In this document: one piece after another, positions 1-64,000 of the stretch | Position numbering within the stretch: position 1 is the first letter of the stretch | How the letters are laid out: each line of letters begins with the position of its first letter | NCBI GenBank assembly: GCA_964016885.1 | Contig: OZ024740.1 | Span: 183,210,001 to 183,274,000 of the forward strand | DNA: 64,000 nt | Direction of reading: 5' to 3' | From: Eledone cirrhosa | Lineage: Eukaryota | Notes under the pieces: generated by a model | What the model was told of the DNA's origin: nothing | Seen by the model: only the letters and a program-made list of their open reading frames with translations | Databases searched by the model: none | Translations under genes and position numbers: made by a program

Positions 1-33
1 GATAAAGAATCTTGCTAAACAAATTCAGAAACG

Positions 34-34
34 A

Positions 35-66
<32 letters not shown>

Positions 67-74
67 AATATATG

Positions 75-112
<38 letters not shown>

Positions 113-155
113 TATATATAAATATAAATATATATATAAATATATATATAAATAT

Positions 156-186
<31 letters not shown>

Positions 187-245
187 AATATATATATAAA
201 TATATATATAAATATAAATATATATATAAATATATATATAAATAT

Positions 246-276
<31 letters not shown>

Positions 277-357
277 AATATATATATATATAAATATATA
301 TATATATAAATATATATATATATAAATATATATATAAATATATATATATATATAAAT

Positions 358-442
<85 letters not shown>

Positions 443-445
443 AAT

Positions 446-476
<31 letters not shown>

Positions 477-511
477 AATATATATATATATAAATATATA
501 TATATATAAAT

Positions 512-542
<31 letters not shown>

Positions 543-669
543 AATATATATATATATAAATATATATATATATAAATATATATATATATAAATATATATA
601 TATATAAATATATATATAAATATATATATATATAAATATATATATATATAAATATATATATATATAAAT

Positions 670-700
<31 letters not shown>

Positions 701-703
701 AAT

Positions 704-734
<31 letters not shown>

Positions 735-1532
735 AATATATATATATATAAATATATATATATATAAATATATATATATATAAATATATATATATATAAA
801 TATATATATATAAATATATATATATATAAATATATATATATATAAATATATATATATATAAATATATATAAATATATATATATATAAATATATATAAATA
901 TATATATATATAAATATATATATATATAAACATATATATATATAAATATATATATATATAAATATATATATATATAAATATATATATATAAATATATATA
1001 TATATAAATATATATATATATAAATATATATATATAAATATATATATATATAAATATAAATATATATATATAAATATATATATATAAATATATATATATA
1101 AATATATATATATAAATATATATATATAAATATATATATATATAAATATATATATATAAATATATATATATAAATATATATATATATAGAAATATATATA
1201 TATAAAAATATATATATATATAAATATATATATATAAATATATATATATAAATATATATATATAAATATATATATATAAATATATATATATAAATATATA
1301 TATATATAAAAATATATATATAAATATATATATATAAATATATATATATATAAATATATATATATATAAATATATATATATAAATATATATATATAAATA
1401 TATATATATAAATATATATATATATAAATATATATATATATAAATATATATATATATGAATATATATATATAAATATAAATATATATATATAAATATAAA
1501 TATAAATATATATATAAATATATATATATATA

Positions 1533-1596
<64 letters not shown>

Positions 1597-1610
1597 TATA
1601 TATATATAGA

Positions 1611-1641
<31 letters not shown>
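34..1641. repeat. ~1.6 kb compound microsatellite TAAA(TA)n
   Basis: Almost pure (TA)n punctuated by TAAA every 10-16 nt; produces the spurious YI-repeat ORFs. Confidence 0.98.
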
Positions 1642-1642
<1 letters not shown>

Positions 1643-3275
1643 AATTGAAATCCTACGTAGGATTTCAATTTGATTTATTTTACTGCATCTCATCGTATGT
1701 ATTTATTTTGAATGTATTATCTGTGGTGGTGGGTCTTGCCTAATCTGGTATTTCTGTGTTTAATATCAGCTTTGACCCGGGTGTCCTACGCTGTGTGTGT
1801 GTGCGTGTGTGTCTGTGTATACATTTATATGTGTATGGGTGTAGGTGGTTGTATATGTCTGTATATAAAAATATATATATATGTATACCGTCTCTGCATA
1901 TGCATGTGGTGTGTATATGTGCATATACGTGCTGAACATATTGGTGTGTATAATCTTGAGATGTCCCAATGCGGTGACTTCATGATATTGGCTCTTGAAG
2001 CTATTTTTATATATCTTTTATTTTTTATTTTTTATATATCTTTTGTATGCGCTGTTGAGTATGCATATTAACCCGCCTGACCCAACTGTGTCTGCTTACT
2101 TTCGGCTAGCCCGCCTGCACCTGCTTGCTTTCGGCCCACCTGTCTGCCTCTTGCTGCTGCACGTGAATTCTCCTACCTTCCTTCGATGTACCTCTGTTGA
2201 CCATTGGACTCCTGCCCGTGTGTGAACCGGTTTGTGATTACCCCACCGCTCAACTGTGTGAATGCACACCCGTGACTTTCGAGTGAACTTTTGAGACTGC
2301 CCAACCTGGGACGTCTCCATTGCATTGCAATGGTCAAGTGATACTGATAACTGTGAAACTTAGTGCCTTCGTGGGCCCCTGATATATTCAAGAAATATAT
2401 TCTAAAAAAATATATATCTTATCTCAATTTACTTTATTTTATTTTATTTTATTTTATTTCATTTCATTTTATTTAATTTTATTTATTTAATTTTATTTAT
2501 TTAATTATATTTATTTAATTATATCTTATATTATATTATTTCATTTTAGTTTATTTTATTTTATTTTATTTTATTTTATTTTATTTTATTTTATCTTATT
2601 TTATTATTATTATATTATTATATTATTATATTATATTATATTCTATTTTATATAATTTTAATTTTAATTTTATATTATTTTATTCTATTTTATTTCATTC
2701 CTTACCCTGTATCACTATTATCTGTATATTTTATATTTTATATGTATGTTTTTTTATATTTTCTTATATATATTATAAGTCTATTTTTTACCTATTTTTC
2801 ACCTATTTCCTATCTACTCTTACCTAATCCTATCTATCTTATCTATTCTTGTCTGTTCTCTTATCCATGTGTATGCTTGTATGTAACTATATGTTGACAG
2901 CACCCCGCACAACTGTGACTGATAGCACCCCTTATTTTTCAATTATTTTTCATTGTTTATTTTTCAAGGTTTATTTTTATTTTTATTTTTATCTTTACTT
3001 CCTCAATATCTTTTATCTTTTATTATTTTTCATTCTTTATTTCTTCAATGTCTTGGATTTGCTATTGCTTGTGTGGTATGTAATTAACCTTTTATGCTCT
3101 GATGAGTCCCACTTATAGTGCGGATGAAACAATGTTAGCAAGTTAGGATATGCATATACTATAGGCGTTCTTTGTTATTGATTATATCACGGCTCTGTCC
3201 TCAGACATCGAGCTAACCTTATACTGCCTGTTGGATAAGTGGAGTATTATACACCCCTGATCCTCTCCCTAGTAT
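1642..3275 (+). mobile_element. Probable Penelope-like (PLE) non-autonomous remnant between two (TA)n tracts
   Basis: Bounded by (TA)n on both sides, starts with a 30-bp palindrome, contains a (TTTTA)n tract and a minimal hammerhead motif about 135 nt before the right (TA)n; no recognisable RT or GIY-YIG ORF. Confidence 0.4.
3095..3140 (+). ncRNA. Minimal type I hammerhead ribozyme motif (PLE-type)
   Basis: TGCT-CTGATGA-G TCC CAC ttata GTG c GGA T-GAAA-C AAT G-T-T-AGCA: intact CUGAUGA/GAAA core, stem I TGCT/AGCA, stem II, minimal stem III, GUU triplet. Confidence 0.8.
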
Positions 3276-3316
3276 ACTATATATATATATATATATAAAT
3301 ATATATATATATAAAT

Positions 3317-3349
<33 letters not shown>

Positions 3350-3358
3350 AATATATAT

Positions 3359-6252
3359 TCAAGAATGCTGGAATTCTGTGACGCAAATAACCTAACTATC
3401 TGTAACACTAGCTTCAAAAAACGAGACAATCACATGATCACCTACAGATCAGGGGAACACACCAGCCAGATAGATTATATCCTTACCAGAAAATGTGACA
3501 GAGTGTCTGTTGTAAACACTAAATACCTCCACCATGAAGAATGCACATCCCAACATAGACTCTTAATTAGCGACCTCATAGTCAGGAAGAGACGTGCTCG
3601 ACAACAGAGGAGGACTATCCTCAGGAGTAAAATATGGAAGCTAAAGACCCCACAGCCAGCAATAAATTTAAAAGCATATTACTTGATGCTTTTGATAGTA
3701 AGGAAGAGCAATTAGAGTCGTACAATATAGAGGAACAGTGGGTATTCCTGAAAGCTAACCTGCTGAAGGCGACAGATGAAATATATGGCTGGAGCAGACG
3801 TATAGGCAGGAGGAGAGTAACGTGGTGGTGGAACAGTAAGGTGGAGGAGTCAACTAAGGCCAAAAAGCAGGCTTGGAACATATGGCGGGATGGAGGAAGT
3901 AGAGAAGACTATCAAGTGGCCAGGAGGGAAGCTAGGAGACAAGTGTACTTCGAAAGAAGGGAAGTAGAGGAAAGAAACATCAAGCATGTTTTACAACGCG
4001 AGGACCAAAAACGTGAGGTGTTCAGGATTGCTAGGCAATGTGTCAAGGAAAACCCTGATATTTTCGGGGAGAAGTGTGTCCTTAATGATGATGGTGAACT
4101 TGACATCACTGATGCTGATAAGAAGGTAGCTTGGAAGTGTCACTACGAAAGGCAACTAAAGATGAGAATAAATGGCAGAAAGACAGTCTCCCACACATCG
4201 ATACAATAGAGGGACCAGCAGTGCAAGTTGAAGGTAGTATAATAAGTAAGGCGATCAAAGACATGAAGACGGGCAAGGCGGCTGGGCCTTGGGAAATAGT
4301 TGCTGAAATGCTGAAAGCATCTGGAACGGTGGGACATACTATGGTCACCCGGATAGTTAACCAAGTCATACAGAATGGGCTCGTTCCGAAGGACTGGCGT
4401 AGCAGCATCATCATTACCTGCTACAAGGGTAAAAGAGATGCTCTAGATAGGGGAAATATAGAGGCATTAAATTAATTGACCAGGTCATGAAGGTCACATA
4501 CAAAGTAATAGCGCAACTAATCAGAGAGCGAATTGATCTAGATGAAATGCAGTTCGGGTTTGTGTCAGGTAAAAGTACCACAGACGCTCTTTTCATTGTA
4601 CGACAACTACAGTAGAACTACCTAGTTAAAGGTAAACCCCTATACTTAGCTTCTGTTGACATGGCGAAAGATTTGACAGAGTCCCATGCCCCATTATCCG
4701 GTGGGCGCTCAGAAAACTAAGTGTTGACGAGTGGCTTGTGAGAGCTATACAAGCCATGTATAAAGAAACAGTCAGCAAGGTTGGAATTAACAACGAATAG
4801 AGTGAAGAATTTAGCGTAAAAGTTGGTGTTCATCAGGGCTCCGTCCTTAGGCCCCTCCTATTTATTATTGCCCTTCAGGCTATAACAGAGGAGTTCAAGA
4901 CCGGCTGCCCATGGGAACTCTTATATGCAGATGATCTAACGCTCATAGCTGAATCAATGGCTGGACTAGAGAAGAAATTCCAAGCATGGAAGCATGGCCT
5001 AGAATCAAAAGGCCTTAAAATTAACCTGTCTCAGACTAAAGTTCTCGTTTGTAGGCACGAAAACAGGGAATTGGTCCCATCTGGGAAATGGCCATGCTCA
5101 GTGTGTAGGAGAGAAGTAGGCAGAAACTCCATTTTATGTCCCAAATGCAAAGTATGGGTGCATAAAAGATATAGTGGGATCACAGGTGAGCTAACTAAGA
5201 ATATAGATTTTATATGTGGCCGGTGCTCAGGTGCAATAAGTAGAAGCAAGTGCCAACAGAATACTAGCTCATTCCATTGCACAGATGGTTCTATAGAAAT
5301 AGTGGACACCTCCGTTACCTGGGTGACAAAATCAGCAGTGGTGGAGGGTGCTCTGTAAGTACAGTATTTAGAGTCAGAACAGGATGGAAAAAGTTCAGAA
5401 AGCTTATACCACTATTGGCCGCTAAAGGTTTCTCTCTAAAAATGAAAGGCAGGCTGTTTGATGCCTGCATACGAACAACAATGTTACATGGCAGTGAGAC
5501 TTGGGCATTGTGTGCAGAGGATATACGCAAAGCTTGCATGCTACTTTAGATGTGTAATAGTAATATACTTGAACGGCAAATTATAAATGAACTAAGGGAG
5601 AAATTAGGAATAAGAGGGATCAGATGTTTACTCGAGAGAAGACTACGTTGGTATGGTCACGTGATGCGCATGAAAGACGACAGCTGTGTAAAAAAGTGAA
5701 GGGCGATAGAAATAGACGGTAGCCACGGAGTAGACAGACCCAGAAAAACCTGGGACGACTTGATAAATTCAGACCTCACACACTTAAACCTCTCCAAGAC
5801 AATGTCACTGGACCGAGATCTTTGGCGCTACACAGTAATACAGAAGACCCGCCTTGCCTAAGTACAAAGCGAAACCCACGGTCAGTAGGCATCTCTTAAC
5901 AAAAATACACCCCGTCCCACTACACCCACCCCATCTACACCACCACTTTCGATGTAAAGTTATGTTGGTACCACAACATCCAGTCCGAAATAAATGAGGT
6001 CGTGTAGATGTCACGACAAAAAAACACACAGTCCACGCTGTAATGTGGCCATGTAGGTAAAACGGTAAAAACCTCCCAGTCCACACTGTAAACCTGGTTG
6101 GTGTTAGGAAGGGCATCCAGCCGTAGAAAACCCGCCAGACAGTCCTATACGAGCAGGACAACCAATCTTGCCTGAAGTGGGAAAATTCCCATCCAAACCC
6201 ATGCAAGCGTGGAAGATAGACGTTAAACGATGATGATGATGATGATGATGAT
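3359..6252 (+). mobile_element. RTE-clade LINE, 5'-truncated and degenerate (APE C-terminal half, RT, 3' UTR, (GAT)n tail)
   Basis: ORF pieces LEFCDANNLTICNT...TYRSG...QIDYIL...SQHR (APE), MKTGKAAGP, VGVHQGSVL, ELLYADDL, YLG, LHGSETW; stops and frameshifts; ends GACGTTAAAC(GAT)n. Confidence 0.95.
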
Positions 6253-6377
6253 ATATAAATATAAGATCACGTTAAGGGTGAAAGCAGCGATTCTTTGCTT
6301 AAACTTTAATCTGTTATTTTAATAAATATATATATATATATAAATATATATGAATATATATATATATATATATATAC

Positions 6378-6438
<61 letters not shown>

Positions 6439-6455
6439 AATATATATATATATAA

Positions 6456-9400
6456 ATTCGCTTGTTACTGTTTATTGCTTTATTTAAAACCTTCTCCTCG
6501 CTAACTACCCCATACCCCTCCCCCACTCTCCACCATTACTATTTGGACCAATCATATGTCAGCGGCCTATGCTATCACTTCTCCTGATTGCTTTTCGATA
6601 TGATGGATGGACTAAGGAATTTCGGGAGAGTCTGACGAATCTGGACACTCGGAGACAATGCCAAAGATAACGACACATTCACCTCATCCTGCCGGACGAA
6701 AGGGCAAGGACTCACCCTCTTTGTTTCGGTCGCGGATGGCCAACTTAACACCAACTCAATCACCCTCACCCCTCCCCGCGCCCCATACACTAAACGCAAT
6801 CCAAAACTTCACAGTTGGTACCATCAATGTAGGCACCTTAAAAAGCCGCTCTAACGAGGTGTAGAAATACTTGAACGTAAGGAGGTTGATGTTTGCTGTA
6901 TCCAAGAGACCAGGTGGAGGGGCGTGTTTGCTAGATTCATTGTGGGTAAAAAACGATGCTATAAGCTTTTCAGGGTTGGAAATGACAATGGGCTGGGTGG
7001 GTTGGAATCATGTTAGAAGAAAAATGGGTGGATAAGATAATAGACGTAAATAGAGTGAATGACAGAATAATTAAAATAAGACTTGTTCTAAATAGAACTA
7101 CTGTGACAGTAATATCTGCGTACGCACCCCAATCCCGACTACCTGGCGCTATAAAAGACAGATTCTATGAGACACTGATACTCACTACCTCCCAAATAAC
7201 CGACAGTGACTATATAATTATTGCTGGCGACGTAAATGGTCACGTTGGACAACATTGTGACGGCTATGACGGAATCCATGGAGGCTATGGGTTTGGTACT
7301 AGAAATGAGGAAGGCTCCAGTATCCTGGAATTCTGTGACGCAAATAACCTTACTATCTGTAACACTATCTTCAAAAAACGAGACAATCACTTCATCACCT
7401 ACAGATCAGGGGAACATTCCAGCCAGGTAGATTATATCCTTACCAGAAGACGTTACATAGTGTCTGTTGTAAACACTAAATCCCTCCCTCGTGACTGATA
7501 ATTAGCGACCTCATAGTCAGGACGAGACGTACTCGACAACAGAAGAGGACTATCCTCAGGAGAAAAATATGGAAGCTAAAGCACCCCACAACTAGTAATA
7601 CATTTAAAAGCATATTACTTGATGCTTTTGACAGTAAGGAAGAGCAATTAGAGTCGTACAATATAGAGGAACAGTGGGATCTCCTGAAAGCAAACCTGCT
7701 GATGGCGGCAAATGAAGTCTGTGGCTGGAGCAGGCCTATAGGCAGGAGGAGAGTAACGTGGTGGTAGAAGAGTAAGGTGGAGGAGTCAATTAAGGCCAAA
7801 AAGCAGGCTCGGAAAGTATGGCGGGATGGAGGAAGTAGAGAAGACTATCAAGTGGCAAGGAAGGAAGCTAGGAGACAAGTGTACTTCGCAAGAAGGGAAG
7901 CAGAGGAAAGAAAGTTCAAGCATGTTCTACAACGCGAGGACCAAAAACGTGAGGTGTTCAGGATTGCTAGGCAATGTGTCAAGGAAAACCGTGATATTGT
8001 CGGGGAGAAGTGTGTCCTTAATGATAATGGTGTACTTGCCATCACTGATGCTGATAAGAAGGTAGCTTGGAAGTGTCACTACGAAAGGCTACTAAATGAT
8101 GAGAATAAATGGGAGAAAGACAGTCTCCCCCACATCGATACAATAGAGGGACCAGCAGTGTTAGTCGAAGGTAGTATAATAAGTAAGGCAATCAAAGATA
8201 TGAAGACGTGTAAGGCGGCTGGGCCTTCGGAAATAGTTGCTGAAATGCTGAAAGCATCTGGAACGGTGGGACATATCATGGTCACCCGGATAGTAAACCA
8301 AATCATACAGAATGGGGTTGTTCCGAAGGACTGGCGTAGCAGCATCATCATTAACTGCTAGAAGGGTAAAGGAGATGCCCTAGATAGGGGTAACTATAGA
8401 GGCATTAAATTAATCCACCAGGTCATGAAGGTCACAGAAAAGGTAATAGCGCAACTAATCAGAGCGAATTGATCTAGATGAAATGCAGTTCGGGTTTGTG
8501 TCAGGTAAAAGTACCACAGACGCACTTTTCATTGTACGACAACTACAGGAGAAATACCTAGCTAAAAGTAAAGACCTATACTTAGCTTTTGGCGACTTGG
8601 AGAAAGCCTTTGACAGAGTCCCCCGTTCCATTATCTGGTTGGCTCTTAGAAAACTAGGTGTTGATGAATGGCTTGTGAGAGCTATACAAGCCATGTATAA
8701 AGAAACAGTCAGCAAGGTTGGAATTAACAACGAATACAGTGAAGAATTTAGCGTAAAAGTTGGTGTTCATCAGGGCTCCATTCTTAGCATCCTACTATTT
8801 ATTATTGCCCTTCAGGCTATAACAGTGGAGTTCAAGACCGGCTGCCCAGGGTAACTCCTATGCGCAGATGATCTAACGCTCATAGCTTAATCAATGGCTG
8901 AACTAGAGAAGAAATTCCAAACATGGAAGCTTGGCCTAGAATCAAAAGGCCTTAAAATTAACGTGTCTAAGACTAAAGTTCTAGTCTGTAGGAAGGAAAA
9001 TAGGGCACCGGGCCCATCCGGGAAATGGCCATGCTCAGTGTGTAGGAAACGAGTAGGTAGAAACTCCATTTTATGTCCCAAATGCAAAGTATGGGTGAAT
9101 AAAAGATGTAGTGGGATCACAGGTAAGCTAACTAAGAACAGATTTTATATGTGGCCGGTGCTCTGGTGCAACAAGTAGCAGCAATTGCCCACAGAATACT
9201 AGCTCATTCCATTGCACAGATGGTTCTATAGAAATAGTGGACACCTTCCTTTACTTGGGTGACAAAATCAGCAGTGGTGCAGGGTGCTCTGAAAGTACAG
9301 TAGCTAGAGTCAGAACTGGAGGGAAAAAGTTCAGAGAGCTTATACCACTATTAGCCGCTAAAGGGTTCTCTTTAACAATGAAAGGCAGGCTGTATACTTC

Positions 9401-10190
9401 CTGCATACGAACAGCAATGTTACATGGCAGTGAGACCTGGGCATTGTGTGCAGAGGATATACGCAGACTGGAGAGGAACGAAGCTTGCATGCTCCGCTGG
9501 ATGTGTAATAGTAATATACGTGAACGGCAAAGCATAAACGAACTAAGGGAAAAATTAGAAATAAGAGGGATCAGATGTTGTTTACTCAAGAGAAGACTTC
9601 GTTGGTATGGTCACGTGATGCGCATAAAAGACGACAGCTGTATAAAAAAGTGCAGGGCAATAAAAATAGACGGTAGCCACGGAGTAGGCAGACCCAGAAA
9701 AACCAGGGATGACTTGATAAATTCCGACCTCACACACTTACACCTCTCCAAGACAATGTCACTGGATGGAGATCCTTGGCGCTACACAGAAGACCCGCCT
9801 TACCTAAGTACAAAGTGAAACCTACTACAGTCAGTAGGCACCTCTAACAAAAATACACCCGTCCCACTACCCCCTAACCATCAACACCAGCCCTTTCCAT
9901 GTAAAGTTATGTTGGTACCACAACATCCAGTCCGAAACAAATGAGGTCGTGTAGGTATCAGGACAAAAAAAACACACAGACCATGCTGTAATGAGGCCGT
10001 TTAGGTAACACGGAAAAAACCTCGCAGTCCACACTGTAAACGTGGTTGGTGTTAGGAAGGGCATCCAGCCGTAGAAAACCCGCCAGTCAGCCCTATGTGA
10101 GCAAGACAACCACTCTTGCCTCAAGTGGGAAAACTCCCGTCCAAACCCATGCAAGCATTGACGAGGGACGTTAAACGATGATGATGATGA
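6456..10190 (+). mobile_element. RTE-clade LINE, near full length, single APE-RT ORF disrupted by stops and frameshifts
   Basis: GTINVGTL...CIQET (APE N-terminus), ISAYAPQ, AGDVNGHVG, QFGFVSGKST, DLEKAFDRVP, HQGSILS, YLG, LHGSETW, LRWYGHVMR, GRPRKT; (GAT)n tail; a ~23-nt deletion near 7495 removes the APE SQH motif. Confidence 0.95.
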
Positions 10191-10197
10191 TATATAT

Positions 10198-10248
<51 letters not shown>

Positions 10249-10407
10249 TAAATATATATGTATGTGTAAATGAAGTAATTCCGTCGGAAAGGTCCAGGAA
10301 AAAAGAGTGCTCTATGTAGGTTACAGAGCTTATTATTACATAACTATATATATATATATATAGTGACAAAACATATGTCAATTGCATGAACTCATAATCC
10401 TTTATTT

Positions 10408-10463
10408 ACTGCTATATATATTTCTATGATAGCCATTGAGTTGCTATGACCTCATCAGGCAAT
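10408..10463 (-). ncRNA. Degenerate minimal hammerhead ribozyme motif (PLE-type)
   Basis: Minus strand ATTGC-CTGATGA-ggtcATAGCaactcaatgGCTATcata-GAAA-TATATA-T-A-GCAGT; stem I ATTGC/GCAGT and palindromic loop III present; base of stem II imperfect. Confidence 0.6.
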
Positions 10464-10522
10464 TAATCAGTTCTTAGATATGCCAGCTCTGTGTTTATAG
10501 TGTTGATGGTATCAGAGCCTTG

Positions 10523-10564
<42 letters not shown>

Positions 10565-10634
10565 TAAAATAACAGATTAAAGTTTAAGCAAAGAATCGCT
10601 GCTTTCACCTTTTAGTCTTCGAATTTATTATTAT

Positions 10635-10676
<42 letters not shown>

Positions 10677-10677
<1 letters not shown>

Positions 10678-11750
10678 CATCATCATCATCATCAACGTTT
10701 AACGTCCGTGTTCCACGCTTGCATGGGTTTGGACGGGGGTTTTCCCACTTGAGGCAAGAGTGATTGTCTTGCTCGCATAGGACTGTCTGGCGGGTTTTCT
10801 ACAGCTGGATGCCCTTCCTAACACCAACCACATTTACAGTGTGGGGCTGGGAGGTTTTTACCGTGTTGCCTACACGGCCACATTACAGCGTGGACTGTGT
10901 GTTTTTTGTCGTGACACCTACACGATCTCATTTGTTTCGGCCTGAATGTTGTGGCACCAACATAACTTTACATTGAAAGGGGCGGTGTGGATGGGGTGGG
11001 GGTGGTGGGACGGGGGTGTGTTTTGTTAGAGATGCCTACTGACTGTAGTAGGTTTTACTTTGTATTTAGGTAAGGCGGGTCTTCTCTATTACTGAGTACC
11101 GCCAAAGGTCTCGGTCCAGTGACATTGTCTTGGAGAGGTGTAAGCGTGTCAGGTTGGAATTTATCATGTCGTCCCAGGTTTTTCTGGGTCTGCCTACTCC
11201 GTGGCTACCGTCTATCTTTATTGCCCTGCACTTTGTTATACAGCTGTCATCTTTCATGCGTATCCCGTGACCATACCACCGTAGCCTTCTCTCAAGTAAA
11301 CATCATCTGATCCCTCTTATTTCTAATTTTTCCCTTAGTTCGTTTATGCTTTGCCGTTCGCGTATATTACTATTACACATCCAGCGGAGCATGCAAGCTT
11401 CGTTCCTCTCTAGTCTGCCTATATCCTCTGCACACAATGCCCAGGTCTCACTGCCATGCAACATTGCTGTTCGTATGCAGGCATCATACACCCTGCCTTT
11501 CACTTTTAGGGAGAACCCTTTAGTGGCTAATAGTGGTATAAACTCTCTGAACTTTTTCCATCCATTTCCGACTCTAGCTACTGTACTTTCAGAGCACCCT
11601 GCCCCACTGCTGATTTTGTCACCCAGGTAACGGAAGCTGTCCATTATTTTTATAGAACCCTCTGCGTAATTGAAAGAGCTAGTATTCTGTGGGCACTTGC
11701 TGCTACTTATTGCACCAGAGCACCGGCCACATGTAAAATCTATGTTCTTA
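10677..11750 (-). mobile_element. RTE-clade LINE 3' fragment (same family as 3359 and 6456 copies)
   Basis: FRYLGDKISSGAGCSE...LHGSETW...GRPRKTW on minus strand, same 3' UTR and (GAT)n tail; 5' end truncated inside the zinc finger at a (TA)n tract. Confidence 0.95.
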
Positions 11751-11787
11751 TATATAAATATATATATATAAATATATATATATATAA

Positions 11788-11830
<43 letters not shown>

Positions 11831-12055
11831 TCATCATCATCATCATCACCGTTTTACGTTCGTTCTTCCTCGCTAGCATGGGTTAGACGGGTTGTGCTGT
11901 TGTGGGCAGTGTCCGGTCAGATGACCTTGTCTTGCTAATACGGGAACTGATTCTGGCTTGATTTCTACAGCTGGATGCCCTTGTTAACATCAACCTCATT
12001 TACAGTGTGTGCTGGGTGTTTATTTTCCGTGGCGCCTACACGTCCACTTTACAGT
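11831..12055 (-). mobile_element. RTE-related 3' UTR fragment, second subfamily
   Basis: Reverse complement matches 62491-62717 (gtggacgtgtaggcgccacgg...gggcatccagctgtagaaatcaagccagaatcagttc); (GAT)n tail. Confidence 0.8.
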
Positions 12056-12244
12056 TCAAGATTTCTCTGATCCACCTGTAATACAGGAAATGGAACAAAT
12101 AGCTGAAGTTGATGGAAATCAAGAACCAAATTCACCTGCTTCAGCAAATATTAAGCTTACCACAGTTCCCTTCATAAGGGAAAATAGAAAATGCTCAGGG
12201 CTGCAATGTCAGACCATTCATCAGCTTGATGAACACCAACAAGT

Positions 12245-12375
12245 TCTTTATGGTCTGAGTTCAAATCCCGCGGAGGTTCACTTTGCCCTTCATCCTTACG
12301 TGGTCGATAAAAATAAAGTACCAGTAATGCACTGGGTAATTGCTGGCCTTTTGCCAAAAGTAGAAGCAATTATTA
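12245..12375 (+). mobile_element. tRNA-derived CORE-like SINE (family A), partial
   Basis: B-box GAGTTCAAATCC, core GCCCTTCATCCTTACGTGGTCGATAAAA, tail CTGGCC...AGAAGCAATTATT. Confidence 0.85.
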
Positions 12376-14926
12376 CAACTGGAGATAAATGTTCCTTTAA
12401 TAGGGAAGGATTGATCGTATAAAAATTTCTTCTCCAGTTTTTCTATTTCTCTAATGATCTATTTATTTCTGCAGCTGTTGTACCTCAAATAGATCTTCAA
12501 CACAGAATTAGATTCAAGATTATCTCAGCTAAATTGCATTGAATAATTAAATGAGACATATACAAAATAGGTTTTCAAGAAATGTGATTATCAAACAAAT
12601 AAATAAATATACATATATATATATAAATCTCATGGCCTTCAGATGCAACACTAAAATTATCTCAATGAAAGCTAGCTTTAATTAGACAACAGAGTCCTAG
12701 ATAATTAACAGTACAATCTGGCATGGCACTTTTCTTGTTTGTAAAATATCTTGCTATACAAAGCCAGTATTTTCAGAAACTATTTATAAATTAATACTTC
12801 TACTAACTGTGACAAAATTTATTTTAAAACACTAAGACCGAATTATTGATTTGGAGTTGAACTATAATTGACTTTCAGACCTGAAAACTAAAATGTCATG
12901 ATTAAATTCTATGCAATGATATTTCAATTAAAATACACAATAGATGCTTGCTAGAATTAGCCCAAGACTACAGAAAAGACATAGCTACATAATTGAAACT
13001 GGCGTGAAGATTTATCACTATAGCACTACATTCACTCGTCTCTTTTGTAGATCCACAACCTATATCCGTTGGCATTTTATCACCAACAATTCAACAGATT
13101 CTTTGAAGTTTAAAAGGAAATTCACAATTTTACTAACAAATATTTAAAAAAACAATATAAAAAATATATGAAAGTAATACACTAAATTAGCAGCAACCTA
13201 TATTCAGCAAACATTTTGGTTCAATAGTTTGTAATTATTGATTATAATCAGTTACCTAAATGACTATGCTCTCTTTGATAAGATGTATTAGAAATATTGA
13301 ATTTAGAATAATAAATACAATACAATAACAAAGTAAAATCAATTGTTATGAACTGTCCTATTGTTTCACAATGATGCTGTTGTTTGGCTACAGACCAATA
13401 TAATAATCAAGAGTTGTAAGCAATAGATGCTTATCTTTGTGACTTAATACATGGATTCAGTTTGATTGTTAAGGATAAATACTCATAGAAGAAAGATTGT
13501 AGTGTTGTAGTTCAGTCTAGAAACAATTCCTGTGTAAGTTCAATTTATGGAATTCCCAATAGTTGTTCATGGCTGTAAACCTCTTCTCTTCACACCACTG
13601 AATTAGTCTATGAGAACGGTATATGCTTATACAGCATGACATTAATGTAACAGCAAGCTTTGCTGCCAGAATACATCCCACACAGTATCATGTCTGATGT
13701 TCTAACAATTTCACCAATCCACTACCTTGGACTCAGTGCTGGATTTATTCTTCACACACATATTCTTGGACTCAGTGCTTGACTTCTTCTTCACCCCTAT
13801 ATTCCTGGGAGGGTCCTGGAGGCAAAGTCTTCAACACGCCTTCCAGCAGGCTCTATCAGAAGCAACCATCTCCAATTGAACTGGTTGGAGCCCCAAGCAA
13901 AACCATCCAAGCTCATGGATGTTATCCCAACCATCTTGCATAGGATCTGCACCCCAGACTCCTACCAGCTGGTTTTGCCTGTCCAGCAATTCCATCCAAA
14001 TCTATAGTATCAGAACCATGAGACTTTGTGGAGGACACTGACTTTATTTAGCCAGTAGCATCTAGCATACACCAATATAGCACCTGTCCCTAAACTGTAA
14101 GTGTTGTGATGTTCCAGGTTTTAATTAAGGTTTTCTCCCTTGTGGACCCTTTTGGTGTCTCGTGATATGCAATATTAGTGAGTCCATCCCATGCCTCACA
14201 GTTCAGGTCGCAGGCCCATCGTCAATTTTTGTGGCATGAAATGGAGAATTCAATATATTTTTTGAACAAGCTCCTCTGCCTAAGGCCTGAATACATCCCT
14301 TGTTAACATGCATCAAGGATCATCGGATGGATACACAAAGATTGTGTATCCTGGAAACCTTCTTGTCAGGGCTGTTGTGTCAGAGAAGAGGTCGCAGGGT
14401 GTGGATAGCAACATGGCCATCAGATATAATGGCTAGTTGTGATATGAGCAGGCAACTGCCATGGTAATGAGCAATCCACAACCAACAGCAGTAAACTACT
14501 AGACGGGATGGAGCAAGGGGTGACACCTGTATCTCCCAAGAAATTTTCACAACACAGTGAAGTAGCTATGACGAGGCGAGTAAAGGCCGATGCAAAAAAA
14601 GCCAGTCTTAGCAGGTTGGAGAAAGTACCAGATTGGTGACTGACATGAATATGAGCACCGAAACTGGAACTGCAATATGGTGATGCTTTTGTAACAGTGT
14701 TATATCTACATACAGGATGATACCTTGATCCACAAATGTTGATGTGTTTTCTGTAAAATATGAGTGTCAACATTTACACGAGTATATATGCTGTATATTT
14801 CTATATATGTATGTACAAATATATATACACATACATACACATAAATACACATAAATACATACACATAAATATACACATACACATACATACACATAAATAT
14901 ATATATGCACACACATACACATACAT

Positions 14927-14970
<44 letters not shown>

Positions 14971-15086
14971 GCACACACATATATACGTACACATAAATAT
15001 ATATATACGCACACACACACACACACATAAATATATATATACATGCACACACACACATACATAATACATACATACATACATATATA

Positions 15087-16700
15087 GACCCAACAGAGGG
15101 ACCAGCTTGACGAATATAGGGTCCACGAGGCACTTAAGGAAATGAAAAGTGGTAAGGCCGCTGGACCGTCGGGGGTAGTTGCTGAGATGCTGAAGGCATC
15201 AGAAGTAGACACTAAACTAATTGCACGCATCATCAATGAAGCTATATATGGTGGTGTCATACCCAAAGACTGGTGCAGCAGTATTCTCATAAATTGCTAC
15301 AAAGGTAAAGGGGATGCTCTAGAGAAGAGCAATTATAGGGGCATAAAACTGATGGATCAGGTTATGAAAGTGGCATAGGGAATATTTACACAACTAATTA
15401 GAGAAAGGGTTCAAATTAGATGAGATGCAGTTTGGGTTTTGTGCTTGGGAAGAGTACAACATATGCCCTCTTCTTGGTGAGACAAGGGAGGTTCTTAGAG
15501 AAGAATAAGCTACTATACTTAACTTTTATTGACCTAGAGAAGGCATTTGATAGGGTACCCTGATCTGTCATCTGGTGGTCCCTAAGGAAACTAGATGGAG
15601 AGGAATGGCTTGTGAGGACAGTGCAAGCTATATACAGAGGTGCTGTCAGTAAAGTGAGAGTAGGAATGGAGTTTAGTGAGGAATTCCAGATACTAGTAGG
15701 TGTACATCAGTTTTCGGTCCTCAGCCCGCTCTTGTTCATTATAGTCCTCCAAGCCCATGGGAACTTTTCTATGCTAATGATATGGCTTTTATAGCAGAAT
15801 CAATAGAGGAACTAGAGAATAAATTATGGCTATGGAAACAGCAGTTGGAATCAAGAGGACTCGCAGTGAACATATCTAAGACAAAAGTGTTGATGAGCAG
15901 AAAAGAGGGCAAAACTCTGATTACATCAGGGAAATGGCCATGTTCGATATGTAGAAAAGGAACTGGCATAAATTCTATAAAATGTACATAATGCAGATAT
16001 TGGGTACACAAGAGATGCAGTGGGATAGCAGGCACACTAACAGGTAGGGAAAACTACGTATGCAGTAGATATACAGGGAAATTTGACAGTAGAAGTCACA
16101 ATGATAAGCACATTTTTCAAATGCGGGTGGGTTCTATAGAAGTGGTTGATAGCTTCTGGTATCTATATGATCAGATTATCATGGGAGGGGGGGGGGGGTT
16201 CTGAGGCCATAGTATCTAGAATAAGGACGAGTTGGAAGAAGTTTAGGGAGCTGCTTCCTTTGTTGACAAAGAAGGGTTTCTCCCTATGAATGAAAGGTTG
16301 GTTATATAATGACTGCGTGAGATGCGCGATGCTGCATGGTAGTGAGACATGGGCAGCAACTTCAGAGGATATGCGATGGCTGAAGAGAAATGAAGCAAGC
16401 ATGCTCCGTTGGATGTGCAATGTCAATGTGCGTGAATAACCAAGCATAGATGAGTTGAGAGAGAAACTGTGTATAAGAGGGATAAGTTGTAGTATGTGTG
16501 AAATCCCAGTAGAAGGAAGATGCAGTAGAGGAAGACCACAAAAACATGGGAAGATGTTGTAGTAGCAGACCTCAGATTGCTGAAGTTCACAGAGGAGATG
16601 ACGAAGGACTGTGACAAGTGGAGAGATGCTGTCCTGAATAGGACTCGTCCATCCTGGCAAGCAGGGACAAGCAGACGTAAAATGATGATGATGATGATGA
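15087..16700 (+). mobile_element. RTE-clade LINE, diverged second family, RT to 3' end, degenerate
   Basis: MKSGKAAGPSGVVAEML, NYRGIKL, GVHQFSVLSPLLF, SGKWPCSICRKG, LHGSETW; (GAT)n tail at ~16682-16700. Confidence 0.9.
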
Positions 16701-16704
16701 TATA

Positions 16705-16985
16705 TATCATCATCAACATCATTTAACATCCCCTTACCTTGCTAGCAAGGGTGGGAAGAGTCTGTGCAGACCAAGTCAGTACTTAAGTGGGCCACAGATG
16801 TCCCTGACTGGCCAAGGAGGTTGTATCACACTTAATACAGTTATCATATGCAGAGGAGATGTTGTCATGTCTTTTGACACAAATTGAAGGATCCTCCTAA
16901 CACCTTTTTTCACAAGCTCTCTATGGCTGGGTGTCCTTTCCAACACCAACTAATTTACAGTATGGACTGGGTGCTTTTATTGTGA
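16705..16985 (-). mobile_element. Degenerate RTE-type 3' end, tail-to-tail with the preceding copy
   Basis: (CAT)n-TTTAAC start; ggctgggtgtcctttccaacaccaac...ttacagtatggactgggtgctttta is the reverse complement of the RTE 3' motif. Confidence 0.7.
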
Positions 16986-17059
16986 AGATCATCATGACTG
17001 GGTGGGGGATTCATATCCCTGACCTAACTAAAGTATCCTCGCAATAATAATAATATAAC

Positions 17060-17195
17060 AGCCCTTTGTGGTCTGAGTTCAAATCCCACTGAGGTTAACT
17101 TTGCCTCTCATCCTTATGTTGATAAAATAAAGCACCAGTAATACACTGGGATAATTGCTGGCCTCCTGCCAAAATTAGGAACAATTATTTATTTT
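17060..17195 (+). mobile_element. SINE family A, partial
   Basis: GAGTTCAAATCCC, core and tail motifs. Confidence 0.8.
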
Positions 17196-17769
17196 TTCAT
17201 TATTAATATTAATATTAAATATAATTATATTTTTTCAGAGAAGTGCCTCAAATTTCATATAGCTTAGGGCAACAGCAAGTGAAAATCCAGCCTTGCCTAG
17301 ACTGGTACAATATTAACCCTGAAACGATGGATGTCAAGTTGACTTCATTGGGCTTTCAAATCAAACAGCCACAATAAATGCTGCAAGACATTTAATTTTA
17401 TATTCTTACAAATCTGCCAATTTATCTCTGGTGAAGGAACATTAACTTTAAATTCTTTGCTTTGATATCAAATTGTATATAAATGACTTCAATATCTAAA
17501 TAAATGTTTTATACAGACAAAAAAAGACTATATAGCAATTTACTGGTAATACAATTTGTTAGAATATACAAAAGAATGCTCATGAAAATTTCCAAACAGA
17601 TTCTATTTTTGTGAAATTAACATTTTGTTTGTGTAGTGGCTGTTATTGTTGTATAAGTCCAGATGAGTGTTGATCAATGATATATTAGAAAGTCACATGA
17701 CTAGATGTGATCCATAGGATACAAATGTACCATAGCTGCTCTGACATAGGAGGTGACAAGCTAGATATA

Positions 17770-18720
17770 TATAACAAAGAGGAGAAGTGGAAATGCTTAC
17801 ATGACAATGTTTGTGAGCTACTGACAAGACATGTAGCTCCAGTAAATTGCCAGACTCCCAGAGAGTGACATGATGGTGGGACAGCACATTAGAGAGAACC
17901 ATTAAAGACAAGAAGCAGGCAAGGAAAGATTGGAAAAATAGGAACAGCAGAGACTGGTATCAGGTAGCCAAAAAGAAGTTAGATGACAGGTATACACAGC
18001 TCAGAGAGAGGCTAAAAAAAAAGAAAGTTTGCCAACATCTTGAGGATCAGAGAAGTGATGCGTTCTGAATCTCAAGGCAGTGTGTTAGTGTAAATTGAGA
18101 TGTTGTTGGGGAAAAGTGTGTTAAAAATGATTCTGGTACATTTAGCACCACTGATACTCAAACAAAAGAGGCCTGGGAATGTTACTATGAGAGATTGATG
18201 AATGAAAAGAATGAATGGGAGGAGGAAAAACTACCCCCTTCTAACCAAACAAAAGTATGAGCTACTGAAATTGACAGTTATAGGGTCAAAGAATTAATAA
18301 AAGACATGAAAAATGGTAAAACTGCAGAAGCATCAGAAATAGTTGCTGAATTGCAAAACACTTTGGAAGAAATAGGAGTTTAACTAGTAAACTACGATAT
18401 CAATGAGAAGTCATACCATAACTGGTGAAGCATTACAGTCATAAATTGCTACAAAGGCAAATGTGATGCTCAGTTTGGTTTCATGCCTGCAAAAAGTACA
18501 AATACCCTCTTCTTAGTAAGACAACTACAACAGAAATTCCTAGCCAAGAATAAGCCATTATATTTAGCTTTATTTGATCTAGAAAGGGACTTTGACAGAG
18601 TACCTCGATTTATTATCTAGTGATACTTAACACTTTCATGACTGCATTTTGAGAGATGCTGTGTTGAAAAGGAGCCTTCCAACTCATGCAAGAGGGGAAA
18701 AATGGACGTAAAAATGGTGA
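17770..18720 (+). mobile_element. Old RTE LINE fragment (APE-RT linker to RT N-terminus)
   Basis: Degenerate matches to VTWWW, GEKCV, KDMKNGK, NCYKGK, LVRQLQQKFLAKNKPLYLALFDLERDFDRVP. Confidence 0.8.
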
Positions 18721-18999
18721 TATTTTGTGCACTGCTTTCTTACAACAGTAATACATGACTTGTGACTTCTTCCTCTCTCTCTCCCATCCCTACCATTATC
18801 AAATTCCCACAAAAAAGTCAGAAGGTGAAAGGCAGTTCTTAAGTTGAAAAAAAGATTCACTTTGTCCTATACCTGGAGGCTCATCAGGCAGGATTCTATC
18901 CCAGTTTCATTGGCAGTAATTAATGAAGAGTATATGATTTCACACTAAACAGGTTGATAGTCTATCATAGGATTAACAACAGCTACTGCTGGTACTCAT

Positions 19000-19085
19000 T
19001 TTCAACTGAATGAGCTGAAGCAACATGGAATGAAGTGTTTTGCTGAAGAACATATGCTACGAGGTCCAAGAATTGAACCCATGAC
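19000..19085 (-). mobile_element. tRNA-derived SINE (family B) head fragment
   Basis: Reverse complement shows a B-box-like GGTTCAATTC followed by the tgttcttcagcaaaacactt...atgttgct motif shared with 25290-25530. Confidence 0.6.
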
Positions 19086-19764
19086 AAACATAAAACATTC
19101 TAGATATAATGCATGAATGTCATAACTCACCATCTCACTTAATTTTAAAAATTGCACCTTCTTGCCTAAATGCATACACCATAACAACATCGTAAACATT
19201 ACTTTTCTTATCTCTCTCTAATATATTCACAAAAATGATCCAGTTTTAGATTATCTACTTGAGCATCTCATAAAATGTCACTCAAAATAATGTTCATGCA
19301 GCAGTTTTATATTTTCTAAAAAATTGAATGCTATCCTCTTTATATTACAAGAGAGAGAACATAGAAAATTAGTTACTTTCATTTTTTACAAAAAATATAT
19401 AGTTTCGTATTAAGGTTATCTACTATATTACATTATATGTAATATACTGATTTGAAAAAATTTGATTAACTGAGATATCGATGTCAGTTAGTAGAAAATT
19501 TCTCCTCCTGTGAACTGTATAAAATACAAAAACAAGTGCAATAACTCAAATAAAATGAGTTCAATGAACGTTTTGGAAACAATAGAAGATATAATATGTG
19601 AGTATATCAGGTACATAAGATGGTTGGTGAAAACATATTTCTGTTTTATTAAGACACACAAGAATAACATTTTCTAATCAATTGGCAAGACTAAGAATAG
19701 AAATGGCAGGAGAATGTGAGAAATAAAGCAAACATAGTGATATTAATTGCATTTGTGAAGATTG

Positions 19765-19882
19765 GGTACCTTAGTGGTTAAAGAATTGGATATGCAATCG
19801 TGAGGTTGCGAATTCGATTCCTGGATAGGCAATGCATTATGTCCTTGAGCAAGGCACTTTATTTCATGTTGCTCCATCTGCC
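19765..19882 (+). mobile_element. tRNA-derived SINE (family B) 5' part
   Basis: A-box-like TAGTGGTTA, B-box-like TTCGATTCC, TGTCCTTGAGCAAGGCACTTTATTTCATGTTGCTCCA. Confidence 0.75.
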
Positions 19883-20355
19883 AGGAGTTAGGACCAATAG
19901 ATAGTATCAGTAATAGAAAGACCAATGGAAACATTGTTTCCTTGGTCCAATTTGACAAGTTCCAGCCCGCTTGGTAAGTAAATGAATCTGGGATTATCCT
20001 GATCAATTCTTTCTTCTTAATTGCTTTTGTTTTGTTTAGTTATTTTATAATATTCTTTCTTTAGCACAAGGTCCACCGTAATCAACAAAAACTATGATGA
20101 AAGCCATTCCAGCAGTACCCTATCTTTAATTCAGACAATTTATTCATCACTACTTTATCCAATGTATCCCTCCCTTCTATGATGGTATGGTGTGATTTGG
20201 CTACTAGTTTTAGCAGATCAAGTGATTGTGCAGATATCGCCTTGTTAGCTTGTATGAGAAAGATTTATGAGCTATGTGTTCAAATGTGTCAAGTCAAAAA
20301 GCATTTTCATTTCACAGATTATTAAGACTGCAAACAGAAGTTAGCGAAAATAATT

Positions 20356-20480
20356 CATCATCATCATCATTGCGATCATAGTCGAACATTGCTGACAAAG
20401 TCTCTCCACAATTCATGGTTTTCCATTGCTCCTGGTAACTGCTTCCTACTGAGTTTTGTATCATCTGAGGGTCGATGGAT
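20356..20480 (-). mobile_element. Short RTE-like 3' end fragment
   Basis: (CAT)n followed by minus-strand coding remnant resembling an RTE C-terminus. Confidence 0.45.
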
Positions 20481-21841
20481 GAAGGTTCGAGTGAGTCTTC
20501 CACTACTGTCTCTCCCATAAGTTCTTTATCACAATAGTAGCTTGCGTACATCTTCCTGCTTTCTTATCCAGCAATGTCCTGCAAATCGCAACCAGCTTTG
20601 AGCATTTGTAGTTGTTATTTTGGGTAGTTTTCCATATAAAAAATCATATTGAAAGTTTTAAACTCAATATGTACACATTAAGAGAAATGATTTAAAACAT
20701 TTTTCATCATAGAATCAGAGTAGTTTAAAGCAGATCGTTATTGATATATCACAATATTAGCTTTTGTATAACTTTCTGCGTACTTCTCCAGCAATGTACT
20801 ACACATCGTAACTGTCTTTGAGCAATTATGGTTATCATGCGCAAGTTTCTGTATAAACTTTCATTTCTAATATTGACATCAATTTATGTTTTGTACAACT
20901 TTAAGATTTTTATAATATGCACCATCTAATTACATTTCAAGTGTTTGTGCCAGGGTCTAAAACTGACTGAACAGATAATCTGATGAATTATATTTTCATT
21001 TTTCAGGGTAGATCTGAATTCCATATCCTTTCCATTTTGTTCGTTGTAACTTTAGAAATTCTAATGTCAATGTCTTTTTTTTTCATGAACACATCCAGCT
21101 GCCCAAATATAGAAAACAAACCATGATGGAAAAGAACTGGAAGAGAGCTCATACTTAAAATACATGGTATACTGATTATTAGTTGATTTCCAAATAATTG
21201 TTTCTACTTTTTTTTTTTTTTTTTCAAAATAATGAATCCCTGAGTGTGATTATACTGTGTACCCCTTCAGAGTGGTCTAAGCCGTTTGAGTAAAAAGCAC
21301 TCCATCAGTAAAGTAACAGGTAAACCTGAATAGTTTGTAATGATACCACCAAATGAACTCCAAGTTTAAACTTCCCACCAAAATGTTGATTAAAAAAATG
21401 TTTTTTCAAATTTCTAGTTTAAACATTTTTCTATTTTGTCAACATTCTCTGTTACACAGTATCCAGTACCAAACCAGCCATAACTAATTTCAGGGGCAGG
21501 AAGTTAAAACAGTAACATCTTAATATGTTTTAAAAGTTATGGATTCTGATTGTATAAAAAACAAAAGACACATTTAGCATTTCGATAGTGTGATTATTTC
21601 AAATATTTACTAATAAACACTTGGAGTGAAATTTGGTAGAAACTGCGAAAGATCTTCACATGCAAACGTATGTGTGTGCACACGCCATAAATTAATGGTT
21701 TATTGAGAAGTGTTAAAATGCTCCAAATAATGAGGAAATCTGACCTAACAAAGAAGCCTATCCATCAAAGAAATTCCTTACTGAAGAATGAAGAAAAAAG
21801 CAGAAAAGAATTCCTTTCATGTATTACATCTGGATACTAAT

Positions 21842-21872
21842 TGCCCGGCAACGACGGGCTATTTTGCCAGTA
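21842..21872 (+). mobile_element. Helitron-like 3' terminus
   Basis: GCCCGgcaacgaCGGGC hairpin followed ~7 nt later by CCAGT (CTAG-like). Confidence 0.45.
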
Positions 21873-22254
21873 TCTCATATTTTGCAGAGAACAATACACA
21901 AGTAATTAGGCTAAAAAAAAACCCAGAAAGAACTAACAGAATAAGCATACCTACATAGCCACTAAGTATGTGTGTGTGTGTGTGTGACACAACTGGTACA
22001 GCAATGAAAAAAAGGGATTGGTACGTGTGAATGGATATACAACATTTTTTTTTATTATATTGGCAAATTTTCTTTATGGAATATATTGTGTAGATAGTTT
22101 AATAAAAGAAAAAAAGAAAATTTCAATTGAGAAGAATGGAATGGAAAGTAGGAGAATATAAAGAAAAAAAAAGAAACCTGGAAAAGGAAGGGAATGGCAT
22201 GCACTCTAGTGTAACATAAGCATGGGAAGGCAGAGGATGGTTGGGCTCTGGGCA

Positions 22255-22555
22255 CAGCGGAAAAGGGGCTGCACCCCACAGACAAGACCGCAAAAGCATT
22301 CCTGCGGACAATGTCCCATGACACGCACTGCAACAACCACCCCATCTTGCAGGGCTCCTTAATCAGACAGGCCACCACAGTTCCGATCTTGCAGAGGAGC
22401 TTTAATGTATGGGGTCCATGTATGCTGGAGATCTTGATGGTGACATGTGCGAAGAGGAAGCGGCCGGACATTCCCTGGTATTTGTTTATTTTCCTTTCCT
22501 CTGCAAGGCGGGCCATGATACAAGGGTTTGTGGTTTAAGCGTCTAAGCTGGAAGC
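22255..22555 (-). mobile_element. CRE-like non-LTR retrotransposon RLE C-terminal fragment
   Basis: KYQGMSGRFLF...GPHTLKLLCKIG...EPCKMGWLLQCVSWDIVRRNA resembles the RLE end consensus WLxQRLSxxIxRGNA. Confidence 0.75.
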
Positions 22556-22764
22556 AGAGAATGTACTAATTTGTATTTGTGAATATGTCATAGGTGTATT
22601 GTCCACAACAAATAGCCAAATTGGTGGCACTTATTCTTTTTAGATTAGATTTTGTACACCCTCCTTAGAAATATCAATATGAATTTGTGATCATATCATA
22701 GTTGCCAGTTGACATTTCTTTTTAAATGTGGGATTTATGGCTGATGGTGTGTGACTCACGTCAA

Positions 22765-23040
22765 AATTAGCAGCAGGGTGTCAAGGAACACGAACATTTC
22801 ATACCAACAAAAGCACTGCAGCTTAGTTTTCTCTTTGCACTAGACACCGCTGAGACCTCAGAAGTGCTTGGACCCTCTTCTGCCAAGTTCCTCTGCAAGA
22901 TTGGAACATCAGCAGCCTGTCTGTGGAAGGAGCCCAGCGAGCTGGGGTGGCTGTTGCAGCGGATGTCACTGGCCAATGTGCGCGGAAATACCTTTACGAT
23001 CTTCTCTGCGGGGCACAGCCCAACGCCACCACGCACTATG
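22765..23040 (+). mobile_element. CRE-like RLE C-terminal fragment
   Basis: ETSEVLGPSSAKFLCKIG...EPSELGWLLQRMSLANVRGNT. Confidence 0.75.
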
Positions 23041-23409
23041 CTTTGAGTCGATGTGAACCTAGAACCCTTGAATTTCCCTTCATTTTTCGTTTTTATATAT
23101 CTGTAGTGCTGTTGTTATTTGTAATAGATTTCAATAAAAATCGATATAATAAAATACCAATAATACACTGGGATAATTGCTGGCCTTGTGCCTAAAGTAG
23201 AAACAGTTATTTGAAATAGATTTGTTTATGATTTTTTTTTATTGATGAGTTGTTCTGGGATTTAGATATAGTACTAGATCACCCATGAACCGTTGGGTCA
23301 CGTTCCCTAAAAAATATATTTTTAAAAATCATGTTCACAAAAATAATGTTTAAATATTTAAAGTATAGACATACATCTATATAATATAAAATAAAATTGG
23401 AAGGCCCAC

Positions 23410-23477
<68 letters not shown>

Positions 23478-23525
23478 TAATATATGTGGGTGTCTGTGAC
23501 ATATACACTGGTCACAAACTCACAG

Positions 23526-23567
<42 letters not shown>

Positions 23568-24354
23568 TAACTTAGAAACCCTTTCTATTTAGCAGGAAAT
23601 ATTCGCTACACACATCCTGTCCTAACACAAGTTATATGATACATATAAATTAATATTCAGTCACTAAATTTTAGCTAGCTACAGTAATGTTGTATTCGAT
23701 TCTTTGATGTTACTGTTATAATTTATTTCAACAACACCACCATCTCTTTCTCTCTCTCTCTCTCTTCTATTTTCCTTCTCTGTCTCCTCTTTCTCTCTTC
23801 CATTTTCCTTCACTCTCTCCTGTCTCTATATATATGTCTCTCTATTAATCTACTCTCTCACACCCACTATTTCACCCACTATTTCTCTCTATTTATGGAA
23901 AAACCCCATATCTCGGGAACTGTTAAATAATTCAACTAAAGAACACCACCAAAAACGTGGAATATAGAGAGGGAGGGAGAATTTGTTGGTCTGGTGAGAG
24001 AGTGAGGTATGTAGTGGGATATAGTGAGGGGAAGAGAATTTGGTGGTCTAGTAAGAGGGAATTGTGAGTGAGAGCGATGTATGTATTGGGATAGAGCGGG
24101 GGAGTATTTGTTGGACTAGTGAGATATGTGATGGGATATAGAGATGGGGAGATAGATTGGTGGTCTACAGACAGAGTGGTAATTGAGAGAGAGAGAGAGT
24201 GAGGTATGTAGTGGTATAGAGTGAGGGGAGAGAGATTGTTGCTTTAGTGATAGAGGGGGAATTGTGAGAGAGTGTGAGGTACAGAGACGAAGAGAATTTG
24301 GTAGCCTAGTGAGAGAGGGGGAAATGTGAGAGTGAGTGAGGTATATACTGGGAT

Positions 24355-24655
24355 AATCAAATATACACCCCCATCAACACCACCACAACATCCAGTCCTA
24401 AATATATGAGGTCTTGTAGGTGTCCACACAGTCCACGCTGTAATGTGGCCGTGTAGGTAACACGGTAAAAACCTCCCAGTGCACACTGTAAACGTGGTTG
24501 GTGTTAGGAAGGGTATCCAGCCATAGAAAACCTGCCAAACAGTCCTATACGAGCAAGACAACCACTCTTGCCTCAAGTGGGACAATTCCCGTCTAAACAC
24601 ATGCTAGCGTGGAAGATAGACGTTAAACGCTGATGATGATGATGATGAGGATGAT
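24355..24655 (+). mobile_element. RTE 3' UTR fragment nested in the minisatellite
   Basis: Near-identical to 5900-6252; (GAT)n tail. Confidence 0.9.
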
Positions 24656-25289
24656 AGCGAGCGGGAGAAGAGAATGTTGGTTTAGTGAGAGAGGGGGAAT
24701 TGTGAGAAAGTGCATTATGTAATGGGCTATAGAGAGAGTGAGAGAATTTTGTGGTTTAGTGAGAGAGGGGGAATTGTGAGAAAGTGCATTATGTAATGGG
24801 CTATAGAGAGAGTAAGAGAATTTTGTGGTTTAGTGAGAGAGGGGGAATTGTGAGAGTGAGAGAAAGTGTATTTTGTAGTAGATTATTGCGAGAGGGATAG
24901 ATTTTTGTGGTTTAGGGAGGGTTGTGGTATTGTAAGTGAGAGAGTGAGGTATGTAGTCGAATATAGAGAGGGAAGAAAATTTGGTGGTTTAGTGAGCGAG
25001 GGAATAGGTAGGTCTAGTGAGGAAGAGTGATATAGTGGTATATAGAGAGGGTGAGAAAGGTATAATGTTTTAGTGAGAGAGGGATAATATTTGGAAAGAG
25101 AGTCACAAAATAATTGTAGGAGGGAAGAAAAACGTTTTAATATTGGGTTTCACAGTAAAGTGGCTGTGTATATGAGTGTGTGTGTTTATATGTATATGTG
25201 TGTGTTTTTGTATATATATATATATATGTGTGTGTTTGTGTGTGTCTGTGCGTGTGTGTGTGTTTATATATGTATTTATGTGTGTGAAA

Positions 25290-25532
25290 GGGTGTGGTTA
25301 GGGTATTCGGCTCACAATCGTAAGGTCGTCAGTTCGATTCCCGGCGGGGTGTTGTGTCCTTGAACAAGACACTTTATTTCATGTTGCTCCAGTCAACTCA
25401 GCTGGCAAAAATGAGGTGTACCTCTAATTTGAAGGACCAGCCTTGCTATACACTGTGTCACACTGAATCTTCCTGAGAACTACGTAAAGGGTACGCATGT
25501 CAGTGGAATGCTCAGCCACCTGCACGTTAATT
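25290..25532 (+). mobile_element. tRNA-derived SINE (family B), 3'-truncated
   Basis: tRNA-like head GTGTGGTTAGGG...AGTTCGATTCCC, then GTGTCCTTGAACAAGACACTT and body. Confidence 0.8.
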
Positions 25533-25566
25533 ATGTGTTGTCTTTGTATTATATATATATATGTGT

Positions 25567-25603
<37 letters not shown>

Positions 25604-25619
25604 TGCGTGTGTATGCATG

Positions 25620-25650
<31 letters not shown>

Positions 25651-25761
25651 TTATAAATGCTTCCTATTTAGCAGGAAATATTTGTTAGACACATCCTGTC
25701 CCAACCCAAGTTATACGATACATATGACTTAACATTCAGTCACCAAATTCAAGCTAGATTT

Positions 25762-25944
25762 AATAATTGTTTCTACTTTAGGCACAAGGCCAGCAATTAC
25801 CCAATGCATTACTGGTACTTTATTTTATCGACCCCGTAAGGATGAAAGGCAAAGTCAACCTCGGCGGGATTTGAACTCAGACCGTAAAGGGACGTAACTA
25901 TGCTGGAAAGCATGGCGTCCGACCTTCTACCGATACTGCCAATA
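25762..25944 (-). mobile_element. SINE family A, near full length
   Basis: Reverse complement of 30647-30835. Confidence 0.9.
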
Positions 25945-27499
25945 TAGCCTCCCCACCAGATTTAATAATGCTTTGTTTGATTGTTTGAAGTCACCTATTA
26001 TAATTTCTTTCAAAACACAACCAGCTCTCTCTTCTATTTCCCTTCTCTGTCTCTCTCTATATATGTCTCTCTTTTAATCTATCTCACACCCACTAACTCT
26101 CCCTCTCTCTCTATTTATGAAGATACACGGGAAAAACCCATATCTCGGGAAAACGTGCTCCGATTTACACGCAACTTGTTTTATTCCATTTGTATTCCAT
26201 TTTCAAGGGTAGCTTCCTTTCAAAATATTTCCCCATCATGCGCTCTTTTGGCTATATTGAATTACATACAAGCACAATCACAGAGTTTTGGGAGTATATA
26301 TTATGTACAGCTAATTGGATTTTCATTAGAGGGCGTGTACATTATTTAACAAGATACAAAGTGATAAACACCTTCAAATGATTTTCGGACTGAAGAAGAA
26401 GGAATATGTAAGCATATTAAATTTCAGATCAATCAATATAAGCTGTGCTGTGGCATAATAATTAAACAACAGCAAACATATATATGCGGTTTAGTTTACT
26501 CAGTTTTGTTTCACATAATCTTAACTATAAGGGAGGAGCGCGGGACTGTGTCCAGAATATATTTGTTTCATCCCGTTTGTATATAAGTTGGATTACTTTG
26601 AATAAATAATGAATGAATATTATATAACTTATGTTATAAATTTCGTAACTGTTGATTAATTACAAATAATTTTATTGCTTATTTTATGATTTACTTCTTT
26701 AACATTTTTAAATGTCGACACTTCCGGTTAGCGCCCGTTATATTATAACATTTATTACATCGCTTATATAAGCATTCATATATTTCCCTAGCTAATTTTC
26801 TTCTAATGCAGACTATATATAATATCGTATTTTGTTAATGTATCATGAATTACTTTACTGATAACAGAAGAGAGTGTAACGCAGACTTCCTTCAATGTCT
26901 GTGCATATTGTCAATTTCATTTGAGTATCATATCTATCTGTATATTTGCGTATAATATCAATATGCACACTACACATTTTAGCAGAAAACCACCTGAAGG
27001 GTGGATTTTCTGCTAGTTTTCTTAATAATGTATATTTTGTAATGAAATGTTGCAGGTAATTTTCGAATGTCTAGAAAACTAGAAATATATTTTATCACAT
27101 AACAAATATATAGGTTTAAATAAAAGTATATACATGTAATCAATTGATTATTGCTAGGAACCTTATAAAGATAATACACAAAAAATATATAATCAAAGCA
27201 AGAGAATTCTATTAGAAAAAGTCTATTATTATTATTTGAATTCACTGTTGTACGAAAAACATATGTTCGTGTAGAAAACCTGACATTATGCTGATTTATA
27301 TTATTCCTGTCAAGATAGCACATAAGTGAAGCTGAAAATAACAGATATATTTGGAACTGATAATGTTCAATACAGTTAACTAATTGCAAACACAAGGTTC
27401 TAAAAACTTTCGCTAAGTACAAACCACAACCTCCTTACGGACAACTGACGCTGCACATCAGGTCCGAACACAGAAGAGCCAAACTTCCACTGTCATCGC

Positions 27500-28078
27500 C
27501 TCCATGTCTCTGTATTATGAGCAAATGGGGTCCCACCCACCCGGCGGACAGAATGGGGAAGGCGTTTTCCCGGAGGATGGTAAGGGAGATGCGCTGGAAG
27601 AGCCATTTCATCTCATTGGCTATGGTGGCTCTAGAGCCAAGGAAACCAGAAGTCTCCATGCTAGGGGTACTACTGCAAACCTGTTGGAGAGCGACCAATA
27701 CTTGGAGAGTTTGCTCTCTTCAGCACGAAGTGTAGAAGAACTTGCGTTAGTCGCAGACTGACCCGGGGACAGCTGGACAATGTGTCGCTGCTAGTGGCAT
27801 CCAAGACGAGGGATTTGCCACCGCGGAACGGGAAGATGATCATACCATCTGGCCTTTTGCCGTCCCTTCGATCCAGCCGCACCGGCTTGAGCTGGGAGGG
27901 GAAGCCTGCAGCATCCAAATCATACTTTATGACCTCCTTGAGGGTGGCGTTGAAGGTGGCCGGGACTGTAGCGACAGGAAAGTGGGTGGAGGTCGAAAGA
28001 ATCCACGGTGGATCCGCAGCGACATTTGTGTGGCTTGCAGATCCGGAGGCCAAGCCTCAGGGAAACCTGATGCGCAGG
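27500..28078 (-). mobile_element. CRE-like RLE element remnant
   Basis: LDRRDGKRPDGMIIFPFRGGKSLVLDATSSDT (PD-(D/E)xK RLE), METSGFLG, KWLFQRISLTILRENA. Confidence 0.85.
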
Positions 28079-28423
28079 CTAAAATACAATAAAAAATAAT
28101 GAATTTCTATTACAAATACAGATTGAAACATTTACGGATGGAAGTATGGTACAATGATGGACATTATGTTCCTTTTATTTCATGTAAACGTAATAAACTG
28201 CCCATTTCACCCCTCCCAGAAATACATATTTTTAATCCTTCAACTTACGCAAAATCTATGCATTCGAAAAAGCAGTGATTTTCAACGGAGAAAAATTAAG
28301 AATGTTCCTGGAGTTGACCGGATAGGTCTTCGAAATTTCTTTGTTTGCTACTCTACCGGTGTAAAATTATGAAAACACGAACTGCTTTACTTTACTTTTA
28401 AAGGCAAAATATTCAAATATTAT

Positions 28424-28612
28424 GTGGATTGGCAGTATCGGTAGAGAGTCGGACGCCATGCTTTGACGCATAGAGTTACGGCCCTTTCCATTCTGAGTTC
28501 AAATCGCGCCGAGGTTAACTTTGCCTTTCATCCTTACGGGGTCGATAAAATAAAGTACCAGTCATGTACTGAGTAATTGCTGGCCTTGTGCCAAATTTAG
28601 AAACAATTATTT
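28424..28612 (+). mobile_element. SINE family A, full length
   Basis: A-box-like TGGCAGTATCGG, B-box GAGTTCAAATC, core, ATT tail. Confidence 0.9.
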
Positions 28613-29107
28613 TAATAAAATTTTGCTTTTGTAAACAAAATATATTTCTTGTTTTATGGAATATCTGTTTGTGCTTATGTAGGTCTACAATTTTGACATA
28701 CAAATGAACCACAAAGAAGAAAAAGTTGAGAGAAAGTATCCTTAATAGTTATATTTTCTCATATGGACTTCACCAGCTGTTCCCCAAAACAATATCAGTG
28801 ATGTAGAAATATGTGGAAACTATAAACCAAACATAAATATATCCTTACCTGTTGAAACATGTCCAATATCACAGGTCAAGAATTTTCAAGCTTTCGAAAA
28901 ATTGACACTGAGTATTTTACGTCGCTAAATATATTTTAGCCTGTATCCTTCCATTTTCAGGTTGATGGGCTGCGAATTAAAATTGTTGCTGCCCAGTGGA
29001 GAAAATGGCATGTTGCATAAAGAAGCAGACATTCAAGTTTATTGTGAAATAAAAAATGTCTTACACTATACATTATGACGTAATAGAAGAGTCACGATAG
29101 CTATTAT

Positions 29108-29275
29108 AAAGTTACGGCCTTTTACGCTGTGAGTTCAAATCCCGTCAAGGTTAGCTTTTCATTTCATCCTTACGAAGTCGATGAAATAAAATACCAGTAA
29201 CGCAATGGGTCGATTTAATCTACTTTTCCATCCCTCAAAATTCTTGGATTTTTGCCTAAATCAGAAACCATTATA
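29108..29275 (+). mobile_element. SINE family A variant, partial
   Basis: GAGTTCAAATCCC, core, longer pre-tail segment. Confidence 0.75.
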
Positions 29276-29407
29276 TATATTTACGCATGTTGTATTGAAG
29301 CGAATAACTATGTGTATACTCTGGGAATGTATCTTACATTGCCCATTGAGTACGCTGAGATACAACCGGTCCTGGCATTGATAAATATGCTGGGTCCGTC
29401 AACTCCT

Positions 29408-29451
<44 letters not shown>

Positions 29452-30176
29452 CTGTAAATACAATATTTATTGTTTATTACAAAGTCAGCCATGATCAACC
29501 AATCGTTTGCTTAGAAGTTTAGCAGAAAAATATTAGGTTTGGTTGAAAGATCATCCCAGAAGAAATATTTTCAAGATGTATGAAGATTCAATGGTGGCCG
29601 AAATTATCAGAAGGCTGTTAAAACATGACAATGGTTTTATTTCTCTCCGCAAATCATTACAAGTACTAAAATATTAAAAAGCTGCTGGCATGCCGCATGA
29701 TTAAGTTGAATTAATTGTTGGGCCATGACCATCCAGTCATTCTTTCAGCCTGTGTATCTAAAGTGTCTTCCCTGATTTACCAAATGTTAATGCAACGAAC
29801 AAAGTGAGGTAAACATGATATATGGTATTTAATTGTATTTGCATTTCATACACTGAACATCCATTATGTGGATGTCTTTAAATTTGTCTCTACCTTTTTT
29901 GTCAGCGTATTAGAACATTTAATAATATATTACCATCATATGATCTGTGGATAAATGTTGACAAAAACAAACACTCTACTCACTCTTTAAGGTAGAAGTT
30001 CTCAAAGTGGGTGCTACCCCCCCCCCCCCCCCGGTGGTGGGCCGTTGAGAAGGTCCAAGGGGCGCTGGGGGCGGTAGAGATGATACGATAGTATATTAAA
30101 TATGAAATGATACATATATATATAAATCTAGTGAAATAAAAAAATATATATTTATTTATTTATACAAAGTATATAT

Positions 30177-30356
30177 TTGGCAGTATTGATAGAGGATCAA
30201 ACATGCTTTCCAGCGTAGTTACGCCCCTTTACGATCTGAGTTGAAACCGCACCGAGGTTAACTTTTCCTTTCATCCTTACGAGGTCGATAAAATAAAGTA
30301 CCAGTAATATACTGTGTAATTGCTGATCTTGTGCCAAAATTAGAAACAATTATATT
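30177..30356 (+). mobile_element. SINE family A
   Basis: Head, core and tail motifs. Confidence 0.85.
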
Positions 30357-30424
30357 AGTATATATACGTACATACATATATGTGTACAGACGCACAGTAG
30401 TATGTATATATATATACATACTTG

Positions 30425-30477
<53 letters not shown>

Positions 30478-30646
30478 GTATGGGTTTACCGAACATTTAT
30501 TATAATGTTCGGTTTGTTTGTAAACAAACAAACCGAATTACGCCGTACAGAGTGAGAAATGAAATTTCGTTTCAATCTTTTCCATATATTATATTATTTA
30601 TTGTATATAAATTAGCAATTTTATTTATTGTATATTATTTACAGTT

Positions 30647-30835
30647 TGCGGTGGATTGGCAGTATCGGTAGAGGGTCGGACGCCATGCTTTGCAGAGTTA
30701 CGACCCTCTATGGTCTGAGTTCAAATCCCGCCGAGGTTAAGTTTGCCTTTGATCCTTACGGGGTCGATAAAATAAAGTACCAGTAATATACTGGGATATT
30801 TTCTGGCATTGTGCCAATAGTAGAAACAATTATTT
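30647..30835 (+). mobile_element. SINE family A, full length
   Basis: GCGGTGGATTGGCAGTATCGG head, GAGTTCAAATCCC, core, tail. Confidence 0.9.
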
Positions 30836-30959
30836 ACAGTTTGCGTGTAGACAGGTCTCTCTGGAAATAGGGTTGGGGCGTGGAGGGTATTACATGGCCA
30901 TGAGGGTGGTGGTGGCCCCGAAAGATTGAGAACCTCTAGTTTAATGGTTAATCCACTTC

Positions 30960-31265
30960 GTGATCCCAGCGGACAGAATGCAGAAGACATTGTCCCGGGG
31001 GATGGTTAGGGAGACGCTCTGCGACAGGAACTTCAACTAGTGGGGCTCGCTCAGGCGGGTATTCCAGGCGTGTGGCATTTCAGATTAGGGGCCTATCAGC
31101 GCGGTCTGACCTTTTAACACCCCGTCGTTCCAGCCCTCTGGGAAAGAAAGACTGCGACGTCCAGGTCATCCTTTATGATCTCATTGAGAATCCACAGTGG
31201 ATCCGCAGTGGCATTTGTGAGGCTCACAGTTCCTAAGGCAGACCCTCGGGAAAACATCGATGTGC
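30960..31265 (-). mobile_element. CRE-like remnant, internally deleted relative of 27500-28078
   Basis: Shares aatccac(a/g)gtggatccgcag..catttgtg and the 3' cggacagaatg...cgtt/cattgtcccgg segment. Confidence 0.65.
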
Positions 31266-31322
31266 AAACAAACGTTGACCAGCTGAGTGCCAGTTGAAAA
31301 TGTAACTTACCAGTAATAAGCT

Positions 31323-34532
<3,210 letters not shown>

Positions 34533-34800
34533 TTTAATCTAAATGTGTAGACATTAGGTAAGGTAAGAAATTAACATAACATATTTCCTATAAAGCATTA
34601 TATAATATATGTGAATAACATTATAACAGAAGGCTTAGACTAAAACTAAAATGTAAACAGAACACTAATGAGGTTTTTGAATCACTGGGGTGATGTTACT
34701 TGAAATTCTCATAAAGAATTAATTACGATGTAAACCTTATCTATTTCTCATTTAGTGGATTTATTAAAGCTGACATACTGAAAGACAATTCTAATAGTTT

Positions 34801-35503
34801 ATTATTATTCTTTGAGTCTCAGTCATTGATGTTATTTAACTGGAAAGTTTGTTGAAATGAATATCAAGCCGCTACCTGCAGCCTCAGATATTCAGGACGT
34901 ATCGGAGGGTTCTTGCTGTTCCCAGCAAGCATACATTTTGATGTGTTCCAAGAAGCGGGGCTGGACTAATTTTCTTTAACCATCCATGGAAACTCTTTGA
35001 GATAGCACCTAGTGCGCCTATGACAACCGGGACGACTCTGACTTCATGGCAGTTCCAAATCCTTTTTACCTCCTACTTTAAGTCCTGGTATCGGTTAATT
35101 TTCTCCCTCTCCTTTTCTTGCACTCTCGTGTCAAATGGGCAGGCTACATCTACGATCAGGCATGATCTTTTTTCCTTGTCCAAAACCACCAAGTCAGGCC
35201 TATTGTGTTCCAGTTTCTTGTTCGTCTGTATCCTAAAATCCCATAGCACCTTCACCTGATCGTTTTCTATCACCGACTCTGGCTTATGCTCATACCACTT
35301 CTCAGAATGTGGTAAATTGTTTACTTTGCATAGGTGCCAGTGGAACACCCTGCCCATCACATCATGTCTCCAGTCTTTATAGTGAGTCTGGGCTAGGTGT
35401 TTACACTCGGATACAATGTGAGCCACAGTCTCCTCTCTCTCTCTCTCGCCTACAGATCCTACACAATACTCTAGCCTCCTCCTTGTAAATATGATGTTTC
35501 ACC
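34801..35503 (-). mobile_element. R4/Dong-type RLE retrotransposon, 5'-truncated 3' copy
   Basis: CCHC remnant (ETVAHIVSEC), RHD, LWDFRIQT, HNRPDLVV, IVDVACP, KINRYQDL; (TAA)n tail. Confidence 0.9.
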
Positions 35504-35849
35504 CTGGAGAAGCCACGTTTCTTATCGCCTCCAGTTTTTTTCAAAGTTTTACTTCGTTTTCAACCGTTCTAAACCTTTTATTCAAATTTTAAATTTGATA
35601 AAAGTTTAGAAGAAATGACCCACCTAATACAGGGGTTCACTCGTAAGTAATACGGCACCACTTTACGGGGTGTCGTATTATGTAAAAATATATTTTTTTT
35701 TAAATTTCTTTCAACACAAGAAAGAGAGAGAGCGCTATCAGACAACACAGAGAGAGGGAGACTTTGTCAGCATATCAACAAGACAGCGTTTCAGAGGAGG
35801 TAAATATAAACTAAAATATTACGAAGGAAAAGAGGAACAATAGCATTTT

Positions 35850-37750
35850 TAATGATATTGTTACAGATTTAAAATTACAAAATATTTCTAACACAAACAA
35901 CACCAACAATAACACCAACAACAACACCATCAATAACAACAGCAACAACAAAAATAACAGCGGGAAGGTCGAGAACGACAATAACAATGACAATAACAAC
36001 AGCCACAACAACAATAATAGTAGGAACAGTATCAACAAAAACAACAATAATAACAACAGCCACAATAACAGTAACAACTGCAACAGTATCAACGAAAACA
36101 ACAACAACAACAGTACCAACGAACACATAAATAATGACATCGATACCTGTAACAGCGATCTCAGTACCACAAGTAAGACCAGTAGCAGCAATAGTGGTGC
36201 TGCTGAAAAAGGGACCACTTCTTTTGCAGGTGTCGCCCGAAATATCGAAACAGTGTTAGTCACAGAGGAGGAGATGGCAATCGCAAGGGGCATGGTGGCA
36301 AGAAGCGCGAATGGAGTCTCCCTGAAACCTCCACCCAATTTTTTCAAGGACCAGCAGCTACGGACAGTGACTTACCGGACCGTAAGCAAAATCTTACATC
36401 GGGTGGAGAGAGCCACGCAGGCTCAAATCCAAAAGGCCTTGGGGTGCGTCTGGGCACGCAAAACCCACATCACCCGAGGCAGAAAGTACGCCACAGTAGA
36501 CGTACTTTTCGCCACCCCCCAGGAAGCAAAGTCTCACTCTTTGGTAACCCTAAAGAGTGAGGAGATAGTCTTGGTGCCCTCCTACTGCAGGCAGAACATT
36601 GTGAGGGTCAAAGTGACCCAGGTCCCACCCGACGTGCCCATACCTTGGCTGGCCGCGTCTGTCCTTGCTGGAATCGAGGACAGGACGACCATGCTGCAAG
36701 TAGAGAAAACTGGTCAAGTATAGGCAGAAAATGCTTATACAAACTGAACAGGAATGTATCGACGCTATCCCCGATATCATAGACATCGAGGAAGGACTCC
36801 AACTCCCTATAAGCGTAGAAGGAAGACGGCCAAAATGCTATCTCTGTGGGTCAAAGAGTCACCTCAGGGCCTTTTGCCCGCAGAAGACAGCGAAGAAGAA
36901 GGCCCCTCTCATTCCAAAGCCTGGTCCGCTGCTACCAAGAGCAGGGCAGGCAACAAACGCAGAAGCACCTTCCATGGTTAGTAGGAGGGCAACGTCCGTG
37001 GCACCCGTACCAAGGCCACGGACAACTAAAGCAGCAGCATCAGTGGCGGCAACACCAGTAGCTACATTTGCAGTAACTCCACCAGCAACAAAATTGCCGG
37101 AGAGAGCTCTACTACCACCACCAACAGCCGTGGAGCACATACCCCTCCCAGACGCCACGGAATACGACATGTAGTCTTAGGCGGGAGTGAAGTGGCAAAC
37201 GGTCTGCCACAAAAAGCAAAAAAGAAAAAAAAACCTTAGCTTCACCATCCGAAAGCGAAGGCACATAAAGAAGGGTAAAGGCTGCTAGGAGACTGGCAGC
37301 AACACCAACACCATCACCATCACCACCACAAGCACCACCGCCAATAACAATCACACCACCACCAAAAACACCAAAATCGCAAACAAAACAAAACACACAC
37401 ACCAAACAGCAGCAAGAAGAAAACAGCAACATATTCACTCCACCTCCCAAAAAGTACACAGCCATAAAGTTGGCAAATAAAGAACTCATACAACATATAA
37501 AGCAGCACACAGACATTACAGAAAAAACTACTACACCCCACCAACACCAAGAACTCTCCCGACAAACATAAGCATCATTCATGTCAAAATAGAACAGTAC
37601 AAACTTTTAAAACAAAAATTCCCCAACGCAGTTGGAGACTTCAGAGGGTCGGTTACCTAGAGGATATACACTGAGATCCTCTTGGAAACACCCATGACCA
37701 GCCAAAGGGACGGTTCTACTGTCCCTTCACCACACGATCAAGGTAAGTGA
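35850..37750 (+). pseudogene. Tx1 ORF1 (Asn-rich N-terminus, putative RRM-like region, CCHC knuckle, low-complexity C-terminus), disrupted
   Basis: ORFs 36253-36723 and 36731-37174; C-X2-C-X4-H-X4-C; in-frame stops; start and end approximate. Confidence 0.75.
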
Positions 37751-37782
37751 CCCTTTCTCACTTGCCCCGTTTCTCATCCAAC

Positions 37783-40700
37783 ATGGCCATACTCAGAATA
37801 TGCAGTATAAATGCCTGGGGTCATCTTGGAAGAAGGGTCACCTGCTCAACGACCTCAGGTCACTAAACATAGATGTGGTGGCCATCAGCGAGACCAGAAT
37901 CTCCGAAGCACGAGCCTTCGCACCTATCTTCGGCGGCTATGATGTATACACATCTCCAAGCTACCCAGGATCGGGGGAGGGGTTGCCGTCCTTTTTCGGA
38001 GAGGCTTGGGTCTCGCCATACGGACCATCTTCGTAGACCCAGAAGGTAAGTCGGTGGTGCTGGACGTGAACGGCAGTGAAGGCAATGCTTTCAGGCTAGT
38101 AGCCGTCTGCGCCCCAACTGGTGTAGGACGGCCAGATTTCTTCAGACGTCTAGAGACATTTCTTGGAACGTCCCGCTTTTTAGTGTTAGTGGGTGACTGG
38201 AACGGTACCTTAGATGTATGCTGGGATTGTGTGGGGCTAGTGGATATGGGAGGAGGGTGCAAGAGCCTCACTAACATGCTCAGACGTTTAGAAGATGAGG
38301 CGTTTTGAGATAAGGCTAGTATATGTTGTCCACAATTTAAAATAGTCGACCACACAGACCACAAATTTGTGATCTGTGAGATCGACATAGACAGACTTCA
38401 TAGACAAGTACCTGGTTACTGGAAGCTGAACGCGCCTTTCCCAGCGCGCAAAGCATACAGAGACCGGATTAGCGTATTAGTTAAGCGGGCGTTGAAGTGA
38501 GCGGTCGTCAACAACAGGTGGTGGTTCGCCCTGAAAAGGGCATTTAAAGTAGAGTCGATTAGGTTTAGCAAAGGACTAGTGATAGAGGAAAATAGAGTAG
38601 AGGGAGAGCTAGTCAGAAAGCTATAAGAGGCGTTTAGGACAGGCATCGCAACCGACGTGCTTGCGGCGAGATTGGCACTCGACCAATTCTTCAATGCAAA
38701 ACACAAACGCTGCGTTGTCAGAGCTAGAGCGCGTGCTCTGTAACACGAGGGGACAAAAGCCGTCCAATGGGCCCGGATGGCAGAGGCGCGACGTGGCAAC
38801 AAAGCCACAATTCGGTCTTTATCTGACCAAAATGGACGCGTATTACTCGAACCCGAGCAGATGTGTGAAACTCTTCAGTAGCACTTTGCTGAACTGTTCA
38901 GGAGCAGCGGCGGGCCGGATCGGCGTATGGACTTCAGAGCATACCTCGACGGACTGCCTCGGCTCTCGACGACCGCAGCACAGTGTTGCGAAAAGCCAAT
39001 AACGGTGAAATACGGGAAGCGATGGGGTTAATCGCCAGTTTTGTATGGTCTGCTCTACGAGCTTTATGCATTTATGCCAGACTTGTTCGGTGACCTCTTG
39101 GCAGACGTCTACTGCAACTGTCAACAAAACGGGAGCATTCCCAGTTTTGTGAGCCGGGGAGCAGTGGGGATGCTGAGAAAAGACCCGAACAAGGGGGATG
39201 TTATCGAAAACTTCAGGCCCATAACCCTGCTACACGCAGAGTTCAACATTTTGGCCAATTTGTTATCAACGAGGTTGGCGCTTGTCGTCACGGGTCTGGT
39301 TGGAGAGACGCAGACACGCGCCATTCCGGACAGATCCATACACGACAACCTCCACCTCATACGATACATCATAAAGAGGGTGGTTAATTATCCTGGCACG
39401 GGTGGAACCCTGATCAACTTGGATCAATTCAAAGCATTCGATAAGGTCGACCATCGGTACCTGGCGACGGTCTTCGAAGTAGCCGGTTTCGAGCTCGTTT
39501 TCAGGGGTTGGATCGCTGCGATGTACAGCGACATCTACTCAGTTGTGAGGGTGTACGGTCATCTGTCGCAGCCGTTCAGCATCATGCTCTCGGTCCGCCA
39601 GGGTTGTCCCCTCGCGTCCCTCTTGTACGTATTGGATCTCGAGCCGTTACTGCACAAACTGGGGGCGATGAGGGGCGTCCCACGCGAACTAGGATGCGGG
39701 AAATCCGAGACCTTTTTACGCCGCCGACGTCACCGTGGTGGTGTCGAGCACCAGACATGTCCAGATGCTCGGCACCGCTCTCAAAGAATACGAAGCGGTG
39801 ACAGGAGCAAAGATATACCAGGAAAAGTCGGTGGGCTTCCAGCTCAGTACCTGGAGGAGCAATCCATGCCGTCCGACAGCGTCGTGGGGAGTTGGATGGA
39901 CGGACCGGTTAAATTGCTCGGGGTCTGGTTTGGATCGGACCTCCAGATGGAGAAAAACTGGAGGGACGTGACGAGCAGGGTGGCCTCCCTCACCCAGAAA
40001 TGGGCCGAGAGGAAGCTGTCCTTGAAAGGCCGGGCGGAAGTGGCGAATGCGTACATCGCATCCGTCATCTGCTACCGCATCACCGTCGTCCCTTGCCCCG
40101 GCCCAACTCTCACCAAAATGGAGCGCCTCTTCTTCCGCTTTTTGTGGAAGGGGCGCACTCCCATGGTCAGATGATCCATCTGCTGTCAACACCCGTTGCG
40201 TGGAGGACTGGGCATGCCATGGCTGATGAAGCGCAAACATGCGTTGAGGCTGCGACATCTCTGGTGCTTCCTTGACGGTGAACAGCTGTGGTCGCCGTTC
40301 GCCAGGCTCGTTTTCCCACATCTCGACTCCTTGACGGAGCTGCAGTTCTGGGTCAGGAAAAACCGAGGGATAGCGCTTGGAAACTGGAATGTCTCCAGGC
40401 ACTCACTACCCTCTGCCAGCTGGGCACAAGTATCGGTGGAACATCCACCTCCACGTTCTATAGAGGACTACTGGAGGGGAAGAGCGATGACGTTCTCTGA
40501 GAGATCCTGGGCGTCGAAGAAGATCAGCTGTTTGCTCTCTTCCGGATAACTTTCAGCCCAGGGCCTATGGAAAACTTCCAAAAATCCCTGGCCTGGCAGT
40601 GCTACCAGGGAGCGTTGCCGGTTCGAGATAAGCTCTACAGGCACGGAAGTGCCGTCAGCCGAGCCTGTCCGAGATGCGCGCAGAGCGACGAAACCGGTGT

Positions 40701-41083
40701 GCACACACTCGTTCAGTGCCCGAGCATTGCTGACTTGTGGAGTTATGTCGAACAGTTGCTGTCGCGTGTAGGACTGATCGGGTTGGCGACAGAGTCTATT
40801 GTGCAGATGGTCTCGCCGTCTTCCTTAGAGGAGAAAGGGCAGGCGGTTTTCATCTGCCTGGTGGCCATGGCGAAAGAGATTGTGTGGTGGACAAGGTTAA
40901 AAGGGGTAAAGACAGACACTTTCCTCTTCGGAGAATCACTGATTAACTTTTTCAAGTTTCACTTGAAGAGGAAAATCAGGGTGGAGAGGCAAGTGCTGCC
41001 TTCTAGCAAGTTTGTTGAAAGGCGGGTGAATGTAGCGTGAATGGTCCAAGTGAATAGGACCGCTCTGAATATACGCCTGTAGT
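37783..41083 (+). pseudogene. Tx1 ORF2 (APE endonuclease, reverse transcriptase, zf-RVT), disrupted
   Basis: ORF pieces from 37800 to 41040 carrying APE, RT and cysteine-finger motifs; YADD mutated; multiple frameshifts. Confidence 0.88.
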
Positions 41084-41333
41084 TTGAGAAATGGAACAAT
41101 TGAGAGAGGGCACTTGCCCAGGTGGTCAGTGTGGCCGTGGTTTTGTGTAGTTTTCGCCACGAGTAACCCTCGGAGGTTTCCACCCTATTGGGGAATTTTT
41201 CATTGTTTCAATTTTCATTTTTATTGTTTATATATATATATGTTTCTATGTCTTTTTTTCTTTTCTTCATCGTACCGTCCTGTGCCCTCTGTAATGTTTT
41301 TTTTTATGTCAGCTCTTGTGGCCAATAAAGAAA

Positions 41334-41365
<32 letters not shown>

Positions 41366-41366
41366 G

Positions 41367-44300
41367 TTCTTTGAGTCTCAGTCATTGATGTTATTTAACT
41401 GGAAAGTTTGTTGAAATGAATATCAAGCCACTACCTGCAGCCTCAGATATTCAGGACGTATCGGAGGGTTCTTGCTGTTCCCAGCAAGCATGCTTTTTGA
41501 AATGTTGCAAAAGTGGGGCGAGACCAATTTTCTTTAACCATCCTTGGAAACTCTTTGAGATAGCACCTAGTGCGCCTATGACAATCGGGACCACTTTGAC
41601 TTCATGGCAGTTCCAAATCCTTTTTACCTCCCACTTTAAGTCCTGGTATCGGTTAATTTTCTCCCTCTCCTTCTCTTGCACTCTTGTGTCGAATGGGCAG
41701 GCTACATCCACAATCAGGCACGATCTTTTTTCTTTGTCCAAAACCACCAGGTCAGGTCTATTGTGTTCCAGTTTCTTGTCCGTCTGTATCCTAAAATCCC
41801 ACAGCACCTTCACCTGATCGATTTCTATCACCGACTCTGGCTTATGCTCATACAACTTCTCAGAATGTGGTAAATTGTTTACTTTGCATAGATACCAGTG
41901 GATCACCCTGCCCATCACATCATGTATCCAGCCTTTATAGGGAGTCTGGGCTAGGTGTTTAGACTCGGATACATACAATGTGAGCCACAGTCTCCTCTCT
42001 CTCCCTCCACAGATCCTACACAGTGGGCTAGCCTATTCCTTGTAAATATGGTGTTTCAGCCACTTCAGTTTGAGGGCCTGCTCTTGCGCAGCCATTAGCG
42101 TTCCTTCTGTAGCCATTTTAAGGTCTACTCTTTTCAACCAGTTCCATGTCTGTGGATCTCTGAATTCAGTTTTCTCAAAGAAGGTATTATGAAGGGATTT
42201 TTCATGAAGGTTACTCTTTCTCGTTTTTGTTATTTCCTCCTTGGACATCCCCTGGTCTATTGTCTTCTCCTTCAGTACAATTCTGAGCATTGGCTCCCTC
42301 CTATCAGTCACGTATTTGTGTAGGTTGTTTTTCTCCATCTGAACACAGTCTTCTATGCTGATAAGACATCTTCCACCTTCAGATCTCCTTAAGTAGAGTC
42401 TATCGACATCACTCTTCTTGTGGAACATGTTGTAGATAGACAATAGTTTCCTAGTCTTCCTATCCATTTCTTTTTGTTCAGCTTCATTCTATCTCAGAAT
42501 TCCCGCACTGTACCTAATAATATACACAGCTCGGGAATTTACTGCACTTATGGCATTCCTACTGTTCAGATGTGACTTTAATACGCTCGTTACTCTCCGA
42601 ATGTATTCAGATCTAATCAATTCCTTCATTTTTTTTGTTATTGATGTCATCAGCCTCCAGAACACCTAAATATTTGTATACATCTTCAGTGTCAATTTCC
42701 TTTATCATATCACCTGTTGGTACCTGGATTCCGTTGCTTCTGCTAAATTTACCCCTCTTCATCACAAGGACTCCACACTTACTAATACCAAATTGTATAC
42801 ATATATCATTGCTGAAAATACGGACAGTGTCAACAAGCACATCCAACTCCTTCTCACTCTTCCCGAAGAGCTTAAGATCGTCCATGAAAAGGAGGTGATT
42901 GATGGTAAGCTCTCCCTTTCCCAACTTGTATCCTGCTCTCACTTTTCGCAGTATAATGGTCAGGGGTATCAGGGCAAGGACAAACAACAAAGGGGACAAA
43001 CTATCTCCCTGGAAGATACCTCTCTTTATCTTCACGCCCCCCAAGGATTCTCCAGCCGATGTTAACTCTGTTTTCCAGGACTTCAGACTTTTGCTCAACA
43101 ACTGTCTGATTTTATCTGCTACCTTGAAGATCACTAAGCTGTTGGTGATCCAAAAATGAGGTAACATGTCAAATGCCTTTTTGTAGTCTATCCATCCCAT
43201 GGCAATACCAGCGTGTCTCCTCTTGCAATTCCTCTTTACCATATTATCAATAAGTAACTGGTCCTGTGTACCACGGGACTTCTTTTGGCATCCATTCTGT
43301 TCGTCCGGTAACAAGTTGTTTATGTGGAGGTGATGGTAGATTTCCTCAGACACAATGCTTGTTAACAGTTTCCACATTACGGACAGACATGTGATAGGTC
43401 TATAGTTGGTAACATACTAACCCTTGATACGGTCTTTCATTACCAGAACTGTGGTATCTTTTGTCAACCACTCTGGTACCTCACCTGACATCAAGCAGTC
43501 ATTGAACATGGTTGTCAGTTTCAGGTGGAGGGATGTTATATTTTTAATCCATTACTCCTGCACACCATCTGGGCCTGGTGATTTCCAGTTGGTTAGTTTT
43601 TTGGCCTGCCCCTTAAGAGTTTCAACTGTGATACTCAAATCAGTTTGTTGGTGTGCCTGTTCACTAATCTCCTTTTGTACTGTCTCAATCCACACTGCTT
43701 GATCATTATGTTTAACATCCTGCTCCCATATTCCGCTCCAGAAAGTCTTAGTTTGTTCCGCCTCAGGGATCACGTCGTTGCCTCTTTCTTTCCCTTCAAG
43801 CTGTCCAAACAACATATTCTGGTTGTTGTCAAACATGCGGTTCTGTCTATACTGACTGATTCTGCTCAAGTATCGCCTAATCTTTGCACTCTTTGCTACA
43901 ATGCGTTGCTTCAGTTCCTCTATGATAATATTTAGCTTTTTCCTCCTAGTTTTGTACTTTATTTCCAGTCTATTTTTAGTGTCTATGTTTTTTTAGTGTC
44001 CCATTCAGTAGGGACTCAAGCTTTCCAACGTCATTTCTCATTTCCCTGATTTGACCACTCAGTCGTTTCTTCCACCAAGGTTCTGATCTTTCTTGTTTGT
44101 TGTTTCCTCTCGCTTTTATGCCAAGTAATTTCCTCACCGCATTTGCTGTTGCTTTGAGGATATTGTTGCACTGGTGAAGGCTCCTCGCCTCAAGGTATGG
44201 GATGACTTTGTTTATCTTAGCTATTGTTTCTTTTAACTTTTTCCTGTCTACAAATCTTAGGTTCATAGGTTTCCTACTATCATTGTTCATTTCATCTATC

Positions 44301-45075
44301 ACTAAGTTTAGGATATCAACCAAATCTTGTCCTAGCCCGTCAGCATTCATTTCATCAATGGCCGTATCTTTGTTCCAAATATTATTTATTTCAGCATTTT
44401 GCCTTTCATCCTTACGGGGTCGATAAAATAAAGTACCAGTAATGAACTGGTTAATTGCTGGCCTTGTGCCTAAAGTAGAAACAATTATTTGTTTCAGCAT
44501 TCAGATCCTTGTCTGCTTCGGATGGTTCCTCCGTTCTCTCAACGTCTGCACCTTCATTTCCCACTGGCTCGTTTGCCTGGCATACTCCACTCTCCATTTC
44601 CAACCTAATCTCTCTGCTCAGTTCCTCCAGTTCCAGCTCGCTTCTCCACCCATTAGTTCTTATTACCCGAGCCTGCCCAGCCAATTCTTGTTCATCTAAT
44701 TTAAATAGACCAATCTCGTCCCAGATGTTATGCATCAGTTTCCTATAGCCTTTTTCCTTGGGGTTACTCTTCAGGTAACATTGCATAACAGTTCTATTCA
44801 ATTCTTTCATACAGTTGGTTCTGGCCCCTTTCTTTCTTCTTCTTCCTCCAACACCAGTAGTATTTGTATGACAGCCAGGTCCCTGCTGCTAAGCCAGGGA
44901 GCACCTGCTGGGTGAGAGTGTGTCACATGGCATTCCAGTCTCCACTTCAGCGTGATTCGAACTGTTTAGGTTCGACATTTAAGCACTCATATCGAGGATT
45001 GGTGAATGTATGGTTACATAACTACCGGTGATTTCATCACCCCCGGTGACTTTAGCGTGGCACCATCACGCTGTA
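41367..45075 (-). mobile_element. R4/Dong-type RLE retrotransposon, near full length, degenerate
   Basis: ATG at ~44978; N-terminal KELNRTVMQCY...GYRKLMHNIW; WKSPGPDGVQ; WIDYKKAFD; GIFQGDSLSPLLF; HLLFMDDLKLF; YKYLG; AAQEQAL; RLE RPDLVV...DVACP; (TAA)n tail. Dong elements are known TAA-repeat integrators. Confidence 0.93.
44397..44490 (+). mobile_element. SINE family A 3' half inserted in the Dong-like ORF, with TSD
   Basis: Core plus tail; flanked by attatttatttcagcatt (44381-44398) and attatttgtttcagcatt (44484-44501). Confidence 0.9.
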
Positions 45076-45389
45076 GACGAACATAAATAAACAAACAAAC
45101 AAATAGATAAAAACCTAAAGGAACAAAAATAAACATAAGTTTCATTGTAATGTTTGAATGTCTGACTTAGTTTTTTTTTCTTTTTTTTTTTTGTTTCTTT
45201 TTCTCCTTTGCGTTTTTTCGTTTTAGAAGGCCAGTAACATCGGTTACTCCTGTTGTTGTTGCTGCTGCTGCTAAGGGAAGTAGGGGTTGTTGTGTTCAAA
45301 CTTTTCAAATTTGTGTTTGTTGTTGCGTTTCCTTCTGTCTGTGTTCTGTTCTATAATTTTTCGATTATAGTTTTTTCTATAATTTTTTT

Positions 45390-45488
45390 CCTTTCATCCC
45401 TACGGGGCCGACACCACAAAGCACCTGCAACACACCGGAACAATTGCTGGCCCCGTGCCAAAAGCAGAAGCAATTATTATTATTATTA
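45390..45488 (+). mobile_element. SINE family A 3' half with T>C hypermutation
   Basis: Collinear with the family core and tail, but 12 consensus T positions are C. Confidence 0.85.
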
Positions 45489-45534
45489 TATAGTTTAGAT
45501 TTGGCATCGTTTAAACTAAACATTTTGAAAGAAT

Positions 45535-47606
45535 AATTCAAGATTTTAGCCAAGATGCTAGCAAAGAGGTTGGCTCTTGTCGTTTGTGGTCTGGTGGGAG
45601 AGGCGCATACATGTGCCATTCCAAACAGATCCATCCACAACAACCTCCACCTCATGCGATACATTGTGGCGAGGGTAGCTAGGGAACCTGGCACGGGTGG
45701 GTCCTTGATCAATTTAGATCGTTCGAAAGCTTTCGATAGGGTCGACCATCATTATCTGGCGGCAGTCGTGAGGGTGGCTGGATTTGGGCCCGTCTTCAGA
45801 GGCTGGATCGTTGCCATGCACAGCGACATCTGCTCTGTGGTGAGAGTGAACGGTCACCTTTCAGAACCGTTCAACATCATGCGCTCGGTCCGCCAAGGAT
45901 ATCCCCTCTCGTCCCTTTTGTGCGTATTGACTCTCGAGCCATTACTGCACAAACTGGAGACGTTGAGGGGGGTCCCGCGCGAACTAGGATGCGGAAGATC
46001 CGTGTCAGCATATGCGGACGATGTCACCGTAGTATGACGAACGCCAAACACATCGAGGCGATCGGAACTACACTAAGATAATACGAAGCGGTGACAGGAG
46101 CAATGATCAACCAGGAAAAGTCAGTTGGCCTGCAGCTCGGCACATGGAGAGGCAGGTCCATGCCACCCAACAGCGTCGTCGGGCGCTGGATGGACGGACC
46201 AGTTACATTGCTAGGAGTCTGGTTCGGTCCGGACCTTCAGACGGACAAAAACTGGGACGAGGTGACGAGCAGGGTGGCTTCTCTCACCCAGAAATGGGCA
46301 GAGAGGCAACTATCCCTGGAAGGTCGAGCGGAGGTGGCGAATGCGTACTTTGTCCTAAGCCTCGCCTAACTGCGCTGGAGCGTTTTCTCTTTCGCTTTTT
46401 GTGGAAGGGATGCGCTCCGATGGTCAAGCGGTCCATCTGCTGTCAACACCCGCTACGTGGAGTGCTGGGCATGCCGTGGCTGATGATGCGCAGACACGCG
46501 CTCAGGCTACAATATCTCCACCTCTTCCTCGACGGTGATCAGGTGTGGTCTCCGTTTGCTAGACACGTATTTCCCCAGCTCGTCTCCTTGACGGAGCTGC
46601 AGTCCTGGGTCAAGCGAAGACCGAGAGGGAGCGCTTGGAGACTGGAATGTCTTCAGCCACTCATGGCCCTCGACTAGTCGGGAAATGTGAACGGTTGAAA
46701 CTCCAACTTGGCCTTCTATAAAGGATTAGTGGAGGGGGAGAGCGACGTCGTACTTGGGGAAACTCTAGGCGTCGACAAAAATCAACTAACCAATCTCTTC
46801 GGTAGAACTTTCGGACCGGGGCCCATGGACAATTTCCAGAAATCCCTGGCCTGGCAGTGCTACCAAGGAGCTTTGCCACTTCGGGATAAACTCTACAGTC
46901 ATGGAAATGCCGTCAGCCGCGCATGTCTGAGATGCGCGCAGGGCGACGAAACCGTCCTGCATGCACTTCTCAAGTGTCAGAGCATTGCTGACTTGTGGGT
47001 TTATGTCGAACACCTGCTGTCGCGTGTAGAACGGATCCGGCTATCAGCTGAGTCCATCATGAGGATTTCCAGCCCTCTTCCTTTAGCCGGGAAGGGTAGG
47101 CAGTTTTTATCTGTCTGGTGGCAATGGCGAATGAGATAGTATGTTGGACGCATCTGAAAGGGCTGAAGACGAGCACTTACCTCTTCAGTGATGCCCTGAT
47201 TAACTTTTTCAAATTTCATTTAAAAAGGAAAATCAGGGTAGAGAGGGAAGATCTCCTCTCCCTGAATGTTGTTGAAAGATGGGTGAGAGAGAGGCAAGAA
47301 TGGCCCGAGTGAATGGGCCTACTCTGAGTATATGCCTGTAAATTGAAGGTGGAAAACTGAGAGAGGGCATTTTCCCTGGTGGTCAGGGTCACCGGGGCTT
47401 TATAATGGGCTTTCTCCACGATGGCCCTCGGAAGTCTCCCCCCTTTTGGGGAATTTTTCATTGTTCTTTTTTTGTTACATCCTCTGTTTTTTTTGTTTTG
47501 TTTACACGCAGAAATGCCCATTTGCACCGTCCTGTATTGTCCTGTACTGTCCTTAATGTCTACTTTGTGTAAACCCTTGTGGTTAATAAAGAAAGCATTA
47601 TTATTT
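45535..47606 (+). mobile_element. Tx1-clade element, 5'-truncated (RT to 3' end)
   Basis: KILAKMLAKRL, DRSKAFDRVDH, VRQGYPLSS, SAYADDVTV, CLRC...H...C; AATAAA + ATTATT. Confidence 0.92.
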
Positions 47607-48585
47607 TGGAGACTGGAATGTCTTCAGGCGCTCACAGCCCGCGACCAATCGGGCAATGTGATCGGTGGAAACTCCACCTTGGCGTTCTATAGAGGATTAG
47701 TGGAGGGGGAGAGCGACGACGTATTTGGGGAAACTCTAGGCGTCGACGAAAATCAACTAGCCAATCTCTTTGGAAGAACTTTCGGGCCGGGGCCTATGGA
47801 AAACTTCCAGAAATCCCTAGCCTGGCAGTGCTACCGAGGATCTTTGCCAGTTCGGGGTAAACTCTACAGGCATGGAGGTGCCGACAGCCGGGCATGTCCG
47901 AGATGTGCGCAGGGTGACGAAACCGTCCTGCACGCACTCGTCCAGTGTCCGAGCATTGCTGACTTGCGGGTTTATGTCGAACACCTGCTGTCGCGTGTAG
48001 AACGGATCCGACTATGCTGAGTCCATTGTGAGGATTGCCCCGCCCTCTTCCTTTAGCCTGGAAGAGCAGGCAGTGTTTATCTGTCTGGTGGCCATGGCGA
48101 AAGCGATAGTATGGTGGACGCATCTGAAAGGACTGAAGACGAGCACTTACCTCTTCGGTGATGCCCTGATTAACTTTTTCCAATTTCATTTGAAAAGGAA
48201 AATCACGGTAGAGAGGGAGGTGCTCTCTTCCCAGCTTTTTGTTGAAAGATGGGTGAGAGAGGCAAGAATGGCCCGAGTGAGTGGACCTACGCTGAGTATG
48301 TGTCTGTAAATTAAAGGTGGAAAACTGGGAGAGGACAATTGCCCTGATGGTCAGGGTCACCGTGGCTATTTTTAATGGGCTTTCTCCACGATAGCACTTG
48401 GAAGTCTCCCCCCTATTGAGGAATTTTTCATTGTTCTTTTATTACATCCTCTGTTTTTTTTTGTTTTTTTTACACGCAGAAATGCCCATTTGTACCGTCC
48501 TGTATTGTCCTGTACTGTCCTTAATGTCTACTTTGTGTAAACCCTTGTAGTTAATAAAGAAAGTATTATTATTATTATTATTAAT
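47607..48585 (+). mobile_element. Tx1-clade element, 5'-truncated 3' copy in tandem
   Basis: Paralog of 46635-47606; CPRC finger; AATAAAGAAAG(TAT)n tail. Confidence 0.92.
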
Positions 48586-48789
48586 CTTTCGTCAGAATTA
48601 AGACAAATGTCATCCATCTTTACTTATATTTCAAAAGCTAAATCATATTTTCGTTATAGTTAGCCGACACCACCATCTACATCCAAGGAATTCAATATAT
48701 ATTTGAGTAAATGCCATATATATATAAATTGTATTACATGAACAAGTAAATGGTCGTATGAATATTTCGTAAATGTTAATAATTGTAAT

Positions 48790-48982
48790 GATAATTGTTT
48801 CTACTTTTGGCACAAGGCCAGCAATTAGCCAGCGCATTACTGGTACTTTATTTTATCGACCCCGTAAGGATGAAAGGCGAAGTTGACCTCGGTGGGATTT
48901 GAACTCAGAAGAGAAAGGGCCGTAACTCTATGCGTCAAAGCATGACGTGCTCCCCTCTACCGATACTGCCAATCCACCGCCT
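48790..48982 (-). mobile_element. SINE family A, full length
   Basis: Reverse complement of 28424-28612. Confidence 0.9.
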
Positions 48983-49002
48983 TAATAATTGTAATAATAA
49001 TG

Positions 49003-49140
49003 ATTTCTATTATAGGCTCAAGGTCAGCAATTGGGGGAAAAGGGAACGTCGATTAAATCGACCCTGTAAGGATGAAAGACAAAACTAATCTCGGTGGGAG
49101 TTGAACTCGGAAGGTAAAGGGCCATAACTCTATGCCGCAA
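49003..49140 (-). mobile_element. SINE family A variant, partial
   Basis: gtaaggatgaaag...ctcggtgggagttgaactc...ggccataactctatg. Confidence 0.7.
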
Positions 49141-49154
49141 ATTTGGACCTTCGT

Positions 49155-49455
49155 AAAAAACTGAAGATATGTCTCTTCGTTGCTGTAGTGGATTCTGTGC
49201 TGCTGTACGGGTCTGAGACTTGGACACTGACCAAGAAACTCTCTCAGATGGTGGTTGGAGGCTACACGAGAATGCTGATAATGGCTCTGAACATTAATTA
49301 GTATACACTGAGGATGAAGAACTCAGAGCTATACGGGAGCCTCCCAAAAGTCAGCTCGAGAGTAGCACAGAGGAGACTGGGGTTAGCTAGACATGTTCAC
49401 CAACATCCAGAGTTGACACGGCACTCAGTGCTCCTATGGGAGCCCCTGCATGGAG
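49155..49455 (+). mobile_element. RTE-type LINE C-terminal fragment, third family
   Basis: LLYGSETWTLTKK...YTRML...NSELYGSLPKVS...RRLGLARHVHQHPEL...LLWEPLHG. Confidence 0.8.
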
Positions 49456-49470
49456 TTGCAGAGGTATGCA

Positions 49471-49507
49471 GTCCTGATGAAGGGAAATGTTCGAGAAACA
49501 TGTTGAT
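49471..49507 (+). ncRNA. Degenerate minimal hammerhead ribozyme motif (PLE-type)
   Basis: GTC-CTGATGA-agggaaatgttcga-GAAA-CATG-T-T-GAT; palindromic ACATGT stem III and stem I GTC/GAT; stem II weak. Confidence 0.55.
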
Positions 49508-49638
49508 GGTTCCCCAAAGCCAGTGTTGAACAAACAGGTGACGATTGGTCACCGGCATGGTACAGCTTCGAATTGGGCCGTTTGTTTACATGCGAATCGA
49601 ACATTATTATTAATGTTCCATATAACCCATACGTACAG

Positions 49639-49692
<54 letters not shown>

Positions 49693-49703
49693 GTGTGTTT
49701 GTG

Positions 49704-49744
<41 letters not shown>

Positions 49745-49949
49745 GGGGGGGGGATGCATACTCACATTTATGTATCAGCTGTGCTAGGGCAAGAAATAAA
49801 ATTCTAATTTTATTATTTTTATGAAGTCGTTTTACACCAGTCTTTGATTTTACAGAACACAGAAAAGATTGATACCATTTCAAATTAATCTATGGTGTAT
49901 ATTAATTTAGCTTTTTGGGGATAGTGTAATGTTATTATTGACCTAATTC

Positions 49950-50652
49950 AGAATATCAGACGGAAACAGAAAGGTTACGACAACAAGAAAGACGATTGCA
50001 ACTTTCTGAAAGTGTACAGAACCTGAGACAGGAAACCGAAAGATTAAAGCAAGAAGAAATACTATCGCAATAAACAGCGGTTCAGTATGAAAATCACCAA
50101 GAGGCAATGACAGTTGCAATGCAAACTTGACTCTTCAAGGCAGAATAAACTGGCTAAGAGCTGCATTTTCATATGATCCATCGAAGAATTATAGAAATGA
50201 TCCTAAAGTCGTGATTGGATTCATTGATATTACACTCGGCATGTATTGCTTAGGAGGAAAGGTCAGACTTCCACTGATAGAGGACCCTCCAGCTTTTATC
50301 CATATACAGCGTACAGACCAAACTAACAAAGGTAAACACTTCAGCAGCAATTTTATGCAGTATATTGCTGCGTTTCAGATGACATCCTTTGGAGCTGAAA
50401 AAGATCATACTGACTATGTTTATTTCAAAACACTTAAAATCCAAGGAGAATGCTACCATTTAAGCAGTAGTTTACACACCCAGCCTAATAAGGAAATTTT
50501 ATGATGGTTCTTTTTATGTTTCACACATATATACACACATTACGGTCTCACCTCATATTGTAAACCAGACAACACATCAAATGCAGTCGTTTTCTCTTTT
50601 ATCCATCTTCTCTTAACTGTTTTCATGGGTGAAGCTGACTACCTAAGCTAGT
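49950..50652 (+). mobile_element. Helitron remnant (RepHel N-terminal fragment plus CTAG end)
   Basis: AAFSYDP...VVIG...GMYCLGGKVRLP...PP...AAFQMTSFGA...KIQGECYHLSSSL matches the Helitron Rep N-terminal region; degenerate hairpin then CTAGT at ~50648. Confidence 0.75.
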
Positions 50653-52347
50653 TTGTTTATAATTCTTAACCCTTATGATGTGACGTACGGCCAATTGTGG
50701 TGATTTGGGGTTTTGATCCATACCTTCTCTTTCATCACTCTTACGCATTTATATTTGTGTTTACCAACAATATTTTATTTGCACTATTCTTCTGAACAAA
50801 TTGCAAGAAATTCATAATGTTATTGACGAATTTGTGGTGTTATTTATGTATATACATAAAATATATTTATAATGTTATGTATACACCTGTAAGTAAAATT
50901 CTTACAGAATAAAAATATACACACAAATGATATAAACAATACTTAATTACATAAATATTTCAAATTGAAACATAAAATCAAAACAAAAGAAAATATAATT
51001 ATGATGTTTAACATAGAAATAGAATTCATGGAACCTTATAAATACGATACATAAAATATACAATCAAAGCAAAAAAATAAAACTTTCATTGAACACTAAA
51101 TGCATCAGTCGGACACTCAATGCATTACCTTTGGTGATGGCAAGACAAAGGTGCTGAAACAACCAAACACCGTCACACTGGTCTGAGGTTGCATATTCAT
51201 CTGGCAGGAACCCACTTGTATCACAACAAACCATCATATATAGTGGCCATATTGCTGTCCACCACCAGCAATCTGTTCTCTAGCAGAACAGCTCTACTGA
51301 GAATTGCATTTAAGGATTATTTCTTAAGTATGTGTTTCAACAGTAACTTTATTCCAGTAATCATTCATTTAAAAATGTTATTCTATATTTGGGCTATTTT
51401 TAAAAATGAAAATAATAAATATATTTCAGAATTTGATAAATAAAATGAAATGTTATATCATTTATTCCAATACAAAAATGTCTACTAACTAAAAAACTTG
51501 ACTATTCACAATTAGAGCAGTTTGGACTGAGATATCCTTTTTTCATTCCTGGCTACATTGAAAACCTTCAGATGGCTGCAACAAATTATCTATTCCTATT
51601 TGCTCATTCATGCAGCTGATGACAGTGACACAATGCCTTTGAAGGACACATTGTTTCCAGGAGTAACTGATAAGCAAGGTCAGATTGTCTTTTTGTCCCC
51701 ACACCCATATATGAAGTCTGCAAACAAAATTTTAATTTGAATACAATGGTGCTCCTCCTCCCTTAATGCCCTAAGCATGTGTTTATTTTCCTTAATGGTT
51801 AATACAGCTCAATTGATAAGTCCGATACAGACAAAATATTTGGTTGTATATTAGGCAGATGTGATGAGAACAGTGTTATAATGCAGTGGTGTCTCTTGAC
51901 TCTCATAGCTCCCTCTTTTGTTCAGATTTTCTGATTCTGCCTGTAAGAAATTGTGGTCAAATTCCCCTAAAATCACAATTTACAAATCTTAAAAAAGAAA
52001 GGACAGAGCAAATAAACTTAGATAGATACTTGTAAATAGACTATGTTATTATTGCTAGAAAGCATTTGATCATATATCTTCTGGATTATGGTTGGCCTAG
52101 AGATAAAGCAAACATTGTTTGCAAATTCTAAATGGATATTTTCTTTTTGTGCTGTTCAGAAATGAAGATATAATCATCCAACAGCTAATATGTTGTTGTG
52201 AGGAGCAATGAATTCAGACAAAAAGAAGATAATGTGACAAAATCACTTGAGAAGTGACAAAGTATGCTAGTAGTATTTAATTGTAGACATTCCATTAACA
52301 TTCTGAGTGTGAATTCCATCACAGTTGATGTAACCTTTCAGTATAGT

Positions 52348-52600
52348 CAGTGCTGGACTTGCCTACAAGTTGAATAAGCTTTGGCTTAAGGTAACACACC
52401 CTTGGAGGTCTCATATTTAAAAAAAAGTTATTTTAATTTTATCATTAGTTTTTATTCTTTAACACTAGATCATCAAAAATTATATATATTATTTATTCTT
52501 TATCATTAACATTAATATAAAAAATAATGATTATATTTTTTAGAGAAGGGCCTCAAATTTCATATAGCTTAGAGCCTCAGTAGGTAAAAGTCCAGCCCTG
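52348..52600. mobile_element. hAT-like MITE
   Basis: TIRs CAGTGCTGGACTT / AAGTCCAGCCCTG; the right end also occurs at ~17230-17296. Confidence 0.55.
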
Positions 52601-53020
52601 AGTCTCAAGCGGGTGATAGTAGAAATAGTCAGATGAACACTAGATTGGTTTAATCGATTTGTATGCTTTGCTAAAATGTGTAGCCATCTGTCTGTTTATA
52701 AATCATTATATTGGTTGCTGATGATATTTGTAATTCACTGCAACAATATCAATCACTTGTACATTTAGACAGTCAAAACATGCAGTCCTGTATCAATAAA
52801 ACAGGTGTGCATATATGTTTACCAGCATCTTTCCATACACTCATACATGCATACACACACATTGAAATGAAAACAACTATAAAAATTAGTTTTCCACACA
52901 ATGAGACATTCCACAAAAGCAATAAATTTTTCACTTTATTTTTTTCAGTCTTTCATTACACACACACACACACATACATACACACGCACACACACACACA
53001 TACACACGCGCACGCATGCG

Positions 53021-53082
<62 letters not shown>

Positions 53083-53889
53083 ATAGATATTTTAAAAAAT
53101 ACATTAAAAACAAATTATTCAAACTTTTACCATGGAGTGATTCCAACTGGTTCTTCTTATATTGATTTATATTGAATTTCTTTTCTCTACTAGATAACTT
53201 CTGCACACCAGCTTAGCTCAAAGATACATATCAAATTGCATGCTACCACATCTAGTTTTCATTACTTAGTATTTAATGGATATCCTAAAGTGACTTAAGT
53301 ATGTGCTTAAACTTTCTCTGAAGCTTCTGTTTATAATAAACACCTTTTCAACTAAAACTTGTTACAGAGGTTTATCTAAATAGACATAGTACATTAGTTA
53401 TTGCTTATGATCCAGCAGTAGATTTACTCATATAAGCAGACTTGATCACTGATCTTCATTTGAAGACAAAATATTTCATGTTATCAGTACTATTTCATAT
53501 ATGCTCTAAGTACAGCTTTGCTTTTCATCTTCCCGCAGTTGATACAATGAGTACCAGTTAAGTACTACATTGATATAATCAACTATACCCCTCTCCAAAA
53601 TGTATGTGTTGGGCTTGTATTAGAAATCACTAAAGACCATTGATAGCAGAATCAGTAAAAAGTTTTTAGTTATGCCTCAAATCATACCAAGTTCAACTTT
53701 TGCTAAAATAAATTCTAAATAAATTTGGCTCTATGCCAAATATAGGAATCCTTATTACATCTGACACAATATGCTTTCAAGCTGTTGAACATTTTGTAAA
53801 ATGCAATATGTTATGCAGTTTGATATTTCTTATTTTCCAGGAGCAGTATTTATTATGTACATAATGTATATATAGGTGACCTAATTAGC

Positions 53890-54418
53890 ACTAGAGGAGT
53901 GTGCTCTGAGACCATAATAGAATAGGGATAGGATGGAAGAAGTTTAGAGGACTACTCCCACTATGGGCAACAAAAGGGTTCTCACAATGTACAAAAGAAT
54001 GGCTGTATGATGCCTGTGTTTGCAGTCTGAAGTTGCATGGTAGTGAAACATGGGCTGGAGAGAAATAAAGCAGCCATGCTCCATTGGGTGTGCAATGTAA
54101 ATGTGAGGGAAAGGCAGAGCCTGGATGAACTGAGGGAACAACTGGGTTTAAGAGGAATCAAACGTAGTCTGCAAGAGAGAAGTTTGCATTGATATGGACG
54201 AAAAAGTGCCAAGAAATCCCAGTGGTAGGAAGCTGCAGTAGAGGTAAACTAGAGAAGACCTGGGTGGATGTGGTGAGACCTGATCTCAAATTGCTAAGAT
54301 TCACAGTGATGATGAAGGAACTCAATCCGTGGAGAGATGTTGTGCTGAAAAGGACCCATCCAAACCATGTGAGCATGGAATAATGGATGTAAAAATGATG
54401 GTGAGGATGTTGATGATA
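53890..54418 (+). mobile_element. Old RTE 3' fragment
   Basis: ggatggaagaagtttagagg (GWKKFR), LHGSETW, KTWVDVVRPDL, degenerate (GAT)n tail. Confidence 0.8.
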
Positions 54419-55754
54419 TATTTTGTTTAGATTTGAACTTTCTGACCATTGTTTTATGAGAATATAATGTTATATCTAAAGATACATTTGAGTTATTTGA
54501 AATAAGTTTAGCCCAAACCTGAACACATGATGATGATAATTTCTTTTTGATATCTATTCTGTGCTGTACATTGGTTCATTCTTGGGTTGTTCCAGGAACA
54601 TATCATGTTTTTTAATGATATGAGGTTACAGACACTTTTCTCAACCCTTCTCCATTTGTAGAGAAAGGGATGCTGTGAGATGTCTCCCATGACACTTCTT
54701 GAAGCCAACATTCTAAGAAAGGCAGGTACAAATCAATCCCATGCATAATATACATGGCACGTACCAAATGTAACCCCTAACAGTAAACATAGATATGCTC
54801 TCTCTTCATTCTTCCTACTCTGCTGCTACTATTGTCATCTTTACTGATCAGATGTAGGTATATGTTCACATGGTAACTCCACTGAAAGCCAGAGGATTCA
54901 CATGTCTCTCCTAATCCCATCACCCATCTTGTATTCCATACCATGCTCTGAGCAAACTGACTTTAGTCCATCATCTCCACAACATCAGACACCTGGAATT
55001 TCCTCCTTGCTAAATTATTCCTGTGGTTGTGAATTTGTTTTTAACTACTTTGTTAGGAGGAAAAATAGGAGACAAATTGGCAGTCATTAGAACATCATAT
55101 AGAATCGTGCTTTGCTCTCTGAGTTCAAATCTTGCTGAGGTCAACTTTTCCTTTTATCTATTTGAGATTGAGAGAACAAAAAGCACCAGTTTAGTATTGG
55201 GGTTGATTTTTCCTCTATATTTCCATTTCATTTCTATTCTCTATCCTTCTCTGGTAGAAATCTGTTATCAGACCAGGAGAAGAGATGGTCTCAGCCATGT
55301 TTTTTAGAAAAAGCTCTAGAAATACTGTATGTCAATATGTCAACCCTACAATTCCCTCGAGAATTATGGGATCATACATACATAAGGAGAAAGAGAAGTG
55401 TTCATGAATATTTTTAGGATCTCTGAGACTGATGATAAAGAGGGATGAACTATCCTAAAACCAAAGGTTTGTAACACAGTATGCTCCACTGAATGCATCC
55501 AGGGTTCAGATGGTGGTATTAAACTTAGCAATGGATTTAGTCTAACAGTGTCTCTTGCCATGGTATCCTGGTATCTGAGTGTTCTTGTAGATACACTGGA
55601 ATTGACAAGGAAAATCTATAAACATCGATGGGAAACAACAGAGACTGTTGGAGTCAAGTTGTGCTTGCTGTCTTGCCTAAGAGTGATGGATAAGATAAGT
55701 CTAACAGGATTTGAACTCAAAATGCAACCAGTTGTAAACAATGTAGAAAAGGAA

Positions 55755-55905
55755 GGAAGAGCTAGCCGTGGGCAACAAGCCAAGACCTATATTAAGCAAA
55801 TTTGTGATGACTATAATCCCCCTGAATTGCTGAATATGATGAATGATAGAACTGGATGGAAACAGAAAGTCAAGGGAATCCATGCAAGCAGTACGACCTA
55901 TTGAT
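55755..55905 (+). mobile_element. RTE-like C-terminal remnant
   Basis: GRASRGQQAKTYIKQICDD...MMNDRTGWKQKV. Confidence 0.55.
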
Positions 55906-56516
55906 ATTGATTTATAACCAATAGCACAGAGCATCTGATCTGATGCCCTAATGACTTCTCCCAACTCACCAGCTAGATCTGCTAATTTAATGACTCCAGA
56001 ATGAAAGGCAAATTTGAGCTTGGTGGGATTTGAAATCAGAATATAAAGAACCAGAATACATACTACAAGGCCTTGAAAATGGAATATATCATTTAGTGTT
56101 AGGTATACTGATGGTCACAGCTGGAATACTACCGCTCATAAGTCTGCTCAATCAGAACTGACGTTTAGCTAAATAACAATAATAACAACAACAGCAGCAA
56201 ATTGTCTAATGGTCTGGAAACCTTAAAATTAGTTTAGCAATCAATATATCATGTCAGAAATATTGATATGTATTGATGATACATAGTAATAATAACAATA
56301 ATAATGATAAAAATAATAATAATCCAATGGGTTATTGGACATGAGTGAAAGCCATGAAAATGAAAACAGCTACGTATAACTTCAAAAACTGACATGCCTT
56401 AACTTCCTTCCCCGCCTCATATCCTGGTCCTTAATAAAACAAGCTCCGCACAGTATGCTCCATCAGAGATATAATGTCAATGAAAGCAGAACAAAGATTA
56501 TTTTATCACTATTGGA

Positions 56517-56557
<41 letters not shown>

Positions 56558-56661
56558 TAATGATGATGATAATAATAGATGCGTATACATACATACACAC
56601 ATACATACATATATATATATATATACATATATATGTCTATATATATATATACATATATATG

Positions 56662-56715
<54 letters not shown>

Positions 56716-58226
56716 CACACACACATTTGCACACAAATATACAAATCATAGAAATGCATATTTTCCATTCGACTTGAATAAATATGAAATCTCATAGAAA
56801 GAATGCAGAAAAACAAAGAAACAATCTGTTTAAGTTGTTTGAAAGGTCTTGTGAGGGAATCTTCAGTGCACAAAACTCATTCTTCTGCAAGGAATGAACT
56901 TTTTATTTTATTTCCCCTCATTGCAATATGTCTGCTCTTAAAAAGAAGGTATCTTGTTTTCTTCTCTTTCTATTTCTTCTTTTGAATTCGTTAAGATATG
57001 AAAACCAAATGATGATGATGATGATGATGATAATGATGATAACAACAACAACAATAAATGTAACATAAATAATAAATAGATAAATATAAACAAATCAAGG
57101 AATAACTGGGGATTTTATTCATTCTTTTTTTCTTTCTTTCAGATCTAAACAAAGCATTAACAAACTATAATTGCAAGAACCCCTTTTATTTAGTTCAGTG
57201 AACAGAAATTTATAGATTGAAAAATACACACATTCCCATGCATATATAGATATATACATACATACACATACATATATATACATATATGTACATATAGATA
57301 TATACATACATATATAATAAATAAATAAATAAAAATGGTTTCCAGATATCGCTTGCTTGCTAATACATCAAATATATATTGTTTTATGCAAATATATTTC
57401 TCAAATAAGAATATTTACAGTGGCTTCATCCAAGTATGCCTTATGAAAGAAGACAAACAACAACAAAACACCAAATAAATAAATAAATAAATAAATAAAT
57501 AGATCAGCAAAAGACAGAGAAGAAAAAAAATAACTAAAAAAAAATATTAGAAAGGAAGAAAGAAAGAAACTGTAAACATAAAAATATTGTGTAAATAATA
57601 AGTGAAAGATGGCCAAGCATGAACTGTTGTTGTTTGCTTGTTATATGAGAGACAAAGTTTAATTTGAAAGTATTTGCAATAATATTCCACTGAATATAAT
57701 TTTCGTTCTAGCTAACCAACGAGCTGTCAAAAACTTTTCCGATGTAGCAAAGCAGAAATTATGATTTCTCTCTTTGTTCGTTTTTCATTTCAGTATTAGA
57801 TATTTAGTAATGTGTTAAACCAGCTATCATCATACTCATCTGTTTACAATTTAATAGGATTAAAAACCTGCTTCCTTATAACAAGAAAGATACAACAATT
57901 CTAGCAGCTTCTTTATGATTTATGTATGTATATAGGGTTTTCTTTATCATTAGTTACAATGTTCTAATTTTCTTACATTTTTTGTTTGATTTGTTTTTGT
58001 TTTGTTTGTTTTTGGCTTACATTTTCTTTCCAAAGAAACGATAAGAAATCTATTTTGTGGTATATGTGTACGTATGTGTATATAGAGGTTTGTTTAAATG
58101 CATGTCCATTTATCGTCCCTCTCCTTCATTCTTATATAACAATCATTGTTCCTCACTTCAGATAATATTTGTTTTACTTCTTTCCTCATTCTCTTTTATT
58201 TATCATTTGCTCTCTCTATCTCTCTA

Positions 58227-58308
<82 letters not shown>

Positions 58309-58501
58309 CTATCTCATTCTCTATTGATATCTATTTGTCCTTTTTATCTCTGCCACTTTTGCATACTTACAATTTTACAAACACACCTTCTCCCTGAAAC
58401 CTAAAGACTGCTGGTTTGCTGTCAAGAACACTTTCTCCTATTGCTAAGTACTTCTATTTCCCTGGCTGGCATAGTCCTTATTATGTCTCTTTCTCTATCA
58501 C

Positions 58502-58574
<73 letters not shown>

Positions 58575-58708
58575 ATCCCTCTCTAGAACATCTTAACCTG
58601 TACATTCATCAAAAGTTATTTCATAAACAAAGACAGACAATATGTTTATGTATAAAAATGCATGTTATTACAGAGGTGTTGCACACATAATATCAAGCAT
58701 TCTTGCTT

Positions 58709-58756
<48 letters not shown>

Positions 58757-58767
58757 GCGCGCACACA

Positions 58768-58802
<35 letters not shown>

Positions 58803-58899
58803 GTACCCCCCCACACACACACACACATACATTGAACAGTACATATTTCAATTATTTATTTTCGTTTTTTATTTGTTCTGGAAAATGTGGTAGTTTCCA

Positions 58900-59580
58900 T
58901 GACACTTACGATCCCTCTGAGATGAGCATCATATTATTTATGTTCAATTTAAATTGTTGCAGGTCGATGACTCTTGCATAAAGCCATGTGCAGGGAAAGT
59001 ATTCTAGAGGATCAATGTTCTGGGGAAGAAAGGTAGGGAATTATGTTTTATGTAGGGCCTGGAGGTTAGACAAAATGTAGGTGATGAGAAGATGAAACAC
59101 AAGTGAGACAAGAATGTTTAAGTAAAGATTGCAGAGGCAGAAGTCATTGTTGCAGCAGAGAGAAAAGTCAGAGAGAGGAGACAAAACACCTGTGGGCCAG
59201 AGGTAGGAGCATATCTCTGTGCCAATCAGACTATTGGCCTTTTTCTTGATGAATCTAGGATATATATGTGTTGTAGCAGCAGTGTCCCAATTGTAGGAGC
59301 AATTCTCCAAACTCCATTTCGGGTCTTACCTGAGCTTTGTAAAAAATCAGAAATTATTAAGGGCTGAAGTGATCTTTTAAATATAGTTCTAGTTAAGTTT
59401 AGGATGTGCTTTTGCCATGAGAAAGCCTTGGTGAAAAGGAATGTTAGAAATTATTATTGTCATTGTAATAGGATTAAAGTTTAGGCATCAACATTTCATT
59501 GTGATACATTGCTGTCAATGATAGCTATTAATTACCATTGGGCTGTTTAAATCATACAAGGAGCCAGTGAGAGTCTAAAT
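58900..59580 (-). mobile_element. Old CR1/L2-like LINE 3' fragment
   Basis: Minus-strand VRPEMEFGELL / LENCSYNWD...KKKANSLIG resembles the post-RT LEYCSxxW...QxKAxRLI motif. Confidence 0.5.
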
Positions 59581-61000
59581 GTAGGTGTGTACAGTATCAT
59601 CACTTTGATTAAAGATAAGATTATACTGATGATTAGTTGTTAATTATATTATTTTATTAATCACTTGCAGTTTATTTTTCACTCTTTTGAATTATATATG
59701 TCTCAACAAAAAAATGTTAATCAGCAATTACTAACACTATTAATAAAACCATAAAAAACTGAACATTGCTTAATTTAAGGACAAACTACTTTAATTTGAA
59801 GAGCTGATATTATAGTCTATTGTAGTAAGACACACAATTAACAACAATTTGATTATATCATCCTTTTATCTCTTATACTCATTAAACTGAAATATTTATC
59901 CTCATAGATGCAATATATAAATTATGGATAGAGGGGAAAACACCTCAAGAGGGTGTTTCTATATATGAAATTTATAGCTTATACTAATGCAGGGTTAGCT
60001 GGATATTTACAAGACAGTATATCATAGGAGATTTATTCAATGTTTTATTGATGGGAGCTCAAGTTCTGTTATAAAATGCAATATAAACGAAGTCTTGCCC
60101 CCAAAAATAAAAATACACTGATCAGTTCAGGAATCAAACCCACAATCTTATTATCATGAGTTTGACAACTAAGCCATGCATATATAATAAAATCATCATT
60201 TAACGTCTGCTTTCTCTGCTAGCAAGAATTGGGTAGGACATCACAGATCAACTGAGAATCTAATTGGAACTAATGATTCCTCGGATGAGCCATGGAAGAA
60301 GCAGGTCTCTGCATTTTTCAGATGAACTGTAGAAAGAGATCTTGCTTACTTATGTTTCCTGCATTCTACAGTGTATATTGTGTGCATTTGATCATGGATT
60401 GCACTATCATTACAGAAATGTTAATGAGATAGATTGTATGTGGTCTCCAAGGTCATCAGCAATGTGGTACCTCAGATATTGGAAGCACAGTCAAGAAGCT
60501 AAACATATGGATCAAGAGACACAAAGCTGTGAATGCTTCCTCTATAAAAAGAAAACAGCTAGAGAAATGCCACAACCAAGATACTGAAGTCTCCATAGAA
60601 ACCACTGAGAGAAACTTAGAACATTTGCAGATAAAAGATATACTCTTCTTATAAACAGGCATAAGACAAACATTAATAATAGATCTGAGCTACATAGAGC
60701 AGACTAGCTGCTATGACGGGCAGTCTCACAAAAAAAGAAAGATTGTCGGGATAAGATTTTTCTTCATTCCTCATTTGAAAAGAAGGTCATAACCTTTTAA
60801 TATCAGGAAATATATAGGGTAAAATATTTGTTTGTTTTCTGATTCTGATTTTACCCAAGTCTAGTTATATCTTCATATTTCTATTCACATTGTATTGTCT
60901 TCCCCAATAGTCACGTTATTACACATCTCACAATGCTTCATTTGAGGATCATCATCATCATCATTTTACGTCCGCTCTTCCCTGCTTGCAAGGGTGAGTT

Positions 61001-61003
<3 letters not shown>

Positions 61004-61079
<76 letters not shown>

Positions 61080-61088
61080 GTATATATA

Positions 61089-61119
<31 letters not shown>

Positions 61120-61466
61120 TAATATACATATATAATGTATACATATATATTATATTATATATATACACATATATATATATATACTATATATATATATTAT
61201 ATATACACACACATACACACACAAATATATACATATATTTATATACAAATATATTATATACATATATATATTATATATATATATATATAATATATATATG
61301 TATATAATATATATAATGTCTATATATAATATATATATAGTATATATATATATATATGTGTATATATATAATAGATATGTATACATATATATATATGTGT
61401 GTATGTGTATGTGTATATATATTATATATTTTCTAGAAAATATATATATATATATATATACATTTA

Positions 61467-61549
<83 letters not shown>

Positions 61550-61620
61550 TTATATATGTAAATATATATATATATATATATACATTTATATATGTAAATA
61601 TATATATATATATACATTTC

Positions 61621-61668
<48 letters not shown>

Positions 61669-61672
61669 TCTA

Positions 61673-61720
<48 letters not shown>

Positions 61721-61740
61721 TCTATATATGTATGTGTGTG
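61004..61740. repeat. (TA)n-dominated low-complexity tract
   Basis: Direct inspection. Confidence 0.95.
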
Positions 61741-62292
61741 TGCATGTAATTCCTCTCCAAGCCTTTGTATTAGGTTTGTTACAAAGAAGCTGGAAAATAT
61801 CCATACATAATACACAAATAGGTATCACTTTCTATTCTCACATTGAAATGAAAATAATGATGAGAAACTTTCAGGGAAAACATAAATAGTGAGCATAAAA
61901 CATTGAAAAACATCATGAATACAAAACGTACCAATTAGTACACGTACCACATTTATGATTCATATTTGTGTTTTCATTACTGTATGGCACCTTCAGAGGG
62001 ATTGTTTGTAAGAACTTTTCGGGAGAAAACTAACACTTTGAACAGTGACCGTTTTTATGTTTTGTATTTACAGTTTTATGAGAAATGAATACGAATTCTG
62101 ACTGAGCAACGGCAAATGATCTCTTAGTTGGAACTAAAAGATATTCAATGTGTCAGAATCTCTTGCACAATAAAGCCAACTTATTATTTATCACTTGCTT
62201 CAAATGATGGCATTCAACATGTTTCTTGCCAAAAAACAAGCCTATAATTCCCAACTATGTATGTATATAAATATATGTATATATGTGTGTGT

Positions 62293-62348
<56 letters not shown>

Positions 62349-62386
62349 ATATTTAATGTATGTATATATATATATATATAATGTAA

Positions 62387-62427
<41 letters not shown>

Positions 62428-62490
62428 GTATATATATATATAATGTATATATATATATAATATATGTATATATATATATTATATATATAT

Positions 62491-62717
62491 CATTCCACTG
62501 TAAAGTGGTAGTGGAGGTGCCACGGCAAAAAAACACCCAGCCCACATTGTAAAGTGGACGTGTAGGCGCCACGGAAAAAAAGCACCCAGCACTCACTGTA
62601 AATGAGGTTGGTGTTAGGAAGGACATCCAGCTGTAGAAATCAAGCCAGAATCAGTTCCTGTCCCACCCTTGCAAGCAGGGAAAAGCAGACTTAAAATGAT
62701 GATGATGATGATGATGA
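62491..62717 (+). mobile_element. RTE-related 3' UTR fragment, second subfamily, between (TA)n tracts
   Basis: Repeated pseudoknot-like units, GGTTGGTGTTAGGAAGGACATCCAGCTGTAGAAA, (GAT)n tail. Confidence 0.85.
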
Positions 62718-62994
62718 TATATATATATGTATATATATAAATATTAGAAAATGAGATTTTTTTTCCAAAATGAAAAAAACGAGATGTCCTACACGAGTGA
62801 AAGTATAAGGAAAACAGATGAAATCAAAAATGCAACTGGAGTCTTTTTAAGAATATTAATTTGGTTCCTTTACCTGTTTCACAGTTCTTATGCATTTCAA
62901 AAGTAGAATTGAGATGGAGGGTTTGTGGTTTTTCTCGCATCGAGACAAACCACAAACCCTCAGTTGCATTTTCGATTTCATCTGTTTTCCTAAT

Positions 62995-63525
62995 ATCATC
63001 ATCATCATCATCAACGTTTAACGTCCGTGTTCCACGCTTGCATGGGTTTGGACGGGGGTAGTCCCACTTGAGGCAAGAGTGATTGTCTTGCTCGCATAGG
63101 ACTGTCTGGCAGGTTTTCTACAGTTGGATGCCCTTCCTAACACCAACCACATTTACAGTGTGGGTCTGGGAGGTTTTTACCGTGTTGCCTACACGGCCAC
63201 ATTACAGCGTGGACTGTGTGTTTTTTTGTCGTGACACCTACACGATCTCATTTGTTTCGGCCTGGATGGCGCGGCACCAACATAACTTTACATGGAACGG
63301 GGTGGTGTGGATGGGGTGGGGGTGGTGGCGGGACGGGGTGTAGTTTGTTAGAGATGCCTACTGGCAAGGCGGGTCTTCTCTGTTACTGAGTACCGCCAAA
63401 GGTCACGGTCCAGTGACATTGTCTTGGAGAGGTGTAAGTGTATGAGGTCGGAGTTTATCAGCTCATCCCATGTTTTTCTAGGTCTGCCTATTCCGTGGCT
63501 ACCGTCTATCTTTATTGCCCTGCAC
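62995..63525 (-). mobile_element. RTE 3' fragment (first family)
   Basis: Near-identical to 10677-11230. Confidence 0.93.
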
Positions 63526-63529
63526 TAAA

Positions 63530-63581
<52 letters not shown>

Positions 63582-64000
63582 TCACTCATATATATAAAAA
63601 GAGTAAAACATAAATAATAACACTACAATTGTTAATAGAAATGTGTAGTACATGTACACTTGTATTTATTTAGCTTTAGAAAATGCTTATAACATATACA
63701 TGCATACATATGCCTTTTGGGAATCTTATTGGTATATGTAACTTATGGATATTTATTTCCCCTCTGCTATTTATACACCTTAGATTTATGTTTTCACTAA
63801 CTTCATTGGGGTATTGGTATTTTTCAAAGGCAACCTAAAAAGATACCATCGTTAATGTTTCTTCTTGTATGATTTAAACCCTAACATACAGGTGTTTTTT
63901 TTTTATATACAAACAAAGTAGGTAACTCCAATAATATCAGTTAAGCCAAGACTCATGATTTTACCTTTTACCAGATTCACTTCTTACTGCATTGTCCACT

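What the first reader, a model, noticed from the sequence alone, without database searches (positions are those of the whole stretch)
45390..45488. SINE copy with dense T>C (antisense A>G) hypermutation: possible ADAR-edited RNA written back into the genome
Against the local consensus cctttcatccTtacggggTcgaTaaaaTaaagTaccagTaaTacacTgggaTaattgctggccTTgtgccaaaagTagaaacaattatt, this copy has C at all 12 capitalised T positions, out of ~17 differences in ~90 nt (manual alignment, seen). Read on the minus strand these are A>G changes with 5' neighbours U x7, A x2, C x2 and G x1. That matches the established ADAR preference U>A>C>G and runs opposite to the usual C>T decay. The minus strand is also the sense of the adjacent Dong-like element, whose 5' end lies ~320 nt downstream. 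Inference: a hyper-edited antisense or read-through transcript was reverse-transcribed and integrated, which is plausible in a lineage with extensive A-to-I editing.
Basis: partly seen in the sequence, partly recalled or inferred. Interest (0 to 1): 0.8.

Follow-up and report, generated by a model that had tools for sequence, protein, structure and literature searches.

The report
RNA edits fossilised in octopus retrotransposons
This C-rich repeat is not a lone copy but a fixed part of a jumping gene's untranslated leader, present in at least 85 places, and its one-stranded burst of A-to-G changes is likely the trace of the RNA-editing enzyme ADAR, copied back into inherited DNA by reverse transcription, something that appears to have happened many separate times in this genome.

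Summary
The 12 T>C changes at 45400-45465 are real and present in raw DNA reads. The copy is not a one-off: it lies antisense inside the 5'UTR of a Dong/R4-like LINE and occurs at 85 or more places. Eleven LINE copies keep the empty site, and the basal SINE-bearing copies differ from ordinary SINEs by 11 T>C and nothing else, so T>C (A>G on LINE RNA) is derived and came as one burst. The same signature recurs independently: three more SINE insertions and two non-SINE clusters in this UTR, a Penelope-like element, and a fold-back SINE pair in which both arms are changed on one DNA strand, almost only in the paired stem (52 of 109 versus 4 of 67 sites), with a different set in each copy. The 5' neighbour favours U/A over C/G, as for ADAR; the genome has an ADAR2 gene with intact catalytic motifs. 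Best reading: ADAR hyper-editing of retroelement RNA, fixed in the germline by reverse transcription and then amplified (about 0.9). Inosine in RNA and the focal duplex partner are not shown. Precedents are APOBEC scars and ADAR-edited avian proviruses; I found no paper on this in non-LTR elements.

The parts
45386..45478 (+). 5'-truncated SINE, sense on +, antisense to the LINE RNA; carries 12 T>C (A>G on the LINE RNA): 11 from the founding burst, one (45400) added later in the lineage
   Evidence: column 109 is T in 25 and C in 44 of 70 hits
45414..45470 (+). four later non-T>C lineage changes inside the SINE (A>C 45414, A>C 45415, A>T 45426, A>G 45470), absent from the basal LINE groups
45474..45492 (+). 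(ATT)n tract: SINE tail and the target tract that stands alone in the empty-site LINE copies
   Evidence: (joint 45364 to 45474)
41366..45532 (-). Dong/R4-like non-LTR retrotransposon copy, broken ORF, 5'-truncated at 45532; 3' end followed by (TAA)n on its own strand at 41336-41365
44890..45532 (-). LINE 5'UTR (remaining part) that holds the SINE; in full-length copies it runs about 600 nt further
42613..43416 (-). reverse transcriptase part of the LINE ORF (Pfam RVT_1 E=1.9e-22; nearest solved structures are R2 proteins)
41451..42032 (-). C-terminal part of the LINE ORF with an RPD..D restriction-like endonuclease motif (motif read by eye; name recalled)
44398..44489 (+). ordinary SINE that landed in this LINE copy's ORF; 0 differences in 86 columns; internal unedited control

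Best explanation
A truncated SINE inserted antisense into the (ATT)n tract of a Dong/R4-like LINE's 5'UTR, and the LINE RNA was then likely hyper-edited by ADAR over about 57 nt of that insert and likely copied into germline DNA by the LINE's own reverse transcriptase, founding a lineage now found at 85 or more places, of which this window's copy is a late member. Shown: the insertion into an empty site, the 11 T>C with no other change in basal copies, amplification with the LINE, later stepwise changes, and repeated independent clusters of the same direction and context. Inferred: that the SINE segment was double-stranded (with free sense SINE RNA, or with an inverted SINE in a read-through or host transcript), that ADAR made the changes as inosine, and that reverse transcription read inosine as G. 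SINE tails are (ATT)n and LINE tails (TAA)n on their own strands, so SINEs land antisense in this LINE again and again, which would renew the substrate. The scar itself probably has no function: it is a mutational footprint.
For: Multi-copy and inside the LINE: 30 of 30 loci, 85 pattern matches, 18 of 20 further loci in the LINE UTR. Polarity: 11 empty-site copies; flank-only tree puts them outside a SINE-bearing clade (support 0.87) whose stem is 0.011 changes per site against 11 of 86 in the SINE. Purity: L086 has 11 differences, all T>C, P=7e-12. Recurrence: second SINE with 13 T>C at 13 invariant-column differences, 6 pattern matches; non-SINE cluster of 13 T>C in about 120 nt, 20 matches, in nested stages; a 4-5 T>C cluster in 16-23 copies; a parallel LINE branch with two more edited SINEs and copy-specific additions, 17 places among 30 loci; an edited antisense SINE 3' of a GIY-YIG ORF. 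Duplex dependence: four fold-back SINE pairs (z=-13) changed on one DNA strand in both arms; inverted arm 52 of 109 paired versus 4 of 67 unpaired A sites, p=1.5e-9; sets differ by 5-7 sites between copies. Context: 5' U/A 27 of 39 versus C/G 10 of 32 (p=0.002), 5' G 1 of 9; in six further events without the searched sites 45 of 69 versus 12 of 50, p=1e-5; matches PMC9989829. Controls: 43 other SINE hits in LINE loci have 0-2 T>C. ADAR2 gene with CHAE, PCG and SCSDK motifs, 95% identical to Octopus vulgaris ADAR2.
Against: No inosine or edited RNA was observed. The partner strand for the focal segment is not identified, and no LINE copy with the SINE still unedited at this site was found. One shared antisense SINE that also travelled with the LINE (5 copies compared) has 0 T>C in 11 differences. 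The 5'G avoidance alone is not significant in the further events (5 of 18 versus 52 of 101, p=0.08). Outside the clusters the strand bias is weak: group-level 16 of 653 versus 8 of 346, p=1.0; ORF 31 of 1227 versus 10 of 719, p=0.11; synonymous only p=0.11. select for T>C, and 2 of 30 loci were chance matches with no T>C outside the pattern. In human cells L1 RNA was reported not to be edited by ADAR1 (PMC5224506).
Confidence: 0.9

Rival explanations
1. A DNA-level process changed one strand: an error-prone polymerase patch, a TpA-type mutator, or ADAR deaminating the DNA strand in a SINE-RNA:DNA hybrid (these mechanisms are recalled, not looked up here, except the TpA mutator seen in scan notes).
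For: A hybrid with sense SINE RNA would give T>C on the SINE sense strand, as in the focal copy; 6 of 6 TA steps in the founding span are changed; L250, L269 and L297 have no identified retroelement carrier.
Against: In the fold-back pairs the inverted arm shows A>G on the SINE sense strand, only where it has a partner arm; two clusters lie in non-SINE UTR; 10 of 13 sites of the second event are in AA, not TA; no change of the opposite strand in the spans; free SINEs and SINEs that landed singly in LINE copies are unchanged.
Confidence: 0.05
2. The LINE's reverse transcriptase makes bursts of A>G errors by itself.
For: Direction fits the RNA template strand; dispersed lineage changes in the ORF are also mostly A>G on the RNA (31 of 70).
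Against: Bursts stop at duplex borders and leave flanks nearly untouched; they occur in at least two unrelated carriers; a slippage error would copy the 5' neighbour and so need 5' G, which is depleted (reasoning is mine). It remains a fair rival for the dispersed ORF changes.
Confidence: 0.03
3. GC-biased conversion or selection for a 5'UTR fold drove the changes.
For: The changes strengthen pairing with a C-rich UTR segment from about -18 to -39 kcal/mol, and the later four add a little more.
Against: The observed set is no more stabilising than 11 random T>C (12-21% of 1000 draws are as good); a strand-symmetric process would put all changes on T with P=1e-4 and 3e-3 for the first two events; pairing with sense SINE RNA is hardly weakened.
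Confidence: 0.01
4. The C-rich form is the ancestral state of a separate SINE subfamily, or an assembly artefact.
For: It is multi-copy.
Against: All examined copies of this variant sit at one LINE site that is empty in 11 sister copies; copies further from the root differ more from the SINE; older related SINEs in this genome keep T at these columns; raw DNA reads of other samples carry C.
Confidence: 0.01

Closest known systems
ADAR hyper-editing of inverted repeats and sense-antisense duplexes in metazoan RNA (PMC9989829, passages read)
   Same: Clustered A>G on one strand, in double-stranded repeat segments, 5' U/A favoured and 5' G disfavoured, weaker 3' G preference.
   Different: There it is an RNA-versus-DNA difference; here it is fixed in genomic DNA and inherited in many copies.
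ADAR-linked A-to-G hypermutation in avian retroviruses RAV-1 and ALV (Felder 1994, Hajjar and Linial 1995; seen only as cited in review PMC8586724)
   Same: Edited retroelement RNA turned into DNA by reverse transcription.
   Different: Exogenous retroviruses, isolated cases; here non-LTR elements in an animal germline, repeated at least ten times, with edited copies becoming master elements.
APOBEC 'DNA editing' scars in LTR retrotransposons (PMC4866542 and PMC2873906, passages read)
   Same: Deaminase footprints as one-type, strand-biased clusters fixed in retroelement copies.
   Different: G>A from cDNA deamination, vertebrates only; that screen looked for G>A (C>T as control) in LTR elements, found invertebrates devoid, and its main text does not mention ADAR.
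Dong elements of the R4 group (PMC3812793, passage read; Dong present in octopus per PMC9115989)
   Same: Single long ORF with RT nearest R2 and a C-terminal endonuclease motif; inserts in (TAA)n.
   Different: No tree against named Dong elements was built; a SINE-bearing, edited 5'UTR is not described in the passages read.

Membership tests
ADAR hyper-editing footprint | dense cluster of a single change type, A>G | tested here: met
   11 of 11, 13 of 13, 21 of 23
ADAR hyper-editing footprint | changes on one strand, the RNA strand of the carrier | tested here: met
   LINE ORF on minus strand; all clusters T>C on plus; no linked opposite cluster among 101 LINE copies
ADAR hyper-editing footprint | confined to double-stranded RNA | tested here: inconclusive
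   met for the fold-back family (52 of 109 versus 4 of 67); partner not identified for the focal segment
ADAR hyper-editing footprint | 5' neighbour U/A favoured, G disfavoured | tested here: met
   p=0.002 and p=1e-5 for U/A versus C/G; 5'G alone p=0.011 and p=0.08
ADAR hyper-editing footprint | active ADAR gene in the host | tested here: met
   ADAR2 exon with catalytic motifs intact; germline expression not tested
ADAR hyper-editing footprint | inosine or A>G seen in RNA against matched DNA | not testable with these tools
   no RNA run was offered
Dong/R4 non-LTR retrotransposon | RT of the restriction-like-endonuclease class with C-terminal PD..D motif | tested here: met
   (motif by eye)
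Dong/R4 non-LTR retrotransposon | insertion in (TAA)n | tested here: met
   3' end in window; 5' ends followed by (TAT)n-like tracts in most of 18 loci
Dong/R4 non-LTR retrotransposon | RT phylogeny groups with named Dong elements | not tested
   homologue search returned almost only unnamed proteins
Independent C-rich SINE subfamily | copies inserted on their own in unrelated flanks | tested here: not met
   30 of 30 and 18 of 20 loci share LINE flanks; the 2 others carry different change sets
APOBEC DNA editing | G>A on the retroelement sense strand | tested here: not met
   changes are A>G on that strand
TpA-type duplex-DNA hypermutation | TA changed on both strands, only in TA | tested here: not met
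   one strand only; many AA and CA sites

The most novel reading that the evidence does not exclude
ADAR editing is a standing, heritable mutagen of retrotransposons in this octopod germline: besides at least ten bursts, it would supply roughly a fifth to a quarter of the substitutions that define successive LINE master elements, amino-acid changes included (ORF lineage A>G after 5' U/A 23 of 508 versus 4 of 526 after C/G, p=1e-4, also for non-synonymous sites, with no such bias in post-insertion changes). The genome would thus hold a datable fossil record of germline RNA editing, and a working route by which RNA edits become DNA.
Probability: 0.55. Interest if true: 0.9.

Novelty: new variant of a known kind. 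Interest (0 to 1): 0.78.

Why it matters
It gives direct genomic evidence that A-to-I edits pass into inherited DNA through non-LTR retrotransposition, repeatedly, in the lineage best known for RNA editing. Published screens of deaminase scars looked for APOBEC G>A and called invertebrates devoid. Edited copies here were not dead ends: several founded new master elements, so ADAR shaped LINE evolution rather than only restricting it. The scars make germline ADAR activity, its context preference and its timing testable from genome sequence alone, and they warn that DNA copies of edited repeats can pass for hyper-edited reads in RNA editome studies.

Tried and rejected
Meta-domain: I recalled the SINE core as the MetaSINE domain; the supplement of PMC4824008 (part 1 of 4 and searched rows) shows other sequence, so I dropped it; a short likeness to BivaCORE-SINE2 is too weak to use, and the SINE family is left unnamed. 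Rfam on 44300-45700: 4 weak matches, none near a gathering score. A T-form junction pattern was too unspecific (702 matches); no LINE copy with an unedited SINE at the focal site turned up in the loci. Sequencing runs: no RNA holder listed. Contigs of four other organisms covered SINE parts but almost none of the LINE flanks; not used. Escape from SINE-guided silencing: pairing with sense SINE is -140 to -146 kcal/mol after the burst versus -136 to -165 for unedited copies, no support. Selection for a UTR fold: not beyond random. Group-level strand test outside the SINE: null; the sub-lineage test was positive (47 of 608 versus 10 of 354, p=0.002) but includes copies fetched by a T>C pattern. 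The cluster at columns 298-361 is the second SINE mis-projected and was not counted. Homologue search of the RT gave no useful names. Scan notes by sequence and by place: nothing. Rows dropped: duplicate loci were removed by hand; 10 of 89 copies with under 900 aligned columns were left out of the tree; the 70 hits are not fully de-duplicated; 18 of 48 matches were not fetched.

Full report
Observation. The segment at 45386-45478 is a 5'-truncated copy of the commonest SINE in the window. As a yardstick I collected 72 SINE hits from 464 kb (the window plus 40 stretches of 10 kb). The focal copy has 17 differences in 86 conserved columns, 12 of them T>C; T>C is 63 of 648 differences in the other 71 hits, and all 59 with 60 or more columns have 0-3. 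P(12 or more of 17) is 3e-9. Raw DNA reads from three other samples under the same species label carry C, for example at 45431 in 21 of 21, 20 of 23 and 8 of 8 reads, so it is no base-calling artefact.

It is part of a LINE. A genome search returned 40 of 40 scored hits at 93-100% identity; a degenerate 26-mer finds 85 places. In 30 of 30 loci the match continues on both sides into one element, and so do 18 of 20 loci fetched later. The element lies on the minus strand from about 41366 to 45532, has an RT (RVT_1 E=1.9e-22, nearest solved structures R2), a C-terminal RPD..D motif (read by eye) and ends in (TAA)n, the target reported for Dong elements (PMC3812793, passage). Its 5' end lies 585-627 nt beyond the SINE in 10 of 10 copies measured; the window copy is cut at 45532. 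So the SINE sits antisense inside the 5'UTR, and T>C here is A>G on the LINE RNA. The host has an ADAR2 gene with intact catalytic motifs, 95% identical to Octopus vulgaris ADAR2.

Direction and order. Eleven LINE copies have the bare (ATT)n tract without the SINE (also a joint in contigs of run X1). A tree on flanks alone (79 copies, 1690 columns) puts these outside a SINE-bearing clade (support 0.87), with the copies most like the ordinary SINE at its base and the window's type in a derived clade (0.994). Basal copies differ from the ordinary SINE by 11 T>C plus one subfamily variant; L086 has 11 differences, all T>C, P=7e-12. The stem branch has only 0.011 changes per site in the flanks. 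The twelfth T>C and four other changes came later. The C-rich state is therefore derived and arose as a burst over columns 117-173.

It happened again and again. (a) A later full-length SINE just beside the first carries 13 T>C as its only differences at invariant columns; 6 pattern matches. (b) A non-SINE stretch of the UTR has 13 T>C in about 120 nt in a sub-lineage of 20 matches, built up in nested stages. (c) A further 4-5 T>C in 9 nt are shared by 16-23 copies. (d) A search for four of the same TA sites on the other SINE variant gave 48 matches; of 30 loci fetched, 20 (17 places) belong to a parallel LINE branch from the empty type with two more independent SINE insertions, their own nested T>C sets and copy-specific additions; 2 were chance matches with no T>C outside the pattern. 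(e) One edited SINE lies antisense just 3' of a GIY-YIG ORF in an inverted duplication, a Penelope-like setting. (f) L269 has 21 T>C in 23 differences and L250 11 in 15, carriers unknown. No linked cluster of the opposite type was found among 101 LINE copies, and 43 other SINE hits in LINE loci have 0-2 T>C.

The clearest test. Four copies of another repeat unit (L272, L273, L285, L295) hold a full SINE followed at once by an inverted truncated one, a fold-back of about 95 bp (z=-13). Both arms are changed on the same DNA strand: 8-11 T>C and no A>G in one arm, 12-17 A>G and 0-1 T>C on the SINE's sense in the other. In the long arm 52 of 109 paired A sites are changed against 4 of 67 unpaired (one shared site), p=1.5e-9, and the sets differ by 5-7 sites between copies. 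One strand, both arms, stem only, a new set each time is what ADAR acting on an RNA hairpin before reverse transcription predicts.

Context. On the RNA strand, changed versus all A in the spans of the first three events: 5' U 13 of 18, A 14 of 21, C 9 of 23, G 1 of 9 (U/A versus C/G p=0.002). In six further events, leaving out the searched-for sites: 45 of 69 versus 12 of 50, p=1e-5; 5'G alone p=0.08. PMC9989829 reports 5' U/A favoured and G disfavoured in all metazoans tested (passages). In the ORF, lineage changes (8 or more of 69 copies) A>G follow 5' U/A in 23 of 508 sites and C/G in 4 of 526 (p=1e-4; synonymous 12 of 154 versus 2 of 113, non-synonymous 11 of 354 versus 2 of 413), while changes seen in 1-2 copies show no bias (152 of 508 versus 150 of 526).

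Against. No RNA was available. The focal partner strand is unknown; inverted SINEs lie 4-6 kb away in one locus checked and 138 of 142 SINE hits in LINE loci are antisense to the LINE, so a partner in cis or trans is plausible but unshown. One shared antisense SINE is unedited (0 of 11), so editing is not obligatory. Strand bias outside clusters is weak: p=1.0 at group level, p=0.11 in the ORF at 8 carriers and 0.02 at 5, p=0.11 for synonymous sites. Many tests were run without correction; the cluster and fold-back results do not depend on that, the dispersed-change result partly does. The edit set is not specially fold-stabilising and hardly weakens pairing with sense SINE RNA, so I infer no function.

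Mechanism. Shown: insertion, burst, amplification, recurrence, stem confinement, context. Inferred: duplex formation, deamination by ADAR, reading of inosine as G by the element's RT, germline insertion. Confidence about 0.9. DNA-level mutators and RT error remain minor rivals.

What is known. APOBEC G>A scars in LTR elements are established, and that screen found invertebrates devoid (PMC4866542, PMC2873906; passages). ADAR-linked A>G hypermutation is known from two avian retroviruses (as cited in PMC8586724). L1 RNA was reported unedited by ADAR1 in cells (PMC5224506, passages). Searches (listings only, open-access library) showed no paper on ADAR scars fixed and amplified in non-LTR elements; subscription papers and closed supplements may hold one. 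Unchecked notes of this scan describe similar scars in L1 and other LINEs of other genomes, which suggests the process is general rather than special to octopods. Verdict: a new variant of a known kind, interest 0.78.

Noticed in passing
L272, L273, L285, L295 (about 1290-1575): A repeat unit of about 1 kb, at four places, carries a fold-back SINE pair edited in both arms with a different set per copy; the carrier is unidentified (a flank motif reminds me of RTE leaders; recalled, untested).
   Followed up: partly
L262:1634-1996 (minus) and the SINEs beside it; same locus as L270/L271: GIY-YIG ORF in a large inverted duplication, Penelope-like, with an edited antisense SINE in its 3' part in both arms.
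   Followed up: partly
   Followed up: no
L250 oriented 1374-1553; L297 oriented 1338-1600: Older SINE variants with T>C clusters next to inverted SINE copies; carriers unknown.
   Followed up: partly
window 44398-44489: The same site in the LINE ORF took SINE insertions with different junctions in at least six other LINE copies (L026, L029, L031, L034, L053, L057): an insertion hotspot; all unedited.
   Followed up: partly
LINE loci L001-L112: 138 of 142 SINE hits are antisense to the LINE; SINE tails read (ATT)n and LINE tails (TAA)n, so the two nest in opposite orientation.
   Followed up: partly
L025, L036, L043, L046, L154: Some late LINE copies carry an internal duplication of part of the 5'UTR; in L025 and L036 one repeat is edited and the other is not.
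   Followed up: no
L031:830-2026 (minus): The predicted UTR fold pairs the edited SINE with the C-rich segment that was edited later; the first burst may have made the substrate for the second.
   Followed up: partly
window 45537-47139: An unrelated plus-strand RT fragment with zf-RVT abuts the truncation point of the LINE.
   Followed up: no
G000 C6:13.64 Mb, C1:146.4 Mb, C1:320.7 Mb, C25:17.35 Mb: Four loci match the adenosine deaminase family; only the C6 one was checked (ADAR2).
   Followed up: partly
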